From: Gammaproteobacteria bacterium
Lineage (GTDB): Bacteria > Pseudomonadota > Gammaproteobacteria > Eutrophobiales > Eutrophobiaceae
DNA: 64,000 bases
Assembly: GCA_965116495.1 (NCBI GenBank)
Contig: OZ220696.1
Span: 1,376,001 to 1,440,000 of the forward strand
Direction of reading: 5' to 3'
Notes under the pieces: generated by a model
Told to the model about the DNA's origin: nothing
Database searches by the model: none
What the model saw: the letters and a program-made list of their open reading frames with translations, nothing else
Shown: in pieces, positions 1-64,000 of the stretch
Numbering within the stretch: position 1 is the first letter of the stretch
Layout of the letters: every line of letters begins with the position of its first letter
Program-made: the position numbers and the translations under genes

Positions 1-1
1 G

Positions 2-1492
2 ACAAGCTGGCTGGCTCTCGAGGATGCGGGGATGGCTCCGGAACGGTTGCGCGGCAGCCGTACCGGCGTCTATGCCGGTATCGCCTCCAGTGAGTACCGG
101 GACCTGATGGCAAATCACGACTACGGTGTCAATTACCTGGGTACCGCCTCCAGCATGGCGGTCGGTCGGGTTTCCTACCAGTTCGGCCTTGAGGGGCCGA
201 CATTGCCGGTGATGCTCAACTGCGCGTCATCACTGGTAGCCACACACCATGCCGTAATGGGCCTGCAGAGGCAGGAAGCCGACGTTGCCCTGGTTGGAGG
301 CGTGAACGTAATCCTGTCCCACCAGATAACGAGGGAGATGAAGGAAATCGGCATGTTGTCGCCGCAGGGCACCTGCAGGGCCTTCGATGCCGCTGCGGAC
401 GGCGCGGTGCGCAGTGAGGGTTGCGGGATGATGGTATTAAAGCGGCTGGTTGACGCTGAGGCGGACGGGGACCGCATCTGGGGCGTGATCCGCGGCAGTG
501 CGATCAACCAGAGCGGCGCCAGCGCCGGGCCCACCGCGGCAAAAGGTCCGGCCCAGGAACAGGTTATCGAAGCGGCGCTGGCGCGGGCAGGCGTGGCGCC
601 GGACAAAGTGGACTACCTGGAAGCCCACGGGGCCGGATCGGAGCTGGGCGACCCGATCGAGGTACAGGCCGCGGCCGCGGTTTACGGCCGGGAACGCGGC
701 GCTGACCGCCCGCTCCTGATCGGTTCGGTAAAGACCAATATCGGCCACCTGGAAGCTGCCGCGGGTGCGGCAAGCCTGATCAAGACGGTACTGGCCATGA
801 ACCGGGGCCAGATCCCGAAACAGCTTCACTTCGACAATCCGACCCCGCACCTGGACTGGGAACGGTTGCCCGTGCGCGTGGCCTCGAAACCGGTGAACTG
901 GCCCGACCAGCCCGGACGCCCGCGGCGCGCCGGCGTGAACGCGTTCGGGATCTCGGGAACGAACTCCCATGTTGTGGTGGAGGGCTACACGGACACGTCT
1001 GCCGCAGAGGACACCCCAGGCGAGGCAGATACCCGGCTCCTGCCGCTCTCGGGCAAGACCGGCGAGGCGCTCAGGGACCTGGCGCAGCGCTACCTGTCAT
1101 GGCTGGACGAGCGCGCCGGGGAAGCCCCGTCCGACTCCGGCGTCAGCCGGGAATTGCTGGCCGACATGGCCTGGACCGCGGGCGTGGGCAGGGCACATTT
1201 TGCGTACCGCAAGGGCATCGTATTCCAGGACGCTGCATCACTGCGGGAAGGACTGGAAGCGCTTGCGCAGGCGGATGCAACGTCGCTGACCCCGGTTGAA
1301 CCGTCAGGTGCGGGCCGGCCGGCCGGCGATGGGCCGGACGCGCCGGGTGGGGACGCACCTGTGGTAGCAGCGGCGCAGTCTTACGAAGCGGGCGCCACGG
1401 TTGCTTTTGCCGACTTGTTTGCCGGAGAAAAACGGCGCCGTATCTCATTGCCGGGCTACCCGTTCCAGCGCCGGCGCTACTGGATCGACTAA
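2..1492 (+). CDS. Type I polyketide synthase, C-terminal part (KS domain plus KS-AT and post-AT linkers, no AT); 5'-truncated by the window
   Basis: Frame is open from the window edge (TSWLALEDAGMAPE). KS motifs: LNCASSL (catalytic Cys), EAHGAGS, KTNIGHLEAAAG, GVNAFGISGTNSHVVVE. Ends in LPGYPFQRRRYW. Confidence 0.93.
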   Translation, partial: TSWLALEDAGMAPERLRGSRTGVYAGIASSEYRDLMANHDYGVNYLGTASSMAVGRVSYQFGLEGPTLPVMLNCASSLVATHHAVMGLQRQEADVALVGGVNVILSHQITREMKEIGMLSPQGTCRAFDAAADGAVRSEGCGMMVLKRLVDAEADGDRIWGVIRGSAINQSGASAGPTAAKGPAQEQVIEAALARAGVAPDKVDYLEAHGAGSELGDPIEVQAAAAVYGRERGADRPLLIGSVKTNIGHLEAAAGAASLIKTVLAMNRGQIPKQLHFDNPTPHLDWERLPVRVASKPVNWPDQPGRPRRAGVNAFGISGTNSHVVVEGYTDTSAAEDTPGEADTRLLPLSGKTGEALRDLAQRYLSWLDERAGEAPSDSGVSRELLADMAWTAGVGRAHFAYRKGIVFQDAASLREGLEALAQADATSLTPVEPSGAGRPAGDGPDAPGGDAPVVAAAQSYEAGATVAFADLFAGEKRRRISLPGYPFQRRRYWID

Positions 1493-1512
1493 CCAGACAG
1501 GAAGATACACGA

Positions 1513-3273
1513 ATGAATGCGCCACAAGCGGGAGGCCGGACAGGCATCCGTTACCAGCCTGATGAACAGCCTCCTGTAACACTTACCGTCGGCCTCGGAC
1601 TGCAGCTTGCGGGTCTCAACATCGCCGCGGTGATGCTGATCCCGACGGTCATCGTGCGCGCCGCCGGTGAAACCGAGGCCTACCTGTCCTGGGCTGTGCT
1701 TATGTCAGTCGCGATCTGCGGTATGACCACGATGCTGCAAGCCCTGCGCTACGGCCGTATCGGCACAGGGCACATCATCGTCATGTGTACTTCTGCGGCT
1801 TTCATTCCCGTGTGCATCATGGCGCTCAGCACGGGCGGTCCGGCCATGCTGGCAACCCTGGTCGTGATTGCGGCCTTCGTCCCGCTGGCGCTGTCCTGGA
1901 AGCTGTCGCTGTTCCAGCGCATCCTGACGCCGACCGTCTCGGGCACGGTCATCATGCTGATACCCATTGCAACACTGCCGGTCGTCTCGCAACTCCTCGG
2001 CAACGGAGTTGAAGACAACTCCATGCCAGGTTCGGCGCTCAGCTTCTTCGCAACGGTGCTTATTATCTGCGCCATTGCGCTGAAAGCGCCGCCCCGGTTA
2101 CGGGTCTGGGCAGCGGTCATCGGTATCGTAGCCGGCTCGCTTATCGCCGCAATGTTCGGGTTGTACGACGCGCAACGCGTCGCCGGCGCAGCCTGGGTCG
2201 ACATCCCGGACATCGGCTGGCCGGGGTTTGATCTCGATTTCGGTCCGGTTTTTTGGACGCTGCTTCCCTCGTTCCTGCTGGTGGCCTTGATCGCCGGCAT
2301 CCGCACCATGAGCGGCGCCGTCGCCATCCAGCGGGTATCCTGGCGCCGGCAACGGGCGGTGGATTTTCGCGCCGTGCAGGGCGCAATGACCGTGGACGGA
2401 CTGGGCAACCTGGCGTCCGGGCTTGCGGGGACGGTCCCGGGAACGGCCATAACGACCGGCGTTTCCATGACCGAACTCACCGGGGTTGCAGCCCGCAGCG
2501 TCGGCCTCGCAACCGGGGCAATCTTCATTCTCCTGGTGTTCCTGCCGAAGGGGGTCGCCGTGGTCCTGGCAATACCGGATTCCGTCTTCGCCGGGTACCT
2601 GTTCATTATGCTGGTACTGCTGTTCATGGTGGGTCTGAAACTGGTCATTCAGGACGGGTTGGACCTGCGCAAGGGAATGATCGTCGGCCTGGCCTTCCTG
2701 ACCGGCATCGGCTGCCAGTACGGCCTGATATACCCGGATTATCTCTCCAAATTCGCCGGCGGCCTGTTGCGCAACGGCATGACCGCCGGCGGCTTCATCG
2801 CCATCCTCATGACCCTGTTGCTGGAACTGGCCGAGGCGCGGCGCAGCAGGCTGGTGACGCTGTTCAGTCCCTACGCCCTGTCTGAAATCCGGTCGTTCCT
2901 CGGCAGGTTCGCATCCCGGAACAGCTGGGACAGCGCCATGACAGACCGGCTCGGCGCCGTGGTAGAGGAGACCATGCTCAGCCTGTTACAGCAGGAAGAA
3001 GCCGATGAGAAGCGCTCCCGGCGCCGCATGCAACTGGTGGCATACAGGGAAGACGGCGACGCGGTGCTCGAATTGGTCGTCGCGCCCAGGGATAAGAACC
3101 TGCAGGACCAGCTTACGCTGCTGGGCGAGCAGACAGACGAAATATCCATTGAGCGGGAGGTGTCGTTGCGGCTGTTGCGGCACCTTGCATCATCCGTGCG
3201 CCACCAGCAATTCCATGACACGGATATAGTGACCGTGCGCGTGAAACCGCCTGTACCTTCCGAGTCAGAGTAA
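1513..3273 (+). CDS. NCS2/xanthine-uracil permease-fold membrane protein with a C-terminal degenerate HATPase (RsbW-like) domain
   Basis: Starts YQPDEQPP..LGLQ, has many TM helices, and carries PTVSGTVIMLI, DGLGNLASGLAG and ELTGVAAR. A soluble tail of about 140 aa follows. Confidence 0.85.
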   Translation: MNAPQAGGRTGIRYQPDEQPPVTLTVGLGLQLAGLNIAAVMLIPTVIVRAAGETEAYLSWAVLMSVAICGMTTMLQALRYGRIGTGHIIVMCTSAAFIPVCIMALSTGGPAMLATLVVIAAFVPLALSWKLSLFQRILTPTVSGTVIMLIPIATLPVVSQLLGNGVEDNSMPGSALSFFATVLIICAIALKAPPRLRVWAAVIGIVAGSLIAAMFGLYDAQRVAGAAWVDIPDIGWPGFDLDFGPVFWTLLPSFLLVALIAGIRTMSGAVAIQRVSWRRQRAVDFRAVQGAMTVDGLGNLASGLAGTVPGTAITTGVSMTELTGVAARSVGLATGAIFILLVFLPKGVAVVLAIPDSVFAGYLFIMLVLLFMVGLKLVIQDGLDLRKGMIVGLAFLTGIGCQYGLIYPDYLSKFAGGLLRNGMTAGGFIAILMTLLLELAEARRSRLVTLFSPYALSEIRSFLGRFASRNSWDSAMTDRLGAVVEETMLSLLQQEEADEKRSRRRMQLVAYREDGDAVLELVVAPRDKNLQDQLTLLGEQTDEISIEREVSLRLLRHLASSVRHQQFHDTDIVTVRVKPPVPSESE

Positions 3274-3302
3274 AATCAAAGGAGTCAGACCTGATTTATT
3301 TT

Positions 3303-3396
3303 CATCCAGTTGATTAATGTGTCGCTGGAAGCGACTGTTTATTTCACTGGGTTCCCGCGTGCGCGGGAATGACGGAACAAGCGCGCGGGAATGACG
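3303..3396. repeat. Palindromic REP-like element (family A, partial) with tandem duplication of GCGCGGGAATGACG; possible terminator between convergent genes
   Basis: CTGGGTTCCCGCGTGCGCGGGAATGACG, with the 3' end repeated 22 bp later. Confidence 0.75.
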
Positions 3397-3398
3397 AA

Positions 3399-3947
3399 CT
3401 ACGGTAGTTTCGTAAGAACCTGCTCCACAGGTTTGCGCTCAGCGCCCGGTATTTCAGCCGGGTAACCGTACCAGAACAAGCCCACCACTTCTTCCTGGTT
3501 GCGCTGCGCGCCGATGATCTCGTAGAAAGCCCCGGTTCGGGTCACCGCCCCGGTGGTCCATTTTACGCCTATTCCCCCTTCCCACAACAACAACATCAGG
3601 TTCTGGGCGACGCAACAACAGGAGGCATAGTTTTCCCGCATGGTGACTTCGTCATCCGACCTGCTGCAGGTCAGGACCAGCCAGCCGGGAACCTCACGCC
3701 AGCGTTTGAACTTGATCTCTGCGGCTCTTTCACCCTGTTTCTCGTGGACGAGTTCCGCGTTCAGCAAACATATCTGATTCTTGCTTTTCTCACCCAGCAA
3801 ATAGAAGCGCCAGGGCTGCGTCAGGTAATGGTTCGGCGCCCAAATGGCCCGTTCCATGGCCGCGCGCAGCAAGGCTTCATCCGGTACCGGTTCAGGTTTG
3901 AACTGGTGGATGGTGCGCCTGCTTTTGACGAGGTCTTTTATCTCCAT
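3399..3947 (-). CDS. Nitroreductase family protein
   Basis: SRRTIHQF, WAPNHYLTQPWRF and QNLMLLLW..GIG motifs. Confidence 0.9.
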   Translation of the reverse strand: MEIKDLVKSRRTIHQFKPEPVPDEALLRAAMERAIWAPNHYLTQPWRFYLLGEKSKNQICLLNAELVHEKQGERAAEIKFKRWREVPGWLVLTCSRSDDEVTMRENYASCCCVAQNLMLLLWEGGIGVKWTTGAVTRTGAFYEIIGAQRNQEEVVGLFWYGYPAEIPGAERKPVEQVLTKLP

Positions 3948-3963
3948 TTATTCGTAATCCGGA

Positions 3964-5250
3964 TCAAGGCATGAAATATTGTAACAAGTCGTTGAGGTAA
4001 CGCGCCCCTTTTTCCGTAGCCTTTATCAGCCCCGGCTCGGGTTCCAGCAAACCGGCTTTTACGGCGGCATCAACCTGTTCACGAATGGCGTCCGAAGCTA
4101 ACCCGGTCCTCTCAGTAAAATAATCGTGCTGCACGCCGTCCTTCAGACGTAGCGCATTCAGCATGAATTCCAGGATACAATCTGCCTGCGTTAATGCTTT
4201 ATGCTCAGCAATAACCGAGTCGGTCCCGGCAGTGCGGATATAACTTGCCGGCGCGCGTAATCGGGACTGTCTTGCTATTGTCTTTTGTATAGATAGTTCT
4301 ACCGCGTCATTCTGGCGTAAGCTGGAATCCAATGGTGTCCGTTTCCCACGATAAGGGAGTGTTTTCTCACTGGATTCCGACCTTCGCCGGAATGACGGAC
4401 TGTTTGCCGGCGTCATAATAGGCCAGGTGGTAATTTTGCCGTGTGCGCCTGCCCCTATCCCGATATAGTCACCAAATTCCCAGTAATTCAGGTTGTGCCG
4501 GCATTCTCGACCCTCCCTGGACCAGGCGGACACCTCGTATTGGCGGTACTGCTGCCGGGTCAGGTAGTCCGCTCCGCAGCTTTGCATCTGCCAGGTCCGA
4601 CCGTCATCGGGCAACGGCGGCGGTCTTGCATGGAATACGGTATTGGGTTCGATAGTGAGTTGGTACCAGGAGATGTGCGCGGGTTCAAGGCTGACTGCCC
4701 GGTCGAGGTCAGACAAGGCGTCTTCCACAGTCTGTCCCGGCAGCCCGTACATGAGGTCGATATTGATATTGGAAAAACCGGCGTCAACGGCGATCTCAAC
4801 TGCGGATAGCGCAGCATTGCCGTCGTGAATCCGCCCGATAGCCGCCAGTTTGCCGTCACTGAAGCTTTGCGCGCCGATGGACAGACGGTTAACGCCCAGG
4901 TAACGGTAACCCGCAAAGCGCCCGCTGTCGGCCGCACCGGGGTTTGCTTCCAGGGTAATTTCAGTCGCGGCAGAAAGCGTGGACACGGCATCGACGGCCT
5001 CCAGTATCAGGCCGATACCCTCTACCGAGATAACGCTTGGGGTGCCGCCGCCGAAGAAGACAGAAACAAGTTCCCTGCCCTGGAATAATCCGGCGCTGTA
5101 TTTCAGGTCGCGCACCACAGCGCCGACGTATTCCCGTTCCGGGAAGGAACCGCCTGTTATTTCATGGGAATTAAAATCACAGTAGGGGCATTTCCTGACA
5201 CACCAGGGCAGGTGGATATACAGCGCTAACGGTAGTTCATCTGCGTTCAT
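3964..5250 (-). CDS. hemW: Radical SAM heme chaperone HemW (YggW) with an in-frame repeat-derived insertion
   Basis: LYIHLPWCVRKCPYCDFNSH, EITLEANPG, HNLNYWEFGDYIGIGAGAHGK, EFMLNALRL; lies downstream of rdgB. Confidence 0.93.
   Translation of the reverse strand: MNADELPLALYIHLPWCVRKCPYCDFNSHEITGGSFPEREYVGAVVRDLKYSAGLFQGRELVSVFFGGGTPSVISVEGIGLILEAVDAVSTLSAATEITLEANPGAADSGRFAGYRYLGVNRLSIGAQSFSDGKLAAIGRIHDGNAALSAVEIAVDAGFSNINIDLMYGLPGQTVEDALSDLDRAVSLEPAHISWYQLTIEPNTVFHARPPPLPDDGRTWQMQSCGADYLTRQQYRQYEVSAWSREGRECRHNLNYWEFGDYIGIGAGAHGKITTWPIMTPANSPSFRRRSESSEKTLPYRGKRTPLDSSLRQNDAVELSIQKTIARQSRLRAPASYIRTAGTDSVIAEHKALTQADCILEFMLNALRLKDGVQHDYFTERTGLASDAIREQVDAAVKAGLLEPEPGLIKATEKGARYLNDLLQYFMP
4305..4397. 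repeat. Family A palindromic element (93 bp) inside hemW
   Basis: CGTCATTCTGGCGTAAGCTGGAATCCA...TGGATTCCGACCTTCGCCGGAATGACG. Confidence 0.9.
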
Positions 5251-8200
5251 CCATCCCCCTGTATGTCTTTGAGCAGGGGTGCGTAATCTGCGGATAGTCC
5301 CAGCCGGTCCCTGATCTGCAGCGTCAGCGACAGCAGGGTCGGCATGAAGGTCAGCGTCATAAGCGTCGAGAACAGCAGGCCGAACATGACGATGGCGCCC
5401 AGACCGCGGTACAGCTCGGTACCCGCTCCCGGGTTGAATACCAGGGGAGACAACCCGAATATCGTCGTGATGCTGGATATCATGATCGGCCTGAGCCGGG
5501 CCCGGGTGCTCTCCAGCACCGCTTCAACCGACGCCATTCCCCTGGCTTTGATGTTGCGCATGGTACGGTCGATGATCAGGATCGGGTTATTCACCACCGT
5601 GCCGATCAGGATCAGGAAGCCCAGCATGGTGATCACGTCGAAGGACTGGTGTATGTCATCCACCCCCAACAGTGACAGGTTGCCCCCTACGGCATTGAGC
5701 AGCCACAAGCCGAACAGCCCCCCGCCGATGCCGATGGGAACGGTCGTCATCACCAGCAGCGGATAACCCCAGTGCGAGAAGATGGCCACCAGCAACAAAT
5801 AAGCAATGAATACGGCGATGATAAAGTTCTCCATCAAGGCGGCGCGGGTCGCCTGCAACTGGTCGCTGGCCCCGGTGATGCTCATGCTGATATCGTCCCC
5901 TATTTCTCCCGTTTCCCTCAACTCATCGATAATGCCGCGCCGGACCATGTCGACGCCCTGCTCCAGCGGTATGTCGCGGGTTGGAACAATGCCCAGGGTA
6001 ATGGTCCTCTCGCCGTCCACCCGGCGGATGGTTTCGGTATTGACGGTGTGACGGACCTCAGCCACCGCGCTCAGCGGCACCGTGCCGCCCCGGCGTGAAT
6101 ACAGCATGATGTCGTCCACGTCCTCCGGCCGCTGGATGGTGCCGTGGGTGGAGTACAGGAACATGTCGATCTTCTCATCGCCCAGGAAAAATTCATCCAC
6201 GAACGCACCGTCGGAGAAAGCCCAGATGGCATAACCCAGGTCTCCGGCGTCAATGCCCAACTCACTGGCCCGCTCCCAGTCGGCCAGTATCTCCACCAGC
6301 GGTTGTCCTATGGACAGACCGGGTGGTTGCGCACGGATCTGCGGGTTCTCAAACACCGACCGGGCCTTGATGAAGGCCTTGAGGCCGGCGTCAAACAGGG
6401 ATACCAGGTCGGTGCCGCTCAACTCCAGGTTGATACTCCTGGACCCGCCCATGTTACCGGAGAAAATGGAACCCCTGGAGGCAAACGCGTGAATGCCCGG
6501 GATCTCCCGGATCTTCCCCAGAACGATATCGAGCATGTCGTCAACCTGGTCCGGTGATGTGGCCTCCAGCATAAGCAGGCTGCGCGACGAGGTTGCGTAG
6601 CCGATAACATAATTCAGGCCGGGGAAGTCGGATTCACCCCGGCGGAATTTGTCCGGGTCTGCGCCGATGTGCGGCACCAGGAAATCGTCCACGTCCTTAT
6701 GAATGGCATGCATCTCGTCGATATTGTAACCGGGTGGAGCAAACATACGGACAAATATCTTCTGCTCCTCCCCTTCAGGCAGGTACTCCGCCTTGGGAAT
6801 GGAAGCAAAGATGAGCACCGTGATACAGCCCACCAGGATTACCAGACCCACCCGGCGCGTTATTCCGTCCATCAGCCAATGCACGAACCGGATAAGCAGT
6901 TCACCGACCCGTTGCCCTGTAGCGTACAGCCCGGACGGGCCGGCGCGCTTCAGCGACAGGAACCGGCTGCACAGGGTCGGCACCACCAGCGTCGCAACCA
7001 GCAGGGACATCAGTATGGATGCGGAAATGGCAACGGCTATATCCGAATACAACTGGCCTGCCTCCTGCTTGATGAAGATGATCGGGATGAATACAAACAC
7101 CGTCGTCAGCGTGGACGCCAGCAGCGCCGGCCATACCTCGGCAACCCCGTCCAGTGCGGCGCGCCGGCGGTCCTTGCCGGCAGCCATGTGCCGGTAGATG
7201 TTTTCCAGCACGACAATGCTGTTGTCCAGGGTCATGCCGATGGCAAATGCGACACCGGCCAGCGAGATCACGTTGATGGTCCGTCCGCTGATGAGCAGTC
7301 CCAGGAAGGCGGCCAGGGTGCAGACGGGGATGCCCAGCGCGCCGATAACGGTGGCCGAAGGAGTTCTGAGGAAGAGAAACAGGACAAAGGTGGCCAGCAG
7401 GGCGCCGATAACCAGGTTATTGCGCACGTTGACCACGGAGTCGGTTATATACAGTACGTCGTCAAAGTTGTACTCCATTTGCAGGCCGCGTTCCAGCAAC
7501 AGGCCGTTGTTCAGTTCCTCGACTTTGCGGATGACCCTGTCCTTGACGTCGACCACGTTGGATCCGATCTGCCGGACTACCCCCAGACTGATGGTCTGGA
7601 TCCCGTGCGAGTAGAAATAGGTGTCAACTTCAAACGTGGACAGTTCAACGTAACCCAGGTCGCGCAAGCGCACGAACGCTCCGTCACGCCGGGCAATCAC
7701 CATGTCCTCCATCTCTGCAGTGGTTTCAAAACGCCCTATCGTCCTCAGCAGGTAACGGCGCTTGCCGCTGTCCAGGTCGCCGCCGGATACGTCCCGGTTG
7801 CGCGCGCGTATGGCGCTACGCACCTCCGACAACGTTATCCGGCGCTCAGCCAGCTTCACGGGGTCCACGTGGATCCTGACCTGGCGCTCCGCCCCGCCAT
7901 ACATAGTGACTTCCGACACGCCGGGCACCCGTTCTATCTGCACGCGCACGTGGTCCTCGAGAAAATCGCGCATCTCCACCATGTTGACATCCTGCGGGTT
8001 ACCGGGCAGGGGCCTGGTAGAGAAAAAAAGGAACGGATTCTCGGCGGAATTGGCAACAAGACGCGGTTCATCGACGTTTTCCGGGTAGCCGGGGACCTGG
8101 GTCAGGGCGTTGTTCACCCGGATCAGTACCTCGTTGATATCGACACCGAAAGGAAACTCCAGCATGATTTCACCCAGGCCGGTTTCGGCCCGGGAGATCA

Positions 8201-8432
8201 TGCGGTCCAACCCCGGAATACGGCGCAGGTACTCCTCCTGCTCGATGATGATCTCCTTTTCCACGTCCTGAGGCGCGGCCCCGGGCCACTTGGTAATGAC
8301 GCTCACTACCCGGACATCGAGATCGGGGATCATCTGGATTGGCACGCGGAATATGGCCAGCACCCCGAACAGGCAGATGATCAGTACCGCCACCGCCACG
8401 ATCAACGGTTTTTCAATGGCAAACCGGAACAT
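5247..8432 (-). CDS. RND efflux permease (AcrB/AcrD/AcrF family), copy 2
   Basis: 1061 aa; GMTLDNSIVVLENIYRH, RARLRPIMISSITTIFGLSPL; 12-TM architecture. Confidence 0.95.
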   Translation of the reverse strand: MFRFAIEKPLIVAVAVLIICLFGVLAIFRVPIQMIPDLDVRVVSVITKWPGAAPQDVEKEIIIEQEEYLRRIPGLDRMISRAETGLGEIMLEFPFGVDINEVLIRVNNALTQVPGYPENVDEPRLVANSAENPFLFFSTRPLPGNPQDVNMVEMRDFLEDHVRVQIERVPGVSEVTMYGGAERQVRIHVDPVKLAERRITLSEVRSAIRARNRDVSGGDLDSGKRRYLLRTIGRFETTAEMEDMVIARRDGAFVRLRDLGYVELSTFEVDTYFYSHGIQTISLGVVRQIGSNVVDVKDRVIRKVEELNNGLLLERGLQMEYNFDDVLYITDSVVNVRNNLVIGALLATFVLFLFLRTPSATVIGALGIPVCTLAAFLGLLISGRTINVISLAGVAFAIGMTLDNSIVVLENIYRHMAAGKDRRRAALDGVAEVWPALLASTLTTVFVFIPIIFIKQEAGQLYSDIAVAISASILMSLLVATLVVPTLCSRFLSLKRAGPSGLYATGQRVGELLIRFVHWLMDGITRRVGLVILVGCITVLIFASIPKAEYLPEGEEQKIFVRMFAPPGYNIDEMHAIHKDVDDFLVPHIGADPDKFRRGESDFPGLNYVIGYATSSRSLLMLEATSPDQVDDMLDIVLGKIREIPGIHAFASRGSIFSGNMGGSRSINLELSGTDLVSLFDAGLKAFIKARSVFENPQIRAQPPGLSIGQPLVEILADWERASELGIDAGDLGYAIWAFSDGAFVDEFFLGDEKIDMFLYSTHGTIQRPEDVDDIMLYSRRGGTVPLSAVAEVRHTVNTETIRRVDGERTITLGIVPTRDIPLEQGVDMVRRGIIDELRETGEIGDDISMSITGASDQLQATRAALMENFIIAVFIAYLLLVAIFSHWGYPLLVMTTVPIGIGGGLFGLWLLNAVGGNLSLLGVDDIHQSFDVITMLGFLILIGTVVNNPILIIDRTMRNIKARGMASVEAVLESTRARLRPIMISSITTIFGLSPLVFNPGAGTELYRGLGAIVMFGLLFSTLMTLTFMPTLLSLTLQIRDRLGLSADYAPLLKDIQGDG

Positions 8433-8440
8433 GTTCTTGA

Positions 8441-8625
8441 ATTATCCGCAGATTACGCAGATGAACGCAGATAAAAAAGAAAGATTTTACACATGGACTA
8501 CAGGAAATATCATGTTAAAACCACTGTCCACACTAAAAAATAATATATTCATCTGCGCTAATCTGCGTAATCTGCGGATAAATCATCTGTTTTCATCTGC
8601 GCTAATCTGCGTAATCTGCGGATGA
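8441..8625. repeat. Family B inverted-repeat element upstream of RND copy 2 (ATCCGCAGATTACGCAGATGAACGCAGAT ... ATCTGCGCTAATCTGCGTAATCTGCGGAT, right arm present twice)
   Basis: Imperfect inverted repeats of about 29 bp around an AT-rich core of about 80 bp; read directly from the sequence. Confidence 0.88.
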
Positions 8626-11600
8626 ATTCGGGCTTAACCATTCCCTGAACTGCAAGGTCAGTGACAGCAGCGTCGGCATGAAGGTCAGCGTGATCAGCGT
8701 CGAGAACAACAGGCCGAACATCACGATAGCGCCCAGGCCGCGGTATAACTCCGTCCCCGCGCCGGGGTTGCACACCAGCGGTGACAATCCGAATATGGTC
8801 GTGATGCTGGATATCATGACCGGCCGCAGCCGGGCGCGGGTGCTCTCCAGCACCGCTTCAATCGACGCCATCCCCCGGGTCTTGATGTTGCGCATGGTGC
8901 GGTCGATGATCAGGATCGGGTTATTCACCACCGTGCCGATCAGGATCAGGAAGCCCAGCATGGTGATCACGTCAAAGGACTGGTATATATCGGTCAACCC
9001 CAGCAGCGACAGGTTGCCGCCTACGGCATTCAGCAACCACAGGCCGAACAACCCCCCGCCAATGCCGATGGGGACGGTCGTCATCACCAGCAACGGATAG
9101 CCCCAGTGGGAAAAGATGGCTACCAGCAACAGGTAGGCAATGAATACCGCTACAATAAAGTTTCCCTTCAAGGCAGCGCGGGTCGACTTGAGCAGGTCAC
9201 TGGCCCCGGTGATGCCCATGCTGATATCGTCTCCTATCTCTCCTGTTTCCCTCAACTCGTCGATAATGCCGCGCCGGACCATGTCGACGCCCTGCTCCAG
9301 CGGAATGTCACGCGGCGGGATAATGCCCAGGGTGATGGTCCTTGCTCCATCCACCCTGCGGATGGTCTCGGTGTTCACGGTCTGCCGGACCTCGGCCATT
9401 GCGCTCAGCGGCACCATCCCGCCCTCGGGGGAATACAGCATGATGTTGTCTACGTCCTCCGGCCGCTGGATGGTGCCGTGGGTGGAATACAGGAACATGT
9501 CGATCTTCTCATCACCCAGGAAAAACTCATCCACGAACGCCCCGTCGGAAAAGGCCCAGATGGTGTAGCCCAGGTCGCCGACATCAAGACCCAGTTCGCT
9601 GGCGCGCTCCCAGTCCGGACGGATCTCCACCAGGGGCTGGCCCATAGCCAGGCTGGAAGGCTGCGGACGGATCTGCGGGTTGACAAACACGGACTGGGCC
9701 TTGACGAAGGCCTTATGGCCCGCATCGAACAGGGACACCAGGTCGGCGCCGCTCAACTCCAGGTTGATGCTCCTGGAACCGCCCCAGTTGCTGGAGAAAA
9801 TGGAACCCCGGGAAGCAAACGAATGGATGCCCGGGATCTCCCGGATCTTCTCCACGACAATTTCCAGCAGATCGTTGACCTGCCCCGGAGACGTAGTCTC
9901 CAGGATAACCATGTTACGCGCGGCGGCGACATAGCCGACCACGTAATTCAGACCCGGCAGGTCGGATTCCCCGCTTGCGTATTTGTCCGGGTCTTGGCCG
10001 ATGTACGGCACCAGGAAATCATCCATGTCCTTGTAAATAGCCTGCATCTCATCGATGTTGTAACCGGGCGGCGCAAACATCTGGACGAATATCTTCTGCT
10101 CCTCTCCCTCCGGCAGGTACTCCGCCTTGGGGATGGAAGCAAAAATCAGTACGGTAATACAACCCACTGCGGCCACCAGGGCCAGGCGCCGTGAAATCTT
10201 CCCCATCAACCAGTGCACGAAGCGGATAAGCATCCCGCCAACTCGTTGGCCTGCAGCATACAGTCCGGTCGCGCCGGACGGTTCAGCGCCCTTCAGTGAC
10301 AGGAACCGGCTGCACAGGGCCGGCACCACCAGGGTCGCAACCGCCAGGGACATCAGTATGGAGGCGGAGATGGCAACGGCAATATCCGAATACAACTGGC
10401 CTGCCTCCTGCTTGATGAAGACGATCGGGATAAACACGAACACCGTCGTCAGCGTGGACGCCAGCAACGCCGGCCAGACCTCGGACACGCCGTCCAGCGC
10501 GGCGCGCCGGCGTTGCTTGCCTGCTGCCATGTGCCGGTAGATGTTCTCCAGTACGACAATGCTGTTGTCCAGGGTCATACCGATGGCAAAGGCAACCCCG
10601 GCCAGCGAGATCACGTTGATGGTCCGCCCGCTGACAAGCAGGCCCAGGAAGGCCGCAAGGGTACAGATGGGGATGCCCATAGCGCCGATGAAGGTAGCGG
10701 AAGGGGTTCTGAGGAACAGGAACAGGACGAGGACGACCAGCAAGGCGCCGATAAACAGGTTCTTGCGCACATTGACCACGGAGTCAGCGACGTATTTCAC
10801 GTCATCGGTGTTGAGCACCATGTGCAAACCCCGCTCTTTCAGCAGGCCGTTGTTCAGCTCTTCGACTTTTTGTTCGACCCTGTCCTTGACTTCCACCACG
10901 TTGGAGCCGATTTGCCGGCGCACTGCCAGGCTGATGTTGGGTATTCCCCGTCCATAGGAATAGGACTTGATTTCAAAGGTAGACAATTCCGCATAACCCA
11001 GGTCGCGCAAACGGATAAAGGCGCCGTCGCGCTGGGTGATTACCATGTCTTCGATGTCTTGCGTGGATGCAAAACGGCCCACCGTCCTTAGCAGGTAGCG
11101 GCGTTTGCCGCTGTCAAGGTCGCCGCCGGACACGTCCCGGTTACGCGCGCGTATGGCGTTGCGCACTTCCGACAACGTGATGCGGCGCTCGGCCAGTTTC
11201 ACGGGATCCACATAGATCTTGATCTGGCGCTCCGCCCCACCCCACATGCGGACCTCCGACACGCCCGGCACCCGTTCTATCTGCACGCGCACGTTATCCT
11301 CCAGAAAATCGTGCATTTCCACCATGTTGACGTCCTGCGGATTACCCGGCAGGGGCCGGGTCAGGTAAAACAGGAAGGGATTATTGGAGACGGTACTCGT
11401 AACAAGCCGGGGCTCATCGACATTTTCCGGGTAGCCGGGGACCTGGGTCAAGGCGTTGTTCACCCGGATCAGGACCTCGTTGACATCGACCCCATAGGAA
11501 AATTCCAGTTCAATATCACCGCGGCCGGTAAGAGCCCGTGAGATCATACGCTCAAGACCGGGGACCCGGCGCAGGTACTCTTCCTGCTCGATGATAATCT

Positions 11601-11778
11601 CCTTTTCCACGTCCTGGGGCGTGGCGCCGGGCCATATGGTAATGACGGTCACTACCCGGACGTCCAGGTCCGGGATCATCTGGATAGGCACGCGGAAAAT
11701 GGCCAGGACGCCGAACAGGCAGATGATCAATACCGCCACTGCGATAATCAGGGGCTTCTCGAGGGCAAACCGGAACAT
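8602..11778 (-). CDS. RND efflux permease, copy 1 (close paralog of 5247..8432)
   Basis: 1058 aa, colinear with and highly similar to the adjacent RND. Confidence 0.95.
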   Translation of the reverse strand: MFRFALEKPLIIAVAVLIICLFGVLAIFRVPIQMIPDLDVRVVTVITIWPGATPQDVEKEIIIEQEEYLRRVPGLERMISRALTGRGDIELEFSYGVDVNEVLIRVNNALTQVPGYPENVDEPRLVTSTVSNNPFLFYLTRPLPGNPQDVNMVEMHDFLEDNVRVQIERVPGVSEVRMWGGAERQIKIYVDPVKLAERRITLSEVRNAIRARNRDVSGGDLDSGKRRYLLRTVGRFASTQDIEDMVITQRDGAFIRLRDLGYAELSTFEIKSYSYGRGIPNISLAVRRQIGSNVVEVKDRVEQKVEELNNGLLKERGLHMVLNTDDVKYVADSVVNVRKNLFIGALLVVLVLFLFLRTPSATFIGAMGIPICTLAAFLGLLVSGRTINVISLAGVAFAIGMTLDNSIVVLENIYRHMAAGKQRRRAALDGVSEVWPALLASTLTTVFVFIPIVFIKQEAGQLYSDIAVAISASILMSLAVATLVVPALCSRFLSLKGAEPSGATGLYAAGQRVGGMLIRFVHWLMGKISRRLALVAAVGCITVLIFASIPKAEYLPEGEEQKIFVQMFAPPGYNIDEMQAIYKDMDDFLVPYIGQDPDKYASGESDLPGLNYVVGYVAAARNMVILETTSPGQVNDLLEIVVEKIREIPGIHSFASRGSIFSSNWGGSRSINLELSGADLVSLFDAGHKAFVKAQSVFVNPQIRPQPSSLAMGQPLVEIRPDWERASELGLDVGDLGYTIWAFSDGAFVDEFFLGDEKIDMFLYSTHGTIQRPEDVDNIMLYSPEGGMVPLSAMAEVRQTVNTETIRRVDGARTITLGIIPPRDIPLEQGVDMVRRGIIDELRETGEIGDDISMGITGASDLLKSTRAALKGNFIVAVFIAYLLLVAIFSHWGYPLLVMTTVPIGIGGGLFGLWLLNAVGGNLSLLGLTDIYQSFDVITMLGFLILIGTVVNNPILIIDRTMRNIKTRGMASIEAVLESTRARLRPVMISSITTIFGLSPLVCNPGAGTELYRGLGAIVMFGLLFSTLITLTFMPTLLSLTLQFREWLSPNSSADYAD

Positions 11779-11786
11779 GTTCTTGA

Positions 11787-11931
11787 ATTATCCGCAGATT
11801 ACGCAGATGAACGCAGATAAAAAAGAAAGATTTTACACATGGACTACAGGAAATATCATGTTAAAACCACTGCCCACACCAGAAAATAATATATTCATCC
11901 GCACTAATCTGCGCCTGTGCTGCGGATAAAT
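11787..11931. repeat. Family B inverted-repeat element upstream of RND copy 1
   Basis: 11764..11872 is identical to 8418..8526; the right arm is more degenerate. Confidence 0.88.
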
Positions 11932-11955
11932 TATTTGCGGAAGCGGTACATGCGT

Positions 11956-13116
11956 TCATAAATTCAGCCGGAGTTCTTCCTTGATCTCGACGATCTGGCC
12001 CGGACGCAGGATTTCATTACCGCGTACGACCACCCGGTCGCCTGCCTGCACGTCGCCGGCGATAATTTCAATATTCTCCCGGTAGGTGCGACCCGTCCTT
12101 ACCTGGATCTGTCCGGCTCGTAAACCACCCCCGCCCTGCTCTAATACCCAAACGGATTGGCTGCCGTCCGGTTTCCTGATAACGGCATCCTGCGGCAGTA
12201 ACAGTACCTGTTGGCCGGCGGCCTGGGTAAGTTGAAAAATTACCCGGGCCGACATTCCCGGCGCGAGCAGGCGCTCGCTGTTGTCCAGGTCTATCCTCAC
12301 CGGAAAGGTTCTGCCCGCTTCGCTGCTCATCGGGACTTTCATGGTGACAACGGCAATGAAGTCCCGGTCCGGATAAGCATCAAAAGTAAGCCTGACCGGG
12401 GTACCAAGCTGCACGTCATTGAAATAAAACTGCGGAACCGGCACATCCACCCGCAGCAAGCCAATCTCGGCCAATTCAAACAGGGGAGTATCGATCCTGA
12501 CCCATTCGCCTTTTTCAACCATTTTCCCCGTAATGACCCCGTCGAAAGGCGCCTTTATCATATGCTGCCTGACAATCTCATCGCGTCGATGCAATTCTTC
12601 CTTCAAGCGTTCCAGCGCTGCCGTGGCTATTTCGACCGAAGCCAGGGCGGCTTCGTAACGGGTCGCCGGAATATGCTTCTTTTCTACCAGCTCTGCCGCT
12701 TCATTCTTTTGCCGGACGGCCTCTTTCAATCTCGCCTGCGCCTCATTGACCTGTGCGAAGGCGCCGGCCCGGTCAATTTCCGCGATGACCTTATCCAGTT
12801 CCAGCAGTGCATCACCCTGCTTGACTTCATCCCCCTCATCCACGTACAGCTTTGCGGCCAAACCGGCCACTTCCGGAGAGAGTCTGGACAAGCGCCGCGT
12901 CGTCGCGCTGCCGGTCAACGGCAACTCTTCGTAGACCGGTGCGATTGCCGCCTTCACGATTTTCACCGGGATGGTCTTTTCTGACTGTGCGTAAACGAAG
13001 TTCGCCGCGAGCAACAGGCAAAATAAACAGCAGCGGAGACCGTAATGCTCCATAGGCGGGTTAGAACACGCCCTCCCCTTTATTGTTCTATTGTTAACCA
13101 AGCAGCTTCGCCTCAT
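11956..13116 (-). CDS. RND periplasmic adaptor (MFP); true start possibly 13053
   Basis: LYVDEGDEVKQGDALLELD, IKAPFDGVI and LAPGMSARV motifs; hydrophobic N-terminus. Confidence 0.93.
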   Translation of the reverse strand: MRRSCLVNNRTIKGRACSNPPMEHYGLRCCLFCLLLAANFVYAQSEKTIPVKIVKAAIAPVYEELPLTGSATTRRLSRLSPEVAGLAAKLYVDEGDEVKQGDALLELDKVIAEIDRAGAFAQVNEAQARLKEAVRQKNEAAELVEKKHIPATRYEAALASVEIATAALERLKEELHRRDEIVRQHMIKAPFDGVITGKMVEKGEWVRIDTPLFELAEIGLLRVDVPVPQFYFNDVQLGTPVRLTFDAYPDRDFIAVVTMKVPMSSEAGRTFPVRIDLDNSERLLAPGMSARVIFQLTQAAGQQVLLLPQDAVIRKPDGSQSVWVLEQGGGGLRAGQIQVRTGRTYRENIEIIAGDVQAGDRVVVRGNEILRPGQIVEIKEELRLNL

Positions 13117-13705
13117 TCATCATCTTTACCAGTTCACGCATAGCCTGTCCCCTGTGACTGATACTGTTTTTAACTTCCGACGGCAATTGTGCTGACGTGC
13201 AGGCATGGGTTGGCACATAGAATACCGGATCATACCCAAATCCGTTGTTCCCCGCGGGTTTATCGACGATATGCCCTTCCCACACGCCGTGCGCGACCAG
13301 GGGTTCCGGGTCGCCGGCGTTGCGTACATACGCCATGACACAGCGAAACCGGGCCGCCGGTTCCCGCGCCCCCGCAGTGGCGATATTGCGCAGCAATAAT
13401 TGCAGGTTGTCACTGTCCGAGGCGCCTGCACCGGCGTAGCGCGCCGAGTATATCCCCGGTTCACCGTTCAGGACGTCCACTTCAATGCCGGAATCATCAG
13501 CGATAACCGGACGCCGGGTACGTGCCGCCGCATGGCGGGCCTTGAGCAAGGCGTTTTCTTCAAAACCGGCGCCGGTTTCCTCGACGGCAGGCACTGCAAA
13601 AGCCGATTGCGGCAATACCCTGATTTGATGGGCGGAAAACAACTGGGAAAATTCCCGCAGTTTACCCGGATTGCCGCTGGCCAGTACGATTTCCCTGCTG
13701 TTCAT
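13094..13705 (-). CDS. rdgB: dITP/XTP pyrophosphatase (Ham1 family)
   Basis: LASGNPGKLREF, ADDSGIEVD, GFGYDPVF, KNSISHRGQA. Confidence 0.97.
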   Translation of the reverse strand: MNSREIVLASGNPGKLREFSQLFSAHQIRVLPQSAFAVPAVEETGAGFEENALLKARHAAARTRRPVIADDSGIEVDVLNGEPGIYSARYAGAGASDSDNLQLLLRNIATAGAREPAARFRCVMAYVRNAGDPEPLVAHGVWEGHIVDKPAGNNGFGYDPVFYVPTHACTSAQLPSEVKNSISHRGQAMRELVKMMNEAKLLG

Positions 13706-13729
13706 GATATTTGCTATCTAACTTTTTGG

Positions 13730-13862
13730 GGGACAGAATTAATTCTGTCCCTGACCTGAGTTACATGTCGGGGACGGATTTATACCTCAGCATATTTCTC
13801 CGGGGACGGATTTGAAATCCGTCCCCTGATAGCAACGGCATGCCGGGGATTCCAAATCCCCC
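13730..13862. repeat. Cluster of short palindromes (family C: GGGACAGAATTAATTCTGTCCC; GGGGACGGATTTGAAATCCGTCCCC; GGGGATTCCAAATCCCC)
   Basis: Perfect 22-bp palindrome at 13730..13751, 12-bp-arm palindrome at 13802..13826, half copy at 13770..13781. Confidence 0.85.
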
Positions 13863-13865
13863 TCG

Positions 13866-14585
13866 TTATTCAGCGTCAAGCGCCGCTGTCTGGATAGTGA
13901 ACAAGCGCTCAATACCTTTCCTGGCCAATGCCAGCAACTGCTCCAGCTCGGCGAACGTGAACGGGTGCCCCTCCGCGGTACCCTGGATTTCTATTAACTC
14001 AGCGCGGTCGTTCATGACGACGTTCATATCTGTTTCGGCAGTGGAGTCCTCGGCATAGTCCAGGTCAAGCAACGGTACGCCGGCACAGATACCAACCGAA
14101 ATGGATGCAACTGCGCCAATGATCGGATTTGTCTTGATGGCTCCTTGTTCCAGTACCTTGTGGACGGCATCCACCAGCGCCACGTAAGCACCGGTAATCG
14201 AGGCAGTGCGAGTGCCGCCATCAGCCTGGATAACATCACAATCGACGATAATGGTATTCTCGCCCAGTGCGTTTAAATCCACCACGGCCCGCAGGGAGCG
14301 TCCGATCAATCTCTGGATCTCGTGAGTACGCCCGCTCTGTTTGTTCTGGCCCGCTTCACGACGCATCCGTTTATCCGTGGACCGGGGCAACATGCCATAT
14401 TCGGCGGTAACCCACCCTCTACCCTCACCCTTCAAAAAGCGAGGCACAGAATCATCAAAAGAGGCATTGCAAATAACCCGGGTCTGACCAAACTCAACCA
14501 GCACCGATCCCTCGGCATGACGCGTGTAGGCCCTGGTCAGGCGTACTTCCCTCATTTCATCACGGGCACGGCCACTCGGGCGCAT
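13866..14585 (-). CDS. rph: Ribonuclease PH
   Basis: [44 protein letters not shown]. Confidence 0.98.
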
Positions 14586-14795
14586 GGTCACTCTCCTCAC
14601 AGACAGGCAGTTGGACGGAACTTACAGGTTGCCCCCATTATAACCGGATCATCCCAAAACAAACTCCCGGATTTTCCGCTCGAAATTACATCAGGTTTGA
14701 AAAACTGTTCCCGAATTTACCGTAAGTTAGGTAAACTGTCCCCGGAATTCCTTCAAGTGAACCGCTTCTGGAATAACAACTGACGGAGAAATAGA

Positions 14796-15653
14796 ATGGT
14801 TGCCAGCATGACCGCTTTTGCACGACTCGAAGAATCAGGGGAATGGGGTCATGCCACCTGGGAAATCCGTACGGTCAACCATCGTTACCTGGATATTTCG
14901 ATCCGGCTGCCTGAGGAACTGCGCGCCCTGGAAACCAGTGTGAGGGAGCGTGTCTCCAGAAAGCTCAACCGCGGCAAAGTGGAATGTAACCTGCGCTACG
15001 ATGCGGACTCCACCCTGGATAAAATTGCCGTCAACGCCAGGCTCAGCGAAAAAATCATCCAGGCATCCCGCAGCCTGCCCGTCGATAACCCCGCCCCACT
15101 CAACCCGGTCGATATCCTGCGCTGGCCCGGCGTGATCGAGAAGAACACGCCCGACCTGGAACAAACCGGCGCATGCCTGATCATCCTGCTGGACAAGGCG
15201 CTGCAGGACATTGTCGAGAACCGGCGCCGGGAAGGACAGAAAACGGGCCGGATGATCGAAGACCGTTGCGACCTTGCCCTGCAGCAGGTCATGCAGATGC
15301 GGGCAAAGGTGCCGGAGATCATTGCCGCGCTCAGCGAACGCCATTTGGAACGGATCCGGGAACTCGACATCGAAGTGGATAATGGCCGGCTGGAGCAGGA
15401 GATCGCCTTATTGTCGCAAAAACTGGACGTGGATGAGGAACTGGACCGCCTGGAAACCCATATCAACGAAGTCAGGCGGGTCCTGGCGGAAACCGAACCC
15501 ATGGGCAGGCGTCTTGATTTCCTGATGCAGGAAATGAACCGCGAAGCCAATACCCTGGGATCCAAGTCTTCCCACATCGATACCAGCAACGCATCGATTG
15601 AACTGAAGGTATTGATTGAACAGATGCGCGAGCAGGTCCAGAATATCGAATGA
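14796..15653 (+). CDS. yicC: YicC/YloC family endoribonuclease
   Basis: SMTAFAR, VNHRYLD, GRRLDFLMQEMNREANTLGSKS, EQMREQVQNIE; divergent from rph. Confidence 0.96.
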   Translation: MVASMTAFARLEESGEWGHATWEIRTVNHRYLDISIRLPEELRALETSVRERVSRKLNRGKVECNLRYDADSTLDKIAVNARLSEKIIQASRSLPVDNPAPLNPVDILRWPGVIEKNTPDLEQTGACLIILLDKALQDIVENRRREGQKTGRMIEDRCDLALQQVMQMRAKVPEIIAALSERHLERIRELDIEVDNGRLEQEIALLSQKLDVDEELDRLETHINEVRRVLAETEPMGRRLDFLMQEMNREANTLGSKSSHIDTSNASIELKVLIEQMREQVQNIE

Positions 15654-18064
15654 TGGATAAGCGACATTTGCCATCACTTCGGCAGTATCCATTGTCATTC
15701 CGGCGATACCTGTCATCCAGCGCCCCATGTTCGTCATTCCGGCGAAGCTTGCCCCTGCATGCCGTAAGCAAGGGGCCGGAATCCAGTAAATTAACGTGCC
15801 GCCTCAGGCGGCCGAGTGTCTCACTGGATTCCGGCTTTCGCCAGAATGACGACGGAAGGATATTTTCTGTCTCCAAGTTATTACTTCATTTTCTGTGCCT
15901 GCTGCTCATGTTCGGAGTGACCGGTCACGCGACACAGGCAGGGCAGCCGTTGACCCTGGAAAGCATTTTTACCGGCATCGAATTTGAAAATCACCTACCG
16001 CAAAACATCCAGTGGCATAGCGGTTCCGGGCGGTTCACCTTCACGTTACCCAACCCGGATACCGGTCTGCTTGACATCCACGAGTACGACGTCGCCGCCG
16101 GCTCCTCCCGGGTGATCATTTCCGGGGATGCGCTCCGCTACCGGAACGAACCAATCGGGGCGAGCAGTTGCCGCTGGTCCGCCGACCGGCGCTACCTGCT
16201 GCTGGCAGGCCCGGTCAGGGTTACCTGGGACGGCAGGAACGAAGCGGCTTATTACATCTACGAAGCGGACAGTGGAGAGCTCCGGTCGCTGGCCGAAAAC
16301 AACCCGCGCCTGCTCAACGTGCAGATCTCGCCGGACGGCGCGCGCGTGGGTTACGTGCTGGACAATAATATTTACGTGACGGAATTTGGCGATCGGACCA
16401 CCCGCGCGATCACGACGGACGGCGATGCTGATATCTTCAACGGCTATTTTGACTACGGCAGCAGGATGTTCGGCGCCGGGGAGGCCTGGTCGTGGTCGCC
16501 GGACGGGAAGAAGATTGCGTTCTGGAGGATGGATGTCACCGGCGTAAAAGTATTCTACATGGTGGATGAACTGGGTAAGTACAACACCGTCCGCCCGCTG
16601 AAATACCCGAATACCGGCGAGCGTCTCGCAACCACCCGGATAGGCGTGTTCGACCTTGAACGCGGCCGGACAGTCTGGATGGAGACCGGCGGCAACCCCG
16701 ATGATTATATCCCCAGGATCAACTGGACGAACTCATCCGGCCGGCTTGCCATCCAGAGTCAGGCCAGAGACCACGATGAGCTTGTCCTGCTGCTTGCCGA
16801 TACCGCCACCGGCAAAACCGGAGCCATTATCAGGGATACCGATCCCGCCTGGGTGGAGGTCACGAATGACCTGCTGGTTTTCAAGGACCGGGAACGCTTC
16901 GTGTGGACCTCGGAAAAAAGCGGGTATCGCCATGCCTACCTGTACGACTACGAGGGAAACGAGGCGCAGTTGACCGGCGGAGATTGGGAAATCTCCTCGC
17001 TCATCACCCTCGATGAAAGCGCGGGCTGGCTGTACTTCTATGCAAAGAAGGATTCATTCATTGATCAACATGTGTACAGGGTGAAGCTCGACGGTTCGAA
17101 GCTCGAAAGGCTGACGCACAGGCCGGGCTGGCACGAGTGGCAGTTTTCGCCGGACCGGCGCTTGGTGATCGAGACCTGGTCGAATGCCGACACCCCGCCC
17201 GGCATGACCCTGCGCAAGGCGAATGGGGAGGAAATCGGTGCACTCGAAGCAGGCAATCCGGCGGCACTGGACAAGTATGCCATACCCCGCGCGGAATTCA
17301 TCAAGGTGGAAACCGGTGACGGCATCCTGGTCGATGCCTACATGATCAAGCCGCCGGATTTTGATCCGGGTAAAAAATACCCCGTCATAGGTCACGGCTA
17401 CGGCAACGCCGGTTCGCAGGTGGTGGTCAACAGGTGGGTGACGTCTCCGTGGCAGCGTAATACGAAGCAGGATCTCTGGCACCGCTACATGGCCGGACAG
17501 GGTTATATCATCTTCACTATGGACAACCGCACTACCGCCGGGAGAGGCAAGGCGGCCAAGAACCTGACCTACGGGCAGTACGGAAAATACGCCGTCCTCG
17601 ACTACCTGGAAGGCGTCAACTACCTGAAATCATTGCCTTACATTGACGCTGACAGGCTCGGCTTCTGGGGCTGGAGCGGCGGTGGTTACCTGGCGGCCGC
17701 GCTGATGACCAAGGGCGCGCCGCATTTCAGGACCGCGGTCAGTATCGCACCGGTCATCGACCTGAACCGCTACCAGGCCTACGGTGTGGAACGCTGGATG
17801 GATTCTCTTGAAAACAATCCGCAGGGTTATTTTGAAGTCAACCTGATGAATTTCGCAGACAGGCTGCAGGGCAACCTGCTGCTGATCCACGGCAGCGGCG
17901 ATGAAAACGTCAAGTATGGATTCACGTTACAACTCGCAGATGCCCTGATCGCCCACAGCAAACAGTTCGACATGATGATCTACCCTAACCAACGCCACGA
18001 CCTGGACGACGTGCGCCTGCACTTGTTTACCAGGATGAGCAATTATTTTCGGGAGAAGCTGTAA
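15650..18064 (+). CDS. Dipeptidyl peptidase IV (S9B family), secreted; start uncertain because a repeat occupies the N-terminus
   Basis: WSPDGKKIAF propeller motif, GWSGGG nucleophile elbow, LLIHGSGDENV, YPNQRH. Confidence 0.92.
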   Translation: MMDKRHLPSLRQYPLSFRRYLSSSAPCSSFRRSLPLHAVSKGPESSKLTCRLRRPSVSLDSGFRQNDDGRIFSVSKLLLHFLCLLLMFGVTGHATQAGQPLTLESIFTGIEFENHLPQNIQWHSGSGRFTFTLPNPDTGLLDIHEYDVAAGSSRVIISGDALRYRNEPIGASSCRWSADRRYLLLAGPVRVTWDGRNEAAYYIYEADSGELRSLAENNPRLLNVQISPDGARVGYVLDNNIYVTEFGDRTTRAITTDGDADIFNGYFDYGSRMFGAGEAWSWSPDGKKIAFWRMDVTGVKVFYMVDELGKYNTVRPLKYPNTGERLATTRIGVFDLERGRTVWMETGGNPDDYIPRINWTNSSGRLAIQSQARDHDELVLLLADTATGKTGAIIRDTDPAWVEVTNDLLVFKDRERFVWTSEKSGYRHAYLYDYEGNEAQLTGGDWEISSLITLDESAGWLYFYAKKDSFIDQHVYRVKLDGSKLERLTHRPGWHEWQFSPDRRLVIETWSNADTPPGMTLRKANGEEIGALEAGNPAALDKYAIPRAEFIKVETGDGILVDAYMIKPPDFDPGKKYPVIGHGYGNAGSQVVVNRWVTSPWQRNTKQDLWHRYMAGQGYIIFTMDNRTTAGRGKAAKNLTYGQYGKYAVLDYLEGVNYLKSLPYIDADRLGFWGWSGGGYLAAALMTKGAPHFRTAVSIAPVIDLNRYQAYGVERWMDSLENNPQGYFEVNLMNFADRLQGNLLLIHGSGDENVKYGFTLQLADALIAHSKQFDMMIYPNQRHDLDDVRLHLFTRMSNYFREKL
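15732..15851. repeat. Family A palindromic element (120 bp) with a nested hairpin in the left arm
   Basis: CGTCATTCCGGCGAAGC[TTGCCCCTGCATGCCGTAAGCAAGGGG]CCGGAATCCAG...CTGGATTCCGGCTTTCGCCAGAATGACG. Confidence 0.9.
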
Positions 18065-18076
18065 GCACAGACAGCA

Positions 18077-19225
18077 CTATTCCTGGCTTTGCAGCCGCAT
18101 TAACTCCTTAACCGTGCACACGGTATAGATGATGTTGTTCCGGCGTATGCGATAGGCGCTTTTCAAGTGGGGCGAAACGATATAGTTTTCGCCGCCAGGG
18201 TATATGGAGCGGAATGTTTCAACGGGGACGGTATTGAACCTGTCAGGGTTGATCTTGCATTCAATTGTGTCAACCCGATCACGAGTGTGCCGAACCACAA
18301 AATCCACCTCGCGGCGTGATTTATCCTGCCAGTAGAATATATCTTCATCAGCGTATTGAAAACGCAGGGCATCGAGTACCAGGTGTTCCCACAGCAGGCC
18401 GCGATCGTCTTCCCTGATGTTGTCCCAGCCTTTTTCAAAGGTGACGAACCCGGTATCGAAGGCATAACACTTCGGACGGCTGACTATCTCGCGTTTGCCC
18501 CCGCCGTGAAAAGGGGGCAACAAGAATATCGCATGAGCGACCTGCAAGGCTTCAACGTGTGATTTGACTGTGGGACGAGTCTGTTCATTCAAGCTCGACA
18601 GACGGCTATAGTCCAATTGCCCACCGCTCTGGCGCAGCAGGAGTCTGAACAGGGACAGGAATCCCCGGCGATTACGAATCCCGAACAGTTCCAGAATATC
18701 CCGGGCGTAGAAGCTGTCAAGCCATTCATTAAAAAAAGCAGGGTCCTTGTCGGCTGCCAGCAAGGCTTCGGGTAAACCGCCGAACAGCAATCTGCGGTCC
18801 AGGTCGCGAACAGCGAAGGAATCCTCACACTCTTCCCACAATACCGGACAGAGATGGATGGCCTGTTTGCGCCCGGTGAGCGAGTCACGGAACTTGCGGG
18901 TTGCCGCCAGGGTAGAGGAGCCTGTAGCCAGTATCCGCAAATACGGATATTCATCAGCAGCGATCTTCAGCAACCTGCTCGGATCATCGAGGCGATGCAC
19001 CTCGTCAAGAATCAATACCCGGTCAGGAGCCTGGCTATCAAGAAACAACTCCGGTTCCTCCAGGGTCCTGTGCACGGAGGGCAGGTCACAATTCAGGTAA
19101 ACTGCATCAGGCAGCATCCTTGCGAGTGTTGTCTTACCAACCCGTCGTACACCGGATAGCCACACGATAGAACGGCGAGACCATCCATTCTGAAGCTGCT
19201 TTAACCATATATTTCGATTAATCAT
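18077..19225 (-). CDS. AAA+ ATPase, AAA_14/DUF4143 type
   Basis: Walker A GVRRVGKT, Walker B LILDEVH, ATGSS, PKCYAFDTG, and a C-terminal EVDFVV...IECK nuclease-like motif. Confidence 0.9.
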   Translation of the reverse strand: MINRNIWLKQLQNGWSRRSIVWLSGVRRVGKTTLARMLPDAVYLNCDLPSVHRTLEEPELFLDSQAPDRVLILDEVHRLDDPSRLLKIAADEYPYLRILATGSSTLAATRKFRDSLTGRKQAIHLCPVLWEECEDSFAVRDLDRRLLFGGLPEALLAADKDPAFFNEWLDSFYARDILELFGIRNRRGFLSLFRLLLRQSGGQLDYSRLSSLNEQTRPTVKSHVEALQVAHAIFLLPPFHGGGKREIVSRPKCYAFDTGFVTFEKGWDNIREDDRGLLWEHLVLDALRFQYADEDIFYWQDKSRREVDFVVRHTRDRVDTIECKINPDRFNTVPVETFRSIYPGGENYIVSPHLKSAYRIRRNNIIYTVCTVKELMRLQSQE

Positions 19226-19318
19226 ATATGTATTTTACATTTATCCGTCTAAATGTTAAATTAATTTTAATAATTGACCGAAAGTACGAAACTTTGTTAG
19301 ACCGCTTGGAGTGGACGC

Positions 19319-19675
19319 TCAGCGCAGATCAAAAATGATTTTTAACGCTGCATCGACTTCAGCCATATAGCTATCTTCCAACTCCCCTAGTATACGAAGT
19401 AGGCGCGCACGACGGTCAATCGGGCGAGTTTGCAGGCAATCTGCTACAGACTTTTTGGTACAACCGTTGCGTGACGAGGGTAAAATTTCCACATTTGTGA
19501 AGATACGGGCTTTTTTTTCATTCCAGGCAGTCAAAGGAACTACCTGGCTGATCGGAACACGCGCGTTATAAGTATTATTTGTAACGACAACGCAGGGGCG
19601 AATTTTGCCGGTCTCTGAGCCCTTGACAGGCTCAAGGTTGACGTCGATCACCATTCCTCGAGTCAGCTTGTTCAT
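19319..19675 (-). CDS. PemK/MazF family toxin
   Basis: RGMVIDVNLEPVKGSETGKIRPCVVVTNN, ADCLQTRPID. Confidence 0.93.
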   Translation of the reverse strand: MNKLTRGMVIDVNLEPVKGSETGKIRPCVVVTNNTYNARVPISQVVPLTAWNEKKARIFTNVEILPSSRNGCTKKSVADCLQTRPIDRRARLLRILGELEDSYMAEVDAALKIIFDLR

Positions 19676-19905
19676 TCAGGCCAATCAGATAGCGCCGCCT
19701 CAGTCCATTCCCGTGTTTCACTATCATTTGCGTAGAGTTCAGCGTAGAGGTCTGCTGACTCAGCCAGGCGTTGCTGAAATAATTCTTCCTGTAAGTGATC
19801 AAGCGCTGTTCGTACGACTTCGCTTTTATCTTTAAAGCCATACTGCTCACGTTTAGAGAGAAATTGCATGTGAGCGTCTGTTATGCTGAATTTGGCTTGA
19901 ACCAT
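19672..19905 (-). CDS. Putative antitoxin (ribbon-helix-helix-like) of the MazF module
   Basis: 77 aa; KSEVVRTALD; acidic tail; ATGA overlap with the toxin gene. Confidence 0.8.
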   Translation of the reverse strand: MVQAKFSITDAHMQFLSKREQYGFKDKSEVVRTALDHLQEELFQQRLAESADLYAELYANDSETREWTEAALSDWPE

Positions 19906-19940
19906 GACAACCTCCTAACTATACCCATAAAGAGGGCTGT

Positions 19941-19965
19941 TAATTTAGGCCCTAATTTAAGGCCC
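19941..19965. promoter_or_regulatory. Direct repeat TAATTTA(A)GGCCC x2, candidate antitoxin operator
   Basis: Lies just upstream of the antitoxin start; function is inferred. Confidence 0.35.
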
Positions 19966-20017
19966 AAACCAGGTAATGTCAATATCTGTCCCTGATTTAC
20001 AGGAATGACAAGCAGGC

Positions 20018-20893
20018 TTAAAACGTATCGATTGGAATCTTGATGTAGCGCGCGCCGTTACGCTCTACTTCCGGCAAGCGGCCGGCGCGCATGTTTACCT
20101 GTATGGAAGGTATCAACAGGACGGGCATATCCAGTGTCTTGTCTTTTGCGCGCCGGATGGAGACAAACTGTTCCTCTGAAATTCCGTCACCAACGTGTAT
20201 GTTGGACGCACGTTGCTGTGCAACGGTCGTCTCACAGGCAGGCTTGCGGCCGGGAGGCGGATAATCGTGACAGACGAACAGGCGCGTATCACCCGGCAGG
20301 TCAAGCAGCACCTTGATTGAACGATACAGGGTGTGAGCGTCACCGCCTGGAAAATCGCATCTTGCCGTACCAATATCGGGCATGAAAACAGTATCGCCGA
20401 CAAACAGGGCATCGCCTACCAGGTACGATACACAGGCCGCCGTGTGACCGGGCGTATGAAAGGCCTTTGCAGGAAGCTGCCCAATGTTCAGGCTCTCATC
20501 ATGGCGGAATAAATTATCAAAATCGTGACCGTCGAATTCAAAATCATCTTCCGTATTAAAGATGTGATAAAAATTCCGCTGCACCTCCACTATATGCTGG
20601 CCGATACCAATCCTGCCCCCGGTTTTCTTTTTGATATACGGCGCGGCTGACAGGTGATCCGCATGAATATGGGTTTCCAGGAGCCAGCTGACGTGATAGT
20701 TGTTGTCCTGGACGAATGCAATAATTTTATCTGCCGATAGAGTGTCGGTACGGCCTGTAACATAGTCAAAGCCCGTTACGGAATCGATGATTGCGCATTC
20801 GCGCGTTTGCCCGTCGACGACAACGTAACTGAAGGTGGAAGTTGCCTCGTCAAAAAAACTGTGAATTTCAGCCTTTCCCGATAAGACGCTCAT
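20018..20893 (-). CDS. MBL-fold persulfide dioxygenase-like protein (Sdo/Blh/ETHE1 type)
   Basis: LETHIHADHLSAA, TPGHT, GTARCDFPGG, CHDY, PSIQVNMRAG. Confidence 0.88.
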   Translation of the reverse strand: MSVLSGKAEIHSFFDEATSTFSYVVVDGQTRECAIIDSVTGFDYVTGRTDTLSADKIIAFVQDNNYHVSWLLETHIHADHLSAAPYIKKKTGGRIGIGQHIVEVQRNFYHIFNTEDDFEFDGHDFDNLFRHDESLNIGQLPAKAFHTPGHTAACVSYLVGDALFVGDTVFMPDIGTARCDFPGGDAHTLYRSIKVLLDLPGDTRLFVCHDYPPPGRKPACETTVAQQRASNIHVGDGISEEQFVSIRRAKDKTLDMPVLLIPSIQVNMRAGRLPEVERNGARYIKIPIDTF

Positions 20894-20924
20894 GTCAACA
20901 TTATCTCATAATCACCATCTGACT

Positions 20925-22292
20925 TTACCAACAGGGGTTACCTTTAACCAGCCTGCCCTGTGCCCAGACCCAGGTGATGTTATGCCGGTCCGCGTTGTAG
21001 ATGATCTTTTGCAGCATGTCCTCATGGGTATCCAGCCCTTCCCACAGGCTGAGATTACTGTCCCCAAGGTTTGCATCAACCACAAGCGCGTCAAACGCAT
21101 AACCTTGTTTGATTAAACCAATATTGAGGTCCAGCGCCAGGCCGCCGGCCGTCGTCGCCATCCAGAATGCCTCCCTGAAGTCAATCCTGGCGTTCGGCGT
21201 CCCGCGGCTGTCACGATCAGCTACAGGGTCAACCCCCTCTTCCAGGGCGCGGGACGCGGTGACTGCCATCGAGCAGTTGCGCAACAGGCTGGGGTCTGGC
21301 CCTCCAGAGATGTCAGTGCCCAGTCCCACCTGCAGACCGCGGTCCAGGGCTTTTCTCGCCGGGAATACCGCATTGGAAAAATAAAAGTTGGACAAGGGGC
21401 AATGCGCGACACCCGTTTGTGCCTGCCTGATGGTGTCCATATCCCGGTCATCGATGAAGTCGGCATGGGCCAGAACGGTCTTGTCAGTTAACAACCCGAA
21501 TTCCTTCAGGCTTTGGGTATCGTGCCTGCCGTGCCTGTTTATCACGTAAGCATGTTCCCAATCACTCTCGGAACAATGGGTCTGTACATGGCAGCCGTAC
21601 TCCTGTGCGATTTCGGCCAGCCCCGCCAGCATCTCATCCGTACAACTCGGGATAAACCGGGGTGTTACCACGGGTTTTACCAGTCCGGTTTCATTACCGG
21701 GCAGTGCGTTTATATGCCGGATCAATGCCCGCGTGTCCTCGAGTCCCCGGTCTGCGGACGCATCGCGATAAAATTCAGGGCATTCTTCCGGGTTGTCCAT
21801 CGCCACCTTGCCGACCAGACCACGCTGACCCCTGGCCAGGCAAATTTCAGCCAGCCGTTTAGTGGCTTCCAGGTGAATTGTGCCGAAATAAAGCGCGGTC
21901 GTCGTTCCGTTGGCGACCAGGGTATCCACCAATGAGGTGTACACCGCTTCGGCGAAGGCAATGTCCTGGTATTTTGCCTCAAGCGGGAAGGTATATTGCT
22001 GCAACCAGTCATACAGCGGCAAATGCAAGGCCTTGCCAAGTTGCGGCCACTGGGGGGCATGGATATGCAGGTCCACCATACCGGGCAACAGGTACTGGCC
22101 GGCGCCAAGCTGCAGCAGTCTGCCGCGCGCGGCGGCCCGGCGCTTCAGTTCCTCGCAGTCGCCGCTGCCGCCCTGGTGCAGCGCGGCAATATGTCCCGCG
22201 TCATCCACTTCAACCAACGCATCTTCAAGCACCTCGACCTCACCACAGACAGGCGCATGAATCACGGTCCCGCAAACGCTGAAACCACTCAT
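20925..22292 (-). CDS. guaD: Guanine deaminase
   Basis: PGMVDLHIHAPQW, TPRFIPSCT, QTHCSE, GLGTDISGG. Confidence 0.92.
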   Translation of the reverse strand: MSGFSVCGTVIHAPVCGEVEVLEDALVEVDDAGHIAALHQGGSGDCEELKRRAAARGRLLQLGAGQYLLPGMVDLHIHAPQWPQLGKALHLPLYDWLQQYTFPLEAKYQDIAFAEAVYTSLVDTLVANGTTTALYFGTIHLEATKRLAEICLARGQRGLVGKVAMDNPEECPEFYRDASADRGLEDTRALIRHINALPGNETGLVKPVVTPRFIPSCTDEMLAGLAEIAQEYGCHVQTHCSESDWEHAYVINRHGRHDTQSLKEFGLLTDKTVLAHADFIDDRDMDTIRQAQTGVAHCPLSNFYFSNAVFPARKALDRGLQVGLGTDISGGPDPSLLRNCSMAVTASRALEEGVDPVADRDSRGTPNARIDFREAFWMATTAGGLALDLNIGLIKQGYAFDALVVDANLGDSNLSLWEGLDTHEDMLQKIIYNADRHNITWVWAQGRLVKGNPCW

Positions 22293-22316
22293 TGACGGGG
22301 AGAACTACCGTTCATT

Positions 22317-22856
22317 TTAACCACTACCGGGGTCGCCAAGCAGGTCTTCAAGCCGGTAGCCGGCGATCCTGAAGACCTGCCCCAGACATTCGTCGAACTC
22401 AACTTGCAGACTATTTTCCAGGCGCTCCCGGAATCGCATGATGATTTTATCCGGGTCCAGCCCCTTCACCGCGAGAATAAACGGGAAACCGAATTTGTCC
22501 CGGTAGCGCCGATTCAACTCCGCCAGTAATTCAACCTGACCGCCGTCATTCAGTCCGGCATTTCTCTGCTCTCGTTCGGAATGTCCCGTCAAAGGTTTCC
22601 GCGCACCCAGCTCCGGATGTGCCCGCAACAGAGCCAACTGCCGCTCCCGACCGGCGTTTCTTACGACCTCACACAACGCTTCAGCCACGTGCGCGTCACT
22701 CCTGAACGGCCTTGACTGCCACGCCGTCTCAGCCACCCAGGGCGAATCCTCAAACACCGCGCCGAAAACGGCAACAAAGGCATCCCTGTGCATATCGTTG
22801 ATGTTGCTGTACCGGTATTTAACGGAGGAAGTGTCTTTCACCATGATATGGGCCAT
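22317..22856 (-). CDS. uraD: OHCU decarboxylase
   Basis: FEDSPWVAE, LLRAHPEL, SEREQ..AGL, KFGFPFILAVKG. Confidence 0.92.
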   Translation of the reverse strand: MAHIMVKDTSSVKYRYSNINDMHRDAFVAVFGAVFEDSPWVAETAWQSRPFRSDAHVAEALCEVVRNAGRERQLALLRAHPELGARKPLTGHSEREQRNAGLNDGGQVELLAELNRRYRDKFGFPFILAVKGLDPDKIIMRFRERLENSLQVEFDECLGQVFRIAGYRLEDLLGDPGSG

Positions 22857-22863
22857 CCACTTC

Positions 22864-24021
22864 CTACAAAACAGTCGACCTGTTACTGCTCAGCAGCCAG
22901 CGACCTGTAGCAAACAGGACAAACACCAGGCTGGCCGCAATCAAAACCAGGGGGAAGCCCCCAGGGTCCCATATATCCATGGCAACGCCGGTCAGCGGCG
23001 GCCAAATCATGCTGCCGACACCCCAGAGAAGACCGAGGGAAAGATTGGCCGTCACCAGTTCCCTGCCGCGGAAACGCTGGCCGATTATGGTCAATACCGC
23101 CGTATACATGCCGGCAAAAGCGCCGCCCCAGGCAAACAGCAGCGGCCACAGGAAGACACGGGCATCCATGACATACGGCAACAGGACGGCGCCGGCCAGG
23201 GCGACCAGGCCGCAACATACGAGCACTCCGTATCGGTTGAACTTGTCCGCCAGCCATCCCATGGGATATGACAGGGACACTCCTCCAACGCCGATAACGG
23301 TAAGCATGATCGCGGCTTCGGCCTGGCCCATCCCGCTGCGTACGCCGTACACCGGCAACAATGAATTCCCCGCCGTCTCCTTCATGGAGAACAACAATAC
23401 GCCGGCAACCAGGGTGGGGGCCAGCCACATAAAGGAAAAAATATTGAACGAGGATTCTTCATGGGTGGATAAACGGTACGGCCCTGTAAAGAGTAAAGGC
23501 AACGCAGCCAGGGCTATGAAACAAGCCCCGACCAGAAACGGCGCCCAGCCCTGGATTCCCACAGCAGGGATTACCAGCGGCCCCATGGCGATGGCTGCGG
23601 CTAACAGGGCGTTGTAGAGGCCCATGAGCCGCCCCCGGTTGGCGTCATCGACAATTTCGTTGATCCAGGTTTCACTGGTCACCAGCATGCAGTTGGTCAT
23701 CGCTCCCAGGGACATGCCCAGGGCAAACCAGGCGTAGAGATGATCAAAGCGCGGAAATTGCAGGAGCACAATCAGGTCCAGCGCCAGGGTAAGGATTAAA
23801 AAACGCTGCATACCCAGCTTCTCGACCAGCGTCGGAATAAACGGGGTGGAGAGGAATATGCCTATGGCGGGCATTGCGGCATTCAGACCGATGATGCTGC
23901 GATCAATGTCCCGCGCTTCCAGGATGAGGGCCAGCAGGGGCCGGCTCAATCCCAGGGTAAAGCCGTACATGGCCACACAGGCAAAAATGGCGAACAGCGC
24001 CTTGTTTCGATTGTTTTTCAC
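22864..24021 (-). CDS. MFS transporter
   Basis: 12 hydrophobic segments; ETWINE...RGRLMGLY and GWLADKFNR motifs. Confidence 0.9.
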   Translation of the reverse strand: MKNNRNKALFAIFACVAMYGFTLGLSRPLLALILEARDIDRSIIGLNAAMPAIGIFLSTPFIPTLVEKLGMQRFLILTLALDLIVLLQFPRFDHLYAWFALGMSLGAMTNCMLVTSETWINEIVDDANRGRLMGLYNALLAAAIAMGPLVIPAVGIQGWAPFLVGACFIALAALPLLFTGPYRLSTHEESSFNIFSFMWLAPTLVAGVLLFSMKETAGNSLLPVYGVRSGMGQAEAAIMLTVIGVGGVSLSYPMGWLADKFNRYGVLVCCGLVALAGAVLLPYVMDARVFLWPLLFAWGGAFAGMYTAVLTIIGQRFRGRELVTANLSLGLLWGVGSMIWPPLTGVAMDIWDPGGFPLVLIAASLVFVLFATGRWLLSSNRSTVL

Positions 24022-24042
24022 ACCGGGACGGACAAAAGAACG

Positions 24043-24951
24043 TTATTCTGTCCTACAGGGATGCTTCTCATGCCAGTGTCCGGCAATTTCCACGCGCCGG
24101 CAGATCCAGACGTCCTCATGCTGTTGCACGTAATCAAGAAAACGTTGCAACGAAGCCGCCCTTCCGGGTTTGCCGATGATTCGGCAGTGTAAACCCACGG
24201 ACATCATCTTCGGAGCCGTTTCTCCTTCCCGGTAGAGCACGTCAAATGCATCCTTGAGGTAGGTAAAAAACTGGTCGCCGGTATTAAAGCCCTGGTTGGT
24301 GGCAAAACGCATGTCATTGGCATCCAGGGTGTACGGCACTACGAGATGAGGTTTGCCGTGCACCAGTTCCCAGTAGGGAAGATCATCTGCGTAGGAATCC
24401 GCATCATACAGGAACCCGCCATGTTCAACGACCAGGCGGCGGGTATTCGGGCTGTCACGGCCGGTATACCAACCCAGCGGCGGACTGCCGGTCAACCCGG
24501 TGAGCGTATCCACCGCCAGCTTGATATGGGTGCGCTCGGTCTCCTCATCGATAAACTGGTAATTGATCCAGCGCCAGCCGTGACCGGCTATCTCGTGCCC
24601 GTCTTCCAGTATGGCCCCCACGGCTTCCGGGTGACGCTGCAAAGCCATAGCCACCGCGAACACGGTGACCTTGATGTCACGTTCGCGGAAAATCCGCAGT
24701 AACCGCCAGAGCCCTGCGCGGCTGCCATATTCATAGAGGGATTCCATACTCTTGTGGCGTACGCCGGCAAAGGCCTCGGCGCCGATAATCTCGGACAAAA
24801 AGGTCTCCGACGCCGCATCCCCGTGCAATACGGAACTTTCCGCGCCCTCCTCATAGTTGAGCACGATCTGCAATGCCAGGCGCGCGCCGCCCGGCCACTG
24901 CGGATGGGGTGTATTTGCCCCGTAGCCAATTAAATCGCGCGGATAACTCAA
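24043..24951 (-). CDS. puuE: Allantoinase PuuE (polysaccharide deacetylase fold)
   Basis: YPRDLIGYG, VLNYEEG, SMESLYEYGSRAG, GWYTGRDSPNTR, KMMSVGLHCR. Confidence 0.96.
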   Translation of the reverse strand: MSYPRDLIGYGANTPHPQWPGGARLALQIVLNYEEGAESSVLHGDAASETFLSEIIGAEAFAGVRHKSMESLYEYGSRAGLWRLLRIFRERDIKVTVFAVAMALQRHPEAVGAILEDGHEIAGHGWRWINYQFIDEETERTHIKLAVDTLTGLTGSPPLGWYTGRDSPNTRRLVVEHGGFLYDADSYADDLPYWELVHGKPHLVVPYTLDANDMRFATNQGFNTGDQFFTYLKDAFDVLYREGETAPKMMSVGLHCRIIGKPGRAASLQRFLDYVQQHEDVWICRRVEIAGHWHEKHPCRTE

Positions 24952-24960
24952 ATTTGTCTC

Positions 24961-24998
24961 AATTAATAATTAATATTACGAATTAGGAATTACGAATT
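24961..24998. repeat. Heptamer tandem repeat (AATTAvn, about 5 units), family D
   Basis: AATTAAT AATTAAT ATTACG AATTAGG AATTACG AATT. Confidence 0.75.
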
Positions 24999-25093
24999 CC
25001 AAATGAGAAATGTTACTGTACAGGCCAAGCGGAGAAAAAACCATTATAATGACGCCGGCGCACCGTAACCGATAAATTTCTGACTGGCATAAC

Positions 25094-26167
25094 ATGAGCG
25101 AACAAGAACGACTGAGGGACGTAAAACATGCCTTTGTCGACCTGGCCGACGAACGGCTGGGGACAGAGGCGATCTATTGTACGGACGACTTCTTTGCGCC
25201 CATGCAGAACATGTTGAACCCAAGGGAGCCGGTATTCACCCCCGGCAAGTTTACCGATCGCGGCAAGTGGATGGACGGCTGGGAATCGCGGCGTAAACGC
25301 AACGGCGATTATGATTACTGCATCGTACAATTTGGCATATCCGGCATTATCAAGGCCGTGGACGTGGATACGCGGCATTTCACGGGTAATTATCCGGCAC
25401 AGGCATCCCTCGACGTCTGTAATTCGGATAAACCTCCTGATGAAACGACCCAGTGGACCGAGATCATCCCCAGGCATAACCTGGAGGGCGATTCCCATAA
25501 CCTGTTTGACTCGGATAATACGGATATCTGGACCCACGCCCGCCTGAATATTTATCCTGACGGTGGAGTTGCGCGTCTGCGTATATACGGCAATGTCTAT
25601 CGCGACTGGAGCGATGTCAAACGGACAAAAATGATAGACTTGGCTGCGGTTGAAAACGGCGGGCGTACGCTCGCCTGCAACGATGAACACTTCGGCGACA
25701 TGGGGAATATCATCATGCCCGGGAAAGGTATCAACATGGGTGACGGCTGGGAAACGCGACGCCGGCGCGATGCTGGCCATGACTGGCTCATCCTGCAGCT
25801 GGGTCATGCCGGGACGATCGAGATGATTAATGTTGATACCGCCTTTTTCAAGGGCAACTATCCGGACCGGGTCAGCCTGGATGCCCTTTACCTGTCAGGG
25901 TTCAGTAAAGATGCGCCTTCACTGGAAGAAGTAGCCTGGCATGACGTATTGGGATTGATGCTGGAAATGGACCCGGACGCGCTGCTCCGGGATGGCGTTA
26001 CCTGGCAACCGCTCCTGCATGAACAGAAACTGGGACCGGATAAAGAGCACTGGTTCAAGGAGCAATTGCAGGACTTGGGACCGGTCAGTCATATCCGGAT
26101 CAACATGCATCCCGACGGCGGTATCAGCCGTTTCCGGGTTTACGGCTATAAATATCACGAAGAATAA
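25094..26167 (+). CDS. alc: Allantoicase
   Basis: Two repeated domains: DGWESRRKR / DGWETRRRR, VDTRHFTGNYP / VDTAFFKGNYP, PDGGVARLR / PDGGISRFR. Confidence 0.96.
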   Translation: MSEQERLRDVKHAFVDLADERLGTEAIYCTDDFFAPMQNMLNPREPVFTPGKFTDRGKWMDGWESRRKRNGDYDYCIVQFGISGIIKAVDVDTRHFTGNYPAQASLDVCNSDKPPDETTQWTEIIPRHNLEGDSHNLFDSDNTDIWTHARLNIYPDGGVARLRIYGNVYRDWSDVKRTKMIDLAAVENGGRTLACNDEHFGDMGNIIMPGKGINMGDGWETRRRRDAGHDWLILQLGHAGTIEMINVDTAFFKGNYPDRVSLDALYLSGFSKDAPSLEEVAWHDVLGLMLEMDPDALLRDGVTWQPLLHEQKLGPDKEHWFKEQLQDLGPVSHIRINMHPDGGISRFRVYGYKYHEE

Positions 26168-26170
26168 AAC

Positions 26171-26731
26171 ATGGAAAAAACATACATCCGTTCACAGGAA
26201 TTGCTGGAAGATTCATTCAGGCTGGCCGCAGCGATCTATACCAGCGGCTTCCGCCCGCATTTCATCGTAGGGATATGGCGCGGCGGTTCACCGGTCGGTA
26301 TCGCGGTGCAGGAGTATTTTGAGTTTCGCGGGGTGGAAACGGACCACATCGCCATCCGTACCTCTTCTTACACAGGTATTGGCGAACAATCGAACAGCAT
26401 TCGCGTGCATGGCCTGCATTACATTATTGAAAACGTCAATGCGGAGGATCCCCTGCTCATCGTTGATGACGTATTCGATTCAGGCAGGAGCATCAAGGCG
26501 GTACTGGATGAACTGGCGGAAAAGACCCGGCGCAATATGCCTTCCGATCTGAAAATCGCCTGCACCTGGTACAAGCCCGGCAACAGCAAGGTAGCCATCG
26601 TGCCGGACTATTACATCCATAAGACCGATAAATGGCTTGTTTTTCCCCACGAACTCGCCGGTTTGACCATTGATGAGATCAGGACAGGGAAAGAGGACCT
26701 GAGTCAAATCTGCGACCTGCTGGGAGACTGA
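26171..26731 (+). CDS. Type I phosphoribosyltransferase (hypoxanthine/xanthine-like)
   Basis: IWRGG, PRPP loop LLIVDDVFDSGRS, WLVFPHE. Confidence 0.88.
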   Translation: MEKTYIRSQELLEDSFRLAAAIYTSGFRPHFIVGIWRGGSPVGIAVQEYFEFRGVETDHIAIRTSSYTGIGEQSNSIRVHGLHYIIENVNAEDPLLIVDDVFDSGRSIKAVLDELAEKTRRNMPSDLKIACTWYKPGNSKVAIVPDYYIHKTDKWLVFPHELAGLTIDEIRTGKEDLSQICDLLGD

Positions 26732-26781
26732 CCTCCAAACTACACTATACACAACGACATAAATAATGCCGCATCATGATT

Positions 26782-26876
26782 CGTCATTCCGGCAAAAGGC
26801 CGGAATCCAGTAGACAAAACTCTTTATAGGGAAGGTTTGCTTACTGGATTCTGGTCTTTGCCTTCGCAGGAATGAC
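26782..26876. repeat. Family A palindromic element
   Basis: CGTCATTCCGGCAAAAGGCCGGAATCCAG...CTGGATTCTGGTCTTTGCCTTCGCAGGAATGAC. Confidence 0.88.
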
Positions 26877-26937
26877 AAACGTGGCGCGATTTATGACGTT
26901 ACGTATAAAAAGTGAATTGATTACAGGTGGTCTGACC

Positions 26938-27393
26938 ATGAAGATTGAAAAAACCTTTGCCGTGGATGCGCCGCAACAAGTTGCCTGGGATTTTATTACA
27001 TCGCCTGAACTGGTTGCTCCCTGTATTCCCGGCTGCACGGGGGCCGAAGAAACGGAGCCGGGCAAATACCGGGCTGTGATCAAGACAAAGGTCGGGCCGA
27101 TAAAAACCATGTTTAAAGTCGGCATTGAGACGCGCGGAGAGCGGCCGCCGGAATTTGCCGCCTACACCACTTCCGGTGAAGAAGGCAGCCGGTCCAGCCT
27201 GATAAAAGCCGTCAGTACCTTGAGTCTGAAACAACTTGATCAGGATAAAACGGAAGTGACCTACACATCCGAGATCAATATGCTGGGCCGGTTGGGAAAA
27301 TTTGGCTCCGGCCTGATGCAGAAAGTAGCCGATTCAATCGGCAACGAATTTATTGCTACAATGCAGGACAGGATCAAATCCGGGGAGTACTAA
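26938..27393 (+). CDS. coxG: CoxG/SRPBCC family protein
   Basis: AWDFITSPELVAPCIPG, KVGPIK, GRLGKFGSGLMQKVAD. Confidence 0.85.
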   Translation: MKIEKTFAVDAPQQVAWDFITSPELVAPCIPGCTGAEETEPGKYRAVIKTKVGPIKTMFKVGIETRGERPPEFAAYTTSGEEGSRSSLIKAVSTLSLKQLDQDKTEVTYTSEINMLGRLGKFGSGLMQKVADSIGNEFIATMQDRIKSGEY

Positions 27394-28859
27394 TGTTTAT
27401 GAAAAGATTCCTTGCCGCGCTGACTGTCGTTACGTTAATACTTACCTGCACGGCTCAATCACAACAATACGGGTCTACGGATTTCCACGCCAGCGGTGAC
27501 CCGGAAGCCCATGCCCTGTTTATCCGCGGCCTGGTGATGCTGCATAATTTTGAATACGAAGACGCCCGGGAGATGTTCCGGCAGGCGCGCAACCTGGATC
27601 CGGACTTCGTCATGGCGTATTGGGGCGAGGCCCTGACTCACGAACATCCGTTATGGAACCAGCAGAACCTGGCGGCGGCCAGGGCTGTGTTAAACCAGTT
27701 GGCTCCCGCTGCCGAAGCCCGTGTCGAGAAAGCGCAAACGGAGCGGGAAAAGACATATATCCGCTCAGTCAACATCCTGTTCGGCGAAGGCGCTGCCAGA
27801 GAGCGGGATTATGCCTACGGCGCGGCCCTGAAAACAATCAGCGAAACCTGGCCGGAGGATATCGACGCCGGTGCGTTGTACGCCCTGTCGGTACTGACCG
27901 TCAGTCACGATGGGCGGGATTTTTACAAGTTCATGCGGGCCGGCGCCATCACGGAGGAACTCATGGACAAAGCGCCGGGACACCCCGGCGCCTTGCATTA
28001 CAACATCCACAGTTATGACGACCCCGTCCATGCCCCCCTGGGCCGGCGCGCTGCGGACCTCTATTCAGAGATAGCGCCCGCTGCGGTCCACGCCCTGCAC
28101 ATGCCATCACACATCTATTTCGCCCTGGGCGATTATGACCGTGCCGGAGACCTGAACGCCCGCTCATTCCAGGCCGCGCTGGAACGGATCAGGGAAAAAA
28201 ATATCCCTTACAACGGCCAGGCCTATCACTCCCTTTCATGGCTGATATATTCCCACCTGCAGGGAGGCAGATTCGACGAGGCCCGGCGCCTGGTGGGATT
28301 CGCCGAGCAAGAATGGAAGAATTCCGATACACCCGTCAATCGCATCGGCTTCATCACCTGCCGCAGCAACTATATCATCGATACCCAGGCCTGGGACGAC
28401 CCGCTGCTGGACCTGGAGGTCAGCCATGACAAGGTATGGCCGTCCATCATCGCCATGGATCAATACATCATTGGCATGCGGGCCCTGCACCAGGGCGACA
28501 CCCGCAAAGCCGGGGCAATCGTTGATTCCTTTGTGCGCTCACCCAATCCCGACAGCAAGGCAATCCGCGCCGCCGCGCCCACGGTGCTGAAACTGCTGCT
28601 GCAAGGCCGCTTACTCATCGCTGAAGGAGACAGTGAGAAGGGACTGGCATTAATGCAGGAGGCCGTTGACCTGGAACAGACCCTCGCACCCGCCATCGGG
28701 CCCGCCATGCCCCAGCCTGCAGCGGAAGCCCTGGCGGATGCATATTTACAAATCGGCAAACCGGACCAGGCCCGCGAAAACTATGAACTGTCCCTGACCC
28801 GCGCCGTCAACCGGCGGCGTTCTGTCGAAGGGTTAAAATCCGGCGATGACGTTTCGTAG
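27393..28859 (+). CDS. Secreted TPR-like protein of unknown function
   Basis: Signal peptide; FRQARNLDPDFVMAYWGEA; HPGALHYNIHSYD; HALHMPSHIY. Confidence 0.8.
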   Translation: MFMKRFLAALTVVTLILTCTAQSQQYGSTDFHASGDPEAHALFIRGLVMLHNFEYEDAREMFRQARNLDPDFVMAYWGEALTHEHPLWNQQNLAAARAVLNQLAPAAEARVEKAQTEREKTYIRSVNILFGEGAARERDYAYGAALKTISETWPEDIDAGALYALSVLTVSHDGRDFYKFMRAGAITEELMDKAPGHPGALHYNIHSYDDPVHAPLGRRAADLYSEIAPAAVHALHMPSHIYFALGDYDRAGDLNARSFQAALERIREKNIPYNGQAYHSLSWLIYSHLQGGRFDEARRLVGFAEQEWKNSDTPVNRIGFITCRSNYIIDTQAWDDPLLDLEVSHDKVWPSIIAMDQYIIGMRALHQGDTRKAGAIVDSFVRSPNPDSKAIRAAAPTVLKLLLQGRLLIAEGDSEKGLALMQEAVDLEQTLAPAIGPAMPQPAAEALADAYLQIGKPDQARENYELSLTRAVNRRRSVEGLKSGDDVS

Positions 28860-28924
28860 AACCCCCGGCGTGCTTTCCGTCGATCAGTTGGGTACCGATC
28901 TTCAGTTCCCGGCAAGCCCGGTGT

Positions 28925-29908
28925 TCAATCCATATCGAGTTTGAACAACTCGATTGCATTGGTCCGGCCGATTTGCATACGCTCCTCATCGGTGATGACA
29001 GTGGTGGCATCAAACCAGTCAGCCGCATCCTCCATCCTCTCAAACGGATAATCTGCAGAGAAGTAAACCCTGTCCGTGCCCATAACATCCAGGGTACACT
29101 TGAACGCGGGATCGTTGAAGTTACCGCTGGTTGTAATATGGAAATGGTCCCGGAAGTAATCGCCCAGTGGACGTTTGCCGCGGTAACCGCGCGGTGAAAA
29201 ACGCATGCGCGCATCGAGACGCCAGAGGGCAAAGGGAATATTTTCCCCCATGTGGCCCAGGATGATCTTCAGGTTGGGGAAATCGTCAAATATGCCAGAA
29301 CCGCACAGGCGCAAAGCGTGGATCGATGTTTCAACCGCGAAACCCCAGGGGGAGCTCATCAGCCAGGGATGCCCCTCATAATTCCTGGATTGTGACGGTA
29401 TCTGCATGCGCGGGTGAAGATAAAAGGGCACGTCGAGTTCGGAGACCGTAGCCCAGAATTCACGGTATTCGGGGATGTCATAATACAGCGCCGAGTCCGG
29501 TTCGTTCTTCTGGGTAAATCCATTCACCAGAGCCCCTTTGAAATCCAGTTCATTGATACAGCGCTCCAGTTCAGCCGATGCCGCGTCCGGATCCTGCATA
29601 GGCAGCGCGGCCAACCCTGCATAGCGGCCCGGGTACCGGATTACCGCTTGCGCTATCCGGTCATTCGCCTGTCCGGCAATCCCGATTGCCTCCTCCGTGT
29701 CCAGGACCGACTGTAAGCCCGGGGCATTGAGCGATAACAGCACCAGTTCAATACCGGAGTTATCCATTGCCGCAAGTCGTTTCTCATCGACGTCAAGAAG
29801 TTCCAGGGCAAGCTCGTCCCACCTCGCGGATTCCCCGGCAGCTGCCTTGGCATGGCCTACGGTTTCTTCTATTGCCATATGTTCTTCAAATACAATTTTT
29901 CCTTTCAT
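28925..29908 (-). CDS. Amidohydrolase-2 non-oxidative decarboxylase (gamma-resorcylate / 2,3-dihydroxybenzoate decarboxylase-like)
   Basis: KIVFEEH, LSLNAPG, FYLHPR, GHMGE, HITTSGNF, FSADYPFE. Confidence 0.88.
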   Translation of the reverse strand: MKGKIVFEEHMAIEETVGHAKAAAGESARWDELALELLDVDEKRLAAMDNSGIELVLLSLNAPGLQSVLDTEEAIGIAGQANDRIAQAVIRYPGRYAGLAALPMQDPDAASAELERCINELDFKGALVNGFTQKNEPDSALYYDIPEYREFWATVSELDVPFYLHPRMQIPSQSRNYEGHPWLMSSPWGFAVETSIHALRLCGSGIFDDFPNLKIILGHMGENIPFALWRLDARMRFSPRGYRGKRPLGDYFRDHFHITTSGNFNDPAFKCTLDVMGTDRVYFSADYPFERMEDAADWFDATTVITDEERMQIGRTNAIELFKLDMD

Positions 29909-30083
29909 ATCAGTTATATATTTTCTCACTACAGGTGAGGATACATGGTCTATATTAGCCTAAATTTATGCCCGCGGCAGTTCCAATTTTGCCATATCAG
30001 TTCTGTCCAGGATTTGGGACATTGAAAAATCACTGTGTTAGGATATGCTGTCAAGAACAAAGAAAAAACCAAGACGCTCCCAG

Positions 30084-31784
30084 ATGAAACCTGTTCTCCT
30101 TTCAACTGTTTCAATAATTCTCTTCTGTTGTCTTGCGGCCTGTTCCGGCCCTGGTCCCAGCAATTCCGGCAGTGCGGATAGCCGGCCGAATGTGCTGCTC
30201 ATCGTTGTGGATGATATGGCCTTTAATGACCTCAGCATGTTCGGAAGCGAGATCAGGACGCCCAACATCGATACCCTGGCGCGGGAAGGGGTTTTTCTGA
30301 CCAATTTTCACGTAGCGCCGAACTGTTCTCCCACCCGGGCCATGCTGTTTTCCGGCACTGACAGTCATAATGCCGGGCTCGGGAATATGGCGGAGGATTT
30401 GTCGGCGAACCAGAAAGGCAACCCGGGTTATGAGGGTTACCTGAACTTCCAGGTCGCGGCCCTTTCGGAACTGTTCCTTGAGGCCGGCTACAACACTTAC
30501 ATGACAGGCAAGTGGCACCTGGGGTTGACGCGGGAAACCAGTCCGGCGGCGCGGGGATTTGAAAAATCCTATGCCATACTACAGGGTGGCGGCGGTGCCT
30601 TTGCCAACATGCTGCCGATTGTCGGGCCGGGCAAAGCCCTCTACCAGGAAAACGATGCAAAACTGGAAAAGTTGCCCGAAGACTTTTATTCCACCCGGTT
30701 CTATACCGAACTCATGCAGGAATACATTGGCGCGGACCTGGATGACGGCAAACCGTTTTTTGCCTATCTCGCCTACACCTCACCCCATTGGCCGCTACAG
30801 GCGCCGCAGGAGTCGATAGCCCGGTACAAGGGCGTTTATGACGCCGGCTATGATGCATTGCTTGATAAGCGTCTGCAAAACCTGAAGGACCTGGGTCTGG
30901 TCGATGCTGATGTCGAACCTTTTCCCAGGTTGCTGGATGAGAGACCCTGGGATGAACTAAGTCCGGAAGAGCAGCGCTACCAGGCCAAAATCAAAGAGAT
31001 CTACGCCGCTATGGTGGACGACGTGGACGTGTATATCGGCAGGATGATCGATTATCTCAAGGAAATAGGCGCATATGAAAATACCATCATATTCTTCATG
31101 TCGGATAACGGCCCCGAAGGTCATGCCATGCAGCACTCTTTTCCTGAACTGGTGACGTGGGCGAACGAGTGCTGTGACAACAGCTATGAGAACATAGGCG
31201 ATGCCGATTCTTATGTCTGGCTGGGTCCGAACTGGGGGCAGGCAGGTAATACGCCGTTGCGTATGTTCAAAGGCTACCCCAGCCAGGGCGGCGTGCGGGC
31301 CCCTGCGTTTTTTCATTACCCGCGCGCCATGCAGGCAGCGGCGATGAACGATTCGGTAATAACCGTGAAGGATATCATGCCGACCTTGCTGGAACTTGCC
31401 GGGATCGAGCATCCCGGCGCCGGGTTGTTCCAGGGCCGGGAAGTACTGGCCATGCAGGGTCGTTCCGTCGCGCCTGTCCTGACCGGAGAGCGTGCTTCCG
31501 TGCGGGAGCCGGATGACTACATGGGCTGGGAGTTGTTCGGGAAACAGGCAATCCGCCAGGGTGACTGGAAAATCATCAATGTCCCCAGTATCCCGTCCCG
31601 GGACGCGCGCCTGCCAATACTGAAACCGGGGCAGTGGCAATTGTATAACCTGGCGGAGGATCCGGCGGAAATGAACGACCTGGCGGATTCCAATCCAGAG
31701 AAACTCCGGGAACTGCTGGCGCTGTGGGAGCGGTATACGACGGAGAATAATTTTATCTATCCAGATACACTTACCGGTTATTAA
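30084..31784 (+). CDS. Cys-type arylsulfatase, probable lipoprotein
   Basis: RPNVLLIVVDD, CSPTR formylglycine motif, GKWHLG, SDNG; lipobox LAAC. Confidence 0.94.
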   Translation: MKPVLLSTVSIILFCCLAACSGPGPSNSGSADSRPNVLLIVVDDMAFNDLSMFGSEIRTPNIDTLAREGVFLTNFHVAPNCSPTRAMLFSGTDSHNAGLGNMAEDLSANQKGNPGYEGYLNFQVAALSELFLEAGYNTYMTGKWHLGLTRETSPAARGFEKSYAILQGGGGAFANMLPIVGPGKALYQENDAKLEKLPEDFYSTRFYTELMQEYIGADLDDGKPFFAYLAYTSPHWPLQAPQESIARYKGVYDAGYDALLDKRLQNLKDLGLVDADVEPFPRLLDERPWDELSPEEQRYQAKIKEIYAAMVDDVDVYIGRMIDYLKEIGAYENTIIFFMSDNGPEGHAMQHSFPELVTWANECCDNSYENIGDADSYVWLGPNWGQAGNTPLRMFKGYPSQGGVRAPAFFHYPRAMQAAAMNDSVITVKDIMPTLLELAGIEHPGAGLFQGREVLAMQGRSVAPVLTGERASVREPDDYMGWELFGKQAIRQGDWKIINVPSIPSRDARLPILKPGQWQLYNLAEDPAEMNDLADSNPEKLRELLALWERYTTENNFIYPDTLTGY

Positions 31785-32461
31785 GCGTGACCCAAGCCTA
31801 ACACGCTGTAGTCGCCATCGATAATCAGTCGAATGGATACATATAAGCCCAGTAGTGAGAATAATATCCAGATAGAATTTATTGCCCAGATATAGATGTA
31901 TACGTCAGCCTTACGGATCAACCTGTGCCTTTGGGCGACAAAAAAGCTCACGATGTAAACCGAGGTCATGTACGTCCATTGCCAGAACAGGATGATACCC
32001 AGAATGCCCGAGACCATGGCCGGCAGGAAAACGGCCGTATACGCCGCATACAGGACCAGTGATGGGACCAGCGTGAAAAAGCCGTTGGCAATGTCGACAT
32101 TGAAGCCGTATGTCCTGCGGTCCGCATAAGAACTGTCGTATAAGCAATACGACGCCCATGCGTCCGCCCAAATCGTCGGGGACAATAATTTTCCAACCGG
32201 AACTTCTGTAGTCATAAATGCAGCGGCCGGCGTTTGGCCGGTTTTCGCGCACTGATCACGCCAATAACCGGCACGTTCTTCAATATAATCCCGCCGCCAG
32301 AAAAGACACATCTCCCAGTAGCACACCAGCAGATTGATCGAAAAAAACAGGCTTAACAGGCAATAGTATGTATTTAGGATACCATTCACCCGGTAATTCA
32401 CGCCAATGCCGGCAACGGCAAACCCCACAATAAAAACCGCAATAAACGAACCAACATGCAT
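31781..32461 (-). CDS. Multi-pass membrane protein, EXPERA/emopamil-binding-protein-like
   Basis: About 5 TM helices; WASYCLYDSSYAD...VDIANG, WQWTYMTSVY and WAINSIWI recall EBP motifs (by eye). Confidence 0.6.
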   Translation of the reverse strand: MHVGSFIAVFIVGFAVAGIGVNYRVNGILNTYYCLLSLFFSINLLVCYWEMCLFWRRDYIEERAGYWRDQCAKTGQTPAAAFMTTEVPVGKLLSPTIWADAWASYCLYDSSYADRRTYGFNVDIANGFFTLVPSLVLYAAYTAVFLPAMVSGILGIILFWQWTYMTSVYIVSFFVAQRHRLIRKADVYIYIWAINSIWILFSLLGLYVSIRLIIDGDYSVLGLGHA

Positions 32462-32580
32462 TTTAATTCCAACCTTCCGTCTCAGTAAATTACAATATTA
32501 ATCGAGACTGCATTGTATGCTATAAAACGGTAATTCGCTGTACCGGGAATACCGGATTAAGAAATAGAGAGAAAATTCTT

Positions 32581-33834
32581 ATGCATGTAATCATTGTCGG
32601 CGCAGGCATTGGCGGTCTGACTGCTGCATTGAGTCTGGAAAAAGCCGGTATTGAAGCAACCGTCTTTGAAAGTACGGAAAGCATCGAACCATTGGGTGTG
32701 GGTATCAATGTCCTGCCCCATGCTGCGAGGGAGTTGATCGCGCTCGGACTTAGGGATGATTTGGACAGGCTTGCCATTCGCACACGCTCCATGAAGTATT
32801 TTTCCCGGCGCGGCAAGCTGGTAATCAGTGTCCCATGCGGTGAATATGCCGGTTACAACTGGCCGCAGTACTCGCTGCACCGCGGGGAATTGCAGATGCT
32901 GCTGCTTGAAACGTTTAAACGGCGTGCAGGCAGGGACAGGGTTGTCACCGGTCATCAGCTTGGGGGTTTTTCACAAAACGAAGACTCGGTTACGGCGAAT
33001 TTTATCGATCCCTCATCGAATAAACCACGGGCCGATGCCACCGGCGACCTGCTCGCAGGCGCTGACGGACTCCATTCGGCAACGAGAAAAACGTTATACC
33101 CGGATGAAGGCGCAGCAGTCTATGCCGGCATGGTATGTTTCCGCGGCGCAGCTAAGGCATCCCCCTATCTCGATGGCGAATCCATGATTATCTGCGGCGA
33201 CAATCGCCTGCGCCTGGTGTCGTATCCCATCTCCGGGTCGTTACAGAGGAAAGGACACAGCCATATCAACTGGATTGCCGCCGTCCCTTTTGTCACGGAC
33301 AAACGCCAGGAGGAAGATTGGGGCAAGCTGACCAGACCGGATAACCTGATCGAACTCTATAGCGACTGGCAATTCGACTGGCTGGACGTGCCCGGCATCA
33401 TCTCTGACACGGAACAGATATTTGAATTCCCGATCTATGACAGGGACCCGTTGGAGCAGTGGACATTTGACAGGGTAACCCTGCTGGGCGATGCAGCTCA
33501 TCCCCTGATCCCGGTCAGTTCCAGCGGCGCGGTTCATGCCATTATCGATGGCCGGGCGCTGGCTTATGCATTGGCCACACATCGTGATCCGGTAGCAGGT
33601 CTGCAGGCCTATGAAGCCGACAGGCTGCCGAAAGCAAACCAGGTGGTGCTGGCCAGCCGCAGGAACGGTCCCGATGAAGTACTGGAGATAGTCAGAAATG
33701 AATGCCCCGAAGATGCGGTTGACATTCACGACCATGTCAGCAAAACCAGGTTGCAATCCGTTATTGATGACTTCAGGGAGCGCTCGGGTTTTGCCATAGA
33801 AACACTCAACAACGGTCCTTCCTACACAGTCTGA
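32581..33834 (+). CDS. Class A FAD-dependent aromatic monooxygenase (PhzS/NicC/salicylate hydroxylase superfamily)
   Basis: GAGIGGL, LGVGINVLPHA, GADGLHS, LLGDAAHP. Confidence 0.9.
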   Translation: MHVIIVGAGIGGLTAALSLEKAGIEATVFESTESIEPLGVGINVLPHAARELIALGLRDDLDRLAIRTRSMKYFSRRGKLVISVPCGEYAGYNWPQYSLHRGELQMLLLETFKRRAGRDRVVTGHQLGGFSQNEDSVTANFIDPSSNKPRADATGDLLAGADGLHSATRKTLYPDEGAAVYAGMVCFRGAAKASPYLDGESMIICGDNRLRLVSYPISGSLQRKGHSHINWIAAVPFVTDKRQEEDWGKLTRPDNLIELYSDWQFDWLDVPGIISDTEQIFEFPIYDRDPLEQWTFDRVTLLGDAAHPLIPVSSSGAVHAIIDGRALAYALATHRDPVAGLQAYEADRLPKANQVVLASRRNGPDEVLEIVRNECPEDAVDIHDHVSKTRLQSVIDDFRERSGFAIETLNNGPSYTV

Positions 33835-33881
33835 CGCAACACCGGCCAGGAATTGACACCGGGTGAAGAAGTAATTCCTGC

Positions 33882-36212
33882 CTACAATTTTCCCAGCGCC
33901 TGCAGCACCTTCTCCGGCGTAATCGGCAATTCCGTAATCCTGACGCCTATGGCGTTGTATACCGCATTGGCGATGGCCGCGGCGGGGACGATCAGGCACA
34001 TCTCGGACATGCTCTTGGCGCCAAACGGTCCGGTCGGCTCTTCTGAATCGACGAAGATACTCTCTATCTCAGGCGGCATCTCCATGGATGTGGGAATTTT
34101 GTAATCCAGGAAATCTCCGGACAGGCAGGCCCCCGTATCAGGGTCAAACTGCAGGTGTTCCATCAAGGCGTAGCCCATGCCCTGCTGAAAACCTCCCTCA
34201 ACCTGACCCTCGGCTGACTTGGGATGGAATACCCGGCCTGCATCCCCGGCGTACACCGCACGCAGGACCTTGACCTCGCCGGTATCCGTATCGACCTCCA
34301 CTTCGACGAACTGCGCCGCGGCAGGCGACGGGTTTGACGGCGGCGCCTGGCTGGCGGAACCGATGATGGTGCCCTTCTCCGCGACGCTGGTGGGTTGCGG
34401 GCCGGTATCGGTCATCTGTATGAACGGAGATTCGGCCCGGGCGATGATATCCGTCATGGCGACACCGGAGTCCGGTGCGCCTTTGACCAGGATTTGGCCG
34501 TCCTCAAGGTGAAGGTCCTCGGGGTTCGCCTCCATGATCGCGGCAGCAGCCTGAAACAGACGCTGCTTGGCAGCCACTGCGGCTGCCTTTGTACCCAGGC
34601 CCGCCGAGTAAGTCGCACGGCTGGCGTGGGTAGGCGCGTCAAACGGCGCCGTATCGGTATCGGCATAGACGATTTTCACGGCTTCGGGCGCCAGGCCAAG
34701 CTCCTCGGCCACAACCTGGGTCAGCATGGTGATCTGGCCGGAGCCCAGGTCGACACAGGACGACACCACGTCGGCAGTACCGTCCCGATTCAGTTTTACC
34801 GTGGCCCCGGAGTGTTCATAGATGTCCGGGAACCCGAGGCAGCCACTCACCCAGAGCGGATGGCAGGCAAACCCGATACCGCGTTTTATCCTGCCTTCCG
34901 TCGCGCCGGCAGGACCGCGCCGGTCGAAACCGATGCGCTCGGCGCCCTGTTTCAGGCAGTCATCCAGGCGATAACTGTTCAATTTATGACCTTGCAATAC
35001 GGGGTGGGGGTCGCCTTCCTTCCAGGTGTTGCGGGAACGGAATTCAAACGGGTCGAGGCCCAGCTTTTCACAGATCTCGTCATTCTGGGATTCAACCGCA
35101 ACACAGCCCTGGGGGGCGCCGTAGCCGCGATAGCCGCCGCCGATGATGTTGTTGGTATAGACGGTGAAACCTTCCCAGACCTGATTCGGGCATTTCCATG
35201 GGAAAAACGTCCCGTACAGGCCGTGCACCATGATGACCTCAGCCCCGTGGGTGGCATGGGCGCCTGCATCCAGGATGCTCTTGATGTAACGAGCGGTATA
35301 GCTACCATCGTTCTTTACGCCGGTCTTGAGATACACCTTAATGGGGTTGCGGGTAGTCGAGATAAAGTCCTCCCCGCGGGTATGTTCTATTCGTACGGGC
35401 CGTCTCGACTTGCGACTCAACAATGCCGCGACGGGTTCAAGGTGCCCTATATCCAGCTTGCCGCCGAATCCACCGCCGATATAGGCCGGTTTGACTACGT
35501 TTACACTGCTCTCGGGGACACCCAGGGCAACCGCCATTTTCTCTCTCAGGCCAAAACCGTGCTGCATGGAGGAACGAACGGTAATCCTGCCGTCCGTTTC
35601 ACAATCCACCACACAGACGCGGGGCTCCATATAGCAGGTATGCACCCTCTGGGTCTGGTATACGCCCTCAAAAATATGGTCGGCCTCGGCAAACCCGGCT
35701 TCCAGGTCGCCAAAATTAAATGACGGCGTCTTGGCAATATTATTCGGCGCATGGTCGTGGATCTGCGGCGCGCCGTCCTGCATGGCCTGTTCCGGGTCAA
35801 ACACGACCGGCAGTTCCTCGTATTCGACATCGATGAGTTGTAGCGCGGCCTCTGCAATCTCCGGGGTTGACGCAGCGACGGCCGCCACCGGCTGACCGGC
35901 CCAGCGCACCCGCTCGCTCATCACGACAAAATCCTGAACCATGCTCTTGGCATGGGCCGGCACGAAATACACGGGAGTAAAATAATTCTGCGGCACGTCC
36001 GCAGGCGTAATCACCGCCTTCACCCCCGGCAGCCTTTCGGCTTCACTGGTGTCGATGCGGACTATTCGGGCATGGGGATAGGGACTGCGCAGCATCTTCC
36101 CGTGCAACATGCCCGGCAGGCTGTAATTCACAATATAGTGTTTTCCACCCGTGACCTTGTCATACGCATCCGGCCGGACAACGCTGTTACCGATAACATT
36201 CAATTGTGTCAT
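33882..36212 (-). CDS. Xanthine-oxidase-family Mo-hydroxylase, molybdopterin subunit (enzyme 1)
   Basis: LRSPYPHARI, GGGFGGK, GYRGYGAPQ, EGQVEGGFQQG, GPFGAKSMSE. Confidence 0.93.
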   Translation of the reverse strand: MTQLNVIGNSVVRPDAYDKVTGGKHYIVNYSLPGMLHGKMLRSPYPHARIVRIDTSEAERLPGVKAVITPADVPQNYFTPVYFVPAHAKSMVQDFVVMSERVRWAGQPVAAVAASTPEIAEAALQLIDVEYEELPVVFDPEQAMQDGAPQIHDHAPNNIAKTPSFNFGDLEAGFAEADHIFEGVYQTQRVHTCYMEPRVCVVDCETDGRITVRSSMQHGFGLREKMAVALGVPESSVNVVKPAYIGGGFGGKLDIGHLEPVAALLSRKSRRPVRIEHTRGEDFISTTRNPIKVYLKTGVKNDGSYTARYIKSILDAGAHATHGAEVIMVHGLYGTFFPWKCPNQVWEGFTVYTNNIIGGGYRGYGAPQGCVAVESQNDEICEKLGLDPFEFRSRNTWKEGDPHPVLQGHKLNSYRLDDCLKQGAERIGFDRRGPAGATEGRIKRGIGFACHPLWVSGCLGFPDIYEHSGATVKLNRDGTADVVSSCVDLGSGQITMLTQVVAEELGLAPEAVKIVYADTDTAPFDAPTHASRATYSAGLGTKAAAVAAKQRLFQAAAAIMEANPEDLHLEDGQILVKGAPDSGVAMTDIIARAESPFIQMTDTGPQPTSVAEKGTIIGSASQAPPSNPSPAAAQFVEVEVDTDTGEVKVLRAVYAGDAGRVFHPKSAEGQVEGGFQQGMGYALMEHLQFDPDTGACLSGDFLDYKIPTSMEMPPEIESIFVDSEEPTGPFGAKSMSEMCLIVPAAAIANAVYNAIGVRITELPITPEKVLQALGKL

Positions 36213-36288
36213 AGTCGTATTTTCCCCAATCATGCAGTTCAACGATTCTACAATTATGGACAGTAATCATAATGACGACTGCCCCCGC

Positions 36289-36317
36289 CGTCATACCGGC
36301 GAATGCCGGTATCCAGT
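36289..36317. repeat. Family A half element
   Basis: CGTCATACCGGCGAATGCCGGTATCCAGT, inside the operon spacer. Confidence 0.8.
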
Positions 36318-36337
36318 TAACCAACTTTCATTATTTG

Positions 36338-36799
36338 TCAACTTGCCGCCGCTATCTGCACGGCTTCAACAATTTTCTGGTAACCGGTACAGCGGCACAG
36401 GTTCCCGGAGATGCCTTTACGTATGGCCTCCTCATCGGGATTCGGATTCTCCGCAAGTAACTGTTTGGCCGCCATCATGATTCCGCAGGTACAATAACCA
36501 CATTGCACCGCATCGGCATCGATAAATGCCTGTTGTACGGGGTCCAGGCCGTCACCGTCACCCAGTCCCTCCACGGTCTTCACTTTCCTGTCTCCGACCT
36601 GCATGGCTATGGTCATGCAGGAATAGACGGCTTTACCGTCAAGCAGGACGGTACAACAGCCGCAACCGCCGGAATCACACCCGCGTTTAGCTCCGTTCAA
36701 TCCCAGGGTTTCCCGCAATGTCTGCAACAGGCTGTCATAGGGTTGGACTGCGATCTCATGTACTTCATTATTCACATCAAGCTGAATTACCTGCTTCAT
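36338..36799 (-). CDS. [2Fe-2S] small subunit (enzyme 1)
   Basis: GCDSGGCGCCTV, QCGYCT, GNLCRCTGY. Confidence 0.94.
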   Translation of the reverse strand: MKQVIQLDVNNEVHEIAVQPYDSLLQTLRETLGLNGAKRGCDSGGCGCCTVLLDGKAVYSCMTIAMQVGDRKVKTVEGLGDGDGLDPVQQAFIDADAVQCGYCTCGIMMAAKQLLAENPNPDEEAIRKGISGNLCRCTGYQKIVEAVQIAAAS

Positions 36800-36812
36800 C
36801 AAGTCTCTCCTT

Positions 36813-37697
36813 TCAACCCACGCCTGCAAGCCTGGCCATTGCCTTGTGCAGGGCTTTCTCTGTCAACACATTGACCATGGCCGAGCGATACGCCTTCGAT
36901 GCCCGGTGGTCGGAGATGGGATCCACGTCGGTTTGCGCCGCGGCAGCCGCTGCGCCGATCACGTCTTCATCCACGCGGGCGCCGGCCAGCCGCTGTTCCG
37001 CCGACCCGGCCCTTACCGGGGTTTCACCGGTACCGCCACCCACAAACACCCTGGCCTGGCTGCATGAGCCGGAGCCCTCCAGCGTCAACGCCACCGCGAC
37101 ATTCACGATAGCCAGGTCATTGGCATTGGTTTCCAGCTTGATGAACGCACTGGCGCTGTTCGGTGGAGGTTGAGGCAGGCTGATTGCGGTAACGAATTCA
37201 TCCGGGGCGAGGCTGTTTTCAAACAGCCCGGGGGAAAATGCTTCGATGGGGATGTCACGGCTGCCATCCGGGCCATAAGCCTGAACCATGCCGTCTAATG
37301 CCAGGAAACCGGTCGGCAGATCGAACAGGGGGCAGGCTGAGGCGATGGAGCCACCCACCGTCGCGGAATTCATGATCTGTACCGGTGGATAGGCAATCGC
37401 ATCTTTAACCGCACCCAGCCAGGGTTCCCGTTGAATTTGTTCACTTGCCTCCAGTTGGGCCAACCGGGTTGTCGCGCCGATAACCACGTTGTCAGAGTCA
37501 ACGGCGATATGATCCAGACCCAGGCCCTGTATATCTATCAACGCCTCGATCCCCGTGAGCAGCCCCCTGGAAGCCAACCCATGCAGAAAAGTGCCCCCGG
37601 CAACGATTAGCGCACTATCCTCGTGCTGCTGCAGTAGCTGCACCACTGCAGGGATATCCGTTGGGCTGTGAAATGATTCAACACTTGTTAATGCCAC
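36813..37697 (-). CDS. FAD-binding medium subunit (enzyme 1)
   Basis: AGGT, QIMNSATVGGS, DPISDHRASKAYR. Confidence 0.92.
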   Translation of the reverse strand: MALTSVESFHSPTDIPAVVQLLQQHEDSALIVAGGTFLHGLASRGLLTGIEALIDIQGLGLDHIAVDSDNVVIGATTRLAQLEASEQIQREPWLGAVKDAIAYPPVQIMNSATVGGSIASACPLFDLPTGFLALDGMVQAYGPDGSRDIPIEAFSPGLFENSLAPDEFVTAISLPQPPPNSASAFIKLETNANDLAIVNVAVALTLEGSGSCSQARVFVGGGTGETPVRAGSAEQRLAGARVDEDVIGAAAAAAQTDVDPISDHRASKAYRSAMVNVLTEKALHKAMARLAGVG

Positions 37698-37867
37698 TGC
37701 GTCTCCCCCTTATCCCGCTGGTTATTTATTCTGATGGTTATTGGGGTCAACAGGATATGTTCTGCCATGTAGAATGGCAAGTGAAAAAGTAATTCAGGAC
37801 ACCCACAAATTTGAGCTGGAGTAATCGGAGCTCGGACAGGAGATGTCCCGTTTCGTTATTCTTCCTG

Positions 37868-37888
37868 TTGACAAACGGGGACAGTCAA
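37868..37888. promoter_or_regulatory. TTGAC-N11-GTCAA inverted repeat overlapping a TTGACA hexamer in the divergent spacer
   Basis: TTGACAAACGGGGACAGTCAA upstream of the NicX-like gene; role inferred. Confidence 0.35.
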
Positions 37889-37923
37889 TCAATCATGGTA
37901 AAAAATTATGAGGGGTATTTTAC

Positions 37924-39006
37924 ATGTTGCCTGCAGTCACCCGAGTACAGGAGTTGAACCCGGCAAAGCTGGGGATACTGTTTAAAAAAGAATTCGAACT
38001 CTGCCAGGTACGGCAGGGCGAGACCGTAATGATGCTGAGCGACCTGGCCACCCGGCGTGAATACGTGGAGGCGGCCTTCGCAGCGGCCGAAGACCTGGGT
38101 GCGGACGTGTATGAAATGTGCGTCAACTCCATACCTTCCTGGACCAAGGTCGGCGTTCCCACGGTCGGCCAGTGCAAGGGAACACTGGAAGCAGCCAAGG
38201 CCGCTGACATCATCGTCGCCCTGCATGTGCCGCTGTTCACCAGTTGGTTGAAGGAAGTCAGGAATGCCGGAACCCGGGTACTGATGATTATCGACTCTCC
38301 GGACGACCTGGAGCAATTGATGGCGCCGCCTGGCCTGAAGGAAGCTGTGCTCTATGCCGACAACCTGCTGGCGAAGACCCGGAAAATACGCATCGCCAGC
38401 GCGGCCGGCACCGACCTGGCCTACGACTGCGGGGAATACCCGGTGATGAGCCAGTACGGTTTTGCCGATGCGCCGGGACGGTTCGACCACTGGGGCGGCG
38501 GACACGTGCATACCTTTCCCAACGAAGGCAGCGCCAACGGCACTGTTGTGTTCCAGCCGGGTGATATCGTGATCCTGCCATACTGCCGCTACGTTCAGGA
38601 CGAGGTCAGACTGACTATCAATGATGGTTTTATCGACCGGGTGGAAGGCGGACTCGACGCCAAACTCATGCAGGATTGGCTGGATGATAACCGGGTGAGC
38701 AGCGCGGACAGGGACCCGTATGCCGTTTCCCACCTGGGCTGGGGCCTGAACCCGCAGGCCCTGTGGTACGGCATCGCCCTGAACGGAGATGAACCGGAGC
38801 GCAGCCGCGCCGCGGCCCGTACCTTCCCCGGCAACTTCCTGTTCTCGACCGGCCCCAATAACCAGGGCGGTGGCAAACGCACCACCCGCGGGCACTACGA
38901 CGTACCCATGCGGGATTGCAGCATGGAACTGGATGGCCGGGTCATCATAGAAAACGGCAGGATTATCGATGATAATATGACCGTCGAACGCATCATACAC
39001 ACATAA
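37924..39006 (+). CDS. 2,5-dihydroxypyridine 5,6-dioxygenase (NicX)-like ring-cleavage enzyme
   Basis: YGFADAPGRFDHW, PNEGSANG, SHLGWGLNP, GNFLFSTGPN and GHYDVPMR match the NicX family, with its His/His/Asp iron ligands. Confidence 0.82.
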   Translation: MLPAVTRVQELNPAKLGILFKKEFELCQVRQGETVMMLSDLATRREYVEAAFAAAEDLGADVYEMCVNSIPSWTKVGVPTVGQCKGTLEAAKAADIIVALHVPLFTSWLKEVRNAGTRVLMIIDSPDDLEQLMAPPGLKEAVLYADNLLAKTRKIRIASAAGTDLAYDCGEYPVMSQYGFADAPGRFDHWGGGHVHTFPNEGSANGTVVFQPGDIVILPYCRYVQDEVRLTINDGFIDRVEGGLDAKLMQDWLDDNRVSSADRDPYAVSHLGWGLNPQALWYGIALNGDEPERSRAAARTFPGNFLFSTGPNNQGGGKRTTRGHYDVPMRDCSMELDGRVIIENGRIIDDNMTVERIIHT

Positions 39007-39020
39007 CAGGAAGACACCCC

Positions 39021-39896
39021 ATGAAGGAATTTCAATACTTGGCGCCGCGCGGGCTTGAAGAGGCGGCCGTACTGATGGCTGAACACGCAGGTTCAGCGCA
39101 ACTCCTGGCCGGAGGAACGGACCTGCTGATTTTCATGCGCAATGGCCGCAAGTCTCCCGATTTCATCATCGATGCAAAAAAGATCCCGGAACTCACAGGC
39201 GTGCACCTGGATGCGGACAGCCTGACCATCGGCGCCGCGGTCAGTTGCCGGACAATCTGGGAGAACCAGGAAATAACCGACAGATTTCCCGCCCTGACGG
39301 ATGCAGCGACCTTGATCGGCGGGATACAGATCCAGGGGCGGGCGACGTTTGGCGGCAACCTGTGCAATGCCGCGCCCAGCGCCGACACCGTCCCCCCGGT
39401 GATCGTCTATGGCGCAATTGCCCACATTATCAGCGCCCGGGGTGAACGTGATGTGCCGGTGGAAGAAATCTGCACGGGACCCGGCCGTACTTCACTCGCC
39501 CCGGATGAAATCCTGGTCTCCCTGTCCATCCCTGCGCCAGCGGAAAACTCCGGCGCCGCGTTCCTGCGTTTTATTCCACGTAATGAAATGGACATCGCCG
39601 TGGCGAATGCCGCGGCCCGGGTCGACCTGGACGACAGCGGTGCAACCTTCAAGTCCGCCCGGATAGCCATAGGCGCAGTGGCCCCGACGCCCCTGTTCGC
39701 GGAAGCAGCCGGCGCCGCGCTCATAGGTAAAGCCGTGAACGATGAGTCGATAGCCGAAGCCGCCGGCATCGCCCGGGATGCAGCAACGCCGATCAACGAC
39801 ATGCGCGGCACGATTGAACACCGGAAACAACTGGTCGAGGTGTTGACAACGAGGGCACTGCGGCGAGCCATCGCCCGGGCAAATAACGAAGGATAA
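39021..39896 (+). CDS. FAD-binding medium subunit (enzyme 2)
   Basis: LAGGTDL, QIQGRATFGGNLCNAAPSAD, PINDMRGT. Confidence 0.93.
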   Translation: MKEFQYLAPRGLEEAAVLMAEHAGSAQLLAGGTDLLIFMRNGRKSPDFIIDAKKIPELTGVHLDADSLTIGAAVSCRTIWENQEITDRFPALTDAATLIGGIQIQGRATFGGNLCNAAPSADTVPPVIVYGAIAHIISARGERDVPVEEICTGPGRTSLAPDEILVSLSIPAPAENSGAAFLRFIPRNEMDIAVANAAARVDLDDSGATFKSARIAIGAVAPTPLFAEAAGAALIGKAVNDESIAEAAGIARDAATPINDMRGTIEHRKQLVEVLTTRALRRAIARANNEG

Positions 39897-39996
39897 ACAA
39901 CAAGCTACATGGAAGCACATGAATATTGATCATAACTATCCTGTTTATCATATACATCTATGTTAAACACAGAATGATTTGAGGGAGAACAGATTT

Positions 39997-40476
39997 ATGA
40001 GCGGCAAATCACTTGTAACGGCAACGATTAACGGCGAGTCCAGAGGGTTCCTGTGTGAACCCAGGCAGAGCCTGCTGGAGGTATTGCGGGATGTCTTGTA
40101 CCTGACCGGCACGAAGGAAGGCTGCAACGACGGCAACTGCGGCGCCTGCAGCGTCATCGTGGACAGCGTCTTGCTGGACGCCTGCTGCATGCTGGCCGTC
40201 GAGGCGGAAGACAGCAGCATCGAAACCATAGAAGGGCTGGCGACAGGCGCTGAACTGCACCCCCTGCAACAGGCTTTTCTTGAAGATACCGGGTTGCAGT
40301 GCGGGATTTGTACCCCAGGTTTCCTGATGTCGGCAAAGGCATTGCTGGACAAACATCCCCGGCCTGATGAACACCAGGTACGCCACTGGCTGGCCGGGAA
40401 CCTGTGCCGTTGTACCGGTTACGACAAGCTGGTGCGATCCGTGTTGAAGGCAGCCGACAGTATGGCGGAGGCATGA
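39997..40476 (+). CDS. [2Fe-2S] small subunit (enzyme 2)
   Basis: GTKEGCNDGNCGACSV, QCGICTPG, GNLCRCTGY. Confidence 0.94.
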   Translation: MSGKSLVTATINGESRGFLCEPRQSLLEVLRDVLYLTGTKEGCNDGNCGACSVIVDSVLLDACCMLAVEAEDSSIETIEGLATGAELHPLQQAFLEDTGLQCGICTPGFLMSAKALLDKHPRPDEHQVRHWLAGNLCRCTGYDKLVRSVLKAADSMAEA

Positions 40477-42764
40477 CGATGACTGAAGCGACGAAGAATA
40501 ACGGTTTTAACGTGGTCGGCACCTCGCCGATACGCCCTGACGGGCTGCACAAGGTTACGGGACAGGCGCGCTTCGCCGATGATTTTCACCTACCGAACAT
40601 GTTGCACGGTAAAATACTACGCAGCCCGCACGCCCATGCGCGCATCATCTCCATCGACACCAGCGCCGCGCAAGCCCTTCCGGGCGTGCGCGCGGTGGTC
40701 ACCGGCGCCGACTTCCCTCCCGTCAAGCATGAACTGATCCACGCGGGCACGGCCGGCGTGCTCAACATGCGCGAGATGGCGGAGAACTGCATGGCAAAAG
40801 ACAAGGTCCTGTATGACGGGCATGCCCTGGCCGCGGTGGCCGCGGACAGCCCGCACGATGCGGAACTGGCCGTAAACCTGATTGAGGTGGAGTATGAGCT
40901 GTTGCCGCCGGTGATGAACGTGCGCGCGGCCATGGCTGATGACGCCCCGGTCATCCATGAGGATTTTCACCCGGGGGGGTTTATTGCGCCTACGGAAAAA
41001 TTCATGCCCAATGCCAGTCGCGTGCAACTGGGCAGCGGTGATACCGAACAGGGATTTGCCGAGGCCGATCTCGTCCTGGAACGGGAATACACGGCGGAGA
41101 CCATTCACCAGGGTTACATTGAAAGCCATGTCACCACGGCAAACTGGGACAGCAACGATTACGTGACGGTGTGGACCGCGACCCAGGGGCAGTTCGCCCT
41201 GCGCGACCACCTGGCCGACATCATCCAGGTACCCATAAGCAACATCAACGTGGTGCCGCTGGAGATTGGCGGCGGTTTCGGGGGGAAAGAGCGTATTTAT
41301 ATCGACCCGGTAGCGGCCATGCTCTCGAAAAAGTCCAACTGTCCGGTCAAGATCGCCATGCGCCGCGACGAGGTGTTCCGCGCAACCGGGCCGAGTTCCG
41401 GCACTTATATCAAACTGAAGTTCGGCGTCAAACAGGACGGCACCATCACGGCCGCCGACCTGCACATGGCCTACGAGGCCGGCGCTTACGCGGGCGGCCC
41501 CCTGTTTCTCGGCATCCTGTCCTCCACGTCACGCTATGACATACCCAACATCCATATCGACGGCTTCGACGTCATCGTCAACAAGCCCACCATGCGCCCC
41601 TATCGCGCCCCGGGCGCGCCCCAGGCGCTGTTTGCGGTGGAGCAGATGATAGATGAGTTGGCCCGCGCACTGGATATGGACTCCATTGCCTTCCGCATGA
41701 AGAACCTGGCAAGGACCGGAGACCGGCTGGTGCCGGGTTTCCCGCTGGCGCCCATAGACACGGACCTGATGATGGAAACCGTCAAGGCGCATCCCCATTA
41801 CCATGCGCCCCTGGACGGACCGAACCGGGGACGGGGCCTTGCCTACAGCATCTGGTTCAACATCGGCGAAATTTCCAGCGCACGCATACAGGTCAACCCG
41901 GATGGCTCCGTCATCCTGGCCACTGCCAGCCCCGACCTGAGCGGCACGCGTATTGCGCTGGCCATGCAGGCCGCGGAAATGCTGGGCATAGACGTTGAAC
42001 AGGTAAACCCCTCGGTTGCCGATACCCAATCCATCGGCTTCTCGGTGCCTTCGGTGGGAAGCCGCACCACGTACAGCACGGGCGCTATCGTCTGCGAGGT
42101 AGCGCAGGAGATACTGAACCAGATGTGTGGACGGGCCGCTTTGCTGTGGGAGACGGATGCGGACCAGGTCACCGTCGAAAACGGCACCTTCAGCAACAAG
42201 GCAGACCCCGCACAGTCCCTGTCATTCAATGAACTGGCGGCGAGGATGTTCGAGACCGGCGGCCCCATCAGCTACCACAAGACCGGTACTACCCAGAGTT
42301 TCATCCCCGGCACCGCCGTGCACCTGGTGGACGTAGAGGTGGACCCGGAGACCGGCAAGGTAGACCTCCTGCGCTATACGATATTCCAGGACGTGGGCAA
42401 GGCCGTACACCCGGATTACGTGGAGGGCCAGATGCAGGGCGCCGCGGTACAGGGGATTGGCATGGCGCTGAACGAAGAGTATTTCTACGACGAGGAAGGC
42501 CACCTGAAGAACGCCAGCCTGCTGGATTACCGCCTGCCTACTTCACTGGACGTGCCCATGCTCGAAACCGTGGTACTGGAAACACCCAATCCCGCCCATC
42601 CTTTCGGCGTACGCGGCTGCGGCGAAATCTCCATTGCCCCGCCGCCTGCGGCAATCGCCAACGCCATCCATGATGCGGTCGGGGTGCGCCTTGACTCCAT
42701 GCCGATGGCGCCCCACAAGATCTGTGCAGCCATCAAGGCTGCCGACCCCGCCAAGGCCGCCTGA
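40473..42764 (+). CDS. Xanthine-oxidase-family Mo-hydroxylase, molybdopterin subunit (enzyme 2)
   Basis: LRSPHAHARI, IGGGFGGK, PYRAPGAPQ, EGQMQGAAVQG, GVRGCGE; ATGA overlap with the small subunit gene. Confidence 0.93.
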   Translation: MTMTEATKNNGFNVVGTSPIRPDGLHKVTGQARFADDFHLPNMLHGKILRSPHAHARIISIDTSAAQALPGVRAVVTGADFPPVKHELIHAGTAGVLNMREMAENCMAKDKVLYDGHALAAVAADSPHDAELAVNLIEVEYELLPPVMNVRAAMADDAPVIHEDFHPGGFIAPTEKFMPNASRVQLGSGDTEQGFAEADLVLEREYTAETIHQGYIESHVTTANWDSNDYVTVWTATQGQFALRDHLADIIQVPISNINVVPLEIGGGFGGKERIYIDPVAAMLSKKSNCPVKIAMRRDEVFRATGPSSGTYIKLKFGVKQDGTITAADLHMAYEAGAYAGGPLFLGILSSTSRYDIPNIHIDGFDVIVNKPTMRPYRAPGAPQALFAVEQMIDELARALDMDSIAFRMKNLARTGDRLVPGFPLAPIDTDLMMETVKAHPHYHAPLDGPNRGRGLAYSIWFNIGEISSARIQVNPDGSVILATASPDLSGTRIALAMQAAEMLGIDVEQVNPSVADTQSIGFSVPSVGSRTTYSTGAIVCEVAQEILNQMCGRAALLWETDADQVTVENGTFSNKADPAQSLSFNELAARMFETGGPISYHKTGTTQSFIPGTAVHLVDVEVDPETGKVDLLRYTIFQDVGKAVHPDYVEGQMQGAAVQGIGMALNEEYFYDEEGHLKNASLLDYRLPTSLDVPMLETVVLETPNPAHPFGVRGCGEISIAPPPAAIANAIHDAVGVRLDSMPMAPHKICAAIKAADPAKAA

Positions 42765-42771
42765 TAACGTT

Positions 42772-43035
42772 ATGCCGACAGTCTGGATTCCAAAAGCCAT
42801 GCAGACGTACACCGGCGGCAAGGAAATCGTCGAGATGGAAGGCCGCACCGTCAGGAGGCTGGTCGCCGCCCTGGACGAGAGCTACCCCGGATTAAAGGAC
42901 GCGCTCATGGACGGTGACAGGTTCAAACCCGGAATAGCCGTTGCCGTCAACGGACAGGTCAGCCACCTGGGCCCTCTGCAACGCCTGGAAGAAGATAACG
43001 AGGTCTTTTTCGTCCCGGCTATCGGCGGGGGATAG
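42772..43035 (+). CDS. MoaD/ThiS ubiquitin-like sulfur carrier
   Basis: 87 aa; VAVNG; C-terminal PAIGGG. Confidence 0.88.
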   Translation: MPTVWIPKAMQTYTGGKEIVEMEGRTVRRLVAALDESYPGLKDALMDGDRFKPGIAVAVNGQVSHLGPLQRLEEDNEVFFVPAIGGG

Positions 43036-43046
43036 GATCAACCATT

Positions 43047-43137
43047 GTCGTTCCGGCGCACACCGGAACCCGGTTCGCCTTTGTGTCGACCATATCGAGC
43101 GTGCGCATTACCGGATACCGGCATTCGCCGGTATGAC
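43047..43137. repeat. Family A palindromic element between convergent genes
   Basis: GTCGTTCCGGCGCACACCGGAACCCGG...CCGGATACCGGCATTCGCCGGTATGAC. Confidence 0.82.
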
Positions 43138-44210
43138 TAGTATTCGCTGTGATAGGTCACTCGGTATATCGCATCCGCTTTATCGTCCGAGATCAACAGG
43201 CTGCCATCCCGGGAGACCAGTACGTCGTTGGGGCGTCCGGTTACCTTCTCGTCCTTCAGCCACAGGTCCAGGAACGGTTCATACACCGATCCGGCTTCGT
43301 CGAAACGTACCACGCTGACCCGGTAGCCCACTTTGGAAGAACGGTTCCAGGAACCGTGTTCGGCGATGAACAGCGCGTGCCGGTACGACTCCGGGAATTG
43401 ATTGCCGGTGTAAAACGTCAGGCCCAGCGCCGCGGAGTGGGCTTGAATCTTTACTTCCGGCGGCATGTAGTCGGCCGGGTCATGGCCCTCGCCAAACTTC
43501 GGATCGAGGATGTCGTCACCATGCACGTAAGGGTAACCGTAGTGGGCGCCGGCTGCGCTGACGCGGTTGATCTCCTCCGGCGGCACGTCATCCCCCAGCA
43601 TGTCGCGGCCGTTGTCGGAAAACCACATCTCGCCGGTTTCCGGGTGCCAGGCCATGCCCACGGAGTTGCGCACGCCGGCTGCATGGATGGTGGTCTCTCC
43701 AGTCGCCGGGTCCATACGCAGGATGCTGGCGAAGCGCGGGTCTTTCGACTCACAGATGTTACAGGGGGCGCCCACAGGAACGTAGAGGAAACCGTCCGGG
43801 CCGACGGACAGGTACTTCCAGCCGTGATGGCGCTTGTCCGGCAAGGCGTCAGTTACCAGTTCCGGTTGCGGACTGTTGCGGTAGGTTTGTTCAATGTCAC
43901 GGTAGCGCAACACCGTGTCCAGCGCACCCACGTACAGGTCATTACCAATCAGAGCCAGGCCGCTGGGCAGAGTCAGACCAGTGGCAAAGGTAACGACTTC
44001 CGCTGCCTCATCAGGACCGGCCACCACCGCATACAGATCGCCCTCACGTAACGAACCCACCAGCAACAGGCCGGATTCCGTCTCTGCCATCTGGCGCGCA
44101 CCGGGCACTTCATCAGTCAGCACGGACAGCGTGAAGTCACCCACAATGGTGTCGGCAAAACCCGCAGAAGCGAACAGGAACCATACAATTACCAGGAGTT
44201 TTGTCTTCAT
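43137..44210 (-). CDS. Glucose/sorbosone dehydrogenase family beta-propeller (secreted)
   Basis: HHGWKYL, VGAPCNIC, GVRNSVG, DNGRD, AEHGSWNR. Confidence 0.9.
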   Translation of the reverse strand: MKTKLLVIVWFLFASAGFADTIVGDFTLSVLTDEVPGARQMAETESGLLLVGSLREGDLYAVVAGPDEAAEVVTFATGLTLPSGLALIGNDLYVGALDTVLRYRDIEQTYRNSPQPELVTDALPDKRHHGWKYLSVGPDGFLYVPVGAPCNICESKDPRFASILRMDPATGETTIHAAGVRNSVGMAWHPETGEMWFSDNGRDMLGDDVPPEEINRVSAAGAHYGYPYVHGDDILDPKFGEGHDPADYMPPEVKIQAHSAALGLTFYTGNQFPESYRHALFIAEHGSWNRSSKVGYRVSVVRFDEAGSVYEPFLDLWLKDEKVTGRPNDVLVSRDGSLLISDDKADAIYRVTYHSEY

Positions 44211-44282
44211 AAGCCCTACTCGTGTCAACCACTTACATGATAAAGGATTTTTTCTTGTTTGGATCAGTATTATAATTCTCAC

Positions 44283-47099
44283 ATGAAAACTTTCCCACGC
44301 GTGTTTGCCCTATTGCTGTTAACCGGCGCGGTGTGCGCGGGGGAGCAGGCGCCGGGACTGGAGGAAATTATCGTAACCGGCTCGCGCATCAGCCGGGAAC
44401 CGGCCGATTACGTGGGGCCGATGTCCGTGATAGACAGCGCAGATATTGAGCGTACCCCGAACTACAGCGTGCAGGACATGCTGCTGAAGCTGCCCTCCAT
44501 CGGCCTGCAGGGCAGATCCAGGAACAATGCATCGGGCGGGCGTGGCGCGCATTTATCCGGTATTCACCAGTTGACACCGGAACGGACGCTGGTATTGCTC
44601 AACGGCCGCCGTATGGTGCATACCATCAGCAGTTCGCTTGAAATCGGGGTCGATTTGCAGTCCTTCCCCGTGAACCTGATAGACAGTATCGAGGTGCTGG
44701 CGGACGGGGCCTCAGCCATCTACGGGTCGGACGCGGTGGCCGGCGTCATCAACGTCAGGACCAGGCGTTTTGAGGGCGTCGAACTGAATGCCGGTTTCGG
44801 GTCGCCGGAAGATCCGGGCGGCGACTCCTACAACGCAGGTTTCATCGCCGGCCGCACGGGGGAACGGGGCTACGTCACCCTGGCCGCCACCATTGTGGAT
44901 ACCGGCAACGTAGACGCCCAGCAGCGTGACTGGTCGCAAATACCCATCCTGGGACAACTGGACAGTGGCGACGGCACGATTTTGACCTTGATGGGCAGCG
45001 GCGTACCGCCCGAGGGTAGACAGCCGGATGCCGGCATTATCTTCAAGCCGGACCCGGTCAGCGGCGCCAGCTACCAGCCCTACGACACCTTTGGCAGCAG
45101 CAGCCTGAACGGGTCCGCGGGAGACAGTAGTCTCCAGTCCATCCTGGACACCGGCCATCGTTTCAACTACTCCGATATCGAGGGCGGCGGCCCGTCACTG
45201 GTCAGCGGTTCACGCGTGGCTAACGGCGCCATTACCGGAGAACTGGAACTGGCCCCCGCGGTCCTCTACTACGAGTTGCTGGGCATGCACCGGGAAGGGG
45301 TGCTGAGATACACGCCCATGCCCATCGCGGATGCCCATGGACGGTTTACCGACCTGCTGCAAGTACCGTTCAGCAATCCCCACGTCCCCGCAGACGCCGT
45401 TCCGGCCATTCGCGCCGCAGTGGGGCCTGACGCCGACCGCTTCCAGATGTGGTGGCGCGCGGCAGACCTGCGCCCGCGCCAGTACAACTATGACAGCGAC
45501 ACCATGAAAACCACCGTGGGGCTGCGCGGCAGTCTCCCGGCGCTCATGAACGGCTGGGAGTACGATGCCTGGCTCACCTACGGGCGTTCCACCTTGAAGG
45601 ATGTCACCCGTAACCAGGTCAACGTGGCCCGGTTGCAGACTGCCCTGGACCCGGTTGCCTGCGCGCAAGACCCTGCCTGCCCAAAGGATGCGCGCGGCAA
45701 CCCCACCCTTGATATTTTCGGACGGGACAGGAAGAGCCGGGAGGAAATCGATTACGTACTGTTCACCAACGAGGAAGATACCCGCTATGAGTTCTGGCAC
45801 CTGGCCGGCGCCCTGACCGGTGAGTTATGGTCGTTACCCGGCGGACCCGTTGGCGTGGCGACCGGCCTGGAATGGCGCCATGAAGCAGGCCGCGTGCACG
45901 TCTCCGACCTGGTCCGTTCCGGACATAGCGCCGGCAACTATGCGGAACCGACCCAAGGCGATTTTTCCGTATGGGAGGCCTTCGCGGAGTTCCACGCGCC
46001 GCTGCTTGCCGACCGCAGTTTTGCCCACGAGTTGGCCCTGGACGCAGCCGTGCGTTATTCCGAATACAACCACGTCGGCTCCGAGGCAACCTTCAAGCTG
46101 GCCCTGCACTGGGCGCCGATTCGTGCTATCCACCTGCGCGGGGTCTTTGCCACTGGTTTCCGGGCGCCCAATATCCTGGAGTCCTTCGGCGGTATCGCGG
46201 ATACTTACCCGACCGTAGCCGACCCCTGCAACAGCGCGGCCGACCTGTACCGTAACAACGCCACAGTGCGCGCAAACTGCACGCGCCAGGGCATCCCCGC
46301 CGGTTACGTGCAGAACGCTTCCCAGTTGAGGATTTCCGCGGGCGGCAATCCGGACCTGGAACCGGAAACCTCCGACAGTTTCTCCGTGGGCCTGGCGTGG
46401 ACGCCGGAGATGATTGAGAACCTCTCGCTCACCGTTGACTATTACGACGTACAGGTGGACAAGGCCATTAATACGCCCGACCCGGTGGACGTGGTCCTGA
46501 CCTGTTATACCACGCCGAACCTGGCGGCGCCGGAGTGCGCCCGCATCGGACGCGGATCTTCCGGCACGATCATCCGCTTCGACCTGCTCAAGGAAAACCT
46601 GGCGCGCCTGGAGACCTCCGGTATCGACCTTAACGCGTCCTGGTCCCTGTCAACCGACTTCGGTGCTATCGACTTCAGCGGTAACGTCAACTGGCTCAAC
46701 GAATACGTGGAGACGACCGGCGCCGGCGCGGTCAGCGACCGCACCGACATGGTGGCCGGCAATATTGCCGATTGGGCCGGCTACCCGGAGTGGCGCGCCA
46801 ACCTGTCCGTATCGTTGAACCGGAACGACTGGACCCTGGGCGGTTCCTGGCGCTACCTGGACGCCATGGACGTCTTCGACACCATCCAATTCGACAATAT
46901 TCACACCACCGTGGATGCCATCAACTACTTTGACCTGTTCGGCAACTATCGCGGCGCTACCTTCAACGTCACGCTGGGGGTGGAGAACCTCACCAACGAA
47001 GCGCCGCCCTACGTGCCGGACGTGTCCGACAACACGTCGTCAATCTATGATTACCTGGGGCGGTTTTATTTCGTCCGGCTGAAGTTTGGGTTTTATTAA
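44283..47099 (+). CDS. TonB-dependent outer membrane receptor
   Basis: Signal peptide; EEIIVTGSRI TonB box; IEVLADGASAIYGSDAVAGVIN plug; C-terminal YDYLGRFYFVRLKFGFY. Confidence 0.95.
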   Translation: MKTFPRVFALLLLTGAVCAGEQAPGLEEIIVTGSRISREPADYVGPMSVIDSADIERTPNYSVQDMLLKLPSIGLQGRSRNNASGGRGAHLSGIHQLTPERTLVLLNGRRMVHTISSSLEIGVDLQSFPVNLIDSIEVLADGASAIYGSDAVAGVINVRTRRFEGVELNAGFGSPEDPGGDSYNAGFIAGRTGERGYVTLAATIVDTGNVDAQQRDWSQIPILGQLDSGDGTILTLMGSGVPPEGRQPDAGIIFKPDPVSGASYQPYDTFGSSSLNGSAGDSSLQSILDTGHRFNYSDIEGGGPSLVSGSRVANGAITGELELAPAVLYYELLGMHREGVLRYTPMPIADAHGRFTDLLQVPFSNPHVPADAVPAIRAAVGPDADRFQMWWRAADLRPRQYNYDSDTMKTTVGLRGSLPALMNGWEYDAWLTYGRSTLKDVTRNQVNVARLQTALDPVACAQDPACPKDARGNPTLDIFGRDRKSREEIDYVLFTNEEDTRYEFWHLAGALTGELWSLPGGPVGVATGLEWRHEAGRVHVSDLVRSGHSAGNYAEPTQGDFSVWEAFAEFHAPLLADRSFAHELALDAAVRYSEYNHVGSEATFKLALHWAPIRAIHLRGVFATGFRAPNILESFGGIADTYPTVADPCNSAADLYRNNATVRANCTRQGIPAGYVQNASQLRISAGGNPDLEPETSDSFSVGLAWTPEMIENLSLTVDYYDVQVDKAINTPDPVDVVLTCYTTPNLAAPECARIGRGSSGTIIRFDLLKENLARLETSGIDLNASWSLSTDFGAIDFSGNVNWLNEYVETTGAGAVSDRTDMVAGNIADWAGYPEWRANLSVSLNRNDWTLGGSWRYLDAMDVFDTIQFDNIHTTVDAINYFDLFGNYRGATFNVTLGVENLTNEAPPYVPDVSDNTSSIYDYLGRFYFVRLKFGFY

Positions 47100-47104
47100 T
47101 TTCC

Positions 47105-47189
47105 AGACTCCGGCGCCGGTTTCTTTGGTGGCGAAGGGTTTATTCTGCAACGTCTGCGCGGGGACGGAGTGGCATTCGTCCATGGCGGC
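47105..47189 (+). pseudogene. Short remnant of an AIM24/TIGR00266-family gene
   Basis: Translates as [26 protein letters not shown], a motif typical of that family; no start codon or flanking homology. Confidence 0.6.
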
Positions 47190-47273
47190 AACAAACGTTT
47201 TTCCTTAATGGGTTTCGACGTGCTGCCGTGGTATCTGGCTTGAGATCGAGCACCGACGAAAAAACTATAACAA

Positions 47274-47588
47274 TCAAGCCGCAACAGGCTTTGCGTTCTC
47301 AATCCGGGTTCGCCGCTTTGGCGTATTCAGCGCTTTCCACAACTCGTTCCGTTGCTGCAGGTTCAACCAGAATTCAGCAGTGTTGCCGAAAACCGTGGCA
47401 AGCATCAATGCAGTGTCCGCCGTGATAGCGCGACGGTTGGTACATAGTTCGTTAACGGTTTTTCGACTCACGCCCATTGCTTCCGCCAGTTGCCCCTGTG
47501 TCAATCCCATAGGCACGAGAAACTCCTCGGTAATCATCTCACCGACACTGACGGGTTGCCGTTTTGTAGTATTCATAGTCTGCCTCAT
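47274..47588 (-). CDS. higA: HigA family antitoxin
   Basis: GEMITEEFLVPMGLTQGQLAEAMGVSR, ITADTALML, FWLNLQ. Confidence 0.93.
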   Translation of the reverse strand: MRQTMNTTKRQPVSVGEMITEEFLVPMGLTQGQLAEAMGVSRKTVNELCTNRRAITADTALMLATVFGNTAEFWLNLQQRNELWKALNTPKRRTRIENAKPVAA

Positions 47589-47881
47589 CGATAATCGTGA
47601 TTATCCAGATAGACGCCCTGGGCCTCGCCACGTTCATCAGACCATGCAAACACCAGCCGCCATTGTTTGTTGATGCGGACGGAATGTTTACCGGCCAGAT
47701 TTCCTTTCAGCTTTTCAAAATGGTTGCTTGGTGATGATCGCAGGTCGAGGTCACAGGTTGCGTCATCAATTAATTACAGTTTTCTGAACAATCGAGCTCC
47801 GACCTCAGCGGGTAATTTCTTTCCGGCTTTGTCTTCCAGATAAAAGTCCCTCAACCATCTGTCCCGAAAACTGCGAATCAA
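47585..47881 (-). pseudogene. higB: HigB (RelE/ParE-like) toxin interrupted by an in-frame TAA
   Basis: MIRSFRDRWL...LFRKL*LIDDATCDLDLRSSPSNHFEKLKGNLAGKHSVRINKQWRLVF; stop at 47774..47776; frame otherwise intact, with ATGA overlap to higA. Confidence 0.88.
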
Positions 47882-47907
47882 AAATAATCTCCCTGATTTA
47901 TTATCAT

Positions 47908-47926
47908 TGTAACGTACATGGTTACA
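47908..47926. promoter_or_regulatory. TGTAAC-N7-GTTACA palindrome, candidate HigA operator
   Basis: Lies directly upstream of higB; a 15-bp tandem duplication (47934..47963) follows. Confidence 0.5.
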
Positions 47927-47988
47927 TTTGGCAAATCGGATTAAACTCAATCGGATTAAACTCAAGCCACGCTGGACTATGTGCGTGT

Positions 47989-48489
47989 TTATAGCAGTAC
48001 CAGCTTTACGCAGGGAAGCGTCGCTTTCCGGGAAAGACAGTACATTTCACCTTCCCCTGTTTTCCTGAATCCGAGTTTGTCCAACACCCTGGCCGAATTG
48101 TCATTCCCTGTCATATGACTGGATTTGACATTCCTGATATTCAGTTCTTCGGCCGCGTAATGGAGCAGTCCCTTGCATGCTTCCGTGGTAAATCCCTGCC
48201 CCCAATGAACTCTGCCCAGCCAGTAACCCAACTCGTAGGAGCCATCATCGTCATGGGTCAATCGAATACCACCGATAAGGGTATCACTTCGATATATGTT
48301 AAACGTCAATTCCTGCCGGCTGAGTGTACTTATCCAGTCGTCAGCATCGTCTTCCGTATACGGGTAGGGAACCTCAGACAACCATTTTACGACTTCCCAG
48401 TCTCCAATCTGGGAAACAATCGATTGTTTGTCCCTGAGTCCGGGCTTTTTTAGAACCAGTCTCTCCGTTGTGATTTCTGTCATTCCCAC
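47989..48489 (-). CDS. GNAT N-acetyltransferase (RimJ/RimL type)
   Basis: [36 protein letters not shown]. Confidence 0.9.
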
Positions 48490-50054
48490 TCAATCGTCGC
48501 CGGCGGCTTGCTGGAGATGTCGTAAACCACCCTGGAGACCCCTTCCACCTCATTCATGATACGCTCGGAGACTTCCTGCAGGAATTCGCCGGGCAGGCGC
48601 GCCCAGCGGGCGGTCATGAAATCGACGGTTTCTACCGCACGCAGGGCCACCACGTAGTCGTAGCGCCGGGCATCGCCCTTGACGCCGACCGATTTGACCG
48701 GCAGGAACACGGTGAACGCCTGGCTGGTCTTGTGGTACAGGCCGTGGCGGATGAGCGCCTTTATGAATATATCATCAGCCTGGCGCAGGATGTCCGCGTA
48801 CTCTTTTTTTACCTCCCCGAGGATCCTTACCCCCAGGCCCGGGCCCGGGAACGGGTGACGACTGATGAGTTCCTGCGGCAACCCCAGTTGTTTGCCCAGT
48901 TTACGTACTTCGTCCTTGAACAGTTCCCGCAGGGGTTCGATCAGTTTCAGGTTCATGCGTTCCGGCAGTCCGCCCACGTTGTGGTGTGATTTGATGACGT
49001 GGGCCTTGCCGGTGCCGGCGCCGGCGGACTCGATCACGTCCGGGTAGATGGTGCCCTGGGCCAGCCATTTTTCATTTTTGAGTTTTTTACCTTCCTCTTC
49101 AAAGATGGCGATGAACTCCCGGCCGATGATCTTGCGCTTTTCTTCCGGATCGGCCACGCCCTTGAGTTTATCCAGGTAGCGTTGTGCGGCGTTGACGCGG
49201 ATGACGCGGATACCCATGTGCCTGGCAAAGGTCTCCATGACCTGGTCGCCTTCATTGAGGCGCAGCAGGCCGGTGTCGACAAAGATGCAGGTTAACTGGT
49301 CTCCGATTGCCTGGTGCAACAACGCCGCGGTCACCGCGGAATCGACCCCGCCGGACAGGCCCAGCAATGCTTCGTCACTACCCACCCTGGCGCGTACTTC
49401 CGCGATAGCATCCGTGATGATGTTGTCGGCAGTCCAGAGCGTGTCGCAACCGGCGATATCGCAGGCGAAGCGCCGCAGGATGGCCGCGCCCTGTTGGGTA
49501 TGGGTCACTTCGGGATGAAACTGCAGACCGTAGAAACCCCGTTCCTCATCGGCCATACCGGCAATCGGTGAGTTGTCCGATGAGGCGATACGTTTGAATC
49601 CTTCAGGCAGTTCATCCACCTTATCGCCGTGGCTCATCCAAACGTCCAACAATCCATGACCTTCTTCATTGGTCTCATCCTGGATATCCCGCAACAGGGG
49701 CGAATGCCCGCGCGCCCTGACCCTGGCGTAACCGAACTCGCGCAGATTGGAAGCAGTGACCTGTCCTCCCAGTTGCTGCGCCATGGTCTGCATCCCATAG
49801 CAGATCCCGAGTACCGGCACACCCAACTGGAATACGATGTCAGGTGCACGCCAACTGTTATCACCGGTCACTGATTCAGGCCCACCAGATAATATGACGG
49901 CTTTCGGATTGAAACGCCTGATTGATGCTTCATCCAGGTCAAAAGGATAGATCTCGTTGTAGACGCCTGTCTCCCGCACGCGCCGGGCGATAAGCTGGGT
50001 GTATTGCGATCCGAAATCCAGGATCAGGATTTTGTCACTGTGAATGTCCGACAT
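48480..50054 (-). CDS. guaA: GMP synthase
   Basis: [44 protein letters not shown]. Confidence 0.98.
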
Positions 50055-50086
50055 AAACGGGAAGGATGTATTTACTATACAGCGCC

Positions 50087-50201
50087 GCCATTCCGGCGAA
50101 GCATGCCCTGGCATGTTGTAAGGCAGGGGCCGGAAGCCAGTGAAATAATGGCTTTTCGACTATATGTTATTGGACTGGATTCCTGCTTTCGCAGGAACGA
50201 C
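50087..50201. repeat. Family A palindromic element with nested hairpin, between guaB and guaA
   Basis: GCCATTCCGGCGAAGC[ATGCCCTGGCATGTTGTAAGGCAGGGG]CCGGAAGCCAG...CTGGATTCCTGCTTTCGCAGGAACGAC. Confidence 0.88.
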
Positions 50202-50236
50202 AGCATAATTAAATAATCCTTCTCATCCATGTTAAA

Positions 50237-51697
50237 TCAAACGCGGTAGTTAGGCGGTTCCTTGGTGATCGTCACATCGTGAGCGTGGCTCTCTTTCATA
50301 CCCGCGCCGGTCAGTTTGACAAAGTTCGGTTTGTTGCGCATTTCTTCCAGGTCGCGGCAGCCCGTGTAGCCCATGGCGGCGCGCAGTCCGCCGGCCAGTT
50401 GATGTACGATCGCACCCAGCGGCCCTTTATACGGTACCCTTCCTTCAATTCCTTCCGGCACCAGTTTTTCTATTTCGTCGTTCTCCTGGAAATAACGGTC
50501 GGACGAGCCGTGCTGCTGCGACATGGCGCCCAGGGAGCCCATTCCCCGATAGGACTTGTAAGACCGCCCCTGAAACAACTCAACTTCTCCGGGCGCTTCC
50601 TCAGTACCGGCAAACAAACCGCCTATCATGACCGAATAGGCGCCCGCGGCCAGTGTCTTGGCAATATCGCCGGAATAGCGGATGCCGCCGTCGGAAATAA
50701 ACGGGATTCCTGTTCCCTTCAATCCTTCGGCCACGTTGGCAACGGCCGTGATCTGGGGCATACCGACTCCGGTCACCACCCGGGTGGTACAAATCGAACC
50801 AGGCCCTACTCCCACTTTCACCGCGTCCGCACCGGCTTCAACCAGCGCTTGCGCACCTGCGGCAGTCACCACGTTACCGGCAATCACTTCGCAATCAGGA
50901 TGGTCCGACTTGACTGTCCGGACAGCCTGCAACACGCCTTCGGAGTGGCCGTGGGCGGTATCGACCACCAGCACGTCCACACCCGCGCTGATGAGGGCTG
51001 CGACCCGTTCACGGGTGCCAGGACCAACGCCCACTGCGGCGCCGACGCGCAGGCGTTCATCCTCATCCTTGCAGGAATTGGGAAATTCCCGGGCCTTGTG
51101 GATATCCTTGACCGTGACCATGCCCTTGAGCTCGAAGCTGTCGTTGACGACGAGGACTTTCTCGATCCGGTGTTGGTGCAACAGGGAGATGATCTCCTCG
51201 GTGCCGGTACCTTCCCCGACCGTGACCAGGCGTTTCCTGGGTGTCATAATGTTGGCTACGGGGTCATCAAAGCGGGTTTCAAAGCGCAGGTCCCTGCTGG
51301 TGACGATGCCGACAAGGTCCGATCCGTCCACTACGGGCACACCTGAAATATTGTTGGAACGGGTGACCTGCATCACTTCGCCGATACTGGTCTGCGGGCT
51401 GACGGTCACCGGGTCACGTATCACCCCGGCCTCGTATTTCTTCACCTGCAGCACTTCTCTGGCCTGCTGTTCGGGGCTCATGTTCTTGTGGATGATCCCC
51501 ATTCCGCCCTGTACGGCAAGGGCGATTGCGAGGCGCGCTTCGGTTACGGTATCCATGGCCGCCGAAATTAATGGTATATTCAGTTTGATGCGCCGGGACA
51601 GGCGCGTCTCAAGGCTGACTTGCTGGGGCAGAATGCGGGAATGGGCCGGGACCAGTAATACGTCGTCAAAGGTGAGGGCTTCTTCGATAATCTGCAT
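50237..51697 (-). CDS. guaB: IMP dehydrogenase
   Basis: [28 protein letters not shown]; CBS domain pair. Confidence 0.98.
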
Positions 51698-51709
51698 GAC
51701 CTATTATAC

Positions 51710-51869
51710 AATTAAGAATTACGAATTACGAATTACGAATTAGGAATTAAGAATTAGGAATTAAGAATTGGAGGTTATTTCCCAGTGAGCCTTGATCATG
51801 GTTGCGAAACCGCTGAATCATTAAAAAATGCCGCCACAGCCGGCACATTAATTCCTAATTATTAATTCT
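51710..51869. repeat. Family D heptamer arrays: 8 x AATTA(A/C/G)G at 51710..51765 and about 3 inverted units at 51847..51869
   Basis: Read directly from the sequence; they flank a core of about 77 bp in the guaB/xseA spacer. Confidence 0.9.
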
Positions 51870-51870
51870 C

Positions 51871-53217
51871 ATGACAGAAGAACAACGCGATATCTACACG
51901 ATCACGCGTCTCAACCGCGAGGTCAGGGCCGTTTTGGAGGACAGCTTCCCCCCGTCCTTGTGGGTGCGCGGCGAAATATCCAACCTGGCGCGGCCCGGCT
52001 CCGGTCATCTTTACTTCACACTGAAGGACAAGCATTCACAGGTACGTTGTGCGATGTTCAGGAGCACCAACCGCCACCTGAGATTCCCGCCGGAGAACGG
52101 CCAGGAAGTACTTGCAAGGGCCGGCGTCAGCCTGTACGAGGGCCGTGGTGAGTTCCAGTTGATCGTGGAGCATATGGAACCTGCCGGCGCCGGCGCCCTG
52201 CAACAGGCGTTCGAGAAACTCAAACAGAAGCTGCTTGAAGAAGGCTTGTTTGCTGAGGATCACAAACAACCGCTCCCGACCTTCCCGGGGACAATCGGGA
52301 TCGTGACGTCGCCGACCGGTGCGGCCGTAAAAGACATAATCCAGGTCCTGGGGAGACGCTACGCCAGTGCCGGTGTCATCGTTTACCCGGTACCCGTTCA
52401 GGGTGAAGGCGCAGCGCAGCAGATTACAGAAACCATCGATGAGGCAAACCGGCGCGGGGAATGCGACGTACTGATCCTCGCGAGGGGCGGCGGCTCCCTG
52501 GAGGACCTGTGGTCATTCAACGAAGAAGTCGTTGCCAGGGCGATCCACCGTTCGACTGTTCCCGTAGTCAGCGGCATAGGTCACGAAATAGATTTTACCA
52601 TTGCCGATTTCGTTGCCGACCAGAGGGCCCCTACTCCGTCGGCAGCGGCTGAACTGGTCAGCCCCGATGCTGCCGCCTTGCAGTCAAGGCTGGATACCCT
52701 GTACTCGCAATTCAGCCTGCGTATCAACGACCTGCTGAATACACACCAGCGCAACGTGATACAGTTGAGCAAACGCCTGCCACGACCTACCCACCTGCTG
52801 CAAAACATGGCTCAACGTATGGATGACCTGGCTATCCGGCTGAGACTCGCACTGGATAACGGTATTGCATTACGCAGGGTGCGTCTGAACCGGTCCGCAG
52901 ACACCCTCACGAGCAGGAGCCCCCTGCAACAGTTGGCAGGATATCGTACAAAATGCAATGACCTGGACAAACAACTGCAAAATCAGCTTGTCCGTAACCT
53001 GCAGGCATGGAAAAAACAACTGGGATATCTTACTCATTCCCTGAAGACAGTCAGTCCTCTTGCCACCTTGGACAGGGGCTATGCCATCGTCACCGATAAA
53101 GATGAAAACATCGTGCGCAGGGCGGATCAATTACGGGAAAATTCGGAGATTAAGACCAGGTTTTCAAAGGGAAATATTCGCTCGACCGTCAACAAAATCG
53201 ATGCGGATGATGAATGA
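51871..53217 (+). CDS. xseA: Exodeoxyribonuclease VII large subunit
   Basis: WVRGEISN, SGHLYFTLKD, ARGGGSLEDLWSFN, GHEIDFT, APTPSAAAE. Confidence 0.97.
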   Translation: MTEEQRDIYTITRLNREVRAVLEDSFPPSLWVRGEISNLARPGSGHLYFTLKDKHSQVRCAMFRSTNRHLRFPPENGQEVLARAGVSLYEGRGEFQLIVEHMEPAGAGALQQAFEKLKQKLLEEGLFAEDHKQPLPTFPGTIGIVTSPTGAAVKDIIQVLGRRYASAGVIVYPVPVQGEGAAQQITETIDEANRRGECDVLILARGGGSLEDLWSFNEEVVARAIHRSTVPVVSGIGHEIDFTIADFVADQRAPTPSAAAELVSPDAAALQSRLDTLYSQFSLRINDLLNTHQRNVIQLSKRLPRPTHLLQNMAQRMDDLAIRLRLALDNGIALRRVRLNRSADTLTSRSPLQQLAGYRTKCNDLDKQLQNQLVRNLQAWKKQLGYLTHSLKTVSPLATLDRGYAIVTDKDENIVRRADQLRENSEIKTRFSKGNIRSTVNKIDADDE

Positions 53218-53283
53218 ATGATTGAACATGGATGCACTGAATAAACAGGACATGTAGATTCGTAACAGCTTGCTTGCTTGCTT

Positions 53284-53312
53284 TTGTAATATACCAATTG
53301 ACGGTATATAAT
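53284..53312 (+). promoter_or_regulatory. Sigma70-like promoter TTGTAA-N17-TATAAT with an overlapping imperfect palindrome
   Basis: 17-bp spacing; CGGTATA-TAATT-TACACCG overlaps the -10 box. Confidence 0.5.
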
Positions 53313-53319
53313 TTACACC

Positions 53320-53586
53320 GTGACATGGACTGTTTACCTGACCAGAAAGGCGGATAAACAACTGGCAAAGTTGCCAAAAATGATGCGGGTTTTGGCAGAA
53401 CTTGCCGTGACTGACATGGAGGAGCAGGGTGTTAACCCTGTGGGATGGGATACTTTGAAAACCGGCAAAGATGAATATCGTCTGTGTCTGAATTACAGGT
53501 ATCGAATGCGTTATCGCGTAACGCCGGAACGTACCTTGAGGGTAGAAGTATTTTATATCGGACATCGACGGGAGGCTTATAGATGA
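53320..53586 (+). CDS. RelE/ParE-like toxin
   Basis: WTVYLTRKADKQLAKLP, YRMRY, VFYIGHRREAY. Confidence 0.8.
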   Translation: MTWTVYLTRKADKQLAKLPKMMRVLAELAVTDMEEQGVNPVGWDTLKTGKDEYRLCLNYRYRMRYRVTPERTLRVEVFYIGHRREAYR

Positions 53587-53954
53587 GTCATACATCGAAT
53601 ATTCAACACGATTTGAGAAAGGTGTCCGTGGGGCCTGCCGGAAAAACGGAACGAGTACCCCTGAAAAATATGACCAGCCCAAGCATAGAGAAATACTTGG
53701 AGGATGAGCTTGTACCCGCGCAAACGTTGCATGACGAAATCAGACAGCGCTATGGCGATGCTTATAGAACCCCGGGGTACTATCTGAGATTGTATCGCCT
53801 ACGGGCAGACTTGACCCAGGTACAACTGGCAGGCCAAGCAGGTATCCGCCAGCGCCACATCTCTGAGATGGAAAATAACAAACGGTCTATAGACAAAACG
53901 CTGGCCAGAAAGTTAGCGCATATTCTGGACTTCGATTACCGCAAGCTGATATAA
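53583..53954 (+). CDS. XRE-family HTH protein (putative antitoxin)
   Basis: LRLYRLRADLTQVQLAGQAGIRQRHISEMENNKR; ATGA overlap with the toxin gene. Confidence 0.85.
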   Translation: MSHTSNIQHDLRKVSVGPAGKTERVPLKNMTSPSIEKYLEDELVPAQTLHDEIRQRYGDAYRTPGYYLRLYRLRADLTQVQLAGQAGIRQRHISEMENNKRSIDKTLARKLAHILDFDYRKLI

Positions 53955-53993
53955 GATCAGAGTTGTAGCAGGATCCCTGTCCAAGCCGCAGAA

Positions 53994-54947
53994 CTAGATC
54001 TCTGCAGCCTGCAGGTCCGCGTGGTACGATGAGCGCACCATGGGGGCGCTGGCCACGCTGGTGAACCCCAGTCCTTTTGCGTATTCACCCAGGTCGGCAA
54101 ACTCGGACGGTTCCACGAACCTCTCCACCTTGAGGTGGTAGCGGCTCGGTTGCAGATACTGGCCCAGGGTCAGCATGTCGCAGTCGTGTTCCCTGAGGTC
54201 GCGCAATACCTGTTTCACGTCCCCAATCTCCTCGCCCAGTCCCAGCATGAGGCCGGATTTTGTCGGTATTCCGGGGTGCTGTGCCTTGAATTTCCTGATC
54301 AGTTCCAGGGACCAGTGATAATCGGCGCCCGGCCTGGCCTTGCGGTACAGGACCGGCGTCGTCTCCAGGTTGTGATTAAACACATCGGGCGGCGCTTCGC
54401 CCAGTCTTTCCAGCGCTATGTCCATGCGGCGGCGGAAGTCCGGGGTCAGGATCTCAATCCTGGTGGCGGGGGTTGCCCGGCGCACGGCGCTGATGCAATC
54501 CCTGAAGTGCCCTGCCCCGCCGTCGCGCAGGTCGTCCCGATCGACGGAAGTGATGACGACGTATTTCAGTCCCATCAGTTTGACGGCTTCAGCCAGGTGT
54601 TCCGGTTCGTTTTGGTCCAGGGGTTGCGGGCGGCCATGGGCAACGTCACAGAACGGGCAACGCCGGGTGCAGGTGTCACCCATGATCATAAAAGTGGCAG
54701 TGCCGTGTGCGAAGCATTCACCCAGGTTGGGACAGGATGCTTCCTCACAGACAGTGTGCAGGGAGCGTTCCCGCAACAGCCGCTTCAATTCGAATACCCT
54801 GGGATCCGTCGGCGCTTTTGCCCTGATCCAGTCGGGCTTTCTCGGCGCTTTGCCTTCCATGGGGACCACTTTTATGGGGATGCGCGCGGTTTTGAATTTT
54901 CCGCGCCGATCAGCCTTTGTCAGATTTTCCAGTGCTGCTGTTGTCAT
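53994..54947 (-). CDS. lipA: Lipoyl synthase
   Basis: [27 protein letters not shown]. Confidence 0.98.
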
Positions 54948-54993
54948 GGGAATACCGTAATCCGAGGCACTATATCATCACACCTCACCGCTT

Positions 54994-55199
54994 GTCATGC
55001 CGGGCTTGCTCCCTTGCCCGTTATGCCGGCCAGGGAATGGCCGGTACCCAGTCACAGGGATGTGGGCAGATGTGTCGCCCCCCGCCTTCGCGGGGGCAGG
55101 CTCCGGGCGACCCGTTGTTTCACTGGATTCCGGCTTTCGCCGGAATGACGAATCAATGAACACCGGAATGACGAATCAATGAACGCCGCTATGACGAAT
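54994..55199. repeat. Composite family A element with nested hairpins and a 23-bp-period tandem tail
   Basis: GTCATGCCGGG..., CCCCGCCTTCGCGGGG hairpin, CTGGATTCCGGCTTTCGCCGGAATGACG, then CCGGAATGACGAATCAATGAAC repeats at 55140, 55163 and 55186 (last one partial). Confidence 0.85.
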
Positions 55200-55209
55200 T
55201 TCTCATTCA

Positions 55210-55839
55210 TCAGATATTTCTGACCTCATCGTATGGGAACTGGTTCATCAGGCAGGGCAGAAATTTGTCAACCGTTTCACTGACTGTCAAATCAATATCC
55301 AGATCCGCCAGTTGCGTTACTTCCAGGCCGGGGTAACCGCACGGATTGACACGCCGGAACGGGGACAGATCCATACTCACGTTCAGCGCCAGGCCGTGAT
55401 AACAGCATCCTTTTCTCACCCGCACGCCCAGGGCCGCGATCTTGCTGTCATCCAGGTATACGCCCGGCATTCCCCGGCGGCGCTGCGCGTCCAGGTCGAA
55501 GGTCGCGAGAAAGTCGATGACGGCCTGTTCCAGCAGGTTAACATACTTCCTGATAGATATACCCAGCCGCTTCAGGTCAAGCAACAGGTAAACAACCAGT
55601 TGGCCCGGGCCGTGGTAAGTCACCTGTCCGCCCCGGTCCACCTTATGCACCGGGACAGCGCCCGGGTCCAGCAGGTGTTCGGTCCTGCCTGCAAGGCCCA
55701 GGGTAAATACCGGTTCGTGTTCCAGGCACCAGATTTCATCCACAGTAGCCGGGGTGCGCCTGTTGGTAAAATCAACCATGGCTTCATAGGCGCCGGTGTA
55801 TTCCTGCAAACCGAATTGTCTGATTAATACCTTGTTCAT
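55210..55839 (-). CDS. lipB: Lipoate-protein ligase B (octanoyltransferase)
   Basis: [39 protein letters not shown]. Confidence 0.97.
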
Positions 55840-56009
55840 GGATTACTTACATGGAGGCTGAGATTCACGACCAAAGTGTATATTTCGACAAGTTTTTACT
55901 CTGACCCCATATATCCATAGAATCCTGTATGATGATAGTTTCGCCCGGACGTATAAAACCTTAGTATACGCCCGGGTGTTCAGAAAACATATTTTCATAG
56001 GAGGCGCTC

Positions 56010-56390
56010 ATGAAGTTGGCAGCACTGTATTTGTCCTGTTCCCTGATGTTAGGCATCGCACCTGTCCAGGTCGCGCTCGCACAGGCCGATTCCGCATCTA
56101 CCGAAGTGATTGAAACCTGCCCGATGCCGGAAAGACCTTCCATTCCCAACGGGCTGAAGTCCAGCGAAGAGGAGATGATTGAGGCGCAGAAAGGCATCAA
56201 GGACTATATCGCCAAAGGGGAAGCCGTATTGGCATGCCTTGACGGACTCCGGGAAAGCTGGGGAGAAACCGTCACTGAAGAGCAATCGCAAATCAACATG
56301 CTTTTCTACAATAAAATGGTGGATGAAATGACATCGACGGGAGAGTTGTTCAACTCTGCGGTCCGGGCCTACAAAGGCAGGAACCAGTAA
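56010..56390 (+). CDS. Small secreted hypothetical protein
   Basis: GGAGG RBS, signal peptide, helical mature part with two Cys. Confidence 0.75.
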   Translation: MKLAALYLSCSLMLGIAPVQVALAQADSASTEVIETCPMPERPSIPNGLKSSEEEMIEAQKGIKDYIAKGEAVLACLDGLRESWGETVTEEQSQINMLFYNKMVDEMTSTGELFNSAVRAYKGRNQ

Positions 56391-56589
56391 TCTGCCGCAA
56401 GCACCTGACAACCTGGGATCAATACACAGGTTGCTGTGACAATTTAACCATAGGATGCCGTAAAGCCGTCATTGTGGGTGCAGGTTCCCTCTTGCCTGTA
56501 ACATGCAGGTGCGATCTGTTTTTTGGTGTTGGGCAGAGTTCCGATTGCAGGAATCCATGAGCAGACCTTGAGGTATCGTCGTATTACGA

Positions 56590-57519
56590 ATGAAAGCGCT
56601 GGAGATTAACCGCCTCGAAAAAACCTACAAGAACGGGTTTCAGGCACTGAAAGGAATCGACCTGGAAGTGGATGAAGGCGATTTCTTCGCGTTACTCGGC
56701 CCCAACGGCGCCGGCAAGTCCACCACTATCGGCATTATTTCCTCGCTGGTGACAAAAACCGCCGGCAGTGTACGCGTGCTCGGCCTGGACAGCGATACCC
56801 ATATCACCGAGATCAAATCCCGGTTGGGCATCGTTCCCCAGGAAATCAACTTCTCATTATTTGAAACCTGCCTGAATATCGTGCTGAACCAGGCGGGCTA
56901 TTACGGTATTGACCGTAAACAGGCTTACACCAACGCGGAGAAATACCTCAGGCAACTGGGATTGTGGGAGCGGCGCAACGGTATATCCCGCAACCTCTCT
57001 GGCGGTCTCAAACGCCGGCTGCTGATCGCGAGGGCCCTGGTCCATGAACCAAAGCTGCTGCTGCTGGATGAGCCGACCGCCGGCGTTGACGTGGAGTTGC
57101 GCCGCTCCACCTGGGATTTTCTGAAGGAGATTAACCGCCGGGGTACAACCATTGTTCTGACCACCCATTACCTGGAAGAAGCCGAGAGCCTGTGTGAAAA
57201 AATCGCCATCATCGACAAGGGTTCAATCATTGAATTCGGCTATAAAAAGGACCTGCTGGCCAAATTGCATTCGGAGACGTTTATCCTGGACCTGGCAAGC
57301 CCCCTGGAGAAACTGCCCTCCATGCCGTTCCTGGATATCCGTCAGATAGATCCGATAACCCTGGAAGTGGTCATCAACCGGGAGCAGAACGCCAACGCCG
57401 TATTTGAGATGCTGTCGGAACACATGATCATCGTGAGCAGCATGCGCAATAAAGCCAATCGCCTGGAAGAATTATTCATCCGGTTACTGGACGACAATGA
57501 GCACGGAAATGACCGCTGA
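56590..57519 (+). CDS. yadG: ABC transporter ATP-binding protein (YadG-like)
   Basis: GPNGAGKST, LSGGLKRR, LLDEPTAGVD, SMRNKANRLEELF. Confidence 0.9.
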   Translation: MKALEINRLEKTYKNGFQALKGIDLEVDEGDFFALLGPNGAGKSTTIGIISSLVTKTAGSVRVLGLDSDTHITEIKSRLGIVPQEINFSLFETCLNIVLNQAGYYGIDRKQAYTNAEKYLRQLGLWERRNGISRNLSGGLKRRLLIARALVHEPKLLLLDEPTAGVDVELRRSTWDFLKEINRRGTTIVLTTHYLEEAESLCEKIAIIDKGSIIEFGYKKDLLAKLHSETFILDLASPLEKLPSMPFLDIRQIDPITLEVVINREQNANAVFEMLSEHMIIVSSMRNKANRLEELFIRLLDDNEHGNDR

Positions 57520-58285
57520 GCGATTCTACATAGCCTACAAGACCATCGTCACCAAGGAGATCACCCGGTTCCTGCGTATCTGGATGCAAACCGTGCTGCC
57601 GGCGGCGATCAGCATGGCGCTTTACTTCATCATATTCGGCAACCTGATCGGCCCTCGCATCGGCGTAATGGGCGGGTTCTCCTATATGGAGTTTATCGCG
57701 CCGGGCATCATTATGATGTCGATAATCAACAACTCCTATTCCAATGTATCTTCCTCTTTCTTTGGGGCAAGGTTTCAACGCCATATCGAGGAAATGCTGA
57801 TTGCGCCCGTGCCTGCCTGGATCATCCTCGCCGGTTATATTACCGGCGGTGTATTCAGGGGCCTGGTTGTAGGGCTCATCGTGACCACTATTGCGTTGTT
57901 CTTCACCGGGATGCCCTCGGTTCACAACCCCTTCATCGTCTTGACTATTGTCATCCTGACCTCCGTCCTGTTTTCCCTGGGTGGTTTTCTTAACGGTATA
58001 TTTGCGAAGAACTTCGATGACATCTCCATCATCCCAACATTCGTACTGACCCCGCTGATATACCTGGGAGGGGTGTTCTATTCCATAGACCTGCTGCCGC
58101 GCATCTGGCAATCCATCTCGCTGGCCAATCCGATACTGTACATGGTGAACGCCTTCCGTTACGGCATCCTGGGCGTCTCCGACATCAGCATCCATGTTGC
58201 GTTCGTCATCATCCTGCTGTTTATCATCATCCTGTCGTTCCTGTCCCTTTACCTGCTGCAACGGGGAACGGGGATAAAGACCTGA
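57497..58285 (+). CDS. yadH: ABC-2 permease (YadH-like)
   Basis: RFLRIWMQT, YSNVSSSFF, LGGVFYSI, NPILYMVNAFRYG. Confidence 0.92.
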   Translation: MSTEMTAERFYIAYKTIVTKEITRFLRIWMQTVLPAAISMALYFIIFGNLIGPRIGVMGGFSYMEFIAPGIIMMSIINNSYSNVSSSFFGARFQRHIEEMLIAPVPAWIILAGYITGGVFRGLVVGLIVTTIALFFTGMPSVHNPFIVLTIVILTSVLFSLGGFLNGIFAKNFDDISIIPTFVLTPLIYLGGVFYSIDLLPRIWQSISLANPILYMVNAFRYGILGVSDISIHVAFVIILLFIIILSFLSLYLLQRGTGIKT

Positions 58286-58332
58286 ACCGCATTACGTGCC
58301 CGGCCTCCTGACGTCATGCCGCTCCTAACGTC

Positions 58333-58353
58333 GTGCCGGGCTCGACCCGGCAC
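58333..58353. terminator. GC hairpin GTGCCGGG-CTCGA-CCCGGCAC (REP-like) between convergent genes
   Basis: 8-bp perfect stem; resembles the start of the 54994 element. Confidence 0.5.
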
Positions 58354-58355
58354 CG

Positions 58356-58859
58356 TTATTCCCCTGTCTTGTCCAGGTCTTTATTGATCCTGACAAGCTC
58401 CTGCATCAACCGGTCAATATCCGGGATCAATTTTTTCAGGGCATTCTGCTCTTTTGCCACCAGTTTTTTTGCGACCTCATGGCGTATCACTCCGGCATCC
58501 GACGGAAAGATCTCGATAATCCTCCGGTCCTCATGGTGTGGTTTTCTGTAGACAAGGTTGTCATTTACCATGCGGTCTATGAGTTTTGTGGCCGTCGGCA
58601 GGTTCAATACCATCGCTTCCGCAATCCCACCCATTGACCTGCTGCTTTCCGTAACCAGCATATTCAATACCAGCCACGCATCCAGACTCAGTCCCACAGT
58701 GCGTAACTTGGCGGTCAGCCGGTTGTTTACTTTACGACCGGTCCGGACCATCAGGCCGGCCAGATGATTGTCAATAATTCGTTTTCCCAAAAGACTTTCC
58801 CCGGTCCCATCAACGCATCTTATTGTACTCATGATACCTGAGCATGAGTGTCTTACCAA
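58356..58859 (-). CDS. MarR family transcriptional regulator (start uncertain)
   Basis: WLVLNML, LNLPTATKLIDRMVNDNLVYR..HHEDRR winged helix. Confidence 0.85.
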   Translation of the reverse strand: MVRHSCSGIMSTIRCVDGTGESLLGKRIIDNHLAGLMVRTGRKVNNRLTAKLRTVGLSLDAWLVLNMLVTESSRSMGGIAEAMVLNLPTATKLIDRMVNDNLVYRKPHHEDRRIIEIFPSDAGVIRHEVAKKLVAKEQNALKKLIPDIDRLMQELVRINKDLDKTGE

Positions 58860-58937
58860 AATGCTGGAAAGGTCTATGTTAGGAAGTTGAATATCCGGCC
58901 ACGGAGTTGCTTGAATGTTTTGGCCGCTTCCAGACTT

Positions 58938-61900
58938 TCAATGCGGGAGACACGGTCCATCTTCCCGCTTGGCTTCTTCCTCATAGTCTTTCGCCGCACG
59001 TCGAAGTGAAGCGGCGGTTTTTGGCCACTCCATCTCGCATTGATTCGCAAATCGATGATATTTCCCGGCAAGTTCATTTTCTCGTAACCCTTTCCCTTCA
59101 AAACGGACGCTGCCGTTTTTATTATATATCCCAACTCTAAATCCTCGGGCTAAAGCATCGCTGTCGAATTCATCGATAACGTCACGGACCGGATTACTCG
59201 GCCACTCATCTTTACCTTCCGGCTCCTGCGCCAGTACCTCGCCGATACGCTCATCACATACTTCCAGGTGACCTGATTCTTCACATTTTTCTCTGGCGAT
59301 CCTTACCCAATCCATAAGTTCCTGTTCATTGATCAGCCCATCGTTGTTCATGCCGGGTATCATCTTCCATTGAGTTAACAACACATACGCTTGATGCGCT
59401 CGTGCTTTGTCCCGCTCTGTGAAAGCTTGCCGGTTATCTTCCGGCTTTTTGTCCGAGTGAAAAACCGTCCGGATGAGTCGACAAAAGAATTCGGGGTCCT
59501 GTTGTAATGATTTTTCCAGTGTTACCGGAGATGATCCACTGTATTCATCCAGAAATTCAAGGTAGACCCACTCCAATTCAGTGAGTCTGATCGTATCTGT
59601 ATCAGAGCATCTTTCTTGTAGATATTTAAATAATTCCTGGATTTTGTATTTGATATCACTCTCTGTTACTTCTTCAAGGCTAATTTGAATTTGCCCCTTC
59701 CGTGCAGTTTCTAATGTCTCCAGTGTTTTGATAACCAGATCCGGGTCAATCTCGCATCCGTCATACAAAGCCATATTCAATATGTCAATGGCTTTAAGAG
59801 GATGTCCATAGTGGATTAATTTTGTTACCGCGAACTCAACGTCTTCTTTGCTGCCATCACGAACAAAGTCTCTAACGTGTCCCCAATAAACAGACCTGGC
59901 CTTAGAATTCTGTTTTTCTACCCATACCCAGGTTTCTCGTTTGAAGGGCAATACAGATAAAAACAATCCGGATTGTTCCGGTTGCCATGCCTTCAGGGGA
60001 AGTACTTCAACCCAATCCCAGTCTTTTTGCTCAAACAGTGCGCGGACGATACCAGCTGTAAATTCTTTCTCACGTTCATTATCCGAAGTCAGCAAAGCAG
60101 GAATGACGTCATCAGTATCGTTATAGAGTGCGCTACGCACATAACCATTGCCCACGATATCCGGACGACCGGATTCTTTGGCAAGCTTGAGAATTTCTTT
60201 TATTCCCCCATCCTCGTATATTTCCTGCAAAGCCTGAGCCCTGATTTGATAAATTGCTTCCTCTCGCTGTTGCGAGGACGTTCCAAGATTCATGTAGCCA
60301 TCGGGATAAGACGCAAATAACCAAAGGTGCCTGGCGACCAGATCAACGGGCTCGAAACGGTTTTGCAGGGTCTCCAGCCTGTTGGCAATATTTGGCGGTA
60401 TAGCTCTTTTTTTGTCTGATGCACGGGTTTTTATTACCTGTTTTCTTATGCTTTCCGTTATTTTTCTCCTGACTACCGTATCCAATTCTGTCAGGTCCCA
60501 CTGTTCCAGTCGATCAAACAGTTGTTTTTGTGTAGCTTGCGGGAGATGGTCAAACTCATTGAGCAACTGTAACCATCGTTCAATATCAGTTCCTGCCATG
60601 GAAATCAGATAACCTGCACAAGCGGATATCTGTTGCCAATACCCGTCGTGATCAGGTGTCTGCTCCCAAGCCAAAGACCAGTCCCGCCATACCGGCATAC
60701 GGGTATCTGATGACGTCCTTAACACATTCGGCATGAGGCTGAGCAATAATTCCCAGGCTGCTTTCGGGGTTTTTTCGACCAACTTTTTTATTGCTTTTAT
60801 TCTTTGTTCAACGGATGCCGTTGTGTGGGGATGCCAAGGCAGGAAAACCTGTTGCAGACTGGACAGGGGGCTGCTTGACCATTGCCCCTGCGAGCCGATC
60901 TCATATAAGCGTCCAAGAATTAAACTCACCTTAGTAAGGTAAGATGGATTCCAGGCCAGTACTTCTAGTGCGCCCAATATTCCTTCGTATGCAGAAAAGG
61001 CAACGGGTAAAGGAGCATCAGAATCGTTAAACAATTCTTTCAATACAGGACTCTCGCATTTGAGATCGTTTTCGACGGTTGACAAAAATACTTCGGGAGC
61101 CGCTTCTGCCAATTTGGGTAACAAGCCGGACAAAGAAGCCCATAGTTGCCAGGAAGTCTCCTCATTCAGAAGTCTACCCACTATTTGCTCAGCTTTTCCC
61201 TCGGGTTTGATGTCACTTTGCATCGTGCCGTTCCCAGACCTGCATGCCAACAGGACCAGCGTTTCACACATAGCCAAGCGGATCTGCGCGGAATATCTAA
61301 GTTCATTATCGTGGAACGCCGCATACGGCTGATCCTCTGCCGGCAGGTCATGTCTGATGTCCACTTCACCGAGAATTTCTACTGTCAGTTCCTCAAATGT
61401 GAGAAGGTCTTGTCGGGTTATATAGCATGCCAGTAACCGCCATGAATCTTCTCGCGATTCCAGGCTACAATGTTCATGTACACGTAAGAAAGGAGAGTCA
61501 GGTCTATTCAGCCAGAGGTTAACGATGTTTGCATTCTTTTCATACGATTTGCCGGATAATTTTTCAATAGCGCGTTGATCGGCATCGGATATTTCGTCCC
61601 AAGAGCCGACTAAAATAAAAGGTATTAATTCTCGAGCCCTGTCTGCTTCGCTCCATTCAGGATGTTTTGTAACAGGAAAGCGGGAAATAGAGCGTTTCAG
61701 CACGGTTAAACTTCCACCCGCCATGCGAGCGTAGTCAGATGCCACTTGCTCGGTAAGACCGGAGGTCAATAATGCTTTCTTCAACGCGTAACGATCAGGA
61801 CGCTGCAAATGAATTCGATCATATTTCGCGGAGAAGTGGTGATAGCAAAGCAGAACGTGATGACCCTGCTGCACGGCTTCTGTGATCATTGCTGCATCCA

Positions 61901-63038
61901 CGGGTAAATCCGGTTCAGGGATTAATAGTAACGAATTGGGGGATGCCGAGAGGTCTATCCACGCGTCCTTGTCCCGTATAATTAATGTTCTTGCCACCAT
62001 TTCATCTGCAAATTCACGAGGATCTACTTTCAACTCAAGGGTGGCTTCCTGGCTCCTGAAATACACGTGACAAGCAGAAATAAAATCAATTACGTCAACA
62101 GGAGAGGATGATTCAACAGCCAGTACGGAAGGTGCCGAACCCAACCATTCTGTAAACATATTTACTGCTTTATCACGTGATGTGAGGAACACGCTTGCAG
62201 GTAATGAAGGATTGGTCGAAGCGGATAGCTTTTCCCAATACCCCTCAAGATCAACAACTCCTTCCGGTTGGAGGCCAAGCATACGGGCAAGCCAGTTTTC
62301 GACACCTCTGGCAAACTCCAACCATTCCTCCTGGCTTTCGGAGTCGTATACCCTGACATCTTTCCAGATATTCAAGTTTTTCTTCTCCGAACACCATGTG
62401 TCTTTCCCTTGCCATCTTCGCGGTGTGACAAATATAAAGGTTGCCTGTTTTTTGTCCACTCCACATGAATTTTCAGTGCGTTTTCTGAAATCCTCCTCAG
62501 CCCTTCTACACGGCTGCCTATTGACACTCATTTCCCACACACTCAGTCCCGCAGGCACAAATTCATTGCCGCGGGCTGCCTCAATGAGCCCATCCCAACC
62601 CGGAATTTGCACGCATTCAAAGGCGGGAACTTGCACACGAATAAGGTTGTCTGAATCAACAGTACCGCGAACCAACCGTCGAACCAGGAGGGGGAAGATA
62701 GATTGCGCATCAATTCGGTCAGCCCACTGTTCCAACATTACAGATCTGACCCGGGTCGATATTCTTCTGCTGCGGGGAGGTTGGGGCAACCTGTCTACAC
62801 CTTCCTTTCGCGCTAGCCCGAACAGTGTTTGCCGTTCAGTGGATTCAGGCTCCATTTTAAGCGCCTTTGCGTACGATTCCAGGAGCGTTGCAGATCTTGG
62901 CGGGGCGAGAATATTCCGTTCAAGTTTGCTGATGTTGCCCTGATCAAATCCATTTCGGCGCGAGAATTCACGCAGGGACAAGCCCAACGCCTTACGGCGC
63001 TGCCGGAAATAGTCACCAAAGCGTATTGAAGAAGACAT
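58938..63038 (-). CDS. 1366-aa protein: XRE HTH + putative PD-(D/E)xK-like nuclease + degenerate STAND-like NTPase + long helical region; candidate anti-phage protein
   Basis: FRQRRKALGLSLREFS...NISKLER; PGWDG...WEMS; ARMAGGSLTVLKR; lower GC than the backbone. Confidence 0.7.
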   Translation of the reverse strand: MSSSIRFGDYFRQRRKALGLSLREFSRRNGFDQGNISKLERNILAPPRSATLLESYAKALKMEPESTERQTLFGLARKEGVDRLPQPPRSRRISTRVRSVMLEQWADRIDAQSIFPLLVRRLVRGTVDSDNLIRVQVPAFECVQIPGWDGLIEAARGNEFVPAGLSVWEMSVNRQPCRRAEEDFRKRTENSCGVDKKQATFIFVTPRRWQGKDTWCSEKKNLNIWKDVRVYDSESQEEWLEFARGVENWLARMLGLQPEGVVDLEGYWEKLSASTNPSLPASVFLTSRDKAVNMFTEWLGSAPSVLAVESSSPVDVIDFISACHVYFRSQEATLELKVDPREFADEMVARTLIIRDKDAWIDLSASPNSLLLIPEPDLPVDAAMITEAVQQGHHVLLCYHHFSAKYDRIHLQRPDRYALKKALLTSGLTEQVASDYARMAGGSLTVLKRSISRFPVTKHPEWSEADRARELIPFILVGSWDEISDADQRAIEKLSGKSYEKNANIVNLWLNRPDSPFLRVHEHCSLESREDSWRLLACYITRQDLLTFEELTVEILGEVDIRHDLPAEDQPYAAFHDNELRYSAQIRLAMCETLVLLACRSGNGTMQSDIKPEGKAEQIVGRLLNEETSWQLWASLSGLLPKLAEAAPEVFLSTVENDLKCESPVLKELFNDSDAPLPVAFSAYEGILGALEVLAWNPSYLTKVSLILGRLYEIGSQGQWSSSPLSSLQQVFLPWHPHTTASVEQRIKAIKKLVEKTPKAAWELLLSLMPNVLRTSSDTRMPVWRDWSLAWEQTPDHDGYWQQISACAGYLISMAGTDIERWLQLLNEFDHLPQATQKQLFDRLEQWDLTELDTVVRRKITESIRKQVIKTRASDKKRAIPPNIANRLETLQNRFEPVDLVARHLWLFASYPDGYMNLGTSSQQREEAIYQIRAQALQEIYEDGGIKEILKLAKESGRPDIVGNGYVRSALYNDTDDVIPALLTSDNEREKEFTAGIVRALFEQKDWDWVEVLPLKAWQPEQSGLFLSVLPFKRETWVWVEKQNSKARSVYWGHVRDFVRDGSKEDVEFAVTKLIHYGHPLKAIDILNMALYDGCEIDPDLVIKTLETLETARKGQIQISLEEVTESDIKYKIQELFKYLQERCSDTDTIRLTELEWVYLEFLDEYSGSSPVTLEKSLQQDPEFFCRLIRTVFHSDKKPEDNRQAFTERDKARAHQAYVLLTQWKMIPGMNNDGLINEQELMDWVRIAREKCEESGHLEVCDERIGEVLAQEPEGKDEWPSNPVRDVIDEFDSDALARGFRVGIYNKNGSVRFEGKGLRENELAGKYHRFANQCEMEWPKTAASLRRAAKDYEEEAKREDGPCLPH

Positions 63039-63056
63039 ACTAATAAAGTATATTAG

Positions 63057-63112
63057 TTGTAATTATTTTACAAATTTTCAATATGAAAAAATTATTTGTT
63101 TATTTTTTACAA
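63057..63112. promoter_or_regulatory. Two TTGT-N9-ACAA palindromes in an extremely AT-rich divergent spacer; candidate operators
   Basis: TTGTAATTATTTTACAA (63057..63073) and TTGTTTATTTTTTACAA (63096..63112). Confidence 0.45.
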
Positions 63113-63237
63113 CATAAAAGTTTTTTTATTTAACTACCTAAATATTCTATATATATTATATAAACTCATATATTTGTTAATTATAATATTTTTAGTTAAT
63201 TTCTTTATAAAGGATTTACTTAAAATAGATTAATATT

Positions 63238-64000
63238 ATGTTTTTTTATTATTTTGGTCCGCTGGAATTCAGGTTCTTCAGCTATATCCAGGCTCGCAAG
63301 ATGCAATCTGTCGAAATCGGCAAAATCGGGTTGGAACTGGGATTAACCCCTGTCCAGGAACGTAAACTGCTGAGTCGACTATCCCGCCGGGGGCTCATTA
63401 CCAGGGTAAGACGGGGCCTGTATCTTGTGCCTCCAACCATTCCACCCGGAGGGAAGTGGAGCCCCGGTGAAGCACTGGCATTATCCACTCTGATGATGGA
63501 CAAAAAAGGCCAATACCAGTTATGTGGGCCCAATGCCTTTTATCGGTACAGGTGGACTGATCAAGTTCCGAACCGGTTATATGTTTATAATAATCGCTTG
63601 TCAGGTACCCGAAAAATCGGGCCTGTAACCTTAACATTGATTAAGGTTTATGATGAGCGCCTCGGATCTACGGAAACTGTAACTACCCCTGAGGGAATTG
63701 TTTTAAATTACTCCAGCAAAGCACGTGCACTAATGGATGCTGTCTATGATTGGTCAAGATTCAACACTCTCCCACGTGCTTATGATTGGATATCACAGGA
63801 AATTGATAAAGACGATGCCCTACCGGCAGATTTGGTGGACGTTTGTATCAGTTACGGGAATCAAAGCACGCTACGCCGTATAGGAAAATTACTTGCTGAG
63901 GAAGCAGTGAACGAGCCTTTATTGAGAAAATTGACAAAACGGATAAAACCATCTTCCAGCTTGATCCCCTGGATACCATCTAAACCGAAAAAAGGACAAA
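63238..64000 (+). CDS. Type IV TA AbiEi-family antitoxin / transcriptional regulator, 3'-truncated (absent from the ORF track)
   Basis: Frame open to the window end: LSRLSRRGLITRVRRGLYLVP, AFYRYRWTDQVPNRLYVYN, SSKARALMDAVYD, TLRRIGKLL. Confidence 0.8.
   Translation, partial: MFFYYFGPLEFRFFSYIQARKMQSVEIGKIGLELGLTPVQERKLLSRLSRRGLITRVRRGLYLVPPTIPPGGKWSPGEALALSTLMMDKKGQYQLCGPNAFYRYRWTDQVPNRLYVYNNRLSGTRKIGPVTLTLIKVYDERLGSTETVTTPEGIVLNYSSKARALMDAVYDWSRFNTLPRAYDWISQEIDKDDALPADLVDVCISYGNQSTLRRIGKLLAEEAVNEPLLRKLTKRIKPSSSLIPWIPSKPKKGQ

Follow-up and report, generated by a model that had tools for sequence, protein, structure and literature searches.

The giant gene next to marR encodes a 1366-aa protein that, as judged by profile comparison, is a distant colinear homolog of Avs8A/PD-lambda-4A. 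Our best explanation of the whole, which we consider probable, is that this protein is a Walker-less Avs8A homolog that would combine phage sensor and DNase in one chain and would repress its own gene through an N-terminal helix-turn-helix (HTH). For the family to which it belongs, a function as anti-phage sensor-nuclease is highly probable. The following features were located in the window, that is, the whole stretch of 64,000 nucleotides that was analyzed.

58356..58859, minus strand: marR, host gene next to the island (Pfam; neighbor comparison in relatives)
58938..63038, minus strand: giant gene, Avs8-like, encoding the HTH-nuclease-pseudo-STAND-solenoid protein of 1366 aa (ORF and homologs)
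58941..61418, minus strand: all-helical solenoid, residues 541-1366, likely HD2 and sensor (AF2, HEAT matches, profile comparison)
61419..61808, minus strand: STAND helical domain 1 and winged helix, residues ~411-540, boundaries approximate (secondary structure, Foldseek)
61809..62261, minus strand: nucleotide-binding fold of the AAA+/STAND type lacking Walker A and B, residues ~260-410 (model, Foldseek, VIA, alignment)
62274..62756, minus strand: Mrr-like PD-(D/E)xK nuclease fold, residues ~95-255 (VIA, conservation)
62502..62504, minus strand: codon 179, AGG (Arg), where 261 of the 264 distinct rows of the family alignment have Lys
62835..63023, minus strand: XRE HTH, residues 6-68, likely autorepressor (Pfam HTH_31, E 6.9e-6; box co-occurrence)
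63056..63074, no strand: proximal operator-like palindrome, TTGT-N9-ACAA at 63057-63073, containing the -10 hexamer in relatives
63095..63113, no strand: distal operator-like palindrome, TTGT-N9-ACAA at 63096-63112, directly upstream of the TTGAC[AT]-type -35 in relatives
63238..64000, plus strand: abiEi, 268 aa, running past the window end (Pfam AbiEi_4, PADLOC)

Past the window, the order of genes is abiEi, abiEii (301 aa), a RecQ-UvrD fusion (1726 aa), an Xre-MbcA/RES pair, and a VanA-like Rieske gene; no integrase was seen in the ORF list of the island. The original prediction placed the locus at the edge of a low-GC island, with the GC content dropping after marR. The giant gene (0.473), the intergenic region (0.121), abiEi (0.452), and abiEii (0.391) are indeed low compared with the genome (0.547), and 3.7% of 4.1-kb genome windows have a GC content equal to or below that of the giant gene. 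However, the low-GC stretch is only about 6 kb long, the next island gene, encoding the RecQ-UvrD fusion, having a GC content of 0.563, and marR itself is at 0.49. Since marR sits 3' of an ABC permease gene also in 4 of the 14 relatives in which the downstream gene was resolved (23 loci; 8 unresolved), we regard it as host DNA outside the island. The site varies: G001 carries the giant gene and abiE without marR, and G003 carries abiE only.

Domain folds, Walker motifs, and nuclease site

The expected N-terminal XRE HTH was found at residues 6-68, the Pfam HTH_31 match falling slightly below the Pfam cut-off. NCBIfam and PDB sequence searches with the 1366-aa protein gave HTH-level or chance matches only, and the ESM Atlas returned only HTH-labelled clusters of the protein itself. 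Structure prediction was carried out per domain. The AF2 models had a pLDDT of 93.1 for residues 95-760 and of 91.2 for residues 541-1366; the latter consisted entirely of helices, in agreement with the long helical tail noticed earlier, and a fold search with this solenoid retrieved generic HEAT-repeat solenoids only. The segment with GWDG (residues 147-150) and WE (168-169), previously proposed to be a nuclease, matched AF1548 (1y88; Z 9.8, rmsd 2.5, 110 aligned), FokI (Z 8.9), and MspJI (Z 8.7) in VIA, and the part after it matched AAA+/STAND folds including ClpC1 (Z 9.0) and a plant NLR (Z 8.0), all of which are modest Z values. 1y88 belongs to the Mrr group according to PMC3424549. When residues 95-760 were searched with Foldseek, the top ranks were Avs3 (E 1.8e-9), Avs5, SAMD9, Avs4, and Apaf-1, the TM-scores to the Avs structures being low (0.22-0.29 by query length). 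In the models, an NBD-HD1-WHD fold is preceded by the effector on the N-terminal side and followed by the helical sensor on the C-terminal side, which corresponds to the STAND/Avs layout.

The original prediction also held that the STAND-like region lacks Walker A. This was borne out, and the loss of both Walker A and Walker B turned out to be family-wide. Where a P-loop would be expected, this copy has VLAVESSSPVDVID (residues 305-318), with ESSSP at the P-loop position, and the family has [AS]DS or similar there. A P-loop GK[ST] was absent in all 264 family rows, in which the single regex match falls ahead of the strand, and no conserved acidic residue was found at the Walker B strand in the family alignment. 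Among canonical PD-lambda-4A members, Walker A was retained in 118 of 120. Judging from these alignments, the 1366-aa protein would act independently of ATP.

Subsequently, the nuclease residues were compared. This copy carries D149, E169, S171, Arg179, and D183. In 264 distinct family rows, D149 was conserved in 264, E169 in 263, K179 in 261, and D183 in 259. The canonical QxK motif is missing; E stands at position 169, position 171, which is the canonical lysine site, is G, S, or T in 264 of 264 rows, and the conserved Lys is found at 179 instead. We infer from this pattern that the family nuclease is a variant PD-EXX-K enzyme (D-ExG/S-K) in which the lysine has moved to the next helix. Such a lysine shift has a precedent in Pa4535, as described in PMC3424549.

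Arg179 was unique to this copy among the 264 distinct rows. Relatives at 87-89% identity have Lys179, and a Lys codon was read at this position in a related strain (run X6); runs X1 and X3 read Arg, but they may be the source of this same genome. With Arg in place of a near-invariant Lys, this copy may be weakened. It is conceivable, although not what we expect, that it is a weakened or dead allele retaining repressor or sensor activity only, which would be compatible with the explanation given for the family. However, the reading frame is unbroken, none of D149, E169, and D183 is lost, the change from Lys to Arg is conservative, and a catalytic function of residue 179 is our inference.

Relation to Avs8A/PD-lambda-4A and the sensed ligand

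The earlier view that the protein could not be assigned to a named system has to be revised. When 114 family rows were aligned with 5 rows of the PD-lambda-4A family using hhalign, a match of 99.6% (E 1e-23) was obtained over 1139 columns at 13% identity; the PD-lambda-4A family genes were taken from 12 of 401 genomes, and PADLOC-defined members such as L007 (1129 bits) served as stand-ins for Avs8A in this comparison. With a deeper PD-lambda-4A alignment, the segments matched at 90% for the nuclease, 5% for NBD-WHD, 97% for residues 545-800, and 75% for residues 800-1100, and residues 1100-1366, i.e. the last 266, showed no profile match to the PD-lambda-4A family. A check with PADLOC had been proposed, and its PD-Lambda-4_A model did match the 1366-aa protein, but only weakly (E 0.015); 9 of the 26 homologs tested reached E<=0.01, with a best value of 4.9e-9. 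No match was obtained when a canonical Avs8-like gene was compared with E. coli genomes by blastn. At the locus, which is flanked by marR and abiE, no PD-lambda-4B/Avs8B-like partner gene was seen.

Avs8A is reported to bind a phage capsid protein and thereby become a DNase (10.1101/2025.07.02.662641). According to the available part of Lee et al. (PMC13581612; preprint, bioRxiv 10.64898/2026.01.04.697583), the catalytic QxK of EcAvs8 consists of Q78 and K80, and 8 of 23 capsid rows are below 0.01 for this protein. The legend of ED Fig. 11 in the same paper ascribes degenerate Walker motifs to KpAvs8, suggesting no ATPase activity; KpAvs8 was triggered by 3 of the 23 capsid rows (ZL19, Pal001, and Sa179lw) and, in two further rows, also by T1 and Pal008. 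The publication of a degenerate-motif Avs8 removes much of the novelty of the present protein. As Lee et al. may already place the family, we describe the protein as one that would work in the manner of Avs8 and refrain from classifying it as a canonical Avs8.

Since only 5% was obtained for NBD-WHD and no match at all for the C-terminal 266 residues, the ligand may differ from that of Avs8A. The family could follow the same sensor-nuclease logic with a solenoid ligand other than capsid and represent a separate Avs family instead of an Avs8 branch. We consider this unlikely. It would fit the unmatched C-terminal end, the 75% obtained for residues 800-1100, and the statement in Lee et al. (PMC13581612) that one type of sensor may be distributed over several clades of NTPases; however, the full-length comparison gave a colinear match to Avs8A, which is strongest in the post-WHD helices (97%), and the sole degenerate-motif Avs mentioned in the available part of Lee et al. 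is a capsid sensor. By analogy with Avs8, a capsid protein is a reasonably likely trigger. We also attempted to find a corresponding capsid protein. No capsid gene belonging to any of three Pfam families was found in the protein's own genome. PF09950 was found in none of 23 genus genomes, a search in which the control matched nowhere either, and nothing was confirmed when viral contigs were scanned with the PF09950 capsid protein. The complex prediction, in which residues 630-1361 were paired with a stand-in, namely a PF09950 capsid protein (residues 100-367) encoded by a prophage in a different genome, gave no answer.

Promoter palindromes and the divergent abiE genes

The two predicted TTGT-N9-ACAA palindromes are present upstream of the giant gene, 39 bp apart; of the 50 such sites in the genome (4.34 Mb), no others form a pair closer than 100 bp. 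Shuffling of the intergenic DNA produced two copies of TTGT-N9-ACAA in 1e-5 of cases and any repeated 4+k+4 palindrome with G/C in 0.6%. The comparison of loci covered 156 in which the sequence preceding the nuclease domain was 500 nt or longer. TTGT-N9-ACAA was found at 10 of 10 loci with this XRE subtype (this window and G001 included) and at 0 of the 146 others. The aligned consensus consists of two boxes of the type GTTGTA-N7-TACAAC, which most loci have at a distance of 38-39 bp; in relatives, a TTGAC[AT]-type -35 directly follows the first of them, and the second includes a -10 of the TATAAT/TACAAT type. The first box has decayed in several loci, and the spacing differs in L052. In this strain and in G001 the -35 has decayed, and a sigma-70 scan of the AT-rich spacer gave 9-of-12 matches at best.

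Other HTH types come with other motifs. In the HigA-type clade, GTGT-N6-ACAC was observed at 33 of 54 loci (shuffle maximum 4) and the wider pattern GYGT-N6-ACRC at 40 of 54. When both motifs were tabulated against HTH type, TTGT-N9-ACAA and the HigA-type motif occurred at 9/9 and 0/9 loci of the present subtype, at 0 and 40/54 HigA-type loci, and at 0 and 11/43 unclassified loci, respectively, and neither motif was found at loci without the N-terminal domain (0/33) or with the E. coli-type HTH (0/8); these counts are not independent because kin share both HTH and motif. In the sequences compared, motif and HTH type shift jointly and disappear jointly. A tree of 125 cores did not cleanly resolve the HTH classes (19 label changes), and for this reason we claim no order of HTH swaps. 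The idea of self-regulation put forward in the original prediction is consistent with predicted operators that track the protein's own HTH type, and it is very likely that the HTH represses its own promoter by way of these sites.

The divergent ORF starting at 63238 proved to be abiEi, with a Pfam AbiEi_4 match above the cut-off and a PADLOC AbiEi match of 7e-21 over the full 268 aa. Together with abiEii, which matched Pfam AbiEii above the cut-off and overlaps it, abiEi forms a complete pair in one operon. abiEi was divergent at 7 of the 10 box-bearing loci, probably 8 with a contig-cut case, and a divergent abiE pair is usually linked to this HTH subtype.

AbiEi is known to autoregulate via inverted repeats in its own promoter, as stated in PMC7319586, and it adjoins those 7 of 10 box-bearing loci, so that the palindromes might be AbiEi operators. 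This is improbable: the box was kept at two loci without adjacent abiE (L028, and L052 with 655 nt upstream only) and missing at G003 and G663, two close loci that have abiE but no giant gene, and the motif changes along with the HTH type. Furthermore, the boxes overlie the giant gene's own -35/-10, and as they straddle this promoter in relatives, self-repression is favored over binding by AbiEi. It is just as doubtful that the giant protein acts as a transcription factor that senses phage and whose capsid-induced oligomerization would release or activate the shared divergent promoter and leave the killing to AbiEii: a divergent abiE pair does lie beside most loci of this HTH subtype (upstream GC 31-57%) and this copy does have Arg179, but the nuclease residues are near-invariant, 60 of 253 family members are without the N-terminal domain, and AbiE is absent next to the other subtypes except for one weak AbiEii match.

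Family distribution, proposed mechanism, and known systems

A homolog search yielded 162 proteins among 7995 scored candidates, and the best 120 of the 162 showed 26-89% identity, nearly all covering the whole region. The protein was matched in 4 of 41 related genomes (this genome included), and further matches were found on 24 plasmids, 327 GTDB stretches, and at least 526 metagenome stretches, from which 80 GTDB and 80 metagenome stretches were retained. An E. coli member, WP_022645558.1, was present in 82 of 5426 genomes and shares 29% identity over residues 15-1360. In one record, this E. coli member lies within an element with an integrase and radC. Many homologs are labelled in databases as HigA antitoxin or as XRE or HTH regulator. 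These labels, together with scores far below the PD-lambda-4A model, indicate that defence annotation probably misses the family.

In a scan of 44 proteins, the commonest neighbors were type I HsdR, HsdM, and HsdS, integrase, type III restriction-modification (R-M), AbiJ-like, PIN, Fic, and TIR proteins. R-M genes occurred at 26 of 84 loci of at least 12 kb (at 19 of 66 when counting GTDB loci only), compared with 6.8% of windows drawn at random from this genome, which was the single control; the R-M clusters were defined from these loci themselves, kin are not independent, three of the loci counted represent one E. coli element, and the HsdR cluster may contain other helicases. With this reading of the numbers, the enrichment of homologs in defence neighborhoods that had been anticipated was observed.

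Taken together, these findings favor the Walker-less Avs8A homolog, for which we propose the following mechanism. At rest, the HTH would occupy the two promoter palindromes and keep the toxic protein scarce, and the solenoid would keep the monomer closed until it has bound a structural protein of the phage. As with Avs8, this ligand would most probably be a major capsid protein of the HK97 fold. Ligand binding alone, without ADP/ATP exchange, would then lead to a pseudo-STAND oligomer, probably a tetramer. This oligomer would cluster the Mrr-like domains, whose site would comprise D149, E169, and the lysine at 179, relocated to the following helix; DNA would be cut and the infected cell would die. 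In this strain, the cutting step is possibly weakened by Arg in place of Lys.

STAND/NLR receptors are textbook ADP/ATP switches. It is conceivable, though less likely than not, that the protein represents a large and widespread NLR-like family without a nucleotide switch, with a nuclease site rebuilt around a migrated lysine and with swapped HTH-operator cassettes through which each receptor would control its own expression, one clade of which is also coupled to AbiE. If this is true, phage sensing in the AbiE-coupled clade could both cut DNA and alter transcription from the shared promoter. With the fold kept family-wide in the absence of the motifs, it becomes testable whether ligand binding alone drives activation; a figure legend in Lee et al. 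(PMC13581612) hints at nucleotide-free activation for one protein. The predicted operators would also offer a handle on the way in which a lethal immune receptor encoded by a single gene restricts its own amount, and with a member in E. coli, experiments are easy.

What is known already is the named relative, Avs8, and a degenerate-motif example, KpAvs8, published in Lee et al. In the literature searched, no mention was found of the motif loss throughout the family, of the displaced lysine in the nuclease, of the pairing between HTH and operator, or of the linkage to AbiE. An account of the family was likewise not found in the literature on degenerate-Walker STAND defence, on autoregulation, or on pseudo-ATPases, or by the accessions of the E. 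coli member, and the available part of PMC12366544 holds no matching passage.

The protein was finally compared with known systems. The adjoining abiEi/abiEii genes are a separate, known system, the AbiE type IV toxin-antitoxin. The HigA antitoxin, the database label of many homologs, was rejected: the protein has 1366 aa and is not a small HTH antitoxin. No higB was detected when the small ORFs upstream were scanned with a crude HigB motif.

Avs3, Avs4, and Avs5 retain their Walker motifs. Their structures (PDB 8dgc, 8dgf, and 9jap) were the top structural matches of residues 95-760 and share the effector-STAND-sensor layout, but these proteins sense other ligands and their TM-scores to the 1366-aa protein are low. 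In Avs2, mutation of Walker A is reported to abolish defence. Upx (PMC13601566) likewise combines a PD-(D/E)xK nuclease with a large sensor and works without a STAND ATPase; it was not among the defence-model matches listed for the 1366-aa protein. Upx has no STAND domain and senses terminase, whereas the 1366-aa protein retains the STAND fold.

KpAvs8, as described in Lee et al., resembles the protein in its degenerate Walker A and B and is still triggered by T1-like capsid proteins; the available part of that description mentions no HTH, operator, or nuclease motif. Avs8A/PD-lambda-4A (E. coli ECOR07, WP_000963924.1) likewise has an Mrr-like nuclease, a STAND module, and a helical tail of similar length in colinear order. 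Canonical members of that family carry GxxGxGK[ST], a Walker B aspartate, and the QxK nuclease motif (114 of 120), whereas the present family has D-ExG/S-K without Walker motifs and, at this locus, an HTH with predicted operators.

Domain variation on a shared tail

A relative with a different N-terminal domain from that of the giant protein, the 1366-aa HTH-nuclease-pseudo-STAND-solenoid protein, was found in a related genome (G002), and two other, canonical PD-lambda-4A-like proteins carried N-terminal HTH-like extensions:

L006 1471-5007, minus strand: relative of the giant protein, 1179 aa
L011 1495-5523: canonical protein with HTH-like extension
L015 544-4623: canonical protein with HTH-like extension

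The match of the 1179-aa relative to the giant protein was confined to residues 469-1358, and its N-terminal domain was different; this suggests that effector and NBD may be swapped onto the same tail. A PADLOC search with this relative gave no match. The two extended canonical proteins show that HTH fusion is not restricted to the degenerate, Walker-less family. On Rhizobium plasmids (matches H2/H57 and H3/H56), a partial canonical PD-lambda-4A-like match directly adjoined the degenerate gene on the same strand.

Operator-like site and toxin-antitoxin-like genes

G000:C1:637289-637307: single strong operator-matrix match, just upstream of a TonB-receptor-like gene
window 53320-53954: small RelE-like ORF and HTH ORF at a local drop in GC, flanked by xseA and lipA

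The operator-matrix match, elsewhere in the source genome, was unpaired, and possibly reflects chance or the site of another regulator. The two ORFs, labelled by sequence reading, are probably a type II toxin-antitoxin pair. At L027 (1092-5802), two tandem AbiE-like operons were observed upstream of the giant gene.

Helicase fusion and large divergent proteins

G000:C1:1441314-1446494 (L001 7315-12495), minus strand: RecQ and UvrD helicase fusion in the island, 1726 aa
L184 6425-11608 / L044 389-5569: E. coli member locus

The fusion is possibly an uncharacterised defence helicase. It was split into two ORFs in G001 (L202), and in G009 (L221), UvrD ends similar to those of the fusion were located close to the same permease. 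Divergently from the E. coli member, a 1727-aa hypothetical protein (WP_022645559.1) was encoded, and a helicase gene came after the E. coli member. The E. coli member and the hypothetical protein form a predicted back-to-back pair of large sensors; WP_022645559.1 showed a weak match to PDC-M54A.
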